Source: a virus (lineage: Duplodnaviria; Caudoviricetes). Taken from it: 64,000 nucleotides of DNA. The notes beneath the pieces are model-generated. The model was not told where the DNA came from. It worked only from the letters and a program-made list of their open reading frames with translations, and made no database searches. Below are positions 1 to 64,000 of the stretch, in pieces. The DNA lies in IMG/VR virus record IMGVR_UViG_3300028591_000073, positions 64,001 to 128,000 of that record; one strand, given 5' to 3'. Positions within the stretch are counted from its first letter, which is position 1. Every line of letters begins with the position of its first letter. Position numbers and translations under genes: made by a program.

Positions 1-3000
1 GGTGATGAAAATACATGGACTGTTGTTCCGTATGTCTCCAAAGGTTCTACTGTCATTGAAACGGCAAAGACATTACAATCCATCAATGAGAAATTTGTCT
101 TCACAAATCCATTTGGTGTAAAGATTCAAAAAGATCCATTTGCAATTGCATACTTTAATCCATGGGTGGATTTAGTAGTATTGCCAACACGAGTTCCTTC
201 TGTGGATAAAATTTCTTATAAAGATATCAATACGGAAGATATCTCACGCATTTATCATGCAACACCAATTGATGTGGAGATTTCTCGCACATACAAAGAT
301 GACTATTATCGTGTGCAAACCTATGTGGATTTGTCACAATTAACAACCGTACATGGGGAAGCTTGGGTGAAGCAGTTATTAATCAATGCAACATCCCCAG
401 AAATTAATGAAATCATTTGGACATATTTCAATCGTCCACGTGATATATTTGCAACAGACATTCCATTATTGCCTCATCTGAAATCAGAAGGTGCATTACC
501 ATTTGATCCTGCAAAGACATATCTATGTGTCAGAAATAAATATGTTCGTGATGATGGAAATATTTCTTTGGGAGATGTATGGATTCGTGATGAATCTGTT
601 GTGGATAATGTAAAAGAAATCGATTTGGACATTGCCAACATGGATTACTTGTATGGACATACTGATTTATGGGGCGTGGATGGTACATGTGAAGCTATCG
701 CAGTAACAGGGGATACAAGAATCATATGCTATGGTATGGAATCGATTGATGTACTCAAATTCAACAAATCTGGAACGGCGGATTATTATACATTACAACT
801 GAAAGAGGATATCAGTATTGATGATACCGAAGGACAGAATCGACCCATTAAGATCCTCAGTGCTGTCATCACTGTCGATACGGCATATAAGACTTCTCGT
901 CAAAAGTTTGGTGAAGCTGCCATTTGGAATGTGGGTGAAGCATATCGGACGGTCACATTAAATATCGACCTTTCTTATTCATTTATTGAATACGATGATG
1001 ATGGTGAAGAAATTGATGCAACAGATGGTGGTACACTCCACTATGTATACAATATCCAGAATGCAGTGAATGTATGTTTGCCATATGCAACAAATGCACA
1101 ACCCACACAAACAGCTGGCGTATATCAATTCTCATATCCCGTTACATCAGATGGCAGTGACCAAGGATTCTTGAGTGAAGGTACCATTTTAGCTTATGCA
1201 ACGATGAAAGCATCCCCTTCGTCTAATACAATTGACTATTATCGGATTCCATTCTCTGCTTTCTCCGAAGATGAAGCGATGTTGTATATCAAATCCTCTT
1301 CGGTAGAATTAGAAAAGAATAATTTACGTGTGGTATTACATGCGTATTTGAATGGTGTAGAAACTGGACATGTAGAAATGTTACCAGTACAACGTGAATC
1401 TGACGGTGCATATCTATATCAAGCAGACATGTATCCATTGAATGAAATGTTGGATGTGGATAATATTATTCGTATTGCTTCTTTGGATGTGGGTGGTGGC
1501 AACTGGACTCCTGTTCGCAGTGGTAAGGTTGTCACCATCAATGCCATCGAACCAGAATTGCGTATTTCCATCTTATTCAAATCTGATACAAACCCAGATC
1601 GTATTTCTGATATTGTAACTGGAGATACCTTCACTGGTTATTTATTAAATGATCAATATTATGTACGTGACTTCTCGTTGGTACAAGAGTTGAAAGAGAT
1701 GAGAAGTGTTGTGGATTTCCAAGAATCCAGCATGCCAACAATTGCACAAGTAGATGCTTACAATGAAATGTCGGCATTCTATGATTATAATGTGAATGGT
1801 TCATTATATGATGTTTATACAGTTGCAGAACACCAGATGTTGTATAAAACAAATATGAACAAAACAACACGTGCAGCATTGTCTGTTACATCCAATCATG
1901 TAAAAGAACAATTAGAAACTTTGATTACAGATATCAAAGGTAGAGAAAATGTTTTAACAGATCATGATGTATATTTGTTGGATAAAAACATACAGCCCAT
2001 TTATGATGTATTGGACATTTTAATTGCGGATGAGTATATAGAAAATTTCTCATATCAAGATGATAATATACAAATTGTTTATGTCAAGGAAGTTAAGAAA
2101 ATTGAGGATGTAAATGTAGATGATATTCCTGAAACGGAAAAGAATTATTCTACACTATATGAAGATGAAGATTGCACAATTGAACTCACACCTGTTGAAG
2201 ATGTATATTATGTGATAAAAGAAGATGACGGTCTGGATACGATATTCAAACTTGTAGATGGTACATTGACCAAACAGGATAATGTGATTGTTTGGGAAGA
2301 TATTTATGGAATCCTGTGCAATTACAAAGATATCGTCAATACAGTATTCGAAACATCTAATGTGAATGGTGGAATGACAGTCCAACTCATGCCATTTGTA
2401 GAATATTCTTTGATGAAATCCGACAAATTCAAAGACTTTGTCAAAACCTTCACACAGGTACACAAAGCCATTGAACCGGTGATCTTCAAACGTTTGGAAG
2501 GCAATCATTATCTGGATTGCAAACTAGTCGCCACATATGGTCTACCACACAGCTATTGTTCTGATAAACAATATTATGCAAGTGATGATTTGTTCTGGCC
2601 GGATCTAAATATTCAAATTTCATTTGATGTAAAATTGTACAATCGAGCATTAGCTTCCAATACAAAACAAGAATTAAGATTGATTGTACGTGATTATTTC
2701 AATCGCTTAACCACCGTGCATACACCAAAGCAATTGGTAACGATGAATAATAACATTTACGTTTCTCATATCATTCAACGTATGGAATCACATGATAATG
2801 TGGCATATTTGAAATTCAATGGTTGGTATACGAATGAAAAGAACGATCCAAATGGAAATTATATGGACTCGACGACACAGAGCGTTGTGCAGAGGTGGAG
2901 GCGTTTGGAGGATATGCCAACAAATGAATTAGAACGATATGTTCCGGAGATGTTTGTATTGGATGAAGAAAATATCGAAATTAATATTATTGATGATGAG

Positions 3001-3012
3001 ATTTTAGTATAA
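1..3012 (+). CDS. Large virion structural protein, probably baseplate-wedge-like (5'-truncated)
   Basis: Frame 1 is open from base 1 (GDENTWTVVP...) through the track ORF 166..3012, giving >1000 aa. It is acidic and converges on the tail gene cluster. The baseplate call is an inference from size and context. Confidence 0.5.
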   Translation, partial: GDENTWTVVPYVSKGSTVIETAKTLQSINEKFVFTNPFGVKIQKDPFAIAYFNPWVDLVVLPTRVPSVDKISYKDINTEDISRIYHATPIDVEISRTYKDDYYRVQTYVDLSQLTTVHGEAWVKQLLINATSPEINEIIWTYFNRPRDIFATDIPLLPHLKSEGALPFDPAKTYLCVRNKYVRDDGNISLGDVWIRDESVVDNVKEIDLDIANMDYLYGHTDLWGVDGTCEAIAVTGDTRIICYGMESIDVLKFNKSGTADYYTLQLKEDISIDDTEGQNRPIKILSAVITVDTAYKTSRQKFGEAAIWNVGEAYRTVTLNIDLSYSFIEYDDDGEEIDATDGGTLHYVYNIQNAVNVCLPYATNAQPTQTAGVYQFSYPVTSDGSDQGFLSEGTILAYATMKASPSSNTIDYYRIPFSAFSEDEAMLYIKSSSVELEKNNLRVVLHAYLNGVETGHVEMLPVQRESDGAYLYQADMYPLNEMLDVDNIIRIASLDVGGGNWTPVRSGKVVTINAIEPELRISILFKSDTNPDRISDIVTGDTFTGYLLNDQYYVRDFSLVQELKEMRSVVDFQESSMPTIAQVDAYNEMSAFYDYNVNGSLYDVYTVAEHQMLYKTNMNKTTRAALSVTSNHVKEQLETLITDIKGRENVLTDHDVYLLDKNIQPIYDVLDILIADEYIENFSYQDDNIQIVYVKEVKKIEDVNVDDIPETEKNYSTLYEDEDCTIELTPVEDVYYVIKEDDGLDTIFKLVDGTLTKQDNVIVWEDIYGILCNYKDIVNTVFETSNVNGGMTVQLMPFVEYSLMKSDKFKDFVKTFTQVHKAIEPVIFKRLEGNHYLDCKLVATYGLPHSYCSDKQYYASDDLFWPDLNIQISFDVKLYNRALASNTKQELRLIVRDYFNRLTTVHTPKQLVTMNNNIYVSHIIQRMESHDNVAYLKFNGWYTNEKNDPNGNYMDSTTQSVVQRWRRLEDMPTNELERYVPEMFVLDEENIEINIIDDEILV

Positions 3013-3020
3013 TCAATTGT

Positions 3021-3038
3021 GGGGGCCATATGGCCCCC
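3021..3038. repeat. Perfect GC-rich palindrome with CATATG centre (intergenic family member)
   Basis: GGGGGCCATATGGCCCCC. Relatives at 14729, 21125, 25789, 26592, 34874, 39242, 41609, 44147, 54944, 62374 and 63065. Confidence 0.85.
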
Positions 3039-3044
3039 AATCAT

Positions 3045-6000
3045 TTAATTTATACCATATCCAAGGTGTTCCAAATTGTTCGATCTTGTCAAGGTGTATG
3101 TCTTTTCATTAATCTGTAATGGATTATTGAATGAATTGATTGTTTTAGATTGTACCGTAATTTGCATTGGCAGATAATTCTCTAATGGACGATATCCAAG
3201 TTGAGAAGTTTGTGCACTGGACTTACCATCACGCAATCCAATTACACCTTTATCGTATATATAGCAATATACATTTGCTCCAGTATTTCCAACATTTCCT
3301 GTATTAAAGAATCCATCTGGTTCACCATCTTCCCAACTCTTTGTTTGTAACCATTTGCCAATATCCAATACAATTTTCGGCCGCGTTGTATAATTGGTAC
3401 CATTTGTATTATAACCATATGCTGCTAATAGTAATTGATTTTTGGGATTCTCCGATGTTCCCCAATTCACCGTCTTCAATTGCAATGAAGTAAAACATGA
3501 AGAATATCCATACAATGTGTGAACTGTCGATGGATCATCTTTTGTAATACAATAAATCGCAGATCCATAATTAAATGAATCATTTGTGATGGAGTTGCTA
3601 TTAACTGCCCCGCAATAACACAATACGTCATCATTTGCAACGAAACAAGCATGCCTGTTTGTCGTGGAATCATTAAATCCACCCCATGTTTCCAATAATT
3701 GTGTTAAGGTGCGTTCATTCAAATCATACATCCAAAATGAGTATATATTATTTTTGTCATTCATTCCAATGTAAGCATAATGTGAAAAACCAATTCCACC
3801 ACTATATGTTCCACCGATAAAGTTTGGATCAATTTCAAAAGAATCGATAACTTTTGGATCACCATTTCCATCTATGGGATCTGTCATATCAATCACATTC
3901 CAATGTTGTAATTCCACGCCTTCAGAAATGTCATTATATATCATTTTATTGGATGATCCTTTGATCACAATACCATGTTTTGCATTCTTAATACATGGAG
4001 CATCAGATCCATAATTCTTATTATTTGTATACCAAACATCCCTAATGGTTGTATCCATACCACGATATTTCACCATTGCAACTTTCATATATTTTGCATC
4101 TGGATGTGTGATAACATATGGGGTATATCTTATGCTGATATTGTGTAAGATATTGTGATTCTCGTCATATACAATACCACACCATTCATTTCCACCACTT
4201 GGGCTATATTCGGAATAGAACTGGGTGAAAAACATAACACAATCACCTTGTTCAATTTCAAGATATTCTTCATCTTTCATGATCCATTGATAATTATAAT
4301 AATAATCATGGTCATTATTACAAACAGCTCTCCATTCTGTCGAGTCCGCATATTTACATTCCAACATTAATTTGATATTTGATTCCGTAGTTGGATATTG
4401 CGTTTCCGCATCAATATTAGTATCAAATATGGTAATGCATGCTGGATAATTGGTTAAAGCATTTCCTTCCTCATCAAAATATTCAGTGGAAGTTGAAATG
4501 GAGTTTGTAGATAATATCATAAATCGATGATTATGATCTTCATAAGCATCCACAGTTGGATATTTTGGTCCAAAGAAATGATTCTTTAAAGAACCACAAG
4601 TATTGCCATATCCAGGTATGATGGATTCTTGTGTGATATCTTGAAATGTGATAAACTGACATAATGTATTGTAACTTGCCACTTTATTGAATGGAGAAAG
4701 ACGATATACAATATTCTTACCATTTGCAATTCGAGAATGATATAATGAAACAAACAATTTATCATGTTGAATAAAATATTGCTTATCACATTCCAATGTA
4801 TTTTGGGAACCTCGACCTGGCTCACCTTTCATTTTAATCACATAATTCCCAATTGTAAAGTATTTGTATTCATCATCACCAATCATTTCAATAATATCAT
4901 GGTTTGTAATAGTTAATGCATCATCTTCATCTGTTGTGTCATTGTGTTTTGTCAAATATGTGACATCTGTTTGGGGAATGACTTTGGGTAAACATTCTTC
5001 TTTAAATGTAACATCAATAATACGTTTTTTCAGCTCAGAAGGTGCATACATTACAAAATATTTCTTTTGTACCAAAAGCTGATGATTGGATGGATCTTCT
5101 TGTGTTGACACATCACCAAGATTTACAAATTGAATCCATGTCGATGTATCCCAATATTTATCCGCAGCAAATAATATAATACCCGTTACATTAAATGATG
5201 ATATGATCATTCCAGGATGTATACCATCATAATCAGTATCACCATCTTTATGTGCAAATGGATTAAAGTAACATAATATGTCACGTTTCACACCATCTGG
5301 ACAAATGAAATTATTCAATATGATATTCTCAATAAATGTTCTCCATCCACCATAATAGTATGCTGGTATCGTAATATCGATTGGGATATCACATTCTTTT
5401 GTATCATAATTGAACAAATAAGCTTTTGTGATAGAAGATGGATTTTCAACACATGTGATGGGCATCAATCCATTCTTGTATGATGTATCTGCAACCAATC
5501 CAAATTGGTCACTGATATTGAGATCGATTGTGGTATTACAATAAATTTCAGTCGTAATTTCATCAGCTTCATCCAACTCATCAAACGTAGTTAACCAACA
5601 CCATTTTGAAAAATCGGTGGTATAATTTGTATTATTGGGATACATATCTCCCGAATAAGTATCACCAAATACAAAATGGGAAATAAAACACCATTTATCT
5701 TCCATGAGTCTACGGGATGTTTTAAGTTGATATGTGATTGATACACCATCATCAGTTCCATATGGATTATTATCCCATGGGTACCCTTCACCTTCTTCAG
5801 TTAATTTGTGTTCATAAAAACTACCGTACATGTTCAAATAGGAATAACTGTAACCATCATCGTGCCAGAAATTGGTAATTGGATTTTGATTACTCCATGC
5901 TTTAGCTCTCATATTACCCGAAACAGGAGCGATATAAACTGCAACATTATTCCGGTTATTGCCATTATTATATCCTTGCGGATTTAATAATAAATACTTT

Positions 6001-6917
6001 TTATCTTTCCATAAATCCATGATTAGTTTTTCAGGTGCTACCAACGTGATATAAGTATAAATATATAGTTTTTGATTCTGTCGTTTTTTGATTGGCGCTG
6101 GAGTATTATTATCATCCACTAACAAAAAATGATATGCAAGATTTTTTTTGGAAAAATCCTGTGTATTTCTATTTTCGGCAGGATATAATGAATTACACCA
6201 ATATGAGTTCCAACCAGTACTAGTGTAACATTGAAAATACATATCATCGGTAGTGAATAGTTGAGAACCTCCGGACCCAGACCGCCAGCTACCAAGGCAA
6301 CCACCAATTTCTGTAATATTAAAATACCACGACCCATCGGATGGGTCTTGTTGCCATCTCGTATCAATTGTTTCACTATCAGGTGTTCCACCAGTATGCC
6401 CAGTTACTGATGTTGCAACCAATTCTTGTTGATAATTGAACATGGCTCTACCAACTCGTGCATTCAAATAGATAAAACCATTATCCATCGTATTTCTATC
6501 ATCATATCCAGTTTCAATAATCGATAACATATCTGATCTTGTACATTCACTTGCACGTGCTGCAAATTCATCCATACATTGATCTGTCAACTTTGGAGCA
6601 CCTGTATATGTTGCACCATTATCATTTGTATAACCTGTACCAATCAACAACCATGTGTCTTGATAATAATATGGATTTGATTCATGTAAGTTAGAGCCGA
6701 GCTGACCATTATCTGGACCACTTGTACTCGAGTAATATTTTTGACGAAATCCTCGATTGGTTAATAGATTTGCACCATATCGTTCTTCTGCAATTGTATC
6801 ATCTTCATTTACCGTAATCGCATAATACAAATTATGTCCAATCAAGTTTGGATTCTTCTTTTGAAAATCCAATATCTTTTTATCAACCATTTCATTCGTT
6901 AAATCATGATATTTCAT
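3045..6917 (-). CDS. Virion/tail-associated protein, 1290 aa; paralog of 7507..10362
   Basis: AAGGAG RBS. N-terminus NLYYAITVNEDD..ERYGANLLT matches NLYLARTIDQDG..ETYGMNMMT; C-terminus LPMQITVQSKTINSFNN matches MPIQIKGKTRTISAINN. Confidence 0.6.
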   Translation of the reverse strand: MKYHDLTNEMVDKKILDFQKKNPNLIGHNLYYAITVNEDDTIAEERYGANLLTNRGFRQKYYSSTSGPDNGQLGSNLHESNPYYYQDTWLLIGTGYTNDNGATYTGAPKLTDQCMDEFAARASECTRSDMLSIIETGYDDRNTMDNGFIYLNARVGRAMFNYQQELVATSVTGHTGGTPDSETIDTRWQQDPSDGSWYFNITEIGGCLGSWRSGSGGSQLFTTDDMYFQCYTSTGWNSYWCNSLYPAENRNTQDFSKKNLAYHFLLVDDNNTPAPIKKRQNQKLYIYTYITLVAPEKLIMDLWKDKKYLLLNPQGYNNGNNRNNVAVYIAPVSGNMRAKAWSNQNPITNFWHDDGYSYSYLNMYGSFYEHKLTEEGEGYPWDNNPYGTDDGVSITYQLKTSRRLMEDKWCFISHFVFGDTYSGDMYPNNTNYTTDFSKWCWLTTFDELDEADEITTEIYCNTTIDLNISDQFGLVADTSYKNGLMPITCVENPSSITKAYLFNYDTKECDIPIDITIPAYYYGGWRTFIENIILNNFICPDGVKRDILCYFNPFAHKDGDTDYDGIHPGMIISSFNVTGIILFAADKYWDTSTWIQFVNLGDVSTQEDPSNHQLLVQKKYFVMYAPSELKKRIIDVTFKEECLPKVIPQTDVTYLTKHNDTTDEDDALTITNHDIIEMIGDDEYKYFTIGNYVIKMKGEPGRGSQNTLECDKQYFIQHDKLFVSLYHSRIANGKNIVYRLSPFNKVASYNTLCQFITFQDITQESIIPGYGNTCGSLKNHFFGPKYPTVDAYEDHNHRFMILSTNSISTSTEYFDEEGNALTNYPACITIFDTNIDAETQYPTTESNIKLMLECKYADSTEWRAVCNNDHDYYYNYQWIMKDEEYLEIEQGDCVMFFTQFYSEYSPSGGNEWCGIVYDENHNILHNISIRYTPYVITHPDAKYMKVAMVKYRGMDTTIRDVWYTNNKNYGSDAPCIKNAKHGIVIKGSSNKMIYNDISEGVELQHWNVIDMTDPIDGNGDPKVIDSFEIDPNFIGGTYSGGIGFSHYAYIGMNDKNNIYSFWMYDLNERTLTQLLETWGGFNDSTTNRHACFVANDDVLCYCGAVNSNSITNDSFNYGSAIYCITKDDPSTVHTLYGYSSCFTSLQLKTVNWGTSENPKNQLLLAAYGYNTNGTNYTTRPKIVLDIGKWLQTKSWEDGEPDGFFNTGNVGNTGANVYCYIYDKGVIGLRDGKSSAQTSQLGYRPLENYLPMQITVQSKTINSFNNPLQINEKTYTLTRSNNLEHLGYGIN

Positions 6918-6934
6918 AATACATTCTCCTTTCT

Positions 6935-7492
6935 TTATGTGACATTTGTAACATTGGCAACTACACCACCAAAACTCTTAATTTGTAATGAAGGTGGACC
7001 AGAAGGACTTGTGACAGATTGTTTTGGTTGATATGGTGTTGTTGTGATATTTCCGGTAGACATGTCTGTCAACCCAGTTAAATAGGAATCCACATCTTTT
7101 GCATTTTCAAACTTAGTTGAAAACTTCAAGAATGTCATATTTGTTGATGTAAAACCGGTTAATCCCGTCAGATAATTGGTATCGTGCACATCTCCGGTGC
7201 TTTGTGTGAATCTAATAAAGGTTAAATCTGTTGATGTAAAATTAGTTAATCCTGTCAGATAATCTGTAAGATGTACATCTTCTTCTCTTTCTGAGAATGA
7301 TTCAATTCTTGCAGATTTATTATTTCTCCCAATGTTTGTCACAAATAATGTTCGATCAATAAAGTGTGGGGGTCGCCAGACCCCCGTTACATATAACCCA
7401 CGTATGGTTCTCATATGTTGTCCGGATTCATAATGAGTATTAGAGTTATTTGCATTCTTTAATATTTCTTTTGCATAAAGGATATTAGACAT
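6935..7492 (-). CDS. Hypothetical virion protein with three ~30-aa YLTGLT repeats
   Basis: Repeats DYLTGLTNFTST / NYLTGLTGFTST / SYLTGLTDMST; GGGGTGA RBS; lies within the tail operon. Confidence 0.6.
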   Translation of the reverse strand: MSNILYAKEILKNANNSNTHYESGQHMRTIRGLYVTGVWRPPHFIDRTLFVTNIGRNNKSARIESFSEREEDVHLTDYLTGLTNFTSTDLTFIRFTQSTGDVHDTNYLTGLTGFTSTNMTFLKFSTKFENAKDVDSYLTGLTDMSTGNITTTPYQPKQSVTSPSGPPSLQIKSFGGVVANVTNVT

Positions 7493-7506
7493 ACAATCAC
7501 CCCATC

Positions 7507-10362
7507 TCAGTTTATTACACCAGGTGGATAACCCGGTTTATCTTCATCCCATTCATTTGGTGGAGAATTTGTAAATGTCACATCAAAGGTTTTATCTGAT
7601 AAATGTTTCGTATTATTTATAGCAGATATCGTTCTTGTTTTTCCTTTTATTTGTATCGGCATCATCAATGCAATTGGAATTTGGCGTTTGCCATATATCA
7701 CATTTTCACCATATGTGATATATGATGGATGATTATCGGCTGATGAATAATTATGTTCTAATTCGTAATATATCTTTGAATAGATGGGGTCATATCCAGT
7801 TGGAGGATTGACATATTGTCCAAGATCAATTATGATATGATAGATTTCGCCATAATAGCGATCAGTATAAATATCTCCGATCAATGCCAATGTGTTCCCA
7901 TTCTCGATATATTTTAATTTATAATAAGATCTAATAGCATAACCACTTTTAGAGAATTCAAAATCTCGCAAATCAAATATTGTCGTTTGCATTTCATCAA
8001 TACGATTGAAGTATACATGGGATAGATTAACATCTTGCACATCATATAGCATAATAATATCATTAACAGCAGTAATGCGAGCACGATACAAATTTGCTTT
8101 ATTTGAGAATAAACTAAAGTTATTCAAACATGATTCACCAACAGTGTCTCCAGATGATAAATCCCAATGCCATGTCCACGTAGATCCATTAGACGCCCAT
8201 AAATGATCATTCAATCCCCAAATACATATGATATCTGTCAAAGCAGTTCCGCTACTGTTGGGAGGTTGTAATTCCAATACATCACTGGATTGATCAAAAT
8301 CATATATCTTAATAGAAGGATTTGTTGTATCTGTTGTCAAATAAGCAATTCGTTGATGGTGATTTGTAGATGTTGTTGCACGTGTATCAAAAATAGCACA
8401 TGCAATTTTTGATTGGAACAACTTTTTCACATATGGGTTGACAGAGCCAGGTTCTCTACGTGTTAAATCCAAAACAACACATTCATCAGCACTCAAACTT
8501 TGGAAACAAATCAACCCCGTATTAGATTCTGTTTTGTATGTGTGATTACCCAAGTTCCAATTGTTGATTGTAGTAAATCCTTCAGAAACTCCCATCATTT
8601 GATAGTTGACACTCACAGGAGCTGTAATATCATCAACGCTTGTTAATATGATATGATTTCTTGTAGTACCATATTCTGTTGTCACAATCATTTTTCCATA
8701 ACAGAAATGTTGAATATGATCAGTATTTGGACTTCTTTCCGATAATTTATCACCAGAGATACCAATCTGGTATATCAAACCTGATGTCGGGACATATAGA
8801 AGATTGTTTTTGCAAAAGTATCCTTGATCATGATTTTCACATGACATATGGGATGACATTTCAACAGATTGTGTTCTCAAAGCATATTCATATGTTTTGC
8901 TTTCACCTTCACTTGGAATAAGTGTGAATGGTCGTTTTTGTCGAACTGGCTCCAAAGCAGATGTATTTGAATTTGTGATATAATACCGACATGTTTGCAA
9001 ATTGGATGGTATTGCGAATGGGTTTTCAATACGTGTCCATTTTGCACGATTCCAATATTCATCCGTACCATAAATTGTACCAATCGTTGTATTGTTGAAT
9101 TGTAATATTGGATTTTCTGGATGCAGATTCTGATGAACATATAATTCCACAATCGTATCGTTTATATCAGTTACATAAATTGGACATGCTAGATTAGACT
9201 GCATGGATGTTTCTGTATACCAATAATCAGAATCATTAGTATATGAAATAGGATTGGAATATCCCTCTTGATTTGTGGCATGAAATCGATTATACAACCA
9301 GCAACCTTCACCATTTGCTGGTGTGATGGATAATTGTGTGACTGGAATTTGTGGATCACTTTTCTTTCCAAATAACTTGGAAATCGAATATGGATAGAAG
9401 TTGCCAAAGGTATCATGCATTTCCGATGAGAATTGTTCTGCATCATTTGCACTCAGATATTGTGGTTCAATGACAACGAAACCATTTGTGTGTGAATAAA
9501 ATCCATCGATATACCCTTGGTCATTGGCAGATGAATTCATGATATTAAATGATGTCAAATACCTTGTTCTGGTTTGTGAATGGTTTTTAATTTCTGTATG
9601 CGAAACACTACTAACACTATTTCGACTTACTATTGTATCATATCGACCATATGTGCCAAACGTTGTTTCATCCATGCGATTACCAATGAATCGTTCCAAT
9701 GTTGTCATCACAGGAAACCTTCCATTTGCATATTCATCTGTAATCACATTTGTCTTATAAGACATACATAAGAAAATAGTAATCTCCAATTCTTCATTTG
9801 GAGATTTGGTGATGTAGGTATACCTACCGGTCTTGTCATATACCCAAGAGTGCGTCCATAGATGTTGTAAATCCGTACCAATTCCGTATTCGGTAATTTG
9901 GATTGGTTGACTGATGCCATTAATACTGTATCCAAATTTACATTTACGGAATTTTGCAACACATGTAACGATCCCATTCTCCGGATTCGTCCCGGGAATC
10001 TTATAATAATACATAGGGTATTTGTAATCGATTGTTGTATCTCTTGCATTATCAACGTCATGCTCAGTTGTATCATATGAGAATAATTTATGACCACCTG
10101 TCACATTATCATTGATTTGTGATTGACTTCGGTCTGTACTATTTCCAATATACAAATAGCTTGGCCAATTTGGTTTGGAATTATTTGCAAAATATTGGTT
10201 CATCCCATATTCAGTCATCATATTCATTCCATATGTTTCAGAAGTCACATTTCCATCTTGATCAATTGTTCTCGCAAGATATAAATTTCCAAATCCACCA
10301 TGTGGGGATTTGGCTTTTGCAAATGTCATAATCTTATGATAATCTTCCATCTTTTGATTCAT
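7507..10362 (-). CDS. Virion/tail-associated protein, 951 aa
   Basis: Paralogous termini with the 1290-aa protein; GAGGGGTGA RBS. Confidence 0.6.
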   Translation of the reverse strand: MNQKMEDYHKIMTFAKAKSPHGGFGNLYLARTIDQDGNVTSETYGMNMMTEYGMNQYFANNSKPNWPSYLYIGNSTDRSQSQINDNVTGGHKLFSYDTTEHDVDNARDTTIDYKYPMYYYKIPGTNPENGIVTCVAKFRKCKFGYSINGISQPIQITEYGIGTDLQHLWTHSWVYDKTGRYTYITKSPNEELEITIFLCMSYKTNVITDEYANGRFPVMTTLERFIGNRMDETTFGTYGRYDTIVSRNSVSSVSHTEIKNHSQTRTRYLTSFNIMNSSANDQGYIDGFYSHTNGFVVIEPQYLSANDAEQFSSEMHDTFGNFYPYSISKLFGKKSDPQIPVTQLSITPANGEGCWLYNRFHATNQEGYSNPISYTNDSDYWYTETSMQSNLACPIYVTDINDTIVELYVHQNLHPENPILQFNNTTIGTIYGTDEYWNRAKWTRIENPFAIPSNLQTCRYYITNSNTSALEPVRQKRPFTLIPSEGESKTYEYALRTQSVEMSSHMSCENHDQGYFCKNNLLYVPTSGLIYQIGISGDKLSERSPNTDHIQHFCYGKMIVTTEYGTTRNHIILTSVDDITAPVSVNYQMMGVSEGFTTINNWNLGNHTYKTESNTGLICFQSLSADECVVLDLTRREPGSVNPYVKKLFQSKIACAIFDTRATTSTNHHQRIAYLTTDTTNPSIKIYDFDQSSDVLELQPPNSSGTALTDIICIWGLNDHLWASNGSTWTWHWDLSSGDTVGESCLNNFSLFSNKANLYRARITAVNDIIMLYDVQDVNLSHVYFNRIDEMQTTIFDLRDFEFSKSGYAIRSYYKLKYIENGNTLALIGDIYTDRYYGEIYHIIIDLGQYVNPPTGYDPIYSKIYYELEHNYSSADNHPSYITYGENVIYGKRQIPIALMMPIQIKGKTRTISAINNTKHLSDKTFDVTFTNSPPNEWDEDKPGYPPGVIN

Positions 10363-10368
10363 AATTAA

Positions 10369-13300
10369 TCACCCCTCTTTTAGAATTAATTCCGATTTAT
10401 TTAAAAAATATCGATAATCAGATTTGGAGATTGTCTCAGTTACATACACATGCTCCATTAAAGATGCCGAAAATGTATATTGTAAATAACCTTCATGCAC
10501 TTGGATGTTGCTTGATGATAGAGACACAAATCTTTCATCATAATGAATCTGTTCAATATTGGATAAATTCAATACAACCATATGTTTATCAGTTCTTGGA
10601 CCAAATTTGTATTTTGCATATGCAGAATATGGGATTGTCAATAGACTTGTATGTCCATAGTAATATACATCATTTACAACATAAGGCAAGTAACAAGAGC
10701 CATATGTTTTATTGGAATAATGTGTCCAAGGTAAATAAATAGATGTAAACATCGGTATTTCATTTCCAGCAGCATCATATTGTTTGAAATCTGTTCGATA
10801 AATGAATAGATCTGCTGCATTATAATATTGCGATATCATTACCGCACCATTACAATATCGAACTGATTCAGGATATGCCATTGTACCAATATTGATTGTC
10901 TTCACAATTTCAGATGTTTCTTCATCATATGCGTAGATATAATATCTTGTCACAATATAAAATAGATGGTTTCCGTCATAACAAATGCAAGGTGCTGTAT
11001 CAGCCTTTGTCAATTGAAATGTATTAAGCAATGCGAATGTATCCTTATCAATAACACAAACATTCTTATTGCTACCATTTGTACCAACTGCAATGATTTG
11101 TGTATTACCAATTGCCCAATCTGTAACAGTTGTGGTTGATGTACCATTGATGGTGTGTGGATATTTTGTCCATGTATTAATTATGGTATTATATAATAAT
11201 ATGGATTTCTGTCCAAAACAAATGATGGTATGATCATCCCACCATGTCATTTGACCATATGCGATAAATGATTCATTACCACATGCTGCAGTAATGGAGA
11301 CTTCGAATGTTTCTTTGTTGATTCTCGTCAAGCATTGATTATAATTAGCATTATTATTATATGCTTGCGATTGATTGAAATAGAAATATTTTTCATCAAT
11401 CAACATTGGTCCAAGATATGCTCGTGATGCATAGTTTTCTCGTGGATATACTTGCGATAACGTGAATTTATGAATACCATGAACGGTATGATCGATTAAA
11501 TTCATTGCGTTTATCTTAACAAATGGACCACTTTCTATTGTGGACTCAGACACATATGCAACATATAATGTGCGATCATATTCACACATCGTGAAATTAG
11601 TTAAATTTTTCGCATCCCCATCTACCAATCCATCATAATATTCACTCGGAACATCTAGTTTTGATCCAACTGGTAATAACCATTGTGCAGTCTGGATACT
11701 ACCATCTTCACCACGATAATCCTCTGGGTCTTTCAATTCCATAGTTCGTTCTTCCACAATAAGTTTGTCTTGGTTGTCAATATCAAAATAATAGTGTTTG
11801 AAAATACGTCTACCATGCTCATCCAACTTTACATACGTATTTCCAGTACTTTGATTTGCGGTATCTAATTGCAACAAATATGCTTTGTATCTTTTTTGGT
11901 TATTTGTCAAATGATCAACTGTGAGTTCGATTGTGGTTTTTTCATCATCATGTGTGATATTATAATATCGATCAAATGATTCCGTGTCATATACATCATC
12001 AATATCGCAATTTATAACGGATAATGTTTCTGGAATATCAATTGTAATGGTTTGTGCATATGGTATTACATATAATTGAATTGCATTCACATCATCATTT
12101 TCAGCATAAGATATGATTTTATAATTATCTGATAAACCATTATCGGATGTGAAAGAACTTCCATATGTTTCAAATGTTGTTATATCAATGGATTGGTTTT
12201 CTAATAATACCCATGTGTCATTTTCTTTATCATAATATTTATATCCGTATTCATCACGGCAAATACACTTTGCCAAAACAGATATTGCTTCAATTTGTGT
12301 TTTGGTATGCCATATTGGTAAATCATTCCCGCCTTGTACAGTGGTGGTTTCTGTCAAATAATATTCCTCTTCATTACATGCATATCCACTTGGAATATCA
12401 GTTATAGGTGTATTTGCAGTTAATGTGAAACCAGAACCACCAGCTCCACCTCTTTGCCAGTCATAGTTAGATGTTCTGACGGTGGCATATCCGCCATACC
12501 ATCCACCACCGCCACTTCCAGGGTATGCACTACTGTAACCTACACTTGCTTCACCTTCACCAAATGCATATCCGGTTGATTGTGTGCCAGGACCACTGTT
12601 ATTACCTTGATTCGTGGTGGCAGGTTGTCCGCCGGTTTCACCACCACCAACACCACCGTATCCACCAACCATACCTTCGGAACCAGCACCACCGGCAACA
12701 ATGACACGGTGATACAAATCATCCACATCAAAACGAATATCAGTTCCGCCACCAGATGAAGATATAATTCTGGTACGATTCTGCATGCTCTTTCCACCAT
12801 TAAATTTTAATGATGGTAAATTTGCGATTGCCATCGCATTTGCAAATGTATCAGAATATCCAATATCCGCACGAGGACCGCCACTTCCACCTGTATAAAC
12901 ATAAATCTCATGATCATTTTGTGTATTGATCATTCCTTCGGAATATCCACCTTTTACACAATGGGATGTCCTTGCACGAGAACCACCATCTCCACCCCAC
13001 ACTTTTAATTTATATTTTCCCGCTGGTAAATCGTGAGATACTAAATTACCGGTACACGGATAAACAATAATATCACCTGTTTTGATGTTCTCTTCTAACT
13101 TACAAATGTAAACATGACCATTATTCCAATCTAACGGATTATTGGAAAACAAATCTCCCATTGCTTGTCCGCCATGTAATAATACTTTTGTGAAATAATA
13201 TTTGGAATCAGGGTCATATCCATCAGGTTTATACGAGGATGCTGTTAATACATAACTAGAGCCACCACCACCTTGTTTTGTCATATTGGTGGCGTTTTGA

Positions 13301-14688
13301 TTATGTGGTATAGATGCATATCCGGAATACCATCCACCACCTCCACCACCACATCCTTCTGCAGAATAATTATTTGATGATGTTCGTTTTACGGGATGAC
13401 ATCCATAACCGAATGCATATCCGTCAGTTTGCGACGGATATAGATCACAAAATCCATCTGGCCCGGTACTATAACCGGGAGAAACAGACCCATATGGTCC
13501 ACCACCATATGAACATCCGTCATTCCAGTTACCTGTTTCGATTTGATGACAACCACCGCCACCGCCAGCAGCAACCATGATTCGAGAATTTAATGATGGA
13601 TGATTCGTTTTCGGAGGACCTTGCAACCATGTTCCAATATTTGATGTGATGAAGACATGATTTATGATATCAAACAATCCTTCTTTGTGATCTGCATTAC
13701 GATATGCCGGAACATAATTCTTTATAACAGTCTCATCACCTGTTTCCGTATCGATCTCCGATATCTTGAAAGAATACAATTTAAATTTATCCCAGCTACC
13801 CTCTGATGAAAGACTATTATTACTTGCATTATTTGCAGTATTAATCAATAACGGACAAATGCAATCATTCACAATACCAGTAGATATTACACTTCCATTT
13901 GGTGTTTCGGAATCATCGAAGAACCATTCTGCTTTATCTTGATAACAGATGAGTTTAATTTTCTCATTATATAAGAAATCAGCACCTTGTGTTTCAGCAC
14001 CACTTCTATTATATACTGGAATATTGTTGTTATTAAAACGGGAAAAGAATACAAATGCATTGTTTTGATATGAATAATTTTTGGCACCGAATAATATCTC
14101 ATATGCTTGAATCGTATTCTCAAAACAAACGACCTCTGTTTCAATTTTTGTATTCGATTTTGGAATATATTCCGTATTAAAATATCCCGAGTTATTACTA
14201 CCTATGGCATAGATGTATTCTAGTTGTGTATATGTGTTATCATCCACATCAATAAGAGTTTCTGATGTTGGAAATATAATACTTCCGTCATCACTGTATG
14301 TTGGATATTCGGTTGGGTCATATGGAAGTAAACGGATATCAGTTGCCCCACCACCGCCTGGTCCATGTGAATATGTTGATGAATAACTCATACCGCCATG
14401 TGCTCCACCATTAAATCCACCGGTGCATAATGCGTAATCTATGTTGTAATCAGCACCATCAGACCCAACAACGGCATGGAATGTGGTTGTTTCATTTAAT
14501 GTAATTTCACCATATGTGATACCACCGTATTCTTTGATATCACGAGAACCCTTTCCACCATGAGCTCCTTCACAGATAAACAAATATGTTCCGGGTTCTA
14601 ACGTAAATGGTTGATCTGTTCCTGTATAAAAAAATTCTTGTTCTACTCTCCATAATTGGTTATCATAACCAATGAGTTTGTTTGACAT
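10369..14688 (-). CDS. Glycine-rich-domain tail/receptor-binding protein, 1439 aa (two Gly-rich domains, lectin-like insert, beta-propeller-like C-terminus)
   Basis: Two copies of the phage Gly-rich module (F.YTG..Q...L.PG.Y..., GGFNGG, GGGATDIR, R..VA.GGGG, GGGGGWY.G, GGGGSS/GF). Confidence 0.7.
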   Translation of the reverse strand: MSNKLIGYDNQLWRVEQEFFYTGTDQPFTLEPGTYLFICEGAHGGKGSRDIKEYGGITYGEITLNETTTFHAVVGSDGADYNIDYALCTGGFNGGAHGGMSYSSTYSHGPGGGGATDIRLLPYDPTEYPTYSDDGSIIFPTSETLIDVDDNTYTQLEYIYAIGSNNSGYFNTEYIPKSNTKIETEVVCFENTIQAYEILFGAKNYSYQNNAFVFFSRFNNNNIPVYNRSGAETQGADFLYNEKIKLICYQDKAEWFFDDSETPNGSVISTGIVNDCICPLLINTANNASNNSLSSEGSWDKFKLYSFKISEIDTETGDETVIKNYVPAYRNADHKEGLFDIINHVFITSNIGTWLQGPPKTNHPSLNSRIMVAAGGGGGCHQIETGNWNDGCSYGGGPYGSVSPGYSTGPDGFCDLYPSQTDGYAFGYGCHPVKRTSSNNYSAEGCGGGGGGWYSGYASIPHNQNATNMTKQGGGGSSYVLTASSYKPDGYDPDSKYYFTKVLLHGGQAMGDLFSNNPLDWNNGHVYICKLEENIKTGDIIVYPCTGNLVSHDLPAGKYKLKVWGGDGGSRARTSHCVKGGYSEGMINTQNDHEIYVYTGGSGGPRADIGYSDTFANAMAIANLPSLKFNGGKSMQNRTRIISSSGGGTDIRFDVDDLYHRVIVAGGAGSEGMVGGYGGVGGGETGGQPATTNQGNNSGPGTQSTGYAFGEGEASVGYSSAYPGSGGGGWYGGYATVRTSNYDWQRGGAGGSGFTLTANTPITDIPSGYACNEEEYYLTETTTVQGGNDLPIWHTKTQIEAISVLAKCICRDEYGYKYYDKENDTWVLLENQSIDITTFETYGSSFTSDNGLSDNYKIISYAENDDVNAIQLYVIPYAQTITIDIPETLSVINCDIDDVYDTESFDRYYNITHDDEKTTIELTVDHLTNNQKRYKAYLLQLDTANQSTGNTYVKLDEHGRRIFKHYYFDIDNQDKLIVEERTMELKDPEDYRGEDGSIQTAQWLLPVGSKLDVPSEYYDGLVDGDAKNLTNFTMCEYDRTLYVAYVSESTIESGPFVKINAMNLIDHTVHGIHKFTLSQVYPRENYASRAYLGPMLIDEKYFYFNQSQAYNNNANYNQCLTRINKETFEVSITAACGNESFIAYGQMTWWDDHTIICFGQKSILLYNTIINTWTKYPHTINGTSTTTVTDWAIGNTQIIAVGTNGSNKNVCVIDKDTFALLNTFQLTKADTAPCICYDGNHLFYIVTRYYIYAYDEETSEIVKTINIGTMAYPESVRYCNGAVMISQYYNAADLFIYRTDFKQYDAAGNEIPMFTSIYLPWTHYSNKTYGSCYLPYVVNDVYYYGHTSLLTIPYSAYAKYKFGPRTDKHMVVLNLSNIEQIHYDERFVSLSSSNIQVHEGYLQYTFSASLMEHVYVTETISKSDYRYFLNKSELILKEG

Positions 14689-14771
14689 AATCTCACTTCC
14701 TTATTTCATGAAATTAAGTTAATAAAAATATGCGGGGCATATGCCCCGCATACATGAAACGATATGCGTTA

Positions 14772-16748
14772 TTAGCCAGTCCATACGACCTGACAATCTT
14801 CTGGAGCACCCCAAGGAGCACCAGTAATGGAATTCTCTGCTTTATTGATTGTGATTCTCTTAAGATTTGGACAATCTTTAAATGCACCATCCAATCCACC
14901 ATCTATGTCTTCTTGTATTTCCGTAATTCCAGAACCGATTACAACTTCTTCAAGTGCGTCACATGCTTCGAATACACCGGCACCGATGCTGGAGCAATGA
15001 TCTGGAATTGTAACATTTGTTAATGATGGACAATATGCGAATGCACCATTCTTTATCTTAAGATCAGTACCACCACTTTCGAATGTAATGTTCTCCAACC
15101 AGGGATTGTAATTGAAAGCACCATTGTCAATTAATGTCACGGATTTCGGAATTGTAATTTCCGTAAATGCATTATATGTAAATGCAGAAGTATCGATTGT
15201 TTCAACACCATTCTCAAGTGTTAATGTGACAGCAGATACATTACGCATTTCCGGATTTATCACAGTACGACCTCGGAAAGCAGATTGTGTGATATTTTTA
15301 ACACTACCAGGAATTGTGATATGTCGAATAGATGTCGTCTCAAATGCACCTTGTTCTATTGTGGTAAGCTGATTTGACAGAGTGAGTGATTGTAATGATG
15401 TCATATTACTCAACCAACCAGAACCCAATGATCCAGTAAATCCATTGTTCATATGATAGAGAACAATGTTCTTGACAGCCCAGTCTTGAGTACCCCACAT
15501 ATCAGGATAACGTCTGATGAATGCCGTATTTTCATCATTCATACCAGTAGCTGTGTATGTGCAATCATCACCAATCACAACGGAGAACATATTGGTTGGG
15601 TGTGCAACCAGATACGCACACATATCAGAATACAAATCATATGTTGTCAATTCATTTGTTGTCATATTAATGAGATTGATCTTTTCATCATCGATATTAA
15701 GATATGTGATTGTTGCATTCGTAGCACCCCAAGGTGCATTGGAAATTGCTCCTTCTTTATTCAAAACAATGATATTGAGGTCCTCGGCCATATTCCCAAA
15801 CGCATTAGCATGAATTTGTTTGATACTTGGCGGAATCACGAGTGTTTTAACATTTGTACAGAACTGGAATGCAGCTGCTCCATCAATCGATTCCAATGTA
15901 AGTGGGAATTCAATTGATGTAACACCTCTTCTGCCAGAAAAACATTCCGTGGGAATTGATTTAATACCAGTTCCAATCTTAATGGTCTTTGTTGCATCCA
16001 TGATTGCATACATTTCTTCTGCTCTTTCCTCAGTATCAAACTGAGTAGGTCGAGCGACAGCGAAGCATGATGTTCCAAGTGACGTAACAGAATCGGGAAT
16101 GATAATACTTTCAAGTGGACACTCGGCAAATGCAACATTTCCAATGGATTGTAAATTATCATTGAAAATAACAGTTGTCAATTTTTCACATCCACTGAAT
16201 GCAGTATCACCAATAGATTTTAGGTTATCATTCAATTCAACTGTTGTTAGTTGCGCACAGGATGTGAATGTAAGTGCCGGTATTGTTTTCATATTTTTAC
16301 CAAGTTTTACGGAGTCCAATTTTGCCAAACCTTGATATTTGATTGCAATAGTCTCAGATTCATCACCAAACACAATTCGTTTCACATTTGCCAAACTGGT
16401 TGTACGATTAGTAATCTGCATATCCCCAGAGAATACAATTGTGAATTCTTGATCTGCATTCTCAGACAAATCCATATATGCAACTGCATCATCAACTGTG
16501 TCAAAATATTTTATGTCAAAAAAAGTCGATGTCGATTTTGTAGTATTGATGACTGTAACTTTACCATCTCTTGCCAATAATTCTGGATTGACAATTCGCA
16601 TTGGTGTTGGAATGTCTTTTAAAAATGATGCGGCTGGATTCTTTTTAGATGTAGAAGATGCATATGTGTTATTTGATATCAGATCGAGTTTTCTTTCATT
16701 TGATGTTTGTTGAAGACGTGTGCCCCCAACTAAGTCAATTCTAGCCAT
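14772..16748 (-). CDS. BspA-like leucine-rich repeat (LRR_5) surface/adhesin-like protein, 658 aa
   Basis: Repeats such as LKSIGDTAFSGCEKLTTVIF, LQSIGNVAFAECPLESIIIPDSVTSLG and VTLIDNGAF. Start reassigned to MARIDL (ATG 16748, AAGGAG RBS); the track's longer start overlaps the DHH gene. Confidence 0.85.
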   Translation of the reverse strand: MARIDLVGGTRLQQTSNERKLDLISNNTYASSTSKKNPAASFLKDIPTPMRIVNPELLARDGKVTVINTTKSTSTFFDIKYFDTVDDAVAYMDLSENADQEFTIVFSGDMQITNRTTSLANVKRIVFGDESETIAIKYQGLAKLDSVKLGKNMKTIPALTFTSCAQLTTVELNDNLKSIGDTAFSGCEKLTTVIFNDNLQSIGNVAFAECPLESIIIPDSVTSLGTSCFAVARPTQFDTEERAEEMYAIMDATKTIKIGTGIKSIPTECFSGRRGVTSIEFPLTLESIDGAAAFQFCTNVKTLVIPPSIKQIHANAFGNMAEDLNIIVLNKEGAISNAPWGATNATITYLNIDDEKINLINMTTNELTTYDLYSDMCAYLVAHPTNMFSVVIGDDCTYTATGMNDENTAFIRRYPDMWGTQDWAVKNIVLYHMNNGFTGSLGSGWLSNMTSLQSLTLSNQLTTIEQGAFETTSIRHITIPGSVKNITQSAFRGRTVINPEMRNVSAVTLTLENGVETIDTSAFTYNAFTEITIPKSVTLIDNGAFNYNPWLENITFESGGTDLKIKNGAFAYCPSLTNVTIPDHCSSIGAGVFEACDALEEVVIGSGITEIQEDIDGGLDGAFKDCPNLKRITINKAENSITGAPWGAPEDCQVVWTG

Positions 16749-16818
16749 ATAAATAGCTCCTTTCTTAAATAAGTTATGAAAACGTTTTATATGGAAGGGG
16801 CCAACGGCCCCTTCATTA

Positions 16819-17811
16819 TTAAGCATCCGTAATTTCATCAAAATAATTGCATTCCAGATTTCCAGCTGCCGCATGCACATGTCCATTCCCATTAAAGTAC
16901 TTTTGACAGATTTCGGCACAATTAAATTGTGAATTGCCATTGGAGTAAAAGGTATATGTCCATTTATCAACACTGCCATCATATGAGAATTTGCACACGA
17001 AATCATATTCAATATACTTATCGCCAAATAATAGAGAATTGCCAATTGGGCAGTTTACAACCCATCCCTTGAATCCATCGATTTCCATTTCAAATCCATT
17101 ATGATTTGCTTGTTCATAAATCGATTTCTGGTATTTCGCAATTCCACGACCAAGTTCTACCAATGAAACAATCTGTTTATAATCGCGCTCATATAACAAC
17201 ATTTCCCACACATCATTGTTCAAGGGTTGTGTATCGAGCGTTCTTAATGCAGTCTCGAAATATCTGGAATTGTCGAATTGATGTGTCCATGTATCGTGAT
17301 CGTTAATATAACGAACGGCATCTGGGACACCATATTCTCTCATACGTCTTTTGTCATTTGGATAAAATGCCAGATGAGTATAATCTTCTGTGAAATCATA
17401 TTCTACTGAATTGGGATTCAACTGCTCATCCATTGTCATACAGGAATAAACATATGTCAGCATACATGCAGAAATATCCACACGATAAAAGTTTGTAACA
17501 CGTTCATACAAAATCTTATCACGTTCACTCAGGTTCTTTTCGAATTCTTTTCCACCAATGTGATGGTCGATATGGATGATATCGCAATCTTTCTTTAAAC
17601 ATTTTCGAATTACTTGCATCACATTTTCATCCAATGCCAAATCCACAATCATAACTCGTTCTTTGTTATGAATGTCTTCTTCATTTAATTCAATGGCTTT
17701 TTGATGTCCATATTCGATAAATGTCTTTGGTTCAAAATCATTTGCAATCTGCATTGCAACAATCGCAGCTGCACAACGTCCATCTGCATCATTGTGATGA
17801 ATACATATCAT
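16819..17811 (-). CDS. DHH/DHHA1-family phosphoesterase
   Basis: Motifs HHNDADG, IVD, HIDHH, NDHD and C-terminal GNGHVHAAAG (GGGH-like). Confidence 0.9.
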   Translation of the reverse strand: MICIHHNDADGRCAAAIVAMQIANDFEPKTFIEYGHQKAIELNEEDIHNKERVMIVDLALDENVMQVIRKCLKKDCDIIHIDHHIGGKEFEKNLSERDKILYERVTNFYRVDISACMLTYVYSCMTMDEQLNPNSVEYDFTEDYTHLAFYPNDKRRMREYGVPDAVRYINDHDTWTHQFDNSRYFETALRTLDTQPLNNDVWEMLLYERDYKQIVSLVELGRGIAKYQKSIYEQANHNGFEMEIDGFKGWVVNCPIGNSLLFGDKYIEYDFVCKFSYDGSVDKWTYTFYSNGNSQFNCAEICQKYFNGNGHVHAAAGNLECNYFDEITDA

Positions 17812-17822
17812 ATGATCACTCC

Positions 17823-18263
17823 TTACTTCTTAAAATGTTTCATTGCATTCTCTTTGAAATCGAGATATCTCTCAGGCGGATATGCAGATTCATTCTTGAT
17901 TGCGTTCTTACGACGAGTACACGTGGATGGTGAATAACCGGTGAATGCTGCAATCTCACGTACACGATATCCCATATCAAATAAGACATTGATTGCCATG
18001 ACTTCATCATCAAATGTTTTGAAATCAAATATCTTAAAACGATATGTGCGATGGTATTGTCTCTTGACAGTTTTGCTGACTCTGGTATATTCCCATATGA
18101 TGAGTTTCCCATCATGTGTTTTTGCACGAACGAATGTCACATCTGTCAATGGATTCGTTACCATCGCAATTTCTCTGATGTCATTGGTATCAATTTCATG
18201 ATTTGCATATAATGCAAGACCAGCATCTACTGCACTTACGATTGTAATTTTTTCTTGTTTCAT
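17823..18263 (-). CDS. Hypothetical protein with C-terminal helix-turn-helix, 146 aa
   Basis: LFDMGYRVREIAAFTGYSPSTCTRR is HTH-like. Start reassigned to MKQEK (18263) because the upstream extension is the structured RNA. Confidence 0.6.
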   Translation of the reverse strand: MKQEKITIVSAVDAGLALYANHEIDTNDIREIAMVTNPLTDVTFVRAKTHDGKLIIWEYTRVSKTVKRQYHRTYRFKIFDFKTFDDEVMAINVLFDMGYRVREIAAFTGYSPSTCTRRKNAIKNESAYPPERYLDFKENAMKHFKK

Positions 18264-18266
18264 AAT

Positions 18267-18398
18267 GTTAATCCTGACATATTGTTTCCTACCCATAAGA
18301 ACTAATGTTCTTGGCGATAGGCTCATACCGTGTGTCGCCACGGCTGTTTATATTCACGAATCAAGTAAGTCAGGAACAACCTACTTTCTTAAATTATT
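18267..18398 (-). ncRNA. Structured RNA element, copy B (unassigned family)
   Basis: Stems UCCUGAC/GUCAGGA, CCGUG-GCGACA-CACGG, CCUAUC/GGUAGG and AAGAAC/GUUCUU; covaries with copy A. Confidence 0.65.
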
Positions 18399-18520
18399 TT
18401 ACGACATACAAATGTCCTTGATTGTGAATTTTCTCATACTCCAAGAGTTTATTTGTCTTAATGCTTCATTACGTAGATTGATAGCAGCATTATAATCTCT
18501 ATCAATTACTAATCCACTTT
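18399..18520 (-). pseudogene. tnpB: TnpB (IS200/IS605/IS607 family) C-terminal remnant
   Basis: Minus-strand translation ..ESGLVIDRDYNAAINLRNEALRQINSWSMRKFTIKDICMS* contains the TnpB RuvC-III motif DRDxNAAxN. There is no start codon and no upstream part of the gene. Confidence 0.8.
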
Positions 18521-18641
18521 CCGACAATGTTTCTTACCCAAGGACACCATTGTGTTCAGACAGTAAGCTCATACCCAGTGTCGCCTGGGCTGTTTATCAC
18601 ACATTAAGTAAGTCAGGAGTTCCTCACTTTCTTAAATTATT
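18516..18641 (-). ncRNA. Structured RNA element, copy A (unassigned family)
   Basis: Stems CCUGAC/GUCGG, CCCAG-GCGACA-CUGGG, CUUAC/GUAAG and ACAC/GUGU; linkers CUGACUUACUU, AUAAACAG, UAUGAG and AAACA are identical to copy B. Confidence 0.65.
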
Positions 18642-18652
18642 AAATCCTCCAT

Positions 18653-19741
18653 TTATAGCCCAAAAAAATAATAACGCCACATTTCTTTTACGTATGATTC
18701 ACCCATCGAACTCAGGTATCTCAAATCTTCAATAAACTGTTTCTCCAATTGCTCCTTATCAGAACCCCTTTTATCAAATAACATAGCAAGCAAGTCCTCA
18801 ATACACATTTGTTCAATTTCTGGTTCATCTTTCACATCTTCATCAAGGTCCATAGCCGCTGTCATCTTGTCAATCTTTTCTTTTTCTTTAGATTTCAGAT
18901 ATTCTTCCTCCATTTTTGAGAACACATTACACAGTTCATCGAAAGCTTCATTGATAGATTTCTTATCCTCTTTGTAAGATTTTTTATTATTCTCCATCTC
19001 ATCCAATACGTTGGAACCTTGTGCTTTTCCGACCTTGGTTGAGACATGGAAAATGCTATCGATTCTGGTTTTGTGGTTGATGTAGAAGTCTTTATCATAT
19101 TCGATGTCTTCAAACAAAGGAAGCATCTTCTTACGGAATTCCAGCAGAAGTGCAATTGCGATTTCTCTAATATTCGGATGTGCAGAAGAAGCACATCTGA
19201 GTTCAAAGAAATGTCTCCATGCACGAATGTCCATGGTGACTTTCATATTTACTTTCAGTGCTTGGGGAAGTACTGCCCTGGCTTCCTGAGGTTTTGCACC
19301 ATTCTTGATAAGCTGATTATATGCGTAAGCAGCAGTTTCACAAGCTTCTTGGAAAATCTTATAACGGATATCCAAGGCTTTTCCATCAGGGAATACCTTT
19401 GCATTTTTATCATATTCTACAGGAATAATGAATTCAACACCTTTAGAATAGTTGACATAACGTGTGGACTCAACGGAATATCCAACACCAATTCTATGGC
19501 GTGTCCATTCTGCAAGCACATCACGTGACGTAATCACATCTACTGTGACAGATTGGTGTTCCAATACGGATGTGTGTCCACTCTTGATAATTCCACGAAG
19601 GAAATCAGCCGTCGGTTTTGTATGTTGCTTGAATTCAGACTGGTAACAGGTCCTTGCACATTTTTCCAGATTTCTCATAATGTGAAAACCGTTTACATCA
19701 TCAACAAACTGGGCACTTGGGGTAATTAATTCAATACTCAT
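18653..19741 (-). CDS. thyX: FAD-dependent thymidylate synthase with acidic C-terminal extension
   Basis: ARTCY, GHTSVLEH, RHRxxxxxSVESTRY, EARAVLP and HFFELRC..AHP.IR motifs. Confidence 0.95.
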   Translation of the reverse strand: MSIELITPSAQFVDDVNGFHIMRNLEKCARTCYQSEFKQHTKPTADFLRGIIKSGHTSVLEHQSVTVDVITSRDVLAEWTRHRIGVGYSVESTRYVNYSKGVEFIIPVEYDKNAKVFPDGKALDIRYKIFQEACETAAYAYNQLIKNGAKPQEARAVLPQALKVNMKVTMDIRAWRHFFELRCASSAHPNIREIAIALLLEFRKKMLPLFEDIEYDKDFYINHKTRIDSIFHVSTKVGKAQGSNVLDEMENNKKSYKEDKKSINEAFDELCNVFSKMEEEYLKSKEKEKIDKMTAAMDLDEDVKDEPEIEQMCIEDLLAMLFDKRGSDKEQLEKQFIEDLRYLSSMGESYVKEMWRYYFFGL

Positions 19742-19853
19742 AACAAATATCTCCTTTATAAGAAAAAATAATACATGGAGAATAATCCATGTATTATTTT
19801 AGTTAAAGCTACTTGATTTATATAAGATAGCGGGGCCGAAGCCCCGCATATCA

Positions 19854-20411
19854 TTATTCTGTTTTATCAAGCTTCATTGAGTCTGAGAGTTTCGCAATGA
19901 TGTCATCTAATGACATACCATCTGTCGGCTTCATGATAACCTCTACCTGTGCAACATGCACGAGTTCAGATACCAATCTGACATAGTCTTCCATATACAG
20001 CAATGCTTCTTCTGCCTTTGTTTCAAAGATGAATCCGGAATAATCCAATTCAGGAACTCCCATCTCTTTGAATGCGTTCTGCACGAGGTCGATAATCTCA
20101 TTCGCCAGATTGGTTCTGTCATCACCAATGGGTGCTTGACGCATGTCACGTGCCTTTGCCATAATCGCAAGCACATTGCTTAACATGGTTGGACCATTGT
20201 TCAACCAAACGGATTCCCAATCCATTGATGAATATTCCATCGTCAGACTGGTTCCAGATGCCAAATGGATTTCCAATTTGTCATCTGCTTCTTCTTCAAT
20301 TTCTTCCGGTGTGTACAGTTCCACATCTGATGCATCTACCTCGATGGTATCTGTGGATTCTGTCAATGCTTCATCGAGCATCTGTGCGGTTGTTTTCAGT
20401 TCTTCGTTCAT
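19854..20411 (-). CDS. Hypothetical acidic protein, 185 aa
   Basis: AGGAGG RBS; UUCG hairpin downstream. Confidence 0.7.
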   Translation of the reverse strand: MNEELKTTAQMLDEALTESTDTIEVDASDVELYTPEEIEEEADDKLEIHLASGTSLTMEYSSMDWESVWLNNGPTMLSNVLAIMAKARDMRQAPIGDDRTNLANEIIDLVQNAFKEMGVPELDYSGFIFETKAEEALLYMEDYVRLVSELVHVAQVEVIMKPTDGMSLDDIIAKLSDSMKLDKTE

Positions 20412-20515
20412 GACGAATTCCTCCTATTTGATAAATTGTATTTGATTGTGTATCACGAAAATGTAAATATCTCATGATATCAATAAAATATTATATATAC
20501 GGAAGGGTGATTTAT

Positions 20516-20815
20516 ATGATGCAATTCAGTATCATTACCATTACATCGTTTGTCACAATGTTGAATAACATCGTAATTTATGTGGCAAAAACTACTTTTG
20601 AATTTGACATCAAAAAATACATCCCCATTATCTCCATCTTCTTTGGATTGATCCTTGGTATTATCGGATACTTCATGGAAGATGTAGACATGGGGACGAA
20701 TTTAGTTGAAGCTATTTTTATCGGCATTAGCAGTGGTGCATCTGCCACCGGCATTGATCAGGTTGGTAAACAGCTGAACAAATTAGATGACTTTTACAAA
20801 TCAGATGACTTTTAA
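20516..20815 (+). CDS. Phage holin
   Basis: Hydrophobic segments; KKYIPIISIFFGLILGIIGY...IGISSGASATGIDQVGKQL resembles Firmicute phage holins; candidate late promoter upstream. Confidence 0.75.
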   Translation: MMQFSIITITSFVTMLNNIVIYVAKTTFEFDIKKYIPIISIFFGLILGIIGYFMEDVDMGTNLVEAIFIGISSGASATGIDQVGKQLNKLDDFYKSDDF

Positions 20816-21099
20816 CCGACATATTTCAAGTCATCTTTGCCATCTGTTCCTTGGAGAAAGTCGTACTTTACGCCATCTCTCTGAATGAAGCAAGATGTTT
20901 TATCTCCTTCTTTGTAATAACGGAGCTTGGTCCATCTTGGATTATATCCATACATGGACGAGATTCTGTCATCACAAAAGCATGTTCTGACCATGTCTTC
21001 GCATCTCTCCATAATAACAAGAGAGATATCAACTGTCAGTGGAATTGTGCAGATACAATTATCAATCTCACACATACGGTTTCTTGCGTTCTTTGTCAT
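20812..21099 (-). CDS. Hypothetical protein
   Basis: AAGGAGG RBS before MTKNARN. Confidence 0.6.
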   Translation of the reverse strand: MTKNARNRMCEIDNCICTIPLTVDISLVIMERCEDMVRTCFCDDRISSMYGYNPRWTKLRYYKEGDKTSCFIQRDGVKYDFLQGTDGKDDLKYVG

Positions 21100-21161
21100 A
21101 ATAATTTCCTCCTTAAAAATGTTGGGACCCGGCATATGCCGGGTCCACTGATTGATTTTAT

Positions 21162-21410
21162 TTAGCAAACATGTTTTCCGTATACATATTTTCCGTCATA
21201 GACAACACGGAATTCTTCACCAATGATGTTTGGATTGTTGAAGATTCTCTTGATGTCTTCCTCATATGTTTCAGATTTATAATTCCCGAGGATTGCACGT
21301 TCTTGACGAGTTGTTTTCATCTCAACGCCATCCTCTGTAATGACCTGCATTTTTCCAAGTTTGTCAATCATGATAATGTCGATTGCTAGACCTTTTTTGT
21401 GTCTACCCAT
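21162..21410 (-). CDS. Hypothetical protein
   Basis: AAAGAGG RBS; co-oriented cluster. Confidence 0.6.
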   Translation of the reverse strand: MGRHKKGLAIDIIMIDKLGKMQVITEDGVEMKTTRQERAILGNYKSETYEEDIKRIFNNPNIIGEEFRVVYDGKYVYGKHVC

Positions 21411-21459
21411 TTTTGATTACCTCTTTCATATGATTTTTAGATATATAACTGTTAATGAT

Positions 21460-21726
21460 TCAGCTGACAAGAATCCATACAGTTTCACCTTCTTCAATAT
21501 TCCTGCCATCGATTTTAATAACACGGGAGCCATCCCATGTGGTAGAATACTTATTCGTATCACGTACTGCAACCGTATCATCAATTCTGACGGGATATAC
21601 ATGTGGGGATTCATGCACATTCCCAACAAGTACGGTACGGATACCGATAATCATAAGTACGATAACAATCATTGCAATTGTACCAATCATGGCAAGTTTT
21701 ACACGGACATTATTCTTTTTATTCAT
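21460..21726 (-). CDS. Hypothetical membrane-anchored protein
   Basis: N-terminal TM helix LAMIGTIAMIVIVLMIIGI; AAAGGA RBS. Confidence 0.6.
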   Translation of the reverse strand: MNKKNNVRVKLAMIGTIAMIVIVLMIIGIRTVLVGNVHESPHVYPVRIDDTVAVRDTNKYSTTWDGSRVIKIDGRNIEEGETVWILVS

Positions 21727-21817
21727 AATTAAAATCCTTTCTAATTATAGTCCTTTCACGGAATGATAATTTTGGTATTGTAACACCCATTATTGTTCAC
21801 GCGAAAGGAGAATTTTT

Positions 21818-22330
21818 ATGTTTGATACAGAACAAATCACCGCTATAATTATTGCGGTTCTCGGCTCCGGAGGAGTTGGCTCAGTCATCACAACCATCTT
21901 CCAACGAAAGAAGAATGCAGCAGAAATTGCACAACTCCGGCAACAGGTATCAGATGCTGAGGCTGATACCAAAATCAAGATCGACGATCATATCCAAAAG
22001 CGAATGTTGGAGCTTTCGGATACATACAAAAAGGAGTTTGAGAGTAGAACGGCCGAGCTCAAGGAATTACGTCAGCAAAATGAATTACTTGAGCAAAGAT
22101 TGAAACAGCAAGTGGGGAATCTCGAGACACAGATTAACCAATTGATGTCTTGGGTTGTGTATGACTCGATGCGATATCAGGAATGGTTGGAGAAAGAACT
22201 CTTAGCGAGGGAACCCAATATTCAATTTCCCAAATTTAGGAAACCGCCCAAATTTGTTCAACAATTTATGGATGCTGAAAATGATGCACCAGATACTCCA
22301 CCTCAAGGATTTACAGAAGATTCAGAATAA
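21818..22330 (+). CDS. Membrane-anchored coiled-coil protein (holin/lysis-accessory-like)
   Basis: N-terminal TM ITAIIIAVLGSGGVGSVITTIF followed by QRKK and a coiled coil; AAAGGAG RBS; candidate late promoter. Confidence 0.55.
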   Translation: MFDTEQITAIIIAVLGSGGVGSVITTIFQRKKNAAEIAQLRQQVSDAEADTKIKIDDHIQKRMLELSDTYKKEFESRTAELKELRQQNELLEQRLKQQVGNLETQINQLMSWVVYDSMRYQEWLEKELLAREPNIQFPKFRKPPKFVQQFMDAENDAPDTPPQGFTEDSE

Positions 22331-22361
22331 TATTAAGAACGGGGGCTAATGCCCCCGTCTA

Positions 22362-22727
22362 TTATTTATTCTGATTTGGATTGTTTGCATCCTTGATAAT
22401 CTGCAGTGTTTTAATGACTGTATCAATGTCTTCAATATCGATACGTCCACATTCTTTCAATATTTGTTGAATATCATATGCTTCTTTAGCCAACAAACGA
22501 TTGTATGCTTCCAACCAAATCTGTTGAATATGGCTGAAGACGCCATATGATGTAATCGATGTCAATAAGAATGTGATGACTCTCGCTGTTGTGATTGGAA
22601 TGTTGAACTGATTTGACAATTCAGTTGGAATCAGCATCGAAGCAAGCGATGTACCAACCACACATGCCACACCAATACACTTATAAGTTGATAACATTCC
22701 ATTGGCTGTTGTTGCTTTTGCTCTCAT
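22362..22727 (-). CDS. Hypothetical two-TM membrane protein
   Basis: Two hydrophobic helices; AAAGGAG RBS. Confidence 0.6.
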   Translation of the reverse strand: MRAKATTANGMLSTYKCIGVACVVGTSLASMLIPTELSNQFNIPITTARVITFLLTSITSYGVFSHIQQIWLEAYNRLLAKEAYDIQQILKECGRIDIEDIDTVIKTLQIIKDANNPNQNK

Positions 22728-22899
22728 AAATACTCCTTTCGGATAAAAAGAAAATCATGGCACAGATGGGATCATGATTTTCTTTGTGGGATGGGTTATC
22801 GATTGATAACCCATCCTATGTGGATGTTCGGATGATTGATTCACCTATCGGCGGCCGGAACTATTGCTCCGGGTTCACCTACACGGTGATTGATTTCAT

Positions 22900-23379
22900 T
22901 TACCAGATGATTTCACATCTAGTGTTAATGAAATCCATGATGCGGCTATAAAGGCGGCGATATGCCGCATCACCGTCATGCGGGTGTACTCCGTATACTC
23001 CTACAAGTCTTGCAAGGTCGCGAAGTTCACGGCGGGCAAGGCATGAGCACGGATAATATCCATGCCAACCAGATTCACATCCTTCGTGAATCTGGTATGC
23101 AATCTCTCTGCCCACAGAATGGGCTTTGAAATTGCAAACATGCTTCATATCATCAAGGACGTCGAGCGTCTCCTGATGAATGACGTAGCGCTGCTGTACA
23201 GGCGGCGTTGTGGTGCTGTAAGTGCCGCGATATACAGGTCTACCACCCTGATGGTATTGCGGTTGGGGGCTTTCAGGTACAACATAGATTCTGTCGTTAG
23301 ATGTTTCTTTAACTGCATCCTTTACAATCTCTGCGCCGACTGCCACACCGAATAAACCTGCTGCAATTTTTCCTAACAT
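22900..23379 (-). CDS. Hypothetical early protein
   Basis: AAGGAGG RBS; immediately downstream of the early promoter motif at 23441-23466. Confidence 0.7.
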   Translation of the reverse strand: MLGKIAAGLFGVAVGAEIVKDAVKETSNDRIYVVPESPQPQYHQGGRPVYRGTYSTTTPPVQQRYVIHQETLDVLDDMKHVCNFKAHSVGREIAYQIHEGCESGWHGYYPCSCLARRELRDLARLVGVYGVHPHDGDAAYRRLYSRIMDFINTRCEIIW

Positions 23380-23440
23380 AATTAATTCCTCCTTTTAATT
23401 TTTTATTTTTTTAATATTATGATTAGGAATGATATATAGC

Positions 23441-23466
23441 TATATCATATTAATCATATATATATC
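23441..23466 (-). promoter_or_regulatory. Putative early phage-RNAP promoter
   Basis: Minus strand reads GATATATATATGATTAATATGATATA. Confidence 0.6.
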
Positions 23467-25015
23467 AAATTTTAGTTTTATCGGAATCTTCTTCGTCATC
23501 AGGTTCCCATGTGATATAGTTCGTCTTTGTTGCCAATGACTTAAATACCTTAGAGCGACTCTTAATCCAGTATCCATCCATTCTGACAGAAGCATCATAA
23601 ATATCATAGAAGTGACAATCTTTTCCACAATAACGAATTCGACCAAAGACTTGTTTGGCTGTTACTTGAGATACAAACGGAGAACAATTGATGATATCCG
23701 TGATTCCGGGAATATCCGTGCCAGTACCACATGATGCAACTGTTGTCACAATCACATCCGCATGTTTGTTCTCTTCATTCTCTGCTTTCGTATTCTTGGA
23801 ATTAATTGTTCGAATGGTCAAGTCATATGCGAATGATTCATCATAATTCAGATTCTTCGTTAAGAAGTAAGAACATTCGGTACATAAGTCAATCAATGGC
23901 ATAAACAATAATACCTTAGCTGATGGATCTTTCTCATAAATCATCTTCAGAATATCTCGACAACATTTGAAATGTGTTTGTTTCTTATCATAAGCAATTA
24001 CCCATTTCCCATACGTGGCTGGATTCATTCCACGACCACCCTCTACACGATACCGAACAATGTTTTGTTTGGCATGTGTGTTTAATTGCACCATGTTATA
24101 TTCCACCCATTTGGATGGTTGGTTGGATGTTAACAATGTGGATGGACGATAGAATGTGGTATTGGCAAACACATGTTTGAAGATAGAATTCTCTGCTTTG
24201 GTACTTCTACCATCTGTTGCTGTCAGATACAGATTTCGTTGCACATTAAATACAAAATCCATGAGTAGTGTATCACGAAATTCCAAATGTGCTTCATCAA
24301 TAATCTTCAATCCAATCCCTAAGTTCTTTGTGATATTTGATGCATCTTTTAGATTCCCAATTCGTTTCAACCCAGCACGGAATGTGGCATGTGTCATCAG
24401 ATATACATCATAATCAAATTCATGATAATCGTGAGCGATATCATATAACTCTTGAGAGTCCTGAATTTCATGAACTTCATCTTCAGATAAACCACACATC
24501 TGATACAATGATTTCAACCATTGTTTTCTTAAAGAATCTCGATGCATGATAATCAATGTTTTCACTCCATACCTACAAGCCGCCACACCTGAACAAAATG
24601 TTTTCCCGACTTGCTAGAAGCCAGGATTTTTAACCAAGAATATTTGCCGGTCATTCTCGTTGTTTTTATGCTGATTAATACCCATAATGAAATTGATACA
24701 ATCGACCTGTTCATTGTTACGAGGTGGAACAATCTCTTCGTATTCAAATTGCATATGACGGGCATCATCTGCTGGCATGTGAACAACTTTTGCATTCCCC
24801 AATAGACGATGGATATATGAAATATCCACACCTTTATGGAAATACAATAAGTCTTGTTCTTCATCGAGAATATATCCAAGTGTCTTTGTCATCTCCTGAA
24901 ACTCATCCTCATACGTTAATAAGTTAATGAGTGGAGAGAGAGGCTCAACAGCCTCTCTTCCAGGATAGATACGAACACTTGTTGCATATACTCTAATTTC
25001 AAATCCTGTACTCAC
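23465..25015 (-). CDS. Superfamily 2 (UvsW-like) DNA helicase interrupted by an in-frame TAG at 24616-24614
   Basis: Track ORFs 24614..25015 and 23465..24586 are in the same frame: ..PRNNEQ..KNPGF*QVGKTFC..IIDEAH..LTAT..GTGTDIPGI..QVFGRIR (Q motif, Walker A, DEAH, motifs III, V and VI). Confidence 0.85.
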
Positions 25016-25053
25016 GTGGCATCACCTACCTTTCTAATTAAAAATCTAATTTG

Positions 25054-25764
25054 TCAGTTCAAACCATCATTTGTATATAATCTCTCCAATTCTTCTGGTG
25101 TAAACTTGGCATATTCATTTGCTCTTTTCTCCGCGGGTATCTCCTCATAATACATCCGGTCATATGTGTAAATCAAATCCTGTTTGGAAATATTATCATC
25201 TTTATTAGCCTTTTCTTTAAACTCATTCATTCGTTTATAAACATCTTTTTCAATTGAATCTTCCTCTTTTGCTCTTTTTACAAATTCAGAATAACTTGTA
25301 CCATTTAACATCACATAATCGATGAAATGACCATATTCATGACGAACAATCAACTTGTAATGATTGATGATATCAGCTATACTGCGTTCGGGATGTTTAC
25401 ACATGGTTCTGCAAATAGCATCCGAAGATATATAGATTGACACATGGTTTATTACGCATTTATCATCATCACAATCCATAATCGTAGTCTGTGTTCTAGC
25501 CGAGCATTCTGGATTCAAACAATTTTTTTCACGAATCCATCTCGCCACTATTTCATCAATTTCCTCATCTGTATAATGTGAATCATGCAGTCTTTCTGTT
25601 TCATCTATCAGAAACCGATAATCCGATGTGATAAGATTGTCAACTGTCAGCCCATGAGTCAATTCCTTCAGTTTAGATTTGATTGGCTCTTCTTTTATTA
25701 CTTTGGATAAGTGTTCATCCATAAAGTTGGTAATCTCGTTAATTACCATTTCAAGATTTGTCAT
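25054..25764 (-). CDS. HExxH zinc-metallopeptidase-like protein (paralog 1)
   Basis: RHEYGHFIDY...PAEKRANEYA. Confidence 0.65.
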   Translation of the reverse strand: MTNLEMVINEITNFMDEHLSKVIKEEPIKSKLKELTHGLTVDNLITSDYRFLIDETERLHDSHYTDEEIDEIVARWIREKNCLNPECSARTQTTIMDCDDDKCVINHVSIYISSDAICRTMCKHPERSIADIINHYKLIVRHEYGHFIDYVMLNGTSYSEFVKRAKEEDSIEKDVYKRMNEFKEKANKDDNISKQDLIYTYDRMYYEEIPAEKRANEYAKFTPEELERLYTNDGLN

Positions 25765-25838
25765 AATAAAACTCCTTTCAAAATGTGCGATGCCTAGGAT
25801 ATCCTAGGCATCAGTTACCTTTCTAATTAAAATCTAAT

Positions 25839-26567
25839 TTAGCAGTTCAGATTGTATTTGTTATATAACAACTCCAATTCTTCTGGAGTGAAACCGGCTT
25901 GTTCATTGGCACGCTTCTCAGAAGGTATTTCGTTATGATACATTAAATTGGAAGCATATATAATGTCTCTTAAAGGCAACATCCGATGTTTGAATTCTTC
26001 CAACTTCACAAGAACCTCTTTCTTCTTTTTCTCATCAGCTTCATGCTGTTTCTTCCATTGTTTGATAGGTGTGCCAACTTGACTGATATAGTCTCTGATA
26101 TGACCCATTTCATGACGGAGTGCCAGTTTATTGAATGCTAATACATCATCCAATCTATCCAGATTCAGAAATGCTTGACGATAGAATTCGTCAATCGACA
26201 TATAGATTGTCAAATTTCTATCGAGAACAATAATCTCCTTTTTGTCGGGGTCTTCATCCAAGACTGCTGTACACCACTGACAAATTGACAAGGCTGGTGC
26301 TTGTGGACCGAGAACGGTATAGTCTTCAATCATTTCCAGAATTGCTTTCTCGAAGTAATCCTTTTTATCATCCCCATATAGCTCTCTTAGTCTGTCACGT
26401 TCTTTACGAATAAAAGATGCATCACCAATTGTCTCGATATTGATAGACAACTGTTGATGATATTTGTTACATCTTTCTCTGATAGCTTTATCTTTGAAGA
26501 GTTTATCACATTCCTCATCAAATAAATCCATCAATTCTGTCTGCATTTTCTCAACTAAATTTTCCAT
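25839..26567 (-). CDS. HExxH zinc-metallopeptidase-like protein (paralog 2)
   Basis: RHEMGHIRDY...PSEKRANEQA; flanks duplicated with paralog 1. Confidence 0.65.
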   Translation of the reverse strand: MENLVEKMQTELMDLFDEECDKLFKDKAIRERCNKYHQQLSINIETIGDASFIRKERDRLRELYGDDKKDYFEKAILEMIEDYTVLGPQAPALSICQWCTAVLDEDPDKKEIIVLDRNLTIYMSIDEFYRQAFLNLDRLDDVLAFNKLALRHEMGHIRDYISQVGTPIKQWKKQHEADEKKKKEVLVKLEEFKHRMLPLRDIIYASNLMYHNEIPSEKRANEQAGFTPEELELLYNKYNLNC

Positions 26568-26621
26568 AATAAAACTCCTTTCAAAATGTGTGATGCCCGG
26601 GATATCCCGGGCATCTATCGT

Positions 26622-28880
26622 TTATGATACGAATGCTCTGATGACTTTGACACCAGGTACATGCTTCGGACGAACCGGTGGCATGCTCATTGTAGTTGGG
26701 TCAATACTGTCTACGTGAACTGTCGTGACTCTGGAGTCAGCATGATTCAACGTGACAGTTTGTTCCTTGGTCACACATAATACCGCAATCAAATCATCAT
26801 TGGCAGATAATTTGATGAGGGGTTGTGTATTTCCAAACTTCTTACCAGATATGAGGAATCTGGATTCGTTCAATCTCATTCTACCAAGTCTTGTCACATA
26901 CATGAGAAGTGGCTTCTTAGGATTGAGCATGAACATGCCAGATGCACCATGGTCTTCCTTCATAATGAACTGACCAACAGAATCCAATGATGCAACCTCA
27001 TTCAGTTCGGATACATTGAATCGTTTTCCATATCCATCTGGTGTATACATGAGAATGTCACAATGTTCATCCGCAATATCCAGAATGGATACAATCTCTT
27101 CATCTGCATCTAATGGAATGAGTGGTTTCTTCGTATTCACCTGCAGTTTGTCAATTGGCATATACTTGATTCTACCTTTGTTGGATAAGATAGCTATCTT
27201 GTGAGAGGTATTGGAGACTGCCATGATGCATCTCCCCATTTGCACTTTACCAACGGAAGTTAATGTGAACTTGGTATTATGGGACAGCTTTGTGGTATCC
27301 AACCAAACAAACTGTCCCTTTTCATCAATGAGACACACTTCATCACCTTGAATGGGAATCACATCCGATGATAAGTGTTCGGGATTCTCTGTTTCTGTTA
27401 AGATGAAACTCCCATCAGGTAAGATTTGTACACATCCAATATTTACCACATCAGATGTATTTGCATTGATAATCTTACTTCTTCTGGGATATCCATACTT
27501 CTGTTTGATTTGTTTGATTTCATTGATAATTTCATCGTTAATCTTCTGAGGGTCCTTTACGATTTCCTCAATTCTATTAAGCTCTTCCGTCAGTTCTGCA
27601 ATCTTCTTTTCTGTCTTCAAGAATTCTTCATGGGTGAGTTGATACATCTTCACATCCATCATGTATCTGGCTTGTGATGTTGATACATTTGGATGGAATA
27701 CATCCACCAGTGCTGGAACGATATCATCTTTGGTTTTACAATCCTTAAATGTCTTGATGGTAGTCTGGAGATTCTTGGGAGATAACATAAACATCTTACC
27801 TTCCAGCATGTTAATATCTGTCTTCAACTGAACTGTCTTCCTGAGGAACCATGCACGTTTGGATTGGATGCGAGCACGAATCCATGCCAATAGAATCTGT
27901 TTGACATTATACTTGTGATTCATACCATTATCTACCACCAACATATTTCTGGCGGAGATGGCGATTCGTAAACCATCCACACGTTTGAAGAGTTTATTCA
28001 ATACCTGATACAGATTGCATGGCTTACAACGAATCGTATATTTCAGTTTATCATGAACCAAGTCAGATTCATTATCTGCTGATATAATCTCCGGAATGGG
28101 ATTATTAGAATCTTGAATTTCACAAAGCTTCTTGTTAATCTTGGTCAAGAATTCCTTGTATGGGGTATTAGTGAATGTGATGGTATAATTCACATTATCG
28201 ATATCAAAAGATGATTGCATCCAAAAGGATTCTTCATCCTTGACGATGATATCACATCCAGTTGGTGAATCTGGAACAAGATGAATGTTTGCATTTGGAT
28301 TCTTCAATAACTTAATCGTGGCATCTGCAATCTCCGAAAGATTGTAAGGATAGATATCGGATGATAACGTATACCCGATTCCTGTAGTTCCGTTCAAGAG
28401 GATGATGGGGAACTTCGCCGGAAACCTAATGGGTTCTTCTGAGGTATTATCGTAGTTTGGTTTCATGTCTACCTTACCATCAAATTCATCAAACAATACA
28501 TCATACGCAAATTCAGACACGGACACCTTCCAATATCTTCCTGCACTGGCATTGTTACCGGTATCTTTCGTACCAGCATTTCCATGTGCAACAAACAGTG
28601 GAACATTGTTGGAGAAGTCTTGCGCCATATTTGCAATGATGTCTCTCATCCCCAAATCACCATGGGGATGATATTTCAATACCGCACCACCAAGTGTTGC
28701 CACGGATTCCGTTTGACCTTTACCGTGCGTCTTCAACATGGTGTACAGCAATCTCCGATGGACGGGTTTCAATCCATCATATACCTCAGGGATTGCACGT
28801 TGTACATTTACATTCACACCATAGAGCTTCATCCAATATTCAGCTTGATTGTACATCTCTACTTCTGGAATTTCATTCAT
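26622..28880 (-). CDS. gyrA: Type IIA topoisomerase subunit A (GyrA/ParC-like) with C-terminal beta-pinwheel
   Basis: RAIP..YDGLKPVHRRLLY, YHPHGD, catalytic SAGRY, PNYD...EP and LLNGTTGIG motifs. Confidence 0.9.
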   Translation of the reverse strand: MNEIPEVEMYNQAEYWMKLYGVNVNVQRAIPEVYDGLKPVHRRLLYTMLKTHGKGQTESVATLGGAVLKYHPHGDLGMRDIIANMAQDFSNNVPLFVAHGNAGTKDTGNNASAGRYWKVSVSEFAYDVLFDEFDGKVDMKPNYDNTSEEPIRFPAKFPIILLNGTTGIGYTLSSDIYPYNLSEIADATIKLLKNPNANIHLVPDSPTGCDIIVKDEESFWMQSSFDIDNVNYTITFTNTPYKEFLTKINKKLCEIQDSNNPIPEIISADNESDLVHDKLKYTIRCKPCNLYQVLNKLFKRVDGLRIAISARNMLVVDNGMNHKYNVKQILLAWIRARIQSKRAWFLRKTVQLKTDINMLEGKMFMLSPKNLQTTIKTFKDCKTKDDIVPALVDVFHPNVSTSQARYMMDVKMYQLTHEEFLKTEKKIAELTEELNRIEEIVKDPQKINDEIINEIKQIKQKYGYPRRSKIINANTSDVVNIGCVQILPDGSFILTETENPEHLSSDVIPIQGDEVCLIDEKGQFVWLDTTKLSHNTKFTLTSVGKVQMGRCIMAVSNTSHKIAILSNKGRIKYMPIDKLQVNTKKPLIPLDADEEIVSILDIADEHCDILMYTPDGYGKRFNVSELNEVASLDSVGQFIMKEDHGASGMFMLNPKKPLLMYVTRLGRMRLNESRFLISGKKFGNTQPLIKLSANDDLIAVLCVTKEQTVTLNHADSRVTTVHVDSIDPTTMSMPPVRPKHVPGVKVIRAFVS

Positions 28881-28896
28881 AACTTATATTTCCTCC

Positions 28897-30726
28897 TTAT
28901 ACTAAATTGGCATCAAGATAAGCAAATACATCTGTGATGCTTGGTGCATTAAACCAATTGTACATCGTAGATGCGATATTGCCATTCTTATATGAGTTGA
29001 TGATTTGACCACTAAGGTCCTTTTTGTGTCTACCTCCATCAGAATCAAACCACCAATATTCTTGATTGAAAGAACGATTCTTGTGAGAACCATTCAACCA
29101 TATTTCTTCGTTATTCACGATGACTTTATATTCCAATGACATGGGGTCTTGATTCTCACCCATTTTCGTGGATGGATAATAGGAAGCTGCATCTGCATCT
29201 AACGCTCCATATATCACTTTATTAGTTTTCTTACCATTAATGATTAATCCCACACAATTGTTCAATGCTGGGTCGGCGACATATGCTCCTTCATAGGCAG
29301 TATCAATTCCAGGAGGTACTAACAGACGACAAGCTTGTACATATTGTTCTTTCTCAAAGTAGTATTCACGAGAATCTCGCACAATATGCGTTTCTTGGAA
29401 ACACTTGGAGAATTGGGTACAGAAAGAATATGACCGAGAGGCAAATGCACCACAGTCCCCACAGTTAAACTCAATTGCTTTTTGTACCACGGTATCTCGC
29501 ATATTATACAACAAGAAGTTGATAAAATCCGTATATGCAAACTCACGGAATTTACCACTCTTTGTATCTGTCAACTTTACAATCTTAGCTGTCATCTTAC
29601 CCACATAATTCAAGGAATAGGAGCGAGGTTTCTGTTGAGACTTTCGTGTCGCACCCCATAATCGTTCCTGACACAAATATTGTGTGTAAGACGAGCAATA
29701 GAAGAAGTCCTTGGAATCTGGGATTGCCGCACTTGGATTCTTGTCTTGAGAGAAGTATAACGACCTTGTCTTGAATTCCTTGGGGATAAAGAATGTGAGC
29801 GGGTCATATCCGAGCCACTTGATACGATTCATGAGATAATTATCATCAAACGGTGCATTCCACGATAAACAGAACCATGGTCGATATTTGTTGATATATT
29901 CAAATATCAGCTTAATCATATATATCTCCTGGTCGAATGGAAAGATATGCAATCTGATATCATATCCCTCCAAATACTTCTTATTGTCTTCATCTGTGTC
30001 AACAATCTTGTGTTTGAATTCCTGTTGATGTTGTTCCAACCATGCGAATGCTTCTTTTTGCTTCAATAATAACGGATGATATTTCTTGTCAATCTGAGAT
30101 TCATCACGTGGACCTAATACGAATAATGCTGCAATCTTCTGTTCATCTAAGATTAACGAAACTGCATTCACAGGTTGTGGTGCATTCTGATAATCTCGAG
30201 GGTCGATGGATCTATCCAAGGTATCCACCTCAATATCTAAATAAGCCACTTTCACCTTGGAGATATCGAAATCTCGACCATACTGATTCAACCACCGTAA
30301 TCGAAAATATACATCCTCTTTGAAATCTGCCTTAAATACCCATGGGCATTCACACATCTTTTTCTTTAAATCATATACGCCATAAGCATCCTTCATGTCA
30401 TCAAATAACTGACCCCATTCTCCACCTATCTCTTGCGCAATTACATTTGCAATTTTGGATGGTTGACAATAGACCGGATAACAATCTCCAAGTTTGGCTT
30501 GTGCAATCTGATACTGGTTTGTTCGACACTCAGGTTTCAAGAACCAGATATCAACGATTGGCTTTTCATATTTGACTTCCAATCGTTCTGTTTTAGGGTT
30601 CCAATATACAACCTCGAATTCTTCAGATGGTCTGCGAACATATCTTACATCAAATAAGATACTTCCTTCTGGATAATCTAATGGTTTTGGAATTCCGTAT
30701 GTTTTTACCTTATTCAGTCTATCCAT
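28897..30726 (-). CDS. Family B DNA polymerase, N-terminal (exonuclease plus motif A) subunit of a split enzyme
   Basis: ExoI LDIEVD, ExoII WNAPFD..YL, ExoIII YNMRD, YEGAYV and motif A DAASYYPS; motifs B and C (DTDS) are absent. Confidence 0.85.
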   Translation of the reverse strand: MDRLNKVKTYGIPKPLDYPEGSILFDVRYVRRPSEEFEVVYWNPKTERLEVKYEKPIVDIWFLKPECRTNQYQIAQAKLGDCYPVYCQPSKIANVIAQEIGGEWGQLFDDMKDAYGVYDLKKKMCECPWVFKADFKEDVYFRLRWLNQYGRDFDISKVKVAYLDIEVDTLDRSIDPRDYQNAPQPVNAVSLILDEQKIAALFVLGPRDESQIDKKYHPLLLKQKEAFAWLEQHQQEFKHKIVDTDEDNKKYLEGYDIRLHIFPFDQEIYMIKLIFEYINKYRPWFCLSWNAPFDDNYLMNRIKWLGYDPLTFFIPKEFKTRSLYFSQDKNPSAAIPDSKDFFYCSSYTQYLCQERLWGATRKSQQKPRSYSLNYVGKMTAKIVKLTDTKSGKFREFAYTDFINFLLYNMRDTVVQKAIEFNCGDCGAFASRSYSFCTQFSKCFQETHIVRDSREYYFEKEQYVQACRLLVPPGIDTAYEGAYVADPALNNCVGLIINGKKTNKVIYGALDADAASYYPSTKMGENQDPMSLEYKVIVNNEEIWLNGSHKNRSFNQEYWWFDSDGGRHKKDLSGQIINSYKNGNIASTMYNWFNAPSITDVFAYLDANLV

Positions 30727-30805
30727 ATTTACTCATATCCTTTCTATCTGTGATGGTACTTACCTGTTATACTTCTTTCTTCTATTTACTATGTTATTAT
30801 ATCTG

Positions 30806-30838
30806 GATTGACCTCCGGTCAATCTAATAATATACATG
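30806..30838 (-). promoter_or_regulatory. 33-nt promoter/operator element (TATATTAT plus GATTGACC-GGA-GGTCAATC hairpin)
   Basis: Identical reverse-complement copy at 60985-61017; each copy lies upstream of a gene start. Confidence 0.65.
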
Positions 30839-30925
30839 GATATTTAGAAAATAATAGACAGTATCAACAGGTACTATATTGCCATTTCCCAGTAGCATAC
30901 AAAATTTGCTATTTTTTTATTTTTT

Positions 30926-30949
30926 GATATATATATCATTTATATGACA
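30926..30949 (+). promoter_or_regulatory. Putative early phage-RNAP promoter (variant)
   Basis: GATATATATATCATTTATATGACA resembles the repeated TATATATAATTAATATGATA motif and heads the plus-strand early region. Confidence 0.55.
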
Positions 30950-31188
30950 TTAGGGAAATCTAATGTCTTAAATACCTCATTTACATACCCCACACCAACA
31001 ACGGGGTATGTTCATATATAGTCCAACCAAGAGAGGACCACATTATTCTTTTTGAGTAATGTGGTCCTCGGTTCACCAGTCCACACAAGGGATTGATGAA
31101 TTTCTTCTTGGGTCCGAAACAGAGAATATCAAAGCCGCCCCGAAGGGCGGCCAAGATAATCTCACACATAATGAAAGGGGGTGAGTGA

Positions 31189-31338
31189 ATGGAACGCTCA
31201 ACCATTGTTGAAACAAGCATCAATGATATTCTGGAGATTTGCAATTTAAAAGAACCAGAACATTCGTCATTGGATAGCCTGACATTCGATGATGTTGCCA
31301 TCAACATTGATGCTTGTATCAAGAAATTACAAGCTTAA
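31189..31338 (+). CDS. Small protein, 49 aa (paralog of 31361..31516)
   Basis: MERSTIVETSINDILEICNLKEPEHSSLDSLTFDDVAINIDACIKKLQA; AAGGGGGTGA RBS; not in the ORF track. Confidence 0.65.
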   Translation: MERSTIVETSINDILEICNLKEPEHSSLDSLTFDDVAINIDACIKKLQA

Positions 31339-31360
31339 GCTTGTACAAGGGGGTGAAACG

Positions 31361-31516
31361 ATGGACCGTCGTTCACCAATTGTTGAGTTCAATATGGAGG
31401 ACTTCAAACACATGATTGGCTCCGCAAAAACCAATCAGTCTTCTATTGAACAACTGACATTGGACGATGTCAAAAATAACATTGATAAATGCATCTCCAA
31501 GCTCATCAATGTTTAA
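31361..31516 (+). CDS. Small protein, 51 aa
   Basis: MDRRSPIVEF...SSIEQLTLDDVKNNIDKCISKL; AAGGGGGTGA RBS. Confidence 0.65.
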   Translation: MDRRSPIVEFNMEDFKHMIGSAKTNQSSIEQLTLDDVKNNIDKCISKLINV

Positions 31517-31560
31517 GATATCGTCATCTTGAATCAAAAGAAATATGGAGGTACAATCCA

Positions 31561-31809
31561 ATGGACAATGAAAAGACAAATGTGATTGCTGAAGCTGTAG
31601 GCAATCGTCCTCTCACAGCAGAAGAAAGACATGAATTCGAGCAGTTATGGAAAGAATATTCTGACGTAGACAAGTTTAGAATGGCTTCCAGAATCATCAA
31701 TGTTACACAAGATGTAGCGAAGATGACAACTATCGAATTCATCCGCACATGTGCCATGGTTGCAGATTTGGACCAGCGTTATGGCACGGAAACAATCAAA
31801 CACAAGTAA
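31561..31809 (+). CDS. Hypothetical protein, 82 aa
   Basis: GGAGGT RBS before MDNEK. Confidence 0.65.
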   Translation: MDNEKTNVIAEAVGNRPLTAEERHEFEQLWKEYSDVDKFRMASRIINVTQDVAKMTTIEFIRTCAMVADLDQRYGTETIKHK

Positions 31810-32106
31810 TCAAAAGAACCAGGAACTGTGGAGAAGGTACACTAAGCGTCGGACTGATCATCCGTTACTACGAGCAAGTAGTAGGCGTCGCAAACCCGTA
31901 AGTGCAATACATACCGATATGGCCATGCATTCACATGTATGGTGTGCCTATTAACGAGGGACCTCAGGTCGAGAGACTCATATCGATATGCCTTCATCCA
32001 TCCACAATCCTGAATCCATCTTAAGATGGATTAAAACGTCACAACGATGGGAGAGAGTTAATCTCCCAAGAGGTCGGCTCTCCCCCTCTCATGAAAGGAG
32101 AAAAAT

Positions 32107-32724
32107 ATGGCAAACCAGAATCCACAAGGACAGCCGTTAATGATGACGGCGCAGGATATTCAGAGCATGATTGATAATACGGTAAATGCCGTACTGTCTG
32201 CACAAAACACACAAGCTATACCAGTACAACAATCGCAACAATATGTCCAGACTCAGCCTGTGTATCAGCAACCTGCTCCAGCACAACCAATGATTATTAA
32301 TCCACCGGCACAACAGGGTATTGATGCCAATACAATGGCAAAGATTATTCAGCTCATATTACAAAATGGCGGAAATCCGTATGCCATTGATTGGGGTAAT
32401 GTGTCTCCTGCGGTTAAAAATGCAGTGGCAAATTATGTCAACTACGGAAATCCGTGTATGACACAAGAGCAGGTCATGCAACTCTTGTTGAACGAAGTGA
32501 GAGAGTTGAAATATGCTACGGAAGCTCGCCAAGAAAAGAAGAGTAGTACGAAGCATAAAGTGCTGAAATATGGTGCAATTGGACTTGGTGGTGCAGTAGT
32601 CCTTGGTCTTGGGTGCTATGTCACACATGAAGTCATTCATAGACATGATAAGGACAAAGAAATATCTGCGCTGAATCATTTTAGTGATGCTCTGGCTGCC
32701 AAATACGGCAAAGATATCATTTGA
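32107..32724 (+). CDS. Hypothetical Gln/Pro-rich protein with C-terminal TM helix
   Basis: AAAGGAG RBS; low-complexity N-terminus; TM segment YGAIGLGGAVVLGLGCYV. Confidence 0.7.
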   Translation: MANQNPQGQPLMMTAQDIQSMIDNTVNAVLSAQNTQAIPVQQSQQYVQTQPVYQQPAPAQPMIINPPAQQGIDANTMAKIIQLILQNGGNPYAIDWGNVSPAVKNAVANYVNYGNPCMTQEQVMQLLLNEVRELKYATEARQEKKSSTKHKVLKYGAIGLGGAVVLGLGCYVTHEVIHRHDKDKEISALNHFSDALAAKYGKDII

Positions 32725-32761
32725 CTGTCAGTCACATATGTTGAAAAGGTAGGTGACTGAC

Positions 32762-32821
32762 ATGAAAAATGAAAAGTTCGATTGGCTTGATGCATTAGAG
32801 TTACTGAGACGCATCAAGTGA
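32762..32821 (+). CDS. Possible 19-aa peptide
   Basis: MKNEKFDWLDALELLRRIK with AGGTAGGTGA RBS. Confidence 0.3.
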   Translation: MKNEKFDWLDALELLRRIK

Positions 32822-32901
32822 ATTTAATCAGAATATTCGGAATATAAACCCTGGGTGGGATTGGACATCCCGCCCACATTTTGAAAGTGAGGAAAATGAT
32901 T

Positions 32902-33327
32902 ATGAACAGAATGAAAGATTTACGGAAAGCCTTCATCAACGATGGAGATTTCGAAGTAAGTGAACTTGTCAGAATCAATAAATATTCATCAGCATTCGTT
33001 GTATCTGGAAGAACAACCGGGATTGATTATATCATCAAAGACCGGGCCGGGTTCGGTGAGCCGTCCAACAATATTCACATTATTGTGGATACTTCTGAGA
33101 GTTGGACTGTGATGGAACTCGATAAGAGAAATCTTGAAGAAAGAGCTCGCAGAATCCCGAATGATGCGAGTCGCGTTTCAGTTATGGAAATTGAACGTGT
33201 TGCAAGAAATGCTCGTGAAGCAATCAATGCGGAGGAACATCCCATCATCTACCAGTCCAGTGTAAATTGTGCTGGCAAGAGATATCTGGCGATGAAAAGC
33301 TTCTGCTCAATGCAGATGTTTGTATAA
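32902..33327 (+). CDS. Hypothetical early protein
   Basis: GAAAGTGAGG RBS. Confidence 0.7.
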   Translation: MNRMKDLRKAFINDGDFEVSELVRINKYSSAFVVSGRTTGIDYIIKDRAGFGEPSNNIHIIVDTSESWTVMELDKRNLEERARRIPNDASRVSVMEIERVARNAREAINAEEHPIIYQSSVNCAGKRYLAMKSFCSMQMFV

Positions 33328-33345
33328 GAAAGTGAGGAAAATATT

Positions 33346-34068
33346 ATGGCAGAGAATAAAATCATCGAAGAAATGGAAATAAAGACGGTTTCCGAATTAA
33401 CCAGTGAGAAGTCTCTGAAAGAGTCCGAGACAACTGGCCTGTACCGCTTCTGTGGATTTGCCATTTCTGATTATGCAGCCGAAACAGGAGTTACCAGTAA
33501 AGAATTATTGGATTCTTGTATTGTAACTGGTATTATCTCATCTGATGATAAATTCTCAGATGAGGAATTAGACAAGCTCTGTAATGAGTTGGAACAGTTG
33601 TATCCTGACATTGTCGTATTCGACTACTGGTATCACCACCAGGAGAAGAACGACGAACTCTCTGATGAGAACATCGAGAAGGTTAGAGATGTTCTCGGCA
33701 AGAGATTAGGACTGCATAATCTAAACTCCTATGGCAATCGATTGGCATATTGCCGCACCGAAGACAGATTAATGTCAATCGAAATCAATTGGAACTATGG
33801 CGGCGAAGCATGTGTGGTATCCGCTAGAAATGCGAGACATGCATTCAACATCTTCAAAGCATATCCAAATCATATCTCAGACATGCTCCCGTATGACGAA
33901 GATGAGGCGTTGAAGAATCTGTCGTGGGAGGTAAAAGAAGAAAAAGATGAGATGCATTTAGAGGCTATCTCGTCTGAATTGCTTCGACACAAAATCAATA
34001 TTGCAATTAGTCCTCTGGAAATTCCGGAAGGAAGAGTTGGGTATTCATTAAATTATTACGCAGAATAA
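33346..34068 (+). CDS. Hypothetical early protein
   Basis: GAAAGTGAGG RBS. Confidence 0.7.
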   Translation: MAENKIIEEMEIKTVSELTSEKSLKESETTGLYRFCGFAISDYAAETGVTSKELLDSCIVTGIISSDDKFSDEELDKLCNELEQLYPDIVVFDYWYHHQEKNDELSDENIEKVRDVLGKRLGLHNLNSYGNRLAYCRTEDRLMSIEINWNYGGEACVVSARNARHAFNIFKAYPNHISDMLPYDEDEALKNLSWEVKEEKDEMHLEAISSELLRHKINIAISPLEIPEGRVGYSLNYYAE

Positions 34069-34124
34069 AAACAATCATCCCTCCCTTCGGGGAGGGAACA
34101 ATATGAAAGTGAGGAAAACAAATT

Positions 34125-34856
34125 ATGAGAGACTTGGAAAAGTATGAGGTCGAAGACTTCGACAGATATGCGGAATGGTACATCGGCAAAAATATGTGCC
34201 CGGCAGCAATACGGGCAATATTAATGTTTGCAAAAGAACATCCTGAATCGAAAGATATCAGGAACTGCATCTTTGCAACCATGGTCAGGTCATCGGCAGA
34301 TATACAGAATGAATTTCTGAGCCCAGCATTCAAAGCTGCGGGTGTAACCAATGGACATGACTGCTTCTGTAGATTCGTTCGACCTATTCGAGCAAACATG
34401 TTCTACATCCAGATTGACAGCGATGAATATATTCATTCTGACAAATTGTCAATGGATAAGAATGAACTCCCCGAAGCATACCGTATCAAGCAAATGATAA
34501 AAGGATACGGTTTAGCATTAGAAAAACCAGAAGATTTAGGATTCCGAGACGAATATGGAAATGTGCTCCGGCATCTTTCCGGATTGGAAACCGAATCTGG
34601 AACAATCCTTGGGGAAGCAGAAATGCGCAGAGTTTATGTACGTGACCATCCGCTCGGTGTTCACATCCAGGCTGGAGTCATACGCGTTCCATGGAGAACG
34701 AAGCTTCCTGTGAAAGTCACATTCCATATGATTCCCGAAAAGCTATCGGTTCTGGTAAAGTTAATACCGAGAGATGAACAAAAGAAAATCATCGAGCATC
34801 GTGACAGGATGATTGATGAATTCTGTGATGCCTATATCAGGTATCACGAAGTATAA
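34125..34856 (+). CDS. Hypothetical early protein
   Basis: UUCG hairpin plus GAAAGTGAGG RBS. Confidence 0.7.
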   Translation: MRDLEKYEVEDFDRYAEWYIGKNMCPAAIRAILMFAKEHPESKDIRNCIFATMVRSSADIQNEFLSPAFKAAGVTNGHDCFCRFVRPIRANMFYIQIDSDEYIHSDKLSMDKNELPEAYRIKQMIKGYGLALEKPEDLGFRDEYGNVLRHLSGLETESGTILGEAEMRRVYVRDHPLGVHIQAGVIRVPWRTKLPVKVTFHMIPEKLSVLVKLIPRDEQKKIIEHRDRMIDEFCDAYIRYHEV

Positions 34857-35184
34857 AATGTATGCTACTACCAATCCCCGGCATATGCCGGGGATCTGGT
34901 TATGAAAATCGACCTGAGCAGGTCGTTAAACTACTCTCCCGATATTGGTTCGGGAGAAAGGATGATGTGTATGATTGCTTAAAAGAAAATCCAATAATAG
35001 AAAGGGGTGATGGAAATGTAGCAATTTATACAATCTGAAATCGATACTCAATATTTATACAGATATTGAGTATTCCCTTGTTCGAATATTCGCCAAAATG
35101 AATGTATCAAATCAAAGGAATCTTACACAATGGTTAGAGTGTAAAATAAGGATTCCAAACTTATTTCAGAAAGGAAAATCTATT

Positions 35185-36462
35185 ATGAAAAACAATAATA
35201 ACAACCTGACAGCCGCATTGACATCCGCATCCGCAACAAAAAGAAACCGTCGCGATGATGGTACTAAAGTTGCCATGATGGCAAACGACATTGCCATCGC
35301 ATGTGCAACGAGTGAGAAACTCCGCACATATCAGGATAAGTATGAGAAGATGCTTCATGATACAAGCATCAGATTGATGGCTGCTCCGACCCAGAATGCC
35401 AATGATACCTTTACGGTAGATGGTACGCTGTATAATTTCACAGCTTCTGGATATGAAGCTGTGCTGAAAAAATTAGATACTGCCAGACGTAAATTCGAGG
35501 AAGCGCAAGCAGCTTCCGAAAAGCTTCCGGGCATGGAATCGGATTATGCCAATTTGATTTCCGAAGTACTCGGTGTCAACATCATCAGCATCGAAGATGC
35601 TACCAACGTAGATGCTACCAACAACGTGGAGGAGGGTAATAACATGAAGGGAAAATACAAATATGTCGTCATCGACACTGGCAAGGAGCCCGATACGAAT
35701 ACTGCAGAGGAGATTCGGAAGGCATTATCATCTTCAAATAAGACGATGTTTGATGTCGAAATCAATAACAATGGTTTGACTACAAACCTGATTGGCGTTA
35801 TGACAACATCACACAATAAGGCACTTAAAATAGTGCTCGATTATTTGGGTGATGGGATACCATCATTCAAAGAATTCCATGAATCTGGAGTGGTGACAGA
35901 TTTAGGATATACCAGAAGATGGTGTGTCGGTGGTATTAATATCATATCAAATGAGGGTGTAATCAGTCGCTTGTCTGATACACTCATCATTGACCAGGAC
36001 TGCGAGCCAAAGGCATTATCTGCTTCGGAACCTGGCCATCTCACACCCTTGCTTGACGAAGAAAAGCATTGCTGCAACAATTGCAATGACAAAGGAAACA
36101 AGGAAGTGTGTCAGGGTTGTTTCGATTGTGAAGAGGGCGCCCAGCCGCTGGAACCCAGTAACAATTGTGACAGCGATAAAACAGAACCTGATTCTGATGC
36201 ATCTCCGGAGGATACTACCACACCGCCACAGACAGTAAAACAGGTATCGATTCCGGTAGGATATCCTGAGGCTTCTGTACCAACGATGAAGTCCATCGAT
36301 GTTCCTGACATCGAGGCGCTTGATGTCAATACAGGTGACATCGGTCTGAGTCTGACAACTGGTGACATGACTGATATCTCCGGCAATATCACGTTCAATG
36401 TTAGCGGCGATATCATCATTGATTCTTTCAATGGTGGCCGTAACAATACAAACTGTAAATAA
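35185..36462 (+). CDS. Hypothetical protein with Cys cluster (CCxxC..CxxCxxC)
   Basis: GAAAGGA RBS before MKNNN; internal RBS plus ATG at 35644. Confidence 0.65.
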   Translation: MKNNNNNLTAALTSASATKRNRRDDGTKVAMMANDIAIACATSEKLRTYQDKYEKMLHDTSIRLMAAPTQNANDTFTVDGTLYNFTASGYEAVLKKLDTARRKFEEAQAASEKLPGMESDYANLISEVLGVNIISIEDATNVDATNNVEEGNNMKGKYKYVVIDTGKEPDTNTAEEIRKALSSSNKTMFDVEINNNGLTTNLIGVMTTSHNKALKIVLDYLGDGIPSFKEFHESGVVTDLGYTRRWCVGGINIISNEGVISRLSDTLIIDQDCEPKALSASEPGHLTPLLDEEKHCCNNCNDKGNKEVCQGCFDCEEGAQPLEPSNNCDSDKTEPDSDASPEDTTTPPQTVKQVSIPVGYPEASVPTMKSIDVPDIEALDVNTGDIGLSLTTGDMTDISGNITFNVSGDIIIDSFNGGRNNTNCK

Positions 36463-36522
36463 GAAACCAAATCATATCCCCCGCTTCGGCGGGGGACACA
36501 TTAAGAAAGTGAGGAAATTAGT

Positions 36523-37365
36523 ATGAATTATACAATCACAATTAACGGCAAATCTTATGTCGTACTGAACTGCACAAACCCCGTTGAAGCTGTCGAAAAA
36601 TTGACAGCTGAAATGAATGACAATCATCTTGACATTCAGATTGATATGGTGGAAGGTGATGTCATTCCCGTAAACAATCATCCAACACCTGTTGCAGAAC
36701 CTGCTCCTGCTCCGGAACCCACCCACCAGTTGGTCAGTAATAACTTCGGAAAGTCCAACAATCTGACGACAAACCATCAGCCCATCTCTACAGCGAACAA
36801 TATTCCCCAGGCTCCAGTTTCGGAGCCCGTGGGATATTTCAACGTACCTCCTGTAGCACCACCCCCACAAAGAGTGATGTCTCCGATGGAAGAAAGGATG
36901 GAGATAGTGCGTCACGTATTGTTGAATAAACTGACCGACAACCATATCAGAATTCCAAATAATCTTCAAAGGGAAATCAACAATTGGTGGTATAATGCCA
37001 TCACAAATGTCATGGTATATGTTGATGGGTTTAAATTCATCAATCCCGTTAACAGTCTCCATTTGAAGAATGATGAAAATGGCAGCACTGTTACGACACG
37101 AATCAATGGTGAATTACCAACCGGTAAAAAACATGAACCTCCCATCCCAGTAGGATATCGATTTGATATCAACGACTCATGTGCAATGATGGAATTTTCA
37201 ATCAATCAGAAAGAATTCGTTATCATCGATATCGATTTCAATAATATGATATATGAAATTGCTCGATTCCCAGAAACATTAAGGAATTTGGGATTGAGTG
37301 AGAAATATATCGACCATGTAATCGCTCCTCTCATGCTGGAAATGTTTCATGAGAGAAAGAGATAA
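36523..37365 (+). CDS. Hypothetical protein with Pro-rich linker
   Basis: UUCG hairpin plus GAAAGTGAGG RBS. Confidence 0.7.
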   Translation: MNYTITINGKSYVVLNCTNPVEAVEKLTAEMNDNHLDIQIDMVEGDVIPVNNHPTPVAEPAPAPEPTHQLVSNNFGKSNNLTTNHQPISTANNIPQAPVSEPVGYFNVPPVAPPPQRVMSPMEERMEIVRHVLLNKLTDNHIRIPNNLQREINNWWYNAITNVMVYVDGFKFINPVNSLHLKNDENGSTVTTRINGELPTGKKHEPPIPVGYRFDINDSCAMMEFSINQKEFVIIDIDFNNMIYEIARFPETLRNLGLSEKYIDHVIAPLMLEMFHERKR

Positions 37366-37494
37366 AATGTATGCACAAAAATAAAGATCCTCCGGGTATT
37401 GGACATTCGGAGGATCTTATGAAAATAAATTGATCATAAACAACTTAAAGACTATCCAAACATTGAAGTCACAATTTAGAAAGGATAATGAATC

Positions 37495-37794
37495 ATGGAA
37501 TTGAAGATTAATCTACAGGAACTCGAGAAACTCGGCATTAGAAAGACGAAATCCAAAAAGGGAACGTCAAATGCAGAACTCAAAAGAATACGAAAACAAA
37601 TCAAAAAAGAAGAACGCGGCGAATCATGGATTCATGAAATCATCCGTGTTATTAAGAGAATTATCAAAGGTGATATTCGGACAGCGGAACCCGAATTTGT
37701 TCATTTATATGACGCCGAAAGAGATGTCATATATCTGGATAAATGTTATCGCCCTGAGGAACTCGGTATCTATGAAATTGAAATGAAGGACTGA
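37495..37794 (+). CDS. Hypothetical basic protein
   Basis: GAAAGGA RBS. Confidence 0.65.
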   Translation: MELKINLQELEKLGIRKTKSKKGTSNAELKRIRKQIKKEERGESWIHEIIRVIKRIIKGDIRTAEPEFVHLYDAERDVIYLDKCYRPEELGIYEIEMKD

Positions 37795-37830
37795 CAATAC
37801 ATCTGTCGTCCAAAGAAAAGAGGTGAAATA

Positions 37831-37992
37831 ATGATGAAAACAAATATCTTTGATATCAATATGAATGCATTCGAATATCCGTTTAAGACCAGCCGAACAT
37901 CCGCCATTATCAACTCATTCGAATATCCGACTTTAACTATCATTCGTCATAAACCAAATCTCCATAAGCTTGCAAATCCCAATACACTGTGA
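37831..37992 (+). CDS. Small hypothetical protein, 53 aa, with duplicated FEYP motif
   Basis: AGAGGTGA RBS; CATTCGAATATCCG occurs twice. Confidence 0.45.
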   Translation: MMKTNIFDINMNAFEYPFKTSRTSAIINSFEYPTLTIIRHKPNLHKLANPNTL

Positions 37993-38099
37993 TTTTGTAT
38001 GCTACTTAAAATCGTGACGCTTAGTCATATACGTACATAAACAAGGCCCATGTGGGCCTTGTTTAAATATAAATGCTAATGAAAGCAGAGGTAATTATT

Positions 38100-38693
38100 A
38101 TGGAATATCTAAATCGAGATTACGAATTCATGGACGCGGGCATTTCAACTCATGTTCACCCATATGTTGTCCGCACAACAAAAGCATGCGAATTACAATT
38201 GGCACTCTTGGATATGGTAACTGCGCGTATCAAAGAATTGCATCCTGACAAAACATGCAAGACATATCAAGCGAGAGAATTTGATGAGCTTGTTAATAAA
38301 CAGAAACAACTCGATTACAAAAATCCGCTGAGTTCGGAAAACATGACTATCATTCCACCGATTATTCCACTTGGAATTGTAGAATTTGAGTGGAGCAAAG
38401 ATGTGATACTGGCATTAACAACTTCCAATGATATCACAAAACCGGGAGTGTTAATGAGATTCTTCCGTGTTTTATGGTCGTTCAATCCTATGATGAATGC
38501 GGAAACCCGTCTCATCAGTCCGGAAGGTCCGATTATGGACCTTAATGTCCTCATCAGTGGAGTTTCTCAAATAACTCTATATAAGCAATATCGCACTGAC
38601 GATAAAGAGATAAACAATATGTTTGAACTGTTTCAGCATTTGTCTGCACTTCCGCAGTATGCTCGTCAATTTGACATCTTCAAAGAAGGATAA
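38100..38693 (+). CDS. Hypothetical protein
   Basis: GAGGT RBS before MEYLN. Confidence 0.65.
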   Translation: MEYLNRDYEFMDAGISTHVHPYVVRTTKACELQLALLDMVTARIKELHPDKTCKTYQAREFDELVNKQKQLDYKNPLSSENMTIIPPIIPLGIVEFEWSKDVILALTTSNDITKPGVLMRFFRVLWSFNPMMNAETRLISPEGPIMDLNVLISGVSQITLYKQYRTDDKEINNMFELFQHLSALPQYARQFDIFKEG

Positions 38694-38755
38694 TAAGAAT
38701 AATAAATACCCGCCGAAAGGCGGGTATTATAATTATATTTTAAAGGAGTGATAAA

Positions 38756-38935
38756 ATGAATACAACCAATGTGGATATCAGTTGGAATGGTAAAGCCCCC
38801 GGTACCGACGAGGGCAAAACCACAACTGAATTGGACAAACCATTCATCATTAATGAACTAGATTTGTCGATATTAAATAGATTGCTAGGAACGGAGTTCC
38901 ATAAAATAGCATATATCGCAATTCCCAACAATTAA
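38756..38935 (+). CDS. Small hypothetical protein, 59 aa
   Basis: AAAGGAGTGA RBS; not in the ORF track. Confidence 0.55.
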   Translation: MNTTNVDISWNGKAPGTDEGKTTTELDKPFIINELDLSILNRLLGTEFHKIAYIAIPNN

Positions 38936-38954
38936 AAGAAAGTAGGTAATTATT

Positions 38955-39230
38955 ATGGATGAAAGATTTGCAGATAGATACAGAGAATTGATTATCGCTG
39001 CTCATAAGAAAACGCTTGAAAATTATTGTTATGGCATGAGTATTCCTAATGAGCCGTGTATTGTATCATCCGGGGATGTGACCAATAGATTTGGAAACAT
39101 GACATTCAATCCGCTTGTACCGCAGCGGACAATTTGTCCCGACAAGGATGTTATGGAAATGGTCTGGGAAGAATTCTCTGCTCCAAATGACAGAAAATAC
39201 AATCCACTCAACTATTTTGAAATAATATAG
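38955..39230 (+). CDS. Hypothetical protein
   Basis: GAAAGTAGGT RBS. Confidence 0.6.
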   Translation: MDERFADRYRELIIAAHKKTLENYCYGMSIPNEPCIVSSGDVTNRFGNMTFNPLVPQRTICPDKDVMEMVWEEFSAPNDRKYNPLNYFEII

Positions 39231-39305
39231 TATATTGTGATGTAGGCCGGCATATGCCGGCCTACTATCACTTGCACTATATTTCTCTTTTGGGAGGTGA
39301 GAAAA

Positions 39306-39452
39306 ATGAAGGTAACAAAAGATGAACTCGAGGCTCTGAAGACCCGAATCCAAAAGGACCTCGAGAAGACATCAAAGAACGCTGTTGTTACAGACGTCCA
39401 AGCTGTCAAATTACTTGGTTGCTATATTGCCCAGTACCTAGTAAGACAGTAA
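39306..39452 (+). CDS. Small hypothetical protein, 48 aa
   Basis: GGAGGTGA RBS; MKVTKDELEALK... Confidence 0.55.
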   Translation: MKVTKDELEALKTRIQKDLEKTSKNAVVTDVQAVKLLGCYIAQYLVRQ

Positions 39453-39544
39453 GTAACCCTCTAACATATTGTGGAGGAATTTATAAGACCAGCTCATGTC
39501 TTAAGAAACCGAGCATGTATATTTAATATGAAAGGAAAATTGTT

Positions 39545-40297
39545 ATGAAAGAATTCGATAAAATTGAACGCTTGGCATATGCCGCCAAGGAATTGGCTAA
39601 CAGCATTATGGATGTTGACTTTGACAAGGCTGTCAAGGTACTGGAACTCGTTAATGATACTGAATTCCTGACAGCTATGGATATCATCCGTGAAGCTATC
39701 GATGTCAAGAAAGAGGTTGCCGAAGAGCCTGTCAATAAAGTATCCGTATCTGAACCTGAACCTACTGCTGAGGATTGTCCTCAATTCGAGGCCCCCGATG
39801 GATATGTACGTGCCAAAGGTGAAGGATGTGAATCCGTATTAGTAAATAAAGAAGGCATAATTATCATCGGCAACCGGAAACTAAAAGGATACGAATTTAG
39901 TACAGAAGGGGATGCTGTGATATCTGTCCCCGGTAAACGCGGTACGAAAAAGGTCCGTGTTGATAAAATCATGGTGTCGACATTCTTCTCAAGGAAAGAG
40001 CAAGAGATAGCTAAACAATTGGGACTTGTGATAGTCCATAATAATGGCAATCGTGCAGATTGTCGGCTGAGCAACCTCAGACTCAGCAAAAGAGGTTCTG
40101 CCGAAAGAAACAAGCTGACATACCATGACGTTGAACAGGTATGCCAGAGTCTTGTTCAAAACAACTTCGACAGATGTAAGGTGTTCCGAGATTTACACTA
40201 CATTCGGAACATTCACACTATTTCAAACAGAAATATGTGCGATATCATTCACAAACAAGTTCCTGATTACGAGGACTTGATTAATAGATATTTCTAA
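39545..40297 (+). CDS. HNH endonuclease-like protein (possibly degenerate)
   Basis: VRVDKIMVSTF...IVHNNGNRADCRLSNL resembles HNH_3 (vHrlva..F...H.dg.k.nN...NL). Confidence 0.6.
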   Translation: MKEFDKIERLAYAAKELANSIMDVDFDKAVKVLELVNDTEFLTAMDIIREAIDVKKEVAEEPVNKVSVSEPEPTAEDCPQFEAPDGYVRAKGEGCESVLVNKEGIIIIGNRKLKGYEFSTEGDAVISVPGKRGTKKVRVDKIMVSTFFSRKEQEIAKQLGLVIVHNNGNRADCRLSNLRLSKRGSAERNKLTYHDVEQVCQSLVQNNFDRCKVFRDLHYIRNIHTISNRNMCDIIHKQVPDYEDLINRYF

Positions 40298-40353
40298 TGC
40301 CACATCCCTCCCTTCGGGGAGGGAACACAATTAAGAAAGCGAGGAAATTAATT

Positions 40354-40944
40354 ATGAAGAAACCCGAAAACGTAATCATGCATTTTGAAAATAATAACAC
40401 AGCGGAAAATCATCAGCTGTGTGCAAAATGTAATGGGGGTTGTTGCCGTCATTATTCTGGGGCGTACGGCCCGTGGCAATTGTTTGATAATCCGGAGGAT
40501 ATCACCCCGGAAGCAATCGCCAACCTGCTTAAAAAGACAGAGGAATACGTCCTTGACTGTTACGAGGGATATTCTGAAGAACATGATAATGGATGGTTCA
40601 TTCGTCCTCCTCATAAACCGAATGTACCGTGGGCGGGTTCCCCGTTCGAAATGGATATGTTTGGTCTGGAAGCACTTATGCTGTTCAAGGACATGTTCGG
40701 ACTTAATGATGGTGACAACCCATATGTCGACCGTTCATTCGGCGGTGAATGCATTCACTTCGTTGATAAGGTTGGTTGCAAACTGTCATATGATGAACGT
40801 CCCGTCATGTGTCAGGCACTGGTTGCTGAAGAGAACCAACAATGTGCAAATGGCTTCGGTAAAAAGGTCGCAGCTGATTGGTGGTCTGAGTATCATCACA
40901 TCATAGACAAAGCTTTGGACCTACTCGATGATGAAAATGATTAA
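40354..40944 (+). CDS. YkgJ-like cysteine-cluster (Fe-S/Zn) protein
   Basis: CAKCNGGCC...CIHF....CKLSYDERPVMC. Confidence 0.75.
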   Translation: MKKPENVIMHFENNNTAENHQLCAKCNGGCCRHYSGAYGPWQLFDNPEDITPEAIANLLKKTEEYVLDCYEGYSEEHDNGWFIRPPHKPNVPWAGSPFEMDMFGLEALMLFKDMFGLNDGDNPYVDRSFGGECIHFVDKVGCKLSYDERPVMCQALVAEENQQCANGFGKKVAADWWSEYHHIIDKALDLLDDEND

Positions 40945-40972
40945 TGAAAGTGAGGAAAGGAGGAAATCGAAT

Positions 40973-41197
40973 ATGTACCCTAGAATGAAAGAGCTCCGCA
41001 AAGAGCATGAACTAACGCAAGCTGATGCTGCTAAACTGTTAGGAGTATCTACGAATCATTACGGAAAGTATGAACGTGGAGAAACTGATATTCCACTTAA
41101 ACATGTGATGGAGTTATGCACCTATTACAAGGTGTCACTCGACTACTTCATCGGATGGTCACGTTATCGCAGTGAGAATGACAGAGACTTGTTGTGA
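40973..41197 (+). CDS. XRE/Cro-CI-family helix-turn-helix regulator
   Basis: RMKELRKEHELTQADAAKLLGVSTNHYGKYERGETDIP...VSLDYFIG. Confidence 0.9.
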   Translation: MYPRMKELRKEHELTQADAAKLLGVSTNHYGKYERGETDIPLKHVMELCTYYKVSLDYFIGWSRYRSENDRDLL

Positions 41198-41242
41198 AAC
41201 TGATGAAATTTCAGCATTGAGAAATTTGAGGAGGAAATTATT

Positions 41243-41593
41243 ATGATGACTCATCAGAAACAAATTAAGGCATTTTTCGATAAATCTCGATACATTGTGA
41301 AAACATATTTGCGAGAAAAATTCCCATCAATCAGAATAATTGACATTTACCAGGGAGACCCAATTGTTCCGTGGAGAACGTATTCCGGATTCGGTTATGG
41401 TCCTGAATGGGAATGGAGAGGCGGATATGTTGAGCTCATTGTCGAATGCAGTATCAAAAAGGACGTTGTAATCAGTATCTGTGAAGATTGGTTCTGGTGT
41501 CACTGGAGCTTCAAAATCAAAAAGGGCAGGCACAAAATGTACTTCAGATTCCGGCGGGATGGTGGTTCTCCAGAACTCGTTTATTTCGATTAA
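41243..41593 (+). CDS. Hypothetical protein
   Basis: GAGGAGG RBS. Confidence 0.65.
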   Translation: MMTHQKQIKAFFDKSRYIVKTYLREKFPSIRIIDIYQGDPIVPWRTYSGFGYGPEWEWRGGYVELIVECSIKKDVVISICEDWFWCHWSFKIKKGRHKMYFRFRRDGGSPELVYFD

Positions 41594-41725
41594 AAGCATC
41601 GTCAATTTAACAACGGGGCATATGCCCCGTTGTTTTTCTTGTACTGTTCACATTTCATTCTCTTTAGTTCAATACTGAATCTATTTTTAATAAACACAAT
41701 ATCACACCTATTAATTCAACTTTTC

Positions 41726-41760
41726 ATCTATATATAATTAATATGATATAGAAATATATC
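41726..41760 (+). promoter_or_regulatory. Putative early phage-RNAP promoter
   Basis: ATCTATATATAATTAATATGATATAGAAATATATC, repeated at 49210 and 60108. Confidence 0.7.
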
Positions 41761-41864
41761 AATACATCCAAAGAGGAAGTGATTCCCATGATCCATTAAT
41801 TTCACATCTGCCGAACGCGGAATGTCGTGATGACATACCTACATGAGGAAAGGAGGTGAATGAG

Positions 41865-42503
41865 ATGAGATATTTGGATGAAATTTGGACATATATCCTC
41901 AGTAATTCATTTGGTAATATTACCAAAGAAACATATGTGTCCGAATTTGGAGATATTACCATTACCGAAAAGGATGACGTAATTGTTATCAAAATTGGTG
42001 ATGAACATACTATCTCCATGGATGTTTCGGGTCTGAAATACAGTAACCCGAAATTTCAATATCCGCATCGTCTTGACCATGTTAAGACGATGCTAACGTA
42101 TAAAATTCTCGAAAGAGTAATCGATGTGCTTAGAAAACGGGAAGTCAGATTTTTAGGTAATATTCTCGAAGACATCGGTTACTATAATTTCGAGGAAGTT
42201 GAAGAAGAAGAACTCGATATTATTATGGATTGCGCTCTAATTGAGTCGGGATTTATGGATGATGACGAGTTACAGGATGTCTTAAATGACAACTGGGAAT
42301 TTGAAAATAAAATAAAGTTAATAAAAGTTGTCTATCATGCAGGCAAACTGGACTGTTTAAAAGCATATTTCAAAGGATTGCATAACAATCAGGAAATTCT
42401 TGATATTGTTATGAAGTTTAATGAAATGAGAGAATATGATATCCAATTGTTTATCAATGATATCATGAAAAACAAACCCTTTGAAAGGGATTGGGAATTA
42501 TAA
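41865..42503 (+). CDS. Hypothetical acidic protein (cassette gene)
   Basis: AAGGAGGTGA RBS; lies between the promoter motif and a terminator. Confidence 0.7.
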   Translation: MRYLDEIWTYILSNSFGNITKETYVSEFGDITITEKDDVIVIKIGDEHTISMDVSGLKYSNPKFQYPHRLDHVKTMLTYKILERVIDVLRKREVRFLGNILEDIGYYNFEEVEEEELDIIMDCALIESGFMDDDELQDVLNDNWEFENKIKLIKVVYHAGKLDCLKAYFKGLHNNQEILDIVMKFNEMREYDIQLFINDIMKNKPFERDWEL

Positions 42504-42509
42504 TTTATA

Positions 42510-42545
42510 AAAAGACGCTGTTCCACTCCAGCGTCTTTTTTCTTG
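42510..42545 (+). terminator. Rho-independent terminator with TTCCACTC loop
   Basis: AAAAGACGCTG-TTCCACTC-CAGCGTCTTTT followed by TTCTTG. Confidence 0.75.
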
Positions 42546-42604
42546 CAAAATATAAATTATACATGGACCCCCCCCCATGTGGGGGTCCATAATTACATCA
42601 TTTA

Positions 42605-44044
42605 TTACATTTCTTCCAAGAGTCCAGAATACTGATGATCATCAAAATCAATTGTCACTTTGATTTGTTTTTTCTCGTCAGTTTTCTGTACTACTGGTTC
42701 AATTGTGGTATTATCATTCTGATTCAGTAATGCATTAACTGCTTTCTGTACAGCGGCATAGTCATAACCAGCTTCTGTCAAACGTTTTTTTCTTTCGTCT
42801 CCGTTACCCCATTGAGCAGACAATACTTCTTTTGCAATTTCTTCCACGGATTTTGTGGGAGTTGATTGAGATGTTGGTGTACTACCTTTCGGGAATCCAT
42901 TTAATCCAGCAGCTTTGATAATACTTGGGAAATTCTTATAGCAGTAATCCATATCAACATTTCCAGTGATTCCATTAACATGACCAGTATCACCATACTG
43001 CCACATATCAACAGTTCCTGAATAATTCAGCTTACTATTGTATTCAGCCAGCCATAGCGTATACTTGTCTTTGATATCAGATTCCATGTATGTGGTAAAT
43101 GGACTTCTGCTCATGTACAACCCAGCATAATATCCAGCTTCTTCCAGTACTCCACAAAATGCGCGAACCATTGCGGAACAATTGGATTTTCCTGTATTGA
43201 ATGCACTCTTTTCTTCAAGATCAAAGTATACCGGATATTCAAACTGTTTACCTTTAATCACATTGAGGAATACTTGTGCTTCTTGTTTTACTTCAGATAC
43301 AGATGTCGCATAAGAATACCAATATGTGCCAACTGGAATACCATACTTCTTACATCCAGCATAATATTCTTCAAACTTCACATCCTTCTGAGATGCAAGT
43401 TTGCCATAACCGGCACGGATGATTGCATAATCTACATTCTTGGATAATGTTGCAAAATCAACTGTTCCATTGTGCTTGGATAAATCCACACCTTTTAATT
43501 GTGTACTCATGGTTGTTTCTCCTTTCTTAGTTTCTGTTGTTGTAGGTGGTTTATATTTTTCTCCATATACTTCTTCTTTGGTTAATCCGTAATACTTGTA
43601 GAAATCATCAGTTAATGTGTGATAGTTAATGATTTCATTTCCCATGTAAATATTGGAAGTACGAACATCCAAATGAATCCAAGTATATGCAGAATTAATG
43701 TTTGCAATTCCACCAAATCCAAGATCTTGGGCAACGCAAGACACAATCTTAGTGGAGATTGCTTTGTTGTTCTGGTCATAACAATATACATCAGCGGCTT
43801 TTCCAAGAATGTGTTGACCCACACCGGAATTACCAATCTTCTTATCGTACTCAGAACAACGATGTCCAGATGATACAATGATTTTGGAGCAATCAAGTGT
43901 GTCAAACAAACGTTCCAACTGATATACCAATTCTTGTGATATCAGAATATCATGTGTCTTTCCACACTTACAACGAAACTCTTGTACATTGAAATGTTTG
44001 GACAATTGTGTTTTGTCATTGTATGCATATGAAATGACTGCCAT
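42605..44044 (-). CDS. Modular endolysin: peptidase M15 + GH25 muramidase + CW_7 (Cpl-7) cell-wall-binding domain
   Basis: LSKHF...EFRCKCG, SSGHRC, H..GKAAD and HLDVR (M15); GVDLSKHNG, IIRAGYG, YWYSYA, FDLEE and WQY (GH25); EIAKEVL..QWGNG.ERK.RL..AGYD...VQ..VN (CW_7). Confidence 0.92.
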   Translation of the reverse strand: MAVISYAYNDKTQLSKHFNVQEFRCKCGKTHDILISQELVYQLERLFDTLDCSKIIVSSGHRCSEYDKKIGNSGVGQHILGKAADVYCYDQNNKAISTKIVSCVAQDLGFGGIANINSAYTWIHLDVRTSNIYMGNEIINYHTLTDDFYKYYGLTKEEVYGEKYKPPTTTETKKGETTMSTQLKGVDLSKHNGTVDFATLSKNVDYAIIRAGYGKLASQKDVKFEEYYAGCKKYGIPVGTYWYSYATSVSEVKQEAQVFLNVIKGKQFEYPVYFDLEEKSAFNTGKSNCSAMVRAFCGVLEEAGYYAGLYMSRSPFTTYMESDIKDKYTLWLAEYNSKLNYSGTVDMWQYGDTGHVNGITGNVDMDYCYKNFPSIIKAAGLNGFPKGSTPTSQSTPTKSVEEIAKEVLSAQWGNGDERKKRLTEAGYDYAAVQKAVNALLNQNDNTTIEPVVQKTDEKKQIKVTIDFDDHQYSGLLEEM

Positions 44045-44196
44045 AACTTTTCTTCTCTCCTTTCTAAAAAGAAATGTTTACTTTTTTGTGAATCAAGTAG
44101 TAAATAGATGCTGGAATACTACAAAATTGAAAATTAATATGAATGAATAGAGCCCCCATATGGGGGCTCTATCATATACATAGTTCATTTCATAAA

Positions 44197-44622
44197 TTAG
44201 CCAATCTTATAATACTTACCACCATATGTAAGAATGACATTGTTTCCACCATCGATGAAGATGTCACCATCCACAGGCTTGTATTCGGTTTCTGTTGCAT
44301 CATCGCCTTCGCCTTCAACGATTGTGACGGGATCTTCACCAATGTCTCCGGCAGTCAGTGTTTCACTGATTTTACCACGAACAGATGTCTGTGCAGATTG
44401 TGCAGATCTTTCAGCAAGGAATTTATCCAAACCTTTTTCGGTAATCAATGTATTTGTTGTTGCATCAAATACTCTGAGCTCTTTATGAGCAAGGAGATGT
44501 TTCAAACCATCCAGATCAGTTTCATACCCCTCATAAGGAGTTGCTAGATTCTGTTCATGATCAAAGATAAAATCTCTCTTTTTGTCTGTGTCGTAAATGT
44601 TTAATGTAATCTTCATTATCAT
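44197..44622 (-). CDS. Hypothetical late protein
   Basis: GAAAGGA RBS. Confidence 0.6.
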   Translation of the reverse strand: MIMKITLNIYDTDKKRDFIFDHEQNLATPYEGYETDLDGLKHLLAHKELRVFDATTNTLITEKGLDKFLAERSAQSAQTSVRGKISETLTAGDIGEDPVTIVEGEGDDATETEYKPVDGDIFIDGGNNVILTYGGKYYKIG

Positions 44623-44645
44623 CGTATCCTTTCTTATTTTTAAAA

Positions 44646-45218
44646 TTACCGATAAACATCGGTGCCAAACTTAACATTCGGCTGTTCTTTGAAGATTTCT
44701 CTGGCAATGTCTTCTGCAAGACCATTGAAGTTGCCATAGTAGTCACCAAGGTCATCATTGAAGAACTGGATCACCTCAGGTGCAAACAATACAAATGTTG
44801 TACCACCAATAATCGGATTGGCAGAAACCTGAATGTCGGAAAGAACCTCATTTCCAGTGAATGCAGTCTTGTAATCCATGTCTGTGATAGCTTCCATATT
44901 TTCCTGATATTCGAAGTTGACGAATAGCTTGATATTACCAAATACATATTCGCTCTTCAGAATCTTTTCGATTGCTTTCAGCTTTGCTGTATTACGAGAA
45001 CCGATGGAGAATGCATAATTATGGGCTCCGATCAACTGCTGGCAATCGGTGATTTCAAGTTCTTCATCTGTTTCAAAGAGAGCCTTAATCTTCTTATAAG
45101 TTTCAATCCACGGAGAAGAGATTCCGACTTTCTTGTTAGAAGAAGTAACTACAGCAGTTGCAACCTTTGCATCAGTTGCCGGGGTTTCTGTAACTGTTGT
45201 TTTTGTTGTGTTTTCCAT
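44646..45218 (-). CDS. Conserved-looking hypothetical phage protein
   Basis: GAAAGGCGG RBS; SPW..YKKIKALFE.D and VIQFFNDDLGDYYG motifs. Confidence 0.65.
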   Translation of the reverse strand: MENTTKTTVTETPATDAKVATAVVTSSNKKVGISSPWIETYKKIKALFETDEELEITDCQQLIGAHNYAFSIGSRNTAKLKAIEKILKSEYVFGNIKLFVNFEYQENMEAITDMDYKTAFTGNEVLSDIQVSANPIIGGTTFVLFAPEVIQFFNDDLGDYYGNFNGLAEDIAREIFKEQPNVKFGTDVYR

Positions 45219-45270
45219 AATGAAAACCGCCTTTCATATAAATTTATGGAATTGTTTATTTTCATATATT

Positions 45271-45996
45271 TCATGTTGCTGAAATCCATGTTTGTGTCCA
45301 TTCATATTCATAACTGATATTTGCTCCAGAATAGTAGTAATCCAAATTTCCACCGGTTGTGACTCTCATCAATACTGGTGTTTCAACGATTTGTTGACCA
45401 CAATACACAGTTGATATTGGTCGATATGCAGATGGAATGACACCGGAAGAGCCATAATTCACCCATTGACCTGTAGTAAAGTTGCTGGCTAAACTATCTC
45501 CAACAATCTGGAATGATGCTTGTACAATTCTTCCACATTTATAAAGACGGATGCCACCACCGGGAACAGCAACTGTCGTGCTTGTGACAGTTTGTAAATT
45601 TGCAACATCATTTTGTAATGTCGTAACATCTGTTGCTGTATGCACTTGAAATGCTTTCCACTTAACAAGCAATGTATTTTGAGGAATAGTTCCATTGGAT
45701 GAGACACTGATATTGAGATCAAATCCAGTGGTTCGTTTTTCACCAACATATATCATTACATTATTCCAATAGGAACCTGTCAATTGATAATCCACCATAT
45801 AATTTGTATCCGACATTGGAGTACTGAATGTGACGGGTTCACTCTCCCATGGATTAGTATCAGTTGGTGTGAGTGGTGGGATTACACATGTTCCGGCACG
45901 CACATCTGTTGTTCCTATTACAAGTTCACCAGATTGTCCATTTAGTCCAGATACTGGTAATAATACACCGGCATTATTATTATAAAATAAACTCAT
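45271..45996 (-). CDS. Tail-fibre-associated protein
   Basis: Beta-rich; VTFSTPM..TNY.V and KRTTGF motifs; C-terminal LYKCGRIV...IPSAYRP tail-fibre-tip-like segment. Confidence 0.55.
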   Translation of the reverse strand: MSLFYNNNAGVLLPVSGLNGQSGELVIGTTDVRAGTCVIPPLTPTDTNPWESEPVTFSTPMSDTNYMVDYQLTGSYWNNVMIYVGEKRTTGFDLNISVSSNGTIPQNTLLVKWKAFQVHTATDVTTLQNDVANLQTVTSTTVAVPGGGIRLYKCGRIVQASFQIVGDSLASNFTTGQWVNYGSSGVIPSAYRPISTVYCGQQIVETPVLMRVTTGGNLDYYYSGANISYEYEWTQTWISAT

Positions 45997-46016
45997 ATGT
46001 TTGTTCCACCTACCTT

Positions 46017-46529
46017 TCATTCATTTGTCATATAAGTTCCTTGTACAACATAGGGTGTTGTTGAACTTGCGATTGTGAGTGTTGTTAATAGGGGAAGTGC
46101 TCCAACTGTATTCTCCGCAAGATAACATGATGAAACAGGAGCACTATTGTAGGGATTCGTTGTAATAGGGAAACGATACTGATATCCAATTTGTCCTGTA
46201 TTTTGAATGATCTGAGGCATTCCAGATTTAATAATTCTGGAATAGGGGTCTTTATTCGCAGAAGAATAGAAATAGATTGCAAAATGACAAATGTGATTGT
46301 GCACGAAACAGAACGAATTATTTTCAATCGTAATATTATCTCCTGCAACTAATTGTGATGTATAGTTCTTAAACTGATTATCTGTCCAATCATCCGTAAA
46401 ACATACAAGACAATTCTTTGGTTTATTTTCATCATCTAAAGCTTCCCATGCATCTTTTGTACCAACCCATGTTCGTTGTGTAGAATCCAATGGGTTCAAT
46501 GCACCATTTTGATATGCGTATATTGCCAT
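46017..46529 (-). CDS. Tail-fibre-associated protein
   Basis: WVGTKDAWEAL...VCFTDD module shared with 46550..47671. Confidence 0.55.
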   Translation of the reverse strand: MAIYAYQNGALNPLDSTQRTWVGTKDAWEALDDENKPKNCLVCFTDDWTDNQFKNYTSQLVAGDNITIENNSFCFVHNHICHFAIYFYSSANKDPYSRIIKSGMPQIIQNTGQIGYQYRFPITTNPYNSAPVSSCYLAENTVGALPLLTTLTIASSTTPYVVQGTYMTNE

Positions 46530-46549
46530 ATGATATCACACTCCTATTA

Positions 46550-47671
46550 TTATCTAACGTACAACTCTACAGGACCATCAAGAACATACTCGGTTTCCGC
46601 CACAATAGCTGGAGTTCTAACGGTGATTGAAACTGTTGCATTGTTTTGTATAAGATATACTGAGTATGGTTGATTAGAATTCATATCCACAAGTACATTA
46701 CCACAAGTTCCAATTAATGTTTTTCCACCGATCAATGATGATGGGAATGTTGCAACTTGTGCATATCCACCGGAATAGTTTGCAGTGAATCTTAATGCTT
46801 CAAAATATATTTGATAATGATATTCCGAAAGTTTACGAAGTTTGACAGAAGAGGTCGATAAATATGTTGCAACTGATCCACTTGTAATGCTTGATTTAAT
46901 ATTTATTTGCGCAGCTGGTTGTGCATTAATTGCTTCATATACTGCATTACCAGATACAGGGTTCTCAGAACCTTGTACGACTTCAGAATCCATCACAAAT
47001 CCAGCTTGTGCTTCGTCCGTAAATGCAACAATCATTCCAGAATATTCCGCTTTTTTAGGAGCAGACAATGCCATCCATTCTGCACGAGTTCCGATCCAAT
47101 AATCCAAATCTGTATTAGATTCTGAATCACCAGATGATGAAGAATTCGGATGTAATTTATATTTAATGATGTAATTAACACCCATCTGTTTACCGTGAGT
47201 AGTTGTGCCTGCACGACCTACTGAAATGTGACCTACCTCGCTACCATATTCTCCAGAGTTCGAAGAAGGTGTCCATGGTCCAGTCCCACCTGTACCTGCA
47301 TATGATGAACCATCTGTATCATCTGAAAAACGATAGTGTCTGTGCTGTTGCAACTGGTCATCTTTAAATTGACCAAGTGTGTAAGTGTCGTGTGTTGCAA
47401 CACCGCTGGCTCTTGTACCTACACCAACAAGAACAGTTTCTCTCAAATCCGGAACATTGAAATGTGTATCGTCAACTTGACCATATGTTGTACCAATCGC
47501 AGTATACAACTCAGGATATTTTGAGATTTCATAACTTGTACCGTCACACAATAGATATGTGTCTGGTACGGTTGAACCAGCAAATGCCATGATTGTTCCA
47601 ATTGGAGCAGTCGAGTACATTGTGATATCACCAGTTCCATAATATTGACCTTTTCTAATAATCACTGCCAT
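46550..47671 (-). CDS. Tail collar domain protein
   Basis: PIGTIMAFAGSTVPDTYLLCDG....KYPELYTAIGTTYG....FNVPDLR...VNYIIKY. Confidence 0.9.
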   Translation of the reverse strand: MAVIIRKGQYYGTGDITMYSTAPIGTIMAFAGSTVPDTYLLCDGTSYEISKYPELYTAIGTTYGQVDDTHFNVPDLRETVLVGVGTRASGVATHDTYTLGQFKDDQLQQHRHYRFSDDTDGSSYAGTGGTGPWTPSSNSGEYGSEVGHISVGRAGTTTHGKQMGVNYIIKYKLHPNSSSSGDSESNTDLDYWIGTRAEWMALSAPKKAEYSGMIVAFTDEAQAGFVMDSEVVQGSENPVSGNAVYEAINAQPAAQINIKSSITSGSVATYLSTSSVKLRKLSEYHYQIYFEALRFTANYSGGYAQVATFPSSLIGGKTLIGTCGNVLVDMNSNQPYSVYLIQNNATVSITVRTPAIVAETEYVLDGPVELYVR

Positions 47672-47689
47672 ATTGATTCACAACCTTTC

Positions 47690-49141
47690 TTATTCGATTC
47701 CCCAACATGCGTAGTGATTTAGAAACCAGCGATAAACACCACTCGATGCTGAATTATCCGATGTAATTTTAATGGTATCACCTTTATTCACGAATATTGT
47801 CGGTGTCCATGAAAATGAGATTTGCTCCAATTCTGTCTCACCATCACTCGTTGTTGCCCATACAGGAAAACTTGTCGTAAGCTGATTATTAATATAAATG
47901 AATACAGTGTTACCTTGTCCTTGTTTCATTAATGAAAATTGATAAGCTCCGGTAACTCGTGCGGTATGCGTCCATGCAGTACTTGTATCAAGAAACATGC
48001 GAATACCCGCTCCGACAACACGTTTGGTTGGATTGAATAATGCATTCAGTGGTGCTAACGCATTATAAATTCCTCCGCTTGTTACATACTTAGCAGAATC
48101 TAGCACGGGAGATGTGTCGGTGTGATTTGTTTGTAACTCTCCAATTGCTGCTTCCACCATATCCACATCATCAAATGGTGAGTCTTTATCTTTCACAAAC
48201 CATGTGATGTCAGATTCTTTCTGTTCATCTGATAAAGTGGCATATAATTGATTTGTGATTTCAACATGCATTGGAACAACTGTACTTTCTTCAAAGGTAT
48301 GATCCTCTGTTATCTTATACACCTTTCCATCATTGCAACTATAACAATATTGTCCAACACTGAAATCCAATGGTGCTTCAGATGTATCTGCGATTGCAAT
48401 ACAATCTACGACACTATCCGCATTACTTGCTTCCATCACAGGAATGGCAACCCAAGAATATTGAATTGGTGATACCGACATATCTGCAATACATTGATAG
48501 AAATATCCATTTGTGTAATCATCAGTGGTATTACCGATGTATTGGTATATCACACCAACATTTGATGATGATGCAGTTGGTAAAGTTGCTACTTGGATAA
48601 TATTGTTTTCGATATCAGAATACCTCGCAAGTTCAATAGCTTCATCATTCTCATCATCACCAAGGTAAACATGATCAGAGACTCGATATAGCTTATCTTT
48701 AATATCAGTATCTTCTGGAAGGTTTTCCACATCCTTCAGAAAAGAATCAACAAATAATCCATCTTCCAATTGTTGGATTTGATTCTCTTCTTCTGTTGAG
48801 ATTGTTAATGTACCACTCTGGACTTCCTTTTCTACCCATCCATATGCAGTACCACCACTGCCATCATCTATAATGGCACACTGGTAAAAGTATCCATTCA
48901 CATAATCATCGGTAGTATCACCGGTGTATTGATAAACGGTGCCAAACAATTCTTCGGTTGCTGTTGGTAATTCATTCATTTGAATGGTTTGGACTTCTGA
49001 ATTCAAATTAGCCCATTTTTCTTCCAATGAATCACCATCATTGAACCAAACATCGGATGCAATTGCAACGGGGAATGTACCCTTCGATGTGGTATTGGCA
49101 GAGTTATTTGGTCTTGCCGTATCGGCAAACTTAATAGCCAT
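47690..49141 (-). CDS. Tail-fibre-associated protein with internal duplicated module
   Basis: IQ...LPTA.....G..YQY.G.TTDDY.NGYFYQC occurs twice. Confidence 0.55.
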   Translation of the reverse strand: MAIKFADTARPNNSANTTSKGTFPVAIASDVWFNDGDSLEEKWANLNSEVQTIQMNELPTATEELFGTVYQYTGDTTDDYVNGYFYQCAIIDDGSGGTAYGWVEKEVQSGTLTISTEEENQIQQLEDGLFVDSFLKDVENLPEDTDIKDKLYRVSDHVYLGDDENDEAIELARYSDIENNIIQVATLPTASSSNVGVIYQYIGNTTDDYTNGYFYQCIADMSVSPIQYSWVAIPVMEASNADSVVDCIAIADTSEAPLDFSVGQYCYSCNDGKVYKITEDHTFEESTVVPMHVEITNQLYATLSDEQKESDITWFVKDKDSPFDDVDMVEAAIGELQTNHTDTSPVLDSAKYVTSGGIYNALAPLNALFNPTKRVVGAGIRMFLDTSTAWTHTARVTGAYQFSLMKQGQGNTVFIYINNQLTTSFPVWATTSDGETELEQISFSWTPTIFVNKGDTIKITSDNSASSGVYRWFLNHYACWGIE

Positions 49142-49209
49142 ATTATAGCATCTCCTTTCTTAAATTAAAAAAGTTACAAATTTGTGACCGACTATTTCGC
49201 TCCTCGAAA

Positions 49210-49240
49210 TATATATAATTAATATGATATAGAAATATAT
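49210..49240 (+). promoter_or_regulatory. Putative early phage-RNAP promoter
   Basis: TATATATAATTAATATGATATAGAAATATAT. Confidence 0.7.
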
Positions 49241-49267
49241 TAATTCATATAGAAAGGAGTGATTAGT

Positions 49268-49798
49268 ATGGCAACAATAGCTGAAGGTTTGATTCACTTT
49301 GGTTCAACACCGTACGTATTTCCCGATAATATTGACAATCGTATTCCCATGCTCTGTCGTATTAAAGGGATTGATGTATTTGAGGTTCCCGACCTATTCA
49401 AAGTTAATCCAACCAGACATATTGCATTTCTGATGTTTCTCCGGGAACGACTAAATGGTGCTGGAATGTTTGGCGAAGACCCTGGAACACTCATGATTCA
49501 AAGCTTCCATTTCAACGGTAGACCCATCGAAGAATTAGAATTTGCTATCTGGCATGAGTTCGGGCATCTTATGAATGATGACCACGATAGTGAATCTGAC
49601 GCAGACGACTTCGCAATTAAACAGCTGGCGCAAGTCTACGGCGAAGTAAAGGCGGATGTGACATATCGAAACTGGTTATTCAACGAATACCATGTCGATA
49701 CCGCCACCGACAGTCATGATGAGATGAAAGATAAAGACAAACCGAAATACGGATTCCGGTTAGACAGAATCAGATCTTATCTTGTAAACAATCACTAA
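49268..49798 (+). CDS. HExxH metallopeptidase-like protein (ImmA/IrrE-like)
   Basis: FAIWHEFGHL...ESDADDFA. Confidence 0.7.
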   Translation: MATIAEGLIHFGSTPYVFPDNIDNRIPMLCRIKGIDVFEVPDLFKVNPTRHIAFLMFLRERLNGAGMFGEDPGTLMIQSFHFNGRPIEELEFAIWHEFGHLMNDDHDSESDADDFAIKQLAQVYGEVKADVTYRNWLFNEYHVDTATDSHDEMKDKDKPKYGFRLDRIRSYLVNNH

Positions 49799-49805
49799 CC
49801 AAATG

Positions 49806-49843
49806 AAAAAAAGACATCGTTCCACTCCGATGTCTTTTTCTTG
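49806..49843 (+). terminator. Rho-independent terminator with TTCCACTC loop
   Basis: AAAAAGACATCG-TTCCACTC-CGATGTCTTTTT. Confidence 0.75.
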
Positions 49844-49861
49844 TATTAAGGAGGTATTTTT

Positions 49862-50290
49862 ATGGAAGTTTTCCCAAACAAAGAACGAACTCAATTTGTC
49901 ACACTTGCTGTTAATCAAATCATAAACGCATTTTTGTTCGAAAAAAGAGATGAAGAACAACCTGATGAGGCAACAATCTACTTCGCTCAAGAATATCGAG
50001 AAAATGTTGATATAATTTTTGAATTGGATATGATCAAAGGGTATATCTTCAAGATTCATTATAATGATTCATCGATAGATGCGACGTATGTCGAAAACGG
50101 AGAAGAACAGAAAACAATTCACCTTAAATTGGAATCCACTCTCAGTCATAGTTTCAACGATATAGAATGTAGATTGTTATGTTTCTTTCATGGTCACGTT
50201 GGTCATTTCTTAAAGGGTGATGGTACAAAGTACGAAGGTTACATCTATCCAGAACAAGAAGAATTTGTCAAAGCATTTTCAAAAGAATAA
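49862..50290 (+). CDS. Hypothetical protein
   Basis: AAGGAGGT RBS. Confidence 0.65.
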   Translation: MEVFPNKERTQFVTLAVNQIINAFLFEKRDEEQPDEATIYFAQEYRENVDIIFELDMIKGYIFKIHYNDSSIDATYVENGEEQKTIHLKLESTLSHSFNDIECRLLCFFHGHVGHFLKGDGTKYEGYIYPEQEEFVKAFSKE

Positions 50291-50327
50291 TATGATGGGC
50301 CCCCATAATGGGGGCTCATCATATTGC

Positions 50328-53087
50328 TTACTTGATTTCAGCGGAGAATGAACCCAATGATTTTTGCATAAATCGAACAATCGAGAATGTCGATGTATTT
50401 CCAGATGCATTTGTAAAGGAAATATTTCCACAATCTTCCAAATCCGTATTAAAGCCATTGACCCATGCGCTATTCTTCTTTATGGATTGTGGCATTGCAA
50501 AGTATGCATATTCACCAGAACCAGCGTTGAATGAATAACTACCATTTGCAGAGGATGCTAACTTAGAATTGGACAATGCCAGAATCCATGCGGATGTATA
50601 ACCACCTGTGGGTTCTATCGCACTTCCCCAATATACTTTATGCAAGAACGAAATGGTTTTAGATGCAGTTGCACTCTTTTGTCCATCGGAAACCGCTAAG
50701 GTGAATGTCTTATTAGCAGAGATATCCGTTGTATAAGAAGCAGTACGAACCGTTTCATCTGCCAATATACACCCAGTCAATGTCTGAGATGTGATATCCT
50801 TGTTTACCGTCCATGCGAATGTGACACCATTTACAACCGTACCAATCTCATACTGCGTTGTTGCAGGTGTCATGGTGAACGAAGTAATGGACGGATCTAC
50901 ATAATACAATTTCTCCAAGATACCATCCAATGCCAATTTGACATTGGTAAAGTCTGTAAATGAAGCATTGTCATATGAGATATTCTCTGCAGAATTACCC
51001 AATGCAGATGGATTCAATAATGTGACATTACCATCATTATCCGTGCCAAGAATCTTATTGGCATTGATAACACCTTGGGCTTTATCTACCTTTGTATCTA
51101 AAGCATCTGTTACAGTTGTTTGATAATCATTAAAGTCGGATATGTCCACCTTCAAAGCTAACGCATCATCCACTTGTGTCTTTGTGTAGGTAGTAGATTT
51201 ATCTGCCTTGTCATTGGTCAATGTTTGAATGAAACTATCCACTTCTGTCTTCGTGTATGTGGTTGCAGCATCAGCTTTATCGTCTAATAAAGCATCTGTT
51301 TGAGTTTTGGTATACACATTATCCGTACCAGCTTTTGCATCTAACAAAGTATCAACTTCTGTTTTAGTATATGTGGTTGACTTGTCAGCTTTATCATCTA
51401 ATAAAGTATTGACTTCAGTTTTGGTATAAGTTGTTGTAACATCAGCTTTATCGTCCAACAAGTCATCTACTTCGGTTTTGGTATACGTTGTTGACTTATC
51501 AGCCTTATCATTCAACAAAGTATCCGTTTCCGTTTTGGTATACACATTATCCGTACCAGCTTTGGTATCGAGCAAATTATCCACTTCTGTTTTGGTATAT
51601 ACATCAGTGGAGTTTGCTTTTTTGGCAATCTCAGTATCTTGTTCAGCTTGACCTTGTGTATATGTGGTGGTGGCCACCTTATCATCCAACTTGTCATCAA
51701 TGATGGTTTCCAAAGCTTTTAATGCTTGCATATCAGCGACTTTCAATGCAGCATTACCCGTCTCATCACCGACATAAGTGTGAGCCACATCCACATTTCG
51801 ATTCAAGTAAACATCAAAATCAATTCCGCCAGCAGATTCAATGGTCAATAAGGTATTTGCAATTACGATAGATTGCATCAGATGTCCTGATTCAGAATCG
51901 ACATAGTAGTACCAGATCTCATCTTCTTCATCGGTATACTCCGTACCGTCTTTGGTATATGTGACTGTGCCATCTTGATTGAGTGTTGGCTCCTCGTCAA
52001 CAACTTTGGCTGTCGATTGACCTAATATTTCCAATGTATGTTCAATCTCGGCAATCTTTGTGTCATATTCTGTTTGTGCAACCTTTGTATCTACCTTAGC
52101 ATCAACGGTAGTAATGTTATCGGCAATATCGGAGAATTTTAATGTAACAACTTTATTCTGAACAGCATTCTCTGATGTATTGGATAATGCATCATCAATC
52201 GTTGGTGTATCGGTTAGATCCGTATAAGAACCAGTTGTGGCAACCGTTGCCAAATCTGCAGAATCAATCTTATCATCCAATAAATCATCCACTTCGGTTT
52301 TGGTATATGTGGTGGATTTATCAGCTTTATTATTCAACAAAGCATCATCTTGTGCTTTGGTATAAGAATCACCAACATTGGCTTTTCCATTCAATAACGT
52401 ATCAACTTCTGTCTTGGTATAAGTGGTTGACTTATCTGCTTTATTATCCAATAACGTATTGACTTCTGTCTTGGTATAAGTGGTTGACTTATCTGCTTTA
52501 TTATTTAACAAAGTATCTGTTTGGGTTTTGGTGTAGACATCAGATTTATCGGCTTTTAATGCCAATAAGGTATCTGTTTGGGTGATGGTGTAAACAGATG
52601 TTTTATCTGCTTTTAAATCCAAAGCATCATCAATCTCTTGTTTGGTATATGTGGATGTCTTATCCATCTTCAAATTCAACAAAGCATCATCTTCTGCTTT
52701 GGTATAAGAATCTCCCACATCTGCTTTGCTATCAAGTAGATCATTGACTTCAGCTTGTGTATATGTTTCTATCTTAGCATAAACATCATCCACATTTGCT
52801 TTTGCATCTAATAATGCATTGGTTTGTGTCTTGTTATAATAATTCAATAAGTCTGCGGAAGAACCACTACCACTGAGTGGACGCCATTTACCAGTGGTAT
52901 CATCCACATCATTGGCAACATTATACAGATATACACCACCATCTTCTTCATTGGTTGCAATGTATAATGGTGGAAGATAATTCTCAGAGAAAGATTTCAT
53001 TGCATCAAGTGTGACAAATCCTTGACGGGAGAAGTCGTAGTTTTTACCACGATAATCCCATCCATTTAAAATAGAAATTCCAGGCAT
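50328..53087 (-). CDS. Fibrous virion protein with ~19-aa YTKTEVDxLLxxKAD repeats
   Basis: About 18-19 repeat units in two blocks; C-terminal domain paralogous to 53103..54260. Confidence 0.75.
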   Translation of the reverse strand: MPGISILNGWDYRGKNYDFSRQGFVTLDAMKSFSENYLPPLYIATNEEDGGVYLYNVANDVDDTTGKWRPLSGSGSSADLLNYYNKTQTNALLDAKANVDDVYAKIETYTQAEVNDLLDSKADVGDSYTKAEDDALLNLKMDKTSTYTKQEIDDALDLKADKTSVYTITQTDTLLALKADKSDVYTKTQTDTLLNNKADKSTTYTKTEVNTLLDNKADKSTTYTKTEVDTLLNGKANVGDSYTKAQDDALLNNKADKSTTYTKTEVDDLLDDKIDSADLATVATTGSYTDLTDTPTIDDALSNTSENAVQNKVVTLKFSDIADNITTVDAKVDTKVAQTEYDTKIAEIEHTLEILGQSTAKVVDEEPTLNQDGTVTYTKDGTEYTDEEDEIWYYYVDSESGHLMQSIVIANTLLTIESAGGIDFDVYLNRNVDVAHTYVGDETGNAALKVADMQALKALETIIDDKLDDKVATTTYTQGQAEQDTEIAKKANSTDVYTKTEVDNLLDTKAGTDNVYTKTETDTLLNDKADKSTTYTKTEVDDLLDDKADVTTTYTKTEVNTLLDDKADKSTTYTKTEVDTLLDAKAGTDNVYTKTQTDALLDDKADAATTYTKTEVDSFIQTLTNDKADKSTTYTKTQVDDALALKVDISDFNDYQTTVTDALDTKVDKAQGVINANKILGTDNDGNVTLLNPSALGNSAENISYDNASFTDFTNVKLALDGILEKLYYVDPSITSFTMTPATTQYEIGTVVNGVTFAWTVNKDITSQTLTGCILADETVRTASYTTDISANKTFTLAVSDGQKSATASKTISFLHKVYWGSAIEPTGGYTSAWILALSNSKLASSANGSYSFNAGSGEYAYFAMPQSIKKNSAWVNGFNTDLEDCGNISFTNASGNTSTFSIVRFMQKSLGSFSAEIK
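51150..51610 (-). repeat. 57-bp coding tandem repeat, block 2 (~8 units)
   Basis: YTKTEVDDLLDDKADVTTT-type units; boundaries approximate. Confidence 0.85.
52270..52840 (-). repeat. 57-bp coding tandem repeat, block 1 (~10 units)
   Basis: YTKTEVNTLLDNKADKSTT-type units; boundaries approximate. Confidence 0.85.
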
Positions 53088-53102
53088 GTTTCTTCACCTC
53101 CA

Positions 53103-54260
53103 TTATGTGAAATCAATCTTGATATTATCTGCCGCAGATGGATCAATCTGAGTATATACATAATAATCAATATTGTCAATCTTTAATTCTGTACGAGCAA
53201 ATGTTGTTGTGTAATTGATGTTATTCACATTATCCATGATCTTTGTTAAAGCACCGAGCGACTTTGGATATGCATAAACGACTTTACCATAGTCCATTGT
53301 AATTCCAGAATAAGAATATGCTTTGGAATTCTTCAATGTCACATTCAATGCTTTTACTTGAGATTCTGTTGGTTGTGAAATATCACTTCCAACTGTACCG
53401 TAGTAAGAACGTCCGATGAATACGACATTAATACTCGATGTTGTTGTAGATTGTGAATCAGATGCTGATGCGGAAAACTTAATGGATTCTTTGATTGGTA
53501 TAGTGGGTTTGTAAACATATGTGAATGTACCACCGCTTTTCACATTTGTCGTAATTGTTTGTACAACCGTGTCATTGACATAGAATTTCACATTGACAAT
53601 GTCTTCTGTATTCTTCTTCACAACTGCTGTTAATGTGACTTGTGCAACAGAAGATGTGACTGCATCATATAATGTGGAAGATGGTGTAATTGCCAATGTG
53701 CATCCAGGCTTTGTATATTTGATAAGAATGTCACGAATAATCGTTTCCAAATCAGTACCTTTTGCATATGTCTTACCGGGTGTGATCACACCAATCGTCT
53801 CAGATGCCACAAGTTCTTTAGACAATGTGGAACTACCACCACTATCTTCCAACAATGTATCAATCTCTGTTTTATTATAAAACATATTATTGATTTCCGT
53901 TTTGGAATATACGGATGATAGATTTGCTTTTGTTTCATTTACTGTGGTAATCTTTGCATTAACTTGAGCAATCTTGGTATCAATCTGCGCTCTGGTATAA
54001 GTGTCAGATGTGGAACCACCACCGCCTCCACCACCAGGATTTGGATCATAGTCAGGGAAATAATTGGATAAGTTGTTCAGATTAATGATTGTTTGGGTTG
54101 CAGAATCATAAATCCACACTTGTGGATAGATCGTTAATAATTCCAACACTTCATCCAATGTCGCATCATAATTTAATAATGGACCCATTTTGTTGATTGG
54201 TTTTGGAATCCATGCAAATCCGTCATCGGCATGGCGTGCATAAATATCAACTAATGCCAT
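53103..54260 (-). CDS. Virion protein with Ig-like region; C-terminal domain paralogous to the 919-aa protein
   Basis: YYGT..VKAL..VVYAYPKS matches YWGS..ILAL..AYFAMPQS; contains YSKTEI/YNKTEI repeats. Confidence 0.6.
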   Translation of the reverse strand: MALVDIYARHADDGFAWIPKPINKMGPLLNYDATLDEVLELLTIYPQVWIYDSATQTIINLNNLSNYFPDYDPNPGGGGGGGSTSDTYTRAQIDTKIAQVNAKITTVNETKANLSSVYSKTEINNMFYNKTEIDTLLEDSGGSSTLSKELVASETIGVITPGKTYAKGTDLETIIRDILIKYTKPGCTLAITPSSTLYDAVTSSVAQVTLTAVVKKNTEDIVNVKFYVNDTVVQTITTNVKSGGTFTYVYKPTIPIKESIKFSASASDSQSTTTSSINVVFIGRSYYGTVGSDISQPTESQVKALNVTLKNSKAYSYSGITMDYGKVVYAYPKSLGALTKIMDNVNNINYTTTFARTELKIDNIDYYVYTQIDPSAADNIKIDFT

Positions 54261-54274
54261 ATATGTTCACCTCT

Positions 54275-54688
54275 TTATTCTAATGCATCAGGTTGATACG
54301 GGGTATCTGCTGCAGAATAAATTGCAACAAGTGTATCTTCCGGAAGCACATTGATTTGTGATTGTGTGGGATTACCATTCAAGGTAACAATCTGAGATTC
54401 AAAGCCAACAAGTTTCAAATTACCATTTGCACAATCTTGTTCTACGGAAATGGATGTATAGGCATTCAATACACGATAAACGGTTTCTGTACCAACATCC
54501 ACCACAAGTGTGTTACGTACATAATTTTTACCGGATTCGTAATCTTCAATAACTGCATTACCACTACCGCCTCCACCACCGATAGATTCAATCTGTTGTA
54601 ATTTTTCGGAAATGGATTTTATCAATTCAGATTGTGTTTTAATAATCGCTTCTAATTGTTCAAATACAGAATCTCCTTGTACTGCCAT
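54275..54688 (-). CDS. Hypothetical virion protein
   Basis: AAGGAG RBS; module shared with the 613-aa protein. Confidence 0.6.
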   Translation of the reverse strand: MAVQGDSVFEQLEAIIKTQSELIKSISEKLQQIESIGGGGGSGNAVIEDYESGKNYVRNTLVVDVGTETVYRVLNAYTSISVEQDCANGNLKLVGFESQIVTLNGNPTQSQINVLPEDTLVAIYSAADTPYQPDALE

Positions 54689-54701
54689 AATTATCAACTC
54701 C

Positions 54702-54911
54702 TTATTCTTGTTGATCTATCCAATACTGCAGTCTTGTATCAATATTGGATAGATACGTATTTGTGGATGATAAATATTCCAATGTCGTTTCCAAATTTGC
54801 TTGTAAACGTTCCAAAACATATCCCCACGAAATCAATTTTACTTGATCATCATCTGGGAGATTGAATGTCACGGGACGATTTGCATTCGATGGATTAAAT
54901 TCAGTTGCCAT
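54702..54911 (-). CDS. Small hypothetical virion protein
   Basis: Start reassigned to MATEFN. Confidence 0.55.
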   Translation of the reverse strand: MATEFNPSNANRPVTFNLPDDDQVKLISWGYVLERLQANLETTLEYLSSTNTYLSNIDTRLQYWIDQQE

Positions 54912-54974
54912 ATGATCAACTTCTTTCATGAAAAGATTAAAGTGTGCGGGGGATATCCCCCGCACCATATTATG

Positions 54975-56816
54975 TTACGGATTTGGATTTTCTAAAGCTT
55001 CCACTCTTGCTTCCAATGCTGTTACATCAGATGCATCTGCTTTGCTTTCAAGTGTTGTATTGATAGTTGTAATCTCTCCCACAATACCAGTTGTTCCAGT
55101 ATCTGTATCACCATTGATTGTTGTATCAAGTGTACCAACCTGAGTATTCAGTGATTCAACAGTGGTATTGAGTGAACCAACTGTCGATATTAGTACGTCA
55201 ACAGCAGCAGATGTTGCATTCGCAGTTTCCAATGCGGAAGATGCATTTGTTGTTGCTGTTGTTATATCTGTCTGAAGTGTTTCAATATCGGATTGTGCTG
55301 TTTCCATATCTGCCTTCAGATCAGAAATATCTGTAGTATGTGTTGTTGTCAATGCAATCAACTCATCAATTGCATTTGTATTGTTCTGGATACGATTTTC
55401 AACAGACATTGTTTCTACATCGCCATCTACAGCCAGAGGTACGAGATAACCCATGGAGATGTCAGTTGTCAAGTTACCACTTGCGATGAAGCCCTTGGTT
55501 ACTTGATATAATTGACCCCACTTATTCCATGTAAGTTGACCCTTAACAAATTCGACATCCTTTGCATAAGACAATGTTGCCAACGGAATTGCTTCCAATC
55601 TGGAGACACGTGTTTCGAGAGATGTGAGACGGAGGTCCAATTCAGTATTATCAGACTGCACGGTTGCTTTCAATTCTGCAATATCATTTGCATTTTTCTC
55701 GATATTGAGGATATTGGTATTGACAACAGTTCTGAGTTCATTGATTGCATCTTTCATTTGGAGAATGTCAGCTTGAATTGTGGTAATTGTTTCTTGCATT
55801 GCATTCACTGTGGATTTCAATTCAGCAACCACATTCTCAGTTGGTTCATACATGGCATTGTATACTGGAGCTGTGTTGGGAACCGCAATCAAATCGGACA
55901 TAAATGCAGTAAAGTTTAGCTTCAGTCTGGTTGTCAGATTTGCTTGGAATGGAATGGATTGCTCAATCGGTGTGGATGCAATCAATACAGACTGATCAGC
56001 CAATGTATTTCCAATGGTATCATGTTGCAATACAATCTTTTCATTATTATCCGTGAATGCATAATATGGATTAGCATCGACGATATGATCGTAAGTATTG
56101 ATACATGTACCATATACTTCCAGTTTATCCAGATGCAATCTGTAGATACCAGAATAATCCATTGCTGGAATATTTGTCATAAAGATAGACTTCATAGATT
56201 CTACATAGAAATCACGGATATCGGTAAAGTGGAAACATAAGTCAGGTGTGGTTGCTGTTGCAGTATTCGTATATACAACGGCATTCTGCTCATCATACAC
56301 GGAGAAGTATAATCTGAACAATAGTGGAGCTTGGATAATGTTGAAGTAATTATGCATTTCTTCTGCTTTCTGAGAAATGCATTTACACAAATAATCCGAC
56401 ATGATGGTATTCTTCTTGATTCCCTTGGTAAGATCAAATGTGCCAAAGAGATCAATACAAGAAGGATCTGTTCTTCGAGATATTCTTGTCACAACAGATT
56501 CTGCCATATTAAGCAAATTACCATACTTCACATGTGTGTTATCATACAGATATGGATTGTAATTCAGTAACATGAATGCAGAACCATGCATTGGTCCATT
56601 GACTGGGAATTCTTGTGGAAATGGAAATCCCTTCATTTCATGATAACAATGATGTCCATATGTGTCTTGCACACAAGGATCAATATATGGATACGGGGGA
56701 GGTGGAAGGGGTTTGATTCCCGTACAATAATTTGTCATAGGATCTGGTCTATGATCATATGGAGGTCCCATCGGAGGATAAGGCTCTCTGTAAAATAGAT
56801 CTCGATAAGTTGCCAT
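54975..56816 (-). CDS. Virion protein with Pro/Tyr-rich N-terminus and coiled-coil stalk
   Basis: PYPPMGPP..PLPPPPYPY followed by heptad-rich segments. Confidence 0.6.
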   Translation of the reverse strand: MATYRDLFYREPYPPMGPPYDHRPDPMTNYCTGIKPLPPPPYPYIDPCVQDTYGHHCYHEMKGFPFPQEFPVNGPMHGSAFMLLNYNPYLYDNTHVKYGNLLNMAESVVTRISRRTDPSCIDLFGTFDLTKGIKKNTIMSDYLCKCISQKAEEMHNYFNIIQAPLLFRLYFSVYDEQNAVVYTNTATATTPDLCFHFTDIRDFYVESMKSIFMTNIPAMDYSGIYRLHLDKLEVYGTCINTYDHIVDANPYYAFTDNNEKIVLQHDTIGNTLADQSVLIASTPIEQSIPFQANLTTRLKLNFTAFMSDLIAVPNTAPVYNAMYEPTENVVAELKSTVNAMQETITTIQADILQMKDAINELRTVVNTNILNIEKNANDIAELKATVQSDNTELDLRLTSLETRVSRLEAIPLATLSYAKDVEFVKGQLTWNKWGQLYQVTKGFIASGNLTTDISMGYLVPLAVDGDVETMSVENRIQNNTNAIDELIALTTTHTTDISDLKADMETAQSDIETLQTDITTATTNASSALETANATSAAVDVLISTVGSLNTTVESLNTQVGTLDTTINGDTDTGTTGIVGEITTINTTLESKADASDVTALEARVEALENPNP

Positions 56817-56848
56817 AACTCATTCTTCCTTTCTTATTTTATTATGAA

Positions 56849-58498
56849 TTATCTATAACGCTCACCCCAGCCATAGTCAACAATGACTGGACCGTTACGT
56901 TTTTCATCATATGCAACATTTGCAGAATGTAAATCTGTGATTGTGATTCTGACATTCTTATGATGTCTACTATTATATCTATCGAGTGCTCGTTCAAATC
57001 TTTCTCTGAGTTCAGATGCACTAACAGAAACTGCCGATGATGAAGATGAAGAAGATGACGATGATGGAACCCTTGCTGGTCGGATTCGTTCCATCTTCAA
57101 TAAAGTATACTCCTCATAAGAATCCAACACCTTTGGTATGATTTTAATGTCATCGGGATCACCGGTATTACTGAGCATCTTTGTGATATCAGCTTCTGTT
57201 TTATTTGAAGTAATACCCCATCCGGATAATGCAATTTTATAAATAATATTTTGGTCGCGTAGAGGGAAGAATACACCTCTGGATTGTCCCCATACCGGGG
57301 CATAATCGTTCAAACCACCATGCAAATCATCATCTGATACAAGCCATACATTATACATGACAAATTTATATGGTATACCAGAATCAATACATGCCTTTGT
57401 GAACTTCGCCAACAAACGTGGATCTTGAATCGTTTTCCAATATCTCGGATTCAAACATTGTTGTTGTACAATCTGATTTGTGACAGTGTTCAAACTCATT
57501 TGGAGAACTGCTAAATCATCACCGATATCTGTTAAATCACGGACGATATCTGTATTCTTACTGAAATCGATATCTGTATCGAATACCTTCAAGAATTGTT
57601 CATGCAGTCTTGCAAATCTTTTTTGGAATTCTTTGATTTCATTAATTGAAGTTTTGAATTCCTTTGAATCTGGATTTGATATCCGGGAAGTACCGCCTTT
57701 ACAGATACTATGAAGTGAATCCATTGCCTTTCTAAACTGATAACTGGAATTGCCGGACAGCTTACGACTTCCACTGTACATATTTAGAGAATTTACAACT
57801 TGTTCAAGATACTTAAAGAATTGATCCTGGTCTTGTCGATTACAGATCAACTTCAAAGACACAACTGCACTTTGTACAGAATTTGCTTTCTTTGGTTCTC
57901 GATCTATGATCTTTCTATCTTCATCTGAAACATTTTGAAATATTGGAGAACCCCATGTATCTTTACCTTCTCTCCGGAAGATGATCTGATTATCCCCTTG
58001 GAAGATCACCTCGATATCAGATTGAGGAATGTTAAGTGGTGGAACTTTCACCGTGGATCTCTTGTTCGTTGGAAGCTTGATCGTGAATGTACGAACACCA
58101 CTTTTCACACTTGTGCTAATATTTGGATTGTTTGTGACTTTAGGAGCAGCAGTTGGTTTCACTGTTCCGACAATTTGTGATGCAATTGTATTTGGTGTTT
58201 TCTTTCCTTTGTTCTTAGAAAAAAGAGAAACAATTGCATTTACCATTTTTGAAATCGCACGGTTGATTGCTTCGAATACTTTCTTTAAAAATGAGATGAT
58301 CTTATTACCAAACGATTCTTTTGGAGCTGTAGCAGCTGCTTCTTGTATCGTTAATTCTGGATCTGTTGCATATTCCATCATCATGTATTCTTTTTCAAAC
58401 AATGCATTCATCGTGTCAAACATTTCCATTTGATATTCATATGATGTATCGTTTATTTGATCAATCTCGTATAATATCTTTTCTATCACAAATATCAC
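56849..58498 (-). CDS. Protein-kinase-like protein with head-protein-like N-terminal region
   Basis: WGQSRGVF (Gly loop), IYKIA, NKTEA, MERI, TDLHSANV (catalytic loop) and IVDYG (Mg-binding). Confidence 0.75.
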   Translation of the reverse strand: MIFVIEKILYEIDQINDTSYEYQMEMFDTMNALFEKEYMMMEYATDPELTIQEAAATAPKESFGNKIISFLKKVFEAINRAISKMVNAIVSLFSKNKGKKTPNTIASQIVGTVKPTAAPKVTNNPNISTSVKSGVRTFTIKLPTNKRSTVKVPPLNIPQSDIEVIFQGDNQIIFRREGKDTWGSPIFQNVSDEDRKIIDREPKKANSVQSAVVSLKLICNRQDQDQFFKYLEQVVNSLNMYSGSRKLSGNSSYQFRKAMDSLHSICKGGTSRISNPDSKEFKTSINEIKEFQKRFARLHEQFLKVFDTDIDFSKNTDIVRDLTDIGDDLAVLQMSLNTVTNQIVQQQCLNPRYWKTIQDPRLLAKFTKACIDSGIPYKFVMYNVWLVSDDDLHGGLNDYAPVWGQSRGVFFPLRDQNIIYKIALSGWGITSNKTEADITKMLSNTGDPDDIKIIPKVLDSYEEYTLLKMERIRPARVPSSSSSSSSSSAVSVSASELRERFERALDRYNSRHHKNVRITITDLHSANVAYDEKRNGPVIVDYGWGERYR

Positions 58499-58505
58499 TC
58501 CTTTC

Positions 58506-59795
58506 TTATTCAGTTTGCATCTTTAATACTCGTTTGAGAATATAGATAATAATTGGTGTCCACAAGAATATCTCTTGTCGATAAGTGTTATCAAATAATT
58601 GATTTCCTGTGTAGGTGGATAATTTGCGAATGGATGTTAATTTACCATGTACGAAATCATGCAAAATAGAAACATAATCAAATCGTTTTAATTGATAAGA
58701 TTTATCAAAGCATGTTTCTCGTTTCAAACATTTTCGACACATGGTGATATCACATTGACGAATATCTTGTTCATTCTCCAATATCTCAATCACGCGATCA
58801 GGGAAATAGTTTTCACAATTTGGTGATTGACACCATGGGTCATTTGGAATCATGACATCCACATCAGTTCCATAGTTGTAGAATGTGGAATCCACATACG
58901 ATGTCCCCTTTATCGTATGAAATTTGAATGTGTCCAGATAAGACAATGGAGCATCTCGTTCAATCCATTTATATGGAGACTTTTGATATAGATCTTCCAA
59001 TCTTGGATCTCGACATTTATTTGGATTCAAAACAATATTACCGTTGGCATTATCTCGAATCATGACGGAATTTCTCGCCATGAAATAATTTCCACACATA
59101 TCAAACAAACATCGTCCATTCAAATGTAACAGATAACAATTGTTTTGTCGATCATAAAATCTGGCATTGTAATTTTCCACCATATCATCAATCATCTTGA
59201 TCAGTTTGGATCGTAATTCATAATCTTCGATCCCCAATACCGGTGTGAGGTCTTCACCACCAATTGTTTGCATATCGAATTGCAATGTTTTGGCAACCTG
59301 TTTCTCCAAAGCATCTATTTCAGTTGGATTTGTGGTGTATAAAGCATAGCTAATTTTGTATGACCCGTCGGTGTTTAAACCATCTTGCTGCACTTGTGTC
59401 ACTCTCATCAAATGATTCATGTGTAGATTATTGAGAATAAAGAAGTCATTCTCTTTTGGCATAATCGTTCCAGGAATAATGAAAGCTTCACCTTGGATTT
59501 CATAATTACGAACTTGGGTTTGTGAGGCTTGTCCTTCTTGTGGTTGCAATTGTGAGAATCCCAATAATACAAACTGTTTGATCTTGTTAAACCTTAATGG
59601 AGAATCCACACCAAGTATCTGATAATGTGTCTCCATACCCAATGATGTGGTGGTTTGTTGATCGTTAATATTGTAATATGTGACAAGTATTCTACCATCA
59701 CCAGTATACTGTGTTAATCTGGAATGTAAAAACATATCATATTTGTACATCTGGTTCTGTGTTAATGATTGTTGATCATAAATTAATTGTGACAT
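58506..59795 (-). CDS. Putative virion structural protein, 429 aa
   Basis: First gene of a late operon (candidate late promoter upstream); function inferred from context. Confidence 0.55.
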   Translation of the reverse strand: MSQLIYDQQSLTQNQMYKYDMFLHSRLTQYTGDGRILVTYYNINDQQTTTSLGMETHYQILGVDSPLRFNKIKQFVLLGFSQLQPQEGQASQTQVRNYEIQGEAFIIPGTIMPKENDFFILNNLHMNHLMRVTQVQQDGLNTDGSYKISYALYTTNPTEIDALEKQVAKTLQFDMQTIGGEDLTPVLGIEDYELRSKLIKMIDDMVENYNARFYDRQNNCYLLHLNGRCLFDMCGNYFMARNSVMIRDNANGNIVLNPNKCRDPRLEDLYQKSPYKWIERDAPLSYLDTFKFHTIKGTSYVDSTFYNYGTDVDVMIPNDPWCQSPNCENYFPDRVIEILENEQDIRQCDITMCRKCLKRETCFDKSYQLKRFDYVSILHDFVHGKLTSIRKLSTYTGNQLFDNTYRQEIFLWTPIIIYILKRVLKMQTE

Positions 59796-60107
59796 GTTAT
59801 ATCACCTCTATTCTATATTAAAAGATTTATGATTGGGTTTGATTGGTGTATATAGTACCTGTATATATGGATTTATTAATATCTTTATAATATTTTATAA
59901 TAAAAACTGTTACTACATATTGACGGGATGATAAGAGGAGAGTATATAATATTATACATAGTATATACAATGTATACTATGGGGAATGAATATGAATATA
60001 AGTAATATCAGTATATTGTATACATTTACTCCGCCAAGGAAATCCTTTATGTTATGATAATGAAATGAACCCGCCGAAAGGCGGGTATTCTATTATTCCT
60101 TCTCTCT

Positions 60108-60142
60108 ATCTATATATAATTAATATGATATAGAAATATATC
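60108..60142 (+). promoter_or_regulatory. Putative early phage-RNAP promoter
   Basis: ATCTATATATAATTAATATGATATAGAAATATATC. Confidence 0.7.
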
Positions 60143-60222
60143 AATATTATTATATCTGGCATATCATGTCATAGGAACCTATTTAGGTCGATATGTTCAG
60201 ATTCCAAAAAGGAGGAATACTT

Positions 60223-60921
60223 ATGACAACATATGAATTTAAAATGGAAAAATTATCAGAGGACATGGGTATCTGCACTCGATATATTGAAGACTGCTAT
60301 GGACCCATGTTCAAAGTCTGCACTCCTGGTGCAGACGAGAAACATCTATTTCTAGTCGGTGAAACAGATGTTGAAGTTAGCTATGATGCTAACAAACAGC
60401 CGACTATCATCATCGGTGGCAGTAAGGTATTCAAACCGGATGAATATCTCGATGATGAAAATGATGCCACATCATGGGTTCTCGAGACCCTCGGCTCTTC
60501 TGCTATAATGTTGCTTACAGGACATTCTCTGACCGAATCTGCGAAGGAATTTGCGTATGAAATCAGAGAGGAATTGAATTCATCCTTAATCAGTGCAAAA
60601 ACACTGGTTGAGAATTCTGCTGGTACTGATCATGACATGCATCAATTCTTCACCGTCATCAGAGATGAATTCCAGGACATGTCCTGGAACATTCAAGAGC
60701 TGGTACGAGACCTTGATGTGATGCTAATAGAAACACTTGTGGATGCCGGAATCCCAAGTGGAACTGTTGCAGATTCATTAAAGTCCACATATACATTTGA
60801 CGAGTTGTGCCAAATGGTACAAGAATTCAATGAAGCCGGCAAGTATGAATGTCAGCTCTTCGTAACGGAAATCCTGCGAACTATTCCGCAGAAAGAGCTT
60901 GATAAGAGATGGGAGCTGTAA
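60223..60921 (+). CDS. Hypothetical acidic protein (cassette gene)
   Basis: AAGGAGG RBS before MTTYE. Confidence 0.7.
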   Translation: MTTYEFKMEKLSEDMGICTRYIEDCYGPMFKVCTPGADEKHLFLVGETDVEVSYDANKQPTIIIGGSKVFKPDEYLDDENDATSWVLETLGSSAIMLLTGHSLTESAKEFAYEIREELNSSLISAKTLVENSAGTDHDMHQFFTVIRDEFQDMSWNIQELVRDLDVMLIETLVDAGIPSGTVADSLKSTYTFDELCQMVQEFNEAGKYECQLFVTEILRTIPQKELDKRWEL

Positions 60922-60984
60922 TATGCTCCTGTCTCTACCCCTTCGGGGGATCATCATATCATTCATTCACTTTTCTTTTTTTCA

Positions 60985-61017
60985 CATGTATATTATTAGA
61001 TTGACCGGAGGTCAATC
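60985..61017 (+). promoter_or_regulatory. 33-nt promoter/operator element (second copy)
   Basis: CATGTATATTATTAGATTGACCGGAGGTCAATC, identical to the minus strand of 30806-30838. Confidence 0.65.
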
Positions 61018-61088
61018 TGTTATTATATAATAATATAGAGGAATAGACCAAAGGAATACACAAATAATGAAAGTGAGGTTATGTAGTT

Positions 61089-62273
61089 ATGGATGAGAAT
61101 GAGTATATCTATACCTACGACAAAGATGAGTTGCGTGAGATACTGGAGAAGATATCCAAAGGGATTTCAGTCATTATGGATGATGCACTGAAAACAGATT
61201 TGGAAATGTATCAAATGGAACTCGAATCAGAAATCATGGACAACGAGGATGACATCGAAGAATTCAAACAAAACCATGCTGAGTTGATGAAACGAAAGCT
61301 GGAACAAAAGAAACGAGAAGCGACGAAGAAAGATGTGTTAGTCATTGAATTGTCTCCAAAAGAAAAGGAACAACTCAGGAAAGACATGGAAACAAGTATT
61401 GTTCGTCCCAATCCCAATTTATCTTATCACAAGACAGATGAAGAATTATATGGTGATGAGGAAAAGAAGGAAATCTTCCAGAAGTTGGATAGATTGCAGA
61501 AGTGTTATTATAACCAGCCGGATTATGTCAATGCGGTTAAGATTATCATGGAAGCAATCCAATATTCATTAAAACATGATTACCCATGGATGACATATGA
61601 GGAAGCGGTCAAAGAATTTAATAAAGGAAATATTAAGTTTGAATATTGTCAGCTTCCGAAATTATATCTGAACTGGACAACCATTATTGATGACCCAGCA
61701 ACATTGAAAGCCATCATCAATGGTACTGCGACTGTGATTACCAAGGATGATGAATCTAAGAAGAAAAAGAAGAAATTACCCGTGGAAGCACAGCGGTATG
61801 AGGTTGCCATCACAGGTGAGAATGAATGGAATCAGATGTATGCTGCACATCAACGTGGTATGGATACTCCGATATCTACCGTTATCAAGGTGGCAAATGG
61901 AACATTCTCTCGATTTGCATTACCTTCCAACAACTGGTTCCATCAAAATAAGATGGAAGAAAAGAGAGCTCCTGTCGAATTCGATTGGATGAAAGATGGT
62001 GCTGGTTCTGAATATTATGATATCATTCATGGTAAACAATATACGACTGGTGATTTATTGGATGATTTGAATGCAGCAAATGAAGGCAACCTGAATCACT
62101 CTTTACAGTCTGATATTGATGGATTCCTGAATGACTTGAAGTATTCGAGTAATCAGAATCAACAGCAACAGATGTTGTATCAGTCCAATATGGTGAAAAC
62201 CAAAGATGCTCGTGCGGTACAAATGGAACAAAGCATCTTGCAAGCAATGAAGAATGCCAATCCGAACAAATGA
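61089..62273 (+). CDS. Hypothetical protein, 394 aa
   Basis: GAAAGTGAGG RBS; charged and predicted helical. Confidence 0.75.
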   Translation: MDENEYIYTYDKDELREILEKISKGISVIMDDALKTDLEMYQMELESEIMDNEDDIEEFKQNHAELMKRKLEQKKREATKKDVLVIELSPKEKEQLRKDMETSIVRPNPNLSYHKTDEELYGDEEKKEIFQKLDRLQKCYYNQPDYVNAVKIIMEAIQYSLKHDYPWMTYEEAVKEFNKGNIKFEYCQLPKLYLNWTTIIDDPATLKAIINGTATVITKDDESKKKKKKLPVEAQRYEVAITGENEWNQMYAAHQRGMDTPISTVIKVANGTFSRFALPSNNWFHQNKMEEKRAPVEFDWMKDGAGSEYYDIIHGKQYTTGDLLDDLNAANEGNLNHSLQSDIDGFLNDLKYSSNQNQQQQMLYQSNMVKTKDARAVQMEQSILQAMKNANPNK

Positions 62274-62431
62274 ATAATTCGCAGATTTGGGCTTGCTCTG
62301 CGGATGCGGGTGATGGGACATTATACAATGTCCCTAGTTCATAAAGTTTACCTCCTCTAAAAATGCACAATTACACACCCCCAATTGGGGGTGTGGAACG
62401 TGTATATTTTTTGTATTTATTTTGATTTTCT

Positions 62432-62454
62432 ATCTATATATAATTAATATGATA
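62432..62454 (+). promoter_or_regulatory. Putative early phage-RNAP promoter
   Basis: ATCTATATATAATTAATATGATA. Confidence 0.7.
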
Positions 62455-62511
62455 AACAATAATCAATTCAATGATCGCAAGATCAAAATAATTTGAAAGG
62501 AGGAATTGATT

Positions 62512-62835
62512 ATGATGTTATCTATCAATTTTGGTGGAAGTTATGTGGACTTCCGTAATGCGGAATACTGGTCTCCTGAAAGAGAGATCAGTATGGCCTT
62601 CGTCGAAGCACTGAGCTACAGGGCACAGTACGAGCTCGACGAAGAGGACACGGCAACTGCAGTTGCCTTTGTCAAGGCATACATGCAGTCACATCCGTTT
62701 GCCGAGGAGCGTGAGCTCAACGGCAGTTGGTATATTCCATCGGATTACTGCGCTGAAATGGCGGAAGCCTATCAGCAGTCCGACGAGTATTACCACTACC
62801 CGATTATCAAGTTCCTTCGGGAACTGGCAGATTAA
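62512..62835 (+). CDS. Hypothetical protein (cassette gene)
   Basis: GAAAGGAGG RBS; visibly GC-richer than its neighbours. Confidence 0.7.
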   Translation: MMLSINFGGSYVDFRNAEYWSPEREISMAFVEALSYRAQYELDEEDTATAVAFVKAYMQSHPFAEERELNGSWYIPSDYCAEMAEAYQQSDEYYHYPIIKFLRELAD

Positions 62836-62841
62836 TGGGAG

Positions 62842-62877
62842 AAAACACACCCTTCCATTCGGGGTGTGTTTTTCTTG
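62842..62877 (+). terminator. Rho-independent terminator with TTCCATTC loop
   Basis: AAAACACACCC-TTCCATTCG-GGGTGTGTTTT. Confidence 0.75.
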
Positions 62878-63111
62878 TATATTTTTTTATTTATTTTTGT
62901 ATACTACCGACAATGTATTAGTCGAATGTGAAACGGACAGTCATATTCGATAACAGGGTTTCATATTCTTATTCATAACTTTGCATATTGACATTACATA
63001 GATGAGGCAAGGATCTGTGTGATGTACTTTGTGCATATTTTTTCTCCTTTCTTATTTTGTGATGCGGGGCCCATATGGGCCCCGAACGTATTTCTATTAT
63101 TTTGATCTTAT

Positions 63112-63134
63112 ATCTATATATAATTAATATGATA
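63112..63134 (+). promoter_or_regulatory. Putative early phage-RNAP promoter
   Basis: ATCTATATATAATTAATATGATA. Confidence 0.7.
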
Positions 63135-63180
63135 TTATCATATGAATCAATAAATAATAATTTGAAAGGAGGATATTCAT

Positions 63181-63642
63181 ATGAAATTTCAAAATAATCT
63201 CGATTCTCGCACAATTAAATTAGCGAAAGAACATGGCATTACTATTTATATCATCTCAAGGGATGATATAAACAAGCATCCAAAAACAAGAGAGCACGCA
63301 GGAGAAAAACTCACGGTAGCATGGTGTTACCGGCAAACAAGAGAAGTCTTTCTCGTGAAGGAAGATTTCATCGGGTTCACTCTTTTTGCTCTCGATCTCG
63401 TGTTACTGCACGAGATCGGACACATCATCTACAACACAAGCGATGAGTGTGTTGCAGATACGTTTGCTGTGAACGTTTTGGCGAAACGTCATGGCAACGA
63501 ACAGGCATTAAAAATATATAAAAATGCCCTTCTGTCATTGTATAAATACGATCCGAAAACGAGAATGTTTATGGCTGGTATTCCGGAAGGTGAATACAGC
63601 CATAGACAAAAGTGGTTGTTGAGAGCAGCGAAAGGACTGTGA
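63181..63642 (+). CDS. HExxH metallopeptidase-like protein (ImmA/IrrE-like)
   Basis: LVLLHEIGHI....ECVADTFA. Confidence 0.7.
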   Translation: MKFQNNLDSRTIKLAKEHGITIYIISRDDINKHPKTREHAGEKLTVAWCYRQTREVFLVKEDFIGFTLFALDLVLLHEIGHIIYNTSDECVADTFAVNVLAKRHGNEQALKIYKNALLSLYKYDPKTRMFMAGIPEGEYSHRQKWLLRAAKGL

Positions 63643-63653
63643 TCAATAACCAA

Positions 63654-63698
63654 AGAAAACGGCTCTCAGAGACTGGATATAGAGAGCCGTTTTTCTTG
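63654..63698 (+). terminator. Terminator between convergent genes
   Basis: AAAACGGCTCTC...GAGAGCCGTTTT followed by TCTTG. Confidence 0.65.
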
Positions 63699-63703
63699 CT
63701 CTG

Positions 63704-64000
63704 TTATTGTATTTTTTGTGGTATATAATTTTCCACAGTTGCATGAATCCAATATCCACGAACATCTTTGTCTAAGATCACTCTTGTTCCGACATGAATA
63801 AATGGAATGATTTGAATTGTATTGTTTACATCTGCAATAGAAGCTGTCTGACTCTTGGAAACATATAGTGTGAAGAACTTAGTATATGTCCCCGTTGTAT
63901 GAATCGTAAACTTGTCAAGGCTTTCGGTGATGTGAAGTAATACATACAATTGGTTTGTTGTCATACTTCCATCAAAATGTGTCATGGGGAATAATGGATT
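63704..64000 (-). CDS. Hypothetical protein (5'-truncated by the window edge)
   Basis: Frame is open to base 64000. Confidence 0.5.
   Translation of the reverse strand, partial: NPLFPMTHFDGSMTTNQLYVLLHITESLDKFTIHTTGTYTKFFTLYVSKSQTASIADVNNTIQIIPFIHVGTRVILDKDVRGYWIHATVENYIPQKIQ

What the first reader, a model, noticed from the sequence alone, without database searches (positions are those of the whole stretch)
18267..18641. Two tandem copies of a covarying ~125-nt structured RNA that I cannot assign to a known family
Seen: both copies begin AAUAAUUUAAGAAAGU and keep identical linkers (UCCUGACUUACUU, AUAAACAG, loop GCGACA, UAUGAG, AAACA), while the stems change compensatorily: CCCAG/CUGGG versus CCGUG/CACGG, CUUAC/GUAAG versus CCUAU/GUAGG, ACAC/GUGU versus AAGAAC/GUUCUU. 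A stem CCUGAC/GUC(A)GG closes each. In copy B the closing stem pairs with an AGGA 8 nt before the HTH gene's AUG, and the element also sits between an upstream SD-like GAAAGUAGG and that AUG. Inference: a multi-stem riboswitch-like, ribozyme-like or transposon-linked RNA under structural selection, directly downstream of thyX and upstream of an HTH gene and a DHH phosphoesterase gene.
Basis: partly seen in the sequence, partly recalled or inferred. Interest (0 to 1): 0.8.

Follow-up and report, generated by a model that had tools for sequence, protein, structure and literature searches.

The report
Orphaned TnpB guide-RNA scaffolds in phage
The two repeated ~125-nt structured RNAs are leftover guide-RNA (omega-RNA) scaffolds of a TnpB RNA-guided-nuclease element inserted between a jumbo phage's thyX and HTH genes. 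This is a known kind of RNA, in a compact form missing from RNA databases, and is not a riboswitch or ribozyme.

Summary
Two direct repeats lie on the minus strand: copy A at 18641-18521 and copy B at 18398-18274. They share linkers, and their stems differ by compensatory changes. They are not contiguous. The 122 nt between them is the 3' tail of a tnpB gene (RuvC-III motif and stop codon).

A third copy follows the stop codon of the genome's one intact 416-aa TnpB, 53 kb away. Every close TnpB homologue fetched carries the RNA in that position, ending at a fixed GUCAG followed by locus-specific sequence. A covariance model of the core finds it after tnpB in phage and Bacillota loci down to about 31-35% TnpB identity. 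Covariation is strong: 94.6% of cells paired and 16 of 18 pairs with double changes. Rfam gives no match.

Relatives with an empty site show the whole block is one insertion after GGAG, between the HTH gene's ribosome-binding site and its start codon. Copy B's would-be guide matches that empty site 16/16.

Verdict: these are omega-RNA scaffolds of an ISDra2-type TnpB homing element, here 5'-truncated and orphaned. They may still be usable in trans. This scan had already reported the intact copy elsewhere in the genome. Riboswitch and ribozyme readings are not supported. Interest is moderate.

The parts
18647..18650 (-). GGAG directly left of the insertion. It is the candidate TAM and the remainder of the ancestral ribosome-binding site of the HTH gene.
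   Evidence: Empty-site relatives L175 and L174 read GGAG followed directly by the sequence that now follows copy B.
18642..18646 (-). A 4-5 nt copy of the first bases of the right flank (GATT+T) at the left junction.
   Evidence: The same rule holds in other elements.
18521..18641 (-). Copy A: a complete omega-RNA scaffold (stem 1, P1, P2/P3, terminal GUCGG) with no tnpB upstream.
   Evidence: CM R1 scores 82.5 bits, E 2e-23. Fold. Its 3' half is 92% identical to the scaffold of L170.
18518..18520 (-). Three A residues of filler between the end of A and the tnpB remnant.
   Evidence: Homology to intact tnpB genes starts at base 4 of the 122-nt spacer.
18399..18517 (-). tnpB 3' remnant: about 39 codons with the RuvC-III D-R-D-x-N-A-A-I-N motif and the stop codon at 18401-18399.
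   Evidence: Translation. Weak PF07282 match. blastn hits to phage OrfB/transposase genes. 89-92% nucleotide identity to intact homologues.
18274..18398 (-). Copy B: a complete omega-RNA scaffold that starts right after the remnant's stop codon.
   Evidence: CM R1 scores 100.1 bits, E 4e-29. Fold. Its 3' half is 94% identical to L171/L172.
18364..18385 (-). Stem 1 hairpin of B. The 8-bp form is 18385-18378 paired with 18371-18364. Its loop and 3' side hold CUGAC (18373-18369), the proposed 5' strand of the pseudoknot.
   Evidence: Geometry compared with ISDra2.
18327..18344 (-). P1 hairpin of B: 6 bp with loop GCGACA.
   Evidence: RNAalifold. Pair counts.
18288..18321 (-). P2 (6 bp) enclosing the P3 hairpin (6 bp) of B.
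18274..18278 (-). Terminal GUCAG of B: the right end of the element and the proposed 3' strand of the pseudoknot.
   Evidence: This is the fixed 3' boundary in 11 or more elements. Pairing table.
18258..18273 (-). The 16 nt that would form copy B's guide. It covers the HTH start codon (18263-18261).
   Evidence: It is identical to the 16 nt after GGAG in the empty site of L175. L174 differs at guide positions 5 and 7.
17823..18263 (-). HTH gene downstream (146 aa); context only.
   Evidence: Orthologues are 92-97% identical in L174/L175.
18653..19741 (-). thyX upstream (362 aa); context only.
   Evidence: Thy1 domain, E 2e-47.

Best explanation
Copies A and B are scaffolds of the guide RNA (omega-RNA/reRNA) of an ISDra2-type TnpB element that lives in rumen jumbo phages.

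In the intact element the RNA starts right after the tnpB stop codon. It folds into stem 1, hairpin P1 and P2 enclosing P3. Its last five bases (GUCAG) probably pair with CUGAC in the stem-1 loop to form the guide-adjacent pseudoknot. Transcription then continues into the flank, which serves as the guide. TnpB loaded with this RNA would cut phage genomes that still carry the uninterrupted site (GGAG plus guide match), and repair from the occupied genome would copy the element in (homing).

The block in the window is one insertion after the GGAG of the HTH gene's ribosome-binding site. It holds only 5'-truncated material: scaffold A, then the last ~39 codons of tnpB plus scaffold B. No nuclease gene is present. 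I therefore read it as a by-product of insertion and recombination.

Shown: position, boundaries, covariation, the empty site and the guide match. Inferred: transcription, TnpB binding, the pseudoknot, cleavage, and use of the orphans in trans by the single TnpB encoded 53 kb away.
For: - A tnpB tail lies between the copies.
- A third copy follows the stop codon of an intact 416-aa TnpB with the HTH_OrfB, OrfB_IS605 and Cas12f1-like_TNB domains. The RuvC D/E/D columns are invariant in 49 homologues.
- All 75-84%-identical TnpB loci for which DNA could be fetched (L167-L173, L180-L185) carry the RNA, ending at GUCAG and followed by unique sequence.
- CM R1 hits lie within a few tens of nt of the tnpB end, on the same strand. 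This holds in 20 further loci of the viral and metagenome sets, with three exceptions (a second, unlinked hit in L081, a second tandem core in L019 and a weak hit in L025), and in 13 of 14 bacterial hits.
- De novo RNAalifold recovers the three helices, with 12 of 18 pairs changed compensatorily.
- On 29 sequences, 94.6% of cells are paired and the covariation score is 0.762, against 0.26 in shuffles and about 0.1 with slid partners.
- Empty sites in L175, L174 and L178 fix the insertion after GGAG. B's guide matches L175 at 16 of 16 positions.
- The best solved relative is ISDra2 TnpB, E 6e-46. In its omega-RNA, nt -5..-3 pair with -105..-103 in the stem-1 loop (PMC10097598). That is the same geometry as CUGAC (about -99..-95) with GUCAG (-5..-1) here.
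- A sister subfamily keeps a stem 1 with a different 5-6 bp complement to its own 3' end.
Against: - There is no expression or binding data.
- The pseudoknot has no true covariation, because both strands are nearly invariant. It competes with the top 3 bp of the 8-bp stem-1 hairpin that the energy model prefers.
- Four close members (L168, L169, L181, L185) lack stem 1 and CUGAC yet keep GUCAG.
- The scaffold lacks the extra 3' hairpin(s) found in ISDra2 and in the bacterial relatives, so activity cannot be assumed by analogy.
- No Rfam omega-RNA model matches.
- How A came to abut the tnpB tail is unresolved.
Confidence: 0.88

Rival explanations
1. The helices act as single-stranded DNA, as the right-end hairpins recognised by a Y1 TnpA transposase, and not as RNA.
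For: IS200/IS605 ends do carry DNA hairpins. Bacterial relatives of this TnpB have a Y1 TnpA directly upstream.
Against: In the autonomous bacterial copies the TnpA-type hairpin is shared by the left and right ends. It is a separate element 3' of the core, and the phage family lacks it. The phage genome has no Y1 TnpA. Many pairs are G-U on the tnpB strand only. The left ends are ragged, which a TnpA-defined end would not be.
Confidence: 0.04
2. It is a riboswitch-like or attenuator-like cis-regulator of the HTH and DHH phosphoesterase genes. Pairing with the 3' GUCAGG would mask the AGGA ribosome-binding site.
For: The terminal pairing overlaps the AGGA 8 nt before the HTH ATG. The insertion must have some effect on translation of the HTH gene.
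Against: Orthologous HTH genes in L174 and L175 have no such RNA. Downstream genes differ at every locus: DNA polymerase, virion genes and unknowns. The only constant neighbour is tnpB. There is no Rfam riboswitch match above noise.
Confidence: 0.03
3. It is a self-cleaving ribozyme or an IStron-like self-splicing intron associated with tnpB.
For: IStrons combine group I introns with tnpB and its omega-RNA (bioRxiv 10.1101/2023.11.20.567912, listed). The element sits inside transcription units.
Against: No group I, group II or small-ribozyme model matches in the window or in 12 related loci. The element lies in an untranslated spacer, so splicing is not needed. The conserved RNA is at the 3' end only, and the left ends vary.
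Confidence: 0.03
4. It is a neutral local tandem duplication of non-functional sequence.
For: There are two copies 243-246 nt apart, with no nuclease gene at the locus.
Against: A and B are about 75% identical to each other but 92-94% identical, in their 3' halves, to scaffolds in other phages. Every difference inside a helix keeps pairing. Both score as high as scaffolds next to intact tnpB.
Confidence: 0.02

Closest known systems
ISDra2 TnpB omega-RNA (reRNA) of Deinococcus radiodurans, IS200/IS605 (PDB 8EXA/8BF8/8H1J; PMC10097598)
   Same: Closest solved protein relative, E 6e-46 over residues 14-398. In both, the RNA sits at the 3' end of tnpB and ends at the transposon's right end, with the flank used as guide. 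Scaffold length is similar (116 nt against 121-125 nt). Both have a stem 1 whose loop can pair with the last bases before the guide.
   Different: Here the scaffold lies entirely after the stop codon. It lacks the guide-proximal hairpin (stem 4) and ends in GUCAG instead of the GUUCAC-type end seen in more distant relatives. The left flank is GGAG/RRAG, not TTGAT. The phage copies have no TnpA and no TnpA hairpins.
IS607 TnpB with RAGATH-18-derived reRNA (ISFba1; PMC11061315)
   Same: The reRNA is wholly downstream of the coding sequence. The experimentally determined TAM is AGGAG, like the left flanks here.
   Different: No RAGATH-18 match at any threshold. The protein is nearer to ISDra2 than to the next solved TnpB-like chain, 8iaz, which I take to be ISFba1 without having checked its identity (E 6e-46 against 1e-29). 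There is no serine recombinase, and bacterial relatives carry a Y1 TnpA. The scaffold is about 60 nt shorter.
Rfam TnpB-associated models RF02998 and RF03065 (named as such in bioRxiv 10.1101/2023.03.14.532601)
   Same: They are structured RNAs at the 3' side of IS605 orfB/tnpB.
   Different: Neither reaches even E = 10 on this region or the gathering score on 12 related loci.
Non-autonomous IS200/IS605 derivatives (PATE/MITE-like elements; named from my own knowledge)
   Same: These are transposase-less remnants that keep element ends. The orphans L269 and L273 in a related phage are about 330-nt mini-elements.
   Different: The window's copies keep no left end at all. What is conserved is the guide-RNA scaffold, not a pair of TnpA hairpins.

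Membership tests
TnpB omega-RNA / reRNA (OMEGA guide RNA) | Encoded at or just beyond the 3' end of tnpB, on the same strand. | tested here: met
   Copy C lies after an intact tnpB. The same holds for all fetched close homologues and for CM hits in viral, metagenome and bacterial loci. In the window itself only a tnpB tail is left.
TnpB omega-RNA / reRNA (OMEGA guide RNA) | The conserved scaffold stops at a sharp boundary (the right end), followed by locus-specific sequence that serves as guide. | tested here: met
   All elements end at GUCAG (A at GUCGG), and the flanks are unrelated.
TnpB omega-RNA / reRNA (OMEGA guide RNA) | Conserved secondary structure supported by covariation. | tested here: met
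   12 of 18 pairs are compensatory; 16 of 18 pairs show double changes, no shuffle of 500 reaches the observed covariation score or percentage of paired cells (4 of 500 reach the count of pairs with double changes), and the slid controls collapse.
TnpB omega-RNA / reRNA (OMEGA guide RNA) | Guide-adjacent pseudoknot with a 5' segment (conserved in TnpB and Cas12 guide RNAs). | tested here: inconclusive
   CUGAC/GUCAG can pair in 9 of 9 members but is invariant. The geometry matches ISDra2. A sister subfamily has a different complementary pair. The 5' strand is absent in 4 members.
TnpB omega-RNA / reRNA (OMEGA guide RNA) | The vacant site consists of a TAM followed by a match to the guide. | tested here: met
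   L175 has GGAG plus 16 of 16 identity to the flank of B. L178 is the empty site for copy C. The TAM itself is inferred from nine left flanks.
TnpB omega-RNA / reRNA (OMEGA guide RNA) | The RNA is made, bound by TnpB and directs DNA cleavage. | not testable with these tools
   No transcript or biochemical data are available.
IS200/IS605 insertion sequence | Mobilised by a Y1 (HUH) TnpA. | tested here: not met
   None in the 294.5-kb phage genome. It is present directly upstream of tnpB in bacterial relatives L189, L193, L200 and L241, so the clade is IS200/IS605-derived but the phage copies are not autonomous.
IS200/IS605 insertion sequence | Matching sub-terminal hairpins at both ends, exact ends, and no target duplication. 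| tested here: not met
   The bacterial copies L200 and L241 meet all three. The phage copies lack the right-end hairpin. Their left junctions lie 14-97 nt before the ATG, and they repeat 4-8 nt of the right flank after the AG (empty sites).
IS607 / RAGATH-18 reRNA | RAGATH-18 motif in the RNA and a serine-recombinase TnpA. | tested here: not met
   No Rfam match. No resolvase domain in the genome.
Riboswitch or other cis-regulatory leader | Conserved upstream of one functional class of genes, independent of mobile-element genes. | tested here: not met
   Downstream genes differ at every locus. Orthologous HTH genes lack the RNA.

The most novel reading that the evidence does not exclude
These jumbo phages run TnpB as a TnpA-free, multi-guide homing system. 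One nuclease gene serves several dispersed scaffold-plus-guide units, including orphans such as copy B, whose guide perfectly matches the vacant allele of sister phages. New copies would arise by TnpB cutting followed by one-sided copying from the right end inwards and microhomology joining at the TAM-proximal stub. That would explain the exact right ends, the ragged or truncated left ends and the 4-8 nt repeat of the target start. Such a layout, one nuclease with several repeat-plus-guide units, would be a natural intermediate on the road from transposon guide RNAs to CRISPR-like arrays.
Probability: 0.3. Interest if true: 0.7.

Novelty: new variant of a known kind. Interest (0 to 1): 0.4.

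Why it matters
It removes an apparent 'unknown structured RNA' from the list. It also supplies a covariation-supported model for a compact omega-RNA that is missing from Rfam, lies wholly outside the coding sequence, and is paired with a roughly 410-aa TnpB whose flanks suggest an AGGAG-like TAM. That is useful for annotation and possibly for miniature genome editors.

The locus, together with its relatives, also gives sequence-level clues to how TnpB elements persist in phages that have no transposase. Three related phage genomes hold 10 scaffolds for 4 tnpB genes. Right ends are exact and left ends are ragged. The insertions sit between a ribosome-binding site and a start codon, and the vacant alleles match the guides.

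Tried and rejected
- Rfam at gathering score on the whole window, at E up to 10 on 18150-18750, and at gathering score on 12 related loci gave only noise.
- An exact-pattern scan of viral contigs for the P1 region found nothing, because it was too strict.
- A single-protein scan of viral contigs gave one distant locus. The alignment-based scans worked.
- Three encoding-contig look-ups included a place that came back without DNA.
- I considered and rejected IS607 membership. An AGGAG-like flank fits, but there is no RAGATH-18 motif and no serine recombinase, and the protein is nearer to ISDra2.
- I considered a retro-copying (target-primed reverse transcription) origin for the truncated copies. 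No reverse transcriptase domain is present in the genome, so a DNA-templated repair model is preferred.
- I tried to explain the junction between A and the tnpB tail by the 9-nt similarity between the right flank and an internal tnpB site. The observed junction keeps two more tnpB bases plus three A residues, so that simple crossover does not fit.
- A fourth weak CM hit in the genome (G000 37559-37622, 18.8 bits) looks like coding sequence that shares only the 3' tail motif. It was not pursued.
- No structure or complex prediction was run. It would not bear on an RNA question.

Full report
**Observation**

All genes in this stretch run on the minus strand. Read that way, two direct repeats are present. 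The repeat finder gives a spacing of 243-246 nt. The pairwise alignment shows identical linkers and stems that differ on both sides.

Comparison with other elements fixes the 3' ends at 18521 for copy A and 18274 for copy B. The copies are therefore 121 and 125 nt long.

**What lies between and around**

The 122 nt between the copies translate in frame to the C-terminal tail of a TnpB, with the RuvC-III motif and a stop codon at 18401-18399. Supporting evidence:
- a weak PF07282 match;
- blastn hits to OrfB/transposase genes of Lak, Clostridium and Campylobacter phages;
- 89-92% nucleotide identity to the 3' ends of intact homologues, starting at base 4 of the spacer.

The window is part of a 294,548-bp viral record. 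That record holds a third copy of the RNA 53 kb away. It starts right after the stop codon of the only intact tnpB, which encodes 416 aa with the HTH_OrfB, OrfB_IS605 and Cas12f1-like_TNB domains. The RuvC D, E and D columns are invariant across 49 homologues.

My data agree with that note.

**Linkage to tnpB elsewhere**

Fifteen metagenomic proteins are 75-84% identical to this TnpB. In every case where DNA could be fetched (L167-L173, L180-L185), the RNA follows the gene and ends at GUCAG, after which the sequences are unrelated.

A covariance model of the 86-nt core gave these results:
- It finds the RNA in two other jumbo-phage contigs with 52-56% identical TnpB.
- It gives weaker but significant hits next to TnpBs of about 31-41% identity in viral, metagenome and bacterial loci. 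Nearly all hits lie within a few tens of nt of the tnpB end, on the same strand.

**Structure**

RNAalifold on a plain MAFFT alignment of 11 members predicts three helices, with 12 of 18 pairs changed on both sides:
- P1, 6 bp with loop GCGACA;
- P2, 6 bp;
- the enclosed hairpin P3, 6 bp.

On 29 sequences, 94.6% of cells are paired. Sixteen of 18 pairs carry double changes. The covariation score is 0.762, against 0.26 in shuffles and about 0.1 when partners are slid. That alignment was fitted to the model, so the slid controls are the fairer comparison.

Upstream of P1, nine members share a hairpin that I call stem 1.

It also competes with the top three pairs of stem 1. Its geometry matches the ISDra2 omega-RNA, where nt -5 to -3 pair with -105 to -103 in the stem-1 loop and stack on stem 1 (PMC10097598). 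A sister subfamily (L008 and its orphans) has a different stem 1, whose loop is complementary to its own, different 3' end. I rate the pseudoknot as likely, at about 0.7, but not shown. Four members lack stem 1 altogether.

**Ends, vacant sites and guide**

Two relatives whose HTH proteins are 92-97% identical lack the whole block. In them GGAG is followed directly by the sequence that now follows copy B. A, the tnpB tail and B are therefore one insertion, between the ribosome-binding site and the start codon of the HTH gene.

The 16 nt after B are identical to the vacant site of L175. L174 differs at guide positions 5 and 7. A vacant site for copy C (L178) shows the same rule.

Across nine loci the base run before the junction is AGGAG, TGGAG, GAAAG, TTAAG, GAGAG or ATGAG, which makes an RRAG-type candidate TAM. 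This resembles the AGGAG TAM measured for IS607 TnpBs (PMC11061315). However, the protein is closer to ISDra2. No RAGATH-18 motif or serine recombinase is present.

**Family placement**

Bacterial relatives in Bacillota, including rumen Lachnospiraceae, carry a Y1 TnpA directly upstream. Two copies in one genome have exact ends, no flank repeat, and matching left-end and right-end hairpins 3' of the RNA core.

The phage family differs in four ways:
- It has no TnpA.
- It lacks the right-end hairpins.
- Its left junctions lie 97, 97, 71, 70, 55, 18 and 14 nt before the ATG.
- It repeats 4-8 nt of the right-flank start immediately after the AG. In the shuffle test, 0-12 of 2000 shuffles reached the observed match for five loci. 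One locus has a 121-nt repeat.

Exact right ends with ragged left ends suggest a particular route of spread. Copying would start at the right end after a TnpB cut and be sealed by microhomology at the TAM-proximal stub. This is inference only.

**Origin and present role of the block**

A and B are about 75% identical to each other but 92-94% identical, in their 3' halves, to scaffolds in other phages. Copy C is a mosaic of the two types. They are therefore two alleles brought together by recombination or successive events, not a local duplication.

The same layout, a right end followed by a tnpB tail remnant and then a second scaffold, recurs in an unrelated viral contig, L019.

No sigma-70-type promoter or terminator lies on the minus strand here. 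The scaffolds would therefore be part of the thyX-HTH transcript.

Orphan scaffolds are common. Three related genomes hold 10 cores for 4 tnpB genes. Two orphans in G005 are mini-elements with the same deletion architecture at different loci, which argues for action in trans. Whether A and B are used by the distant TnpB is open, at about 0.3.

**Rivals**

- Riboswitch or leader: the only constant neighbour is tnpB, and orthologous HTH genes lack the RNA.
- Ribozyme or intron: no model matches, and the site is untranslated.
- DNA hairpins for TnpA: the true TnpA hairpins of the bacterial relatives are separate elements, and they are missing here.
- Neutral duplication: contradicted.

**Verdict**

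This is a known kind of RNA, the TnpB omega-RNA, in a compact variant that Rfam does not cover. In this window it is present as two orphaned scaffolds.

Noticed in passing
L167-L185, L005, L008; window 18642-18650: In the phage copies the left junction always follows an AG (mostly AGGAG). It is followed by a 4-8 nt copy of the first bases of the right flank. The distance from this junction to the tnpB ATG varies from 14 to 97 nt. The autonomous bacterial relatives (L200, L241) show neither feature.
   Followed up: partly
L169:2861-2981 and 4314-4434: A 121-nt, 87.6%-identical duplication of the right flank sits immediately upstream of tnpB, in place of a left end.
   Followed up: partly
G004 (L268, L270, L272) and G005 (L267, L269, L271, L273): Orphan scaffolds outnumber tnpB genes: 3 cores for 1 gene in G004, and 4 for 2 in G005. 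L269 and L273 are about 330-nt mini-elements (left-end hairpin, short hairpin, last ~25 nt of tnpB, scaffold) at two different loci. L270 is an internally deleted tnpB fused to the scaffold.
   Followed up: partly
L019:3601-3875: A distant viral contig shows the same layout as the window: a scaffold and right end, then a tnpB tail remnant of about 60 nt, then a second scaffold. Here it lies downstream of an intact tnpB.
   Followed up: no
L005:2665-2720 (minus strand); same in L170, L172, L183: A conserved 12-bp inverted repeat upstream of tnpB has its 3' arm covering the tnpB start codon, with the ribosome-binding site in the loop beside it. It could act as a left-end hairpin or as a translational brake.
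   Followed up: no
L174:1985-2005: The vacant thyX-HTH spacer of this close relative differs from copy B's guide at positions 5 and 7, in the TAM-proximal part. It may be an allele that escapes cutting.
   Followed up: no
L167, L170, L180 (genes upstream of tnpB): HNH_3/NUMOD4 homing-endonuclease-like genes lie within about 3 kb upstream of the TnpB element (directly adjacent only in L180) in three unrelated contigs.
   Followed up: no
window 18328-18343 and 18574-18589, plus strand: The complement of P1 followed by a T-rich run scores as a terminator-like site on the opposite strand in both copies. This is probably incidental.
   Followed up: no
L007:3807-3900: Four more GTCAG motifs occur within about 100 nt downstream of the right end of this element. 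They could be chance or relics of right-end tails.
   Followed up: no
window 18653-19741: The thyX product is 362 aa, but the Thy1 domain covers only residues 24-206. The long, charged C-terminal extension is unexplained.
   Followed up: no
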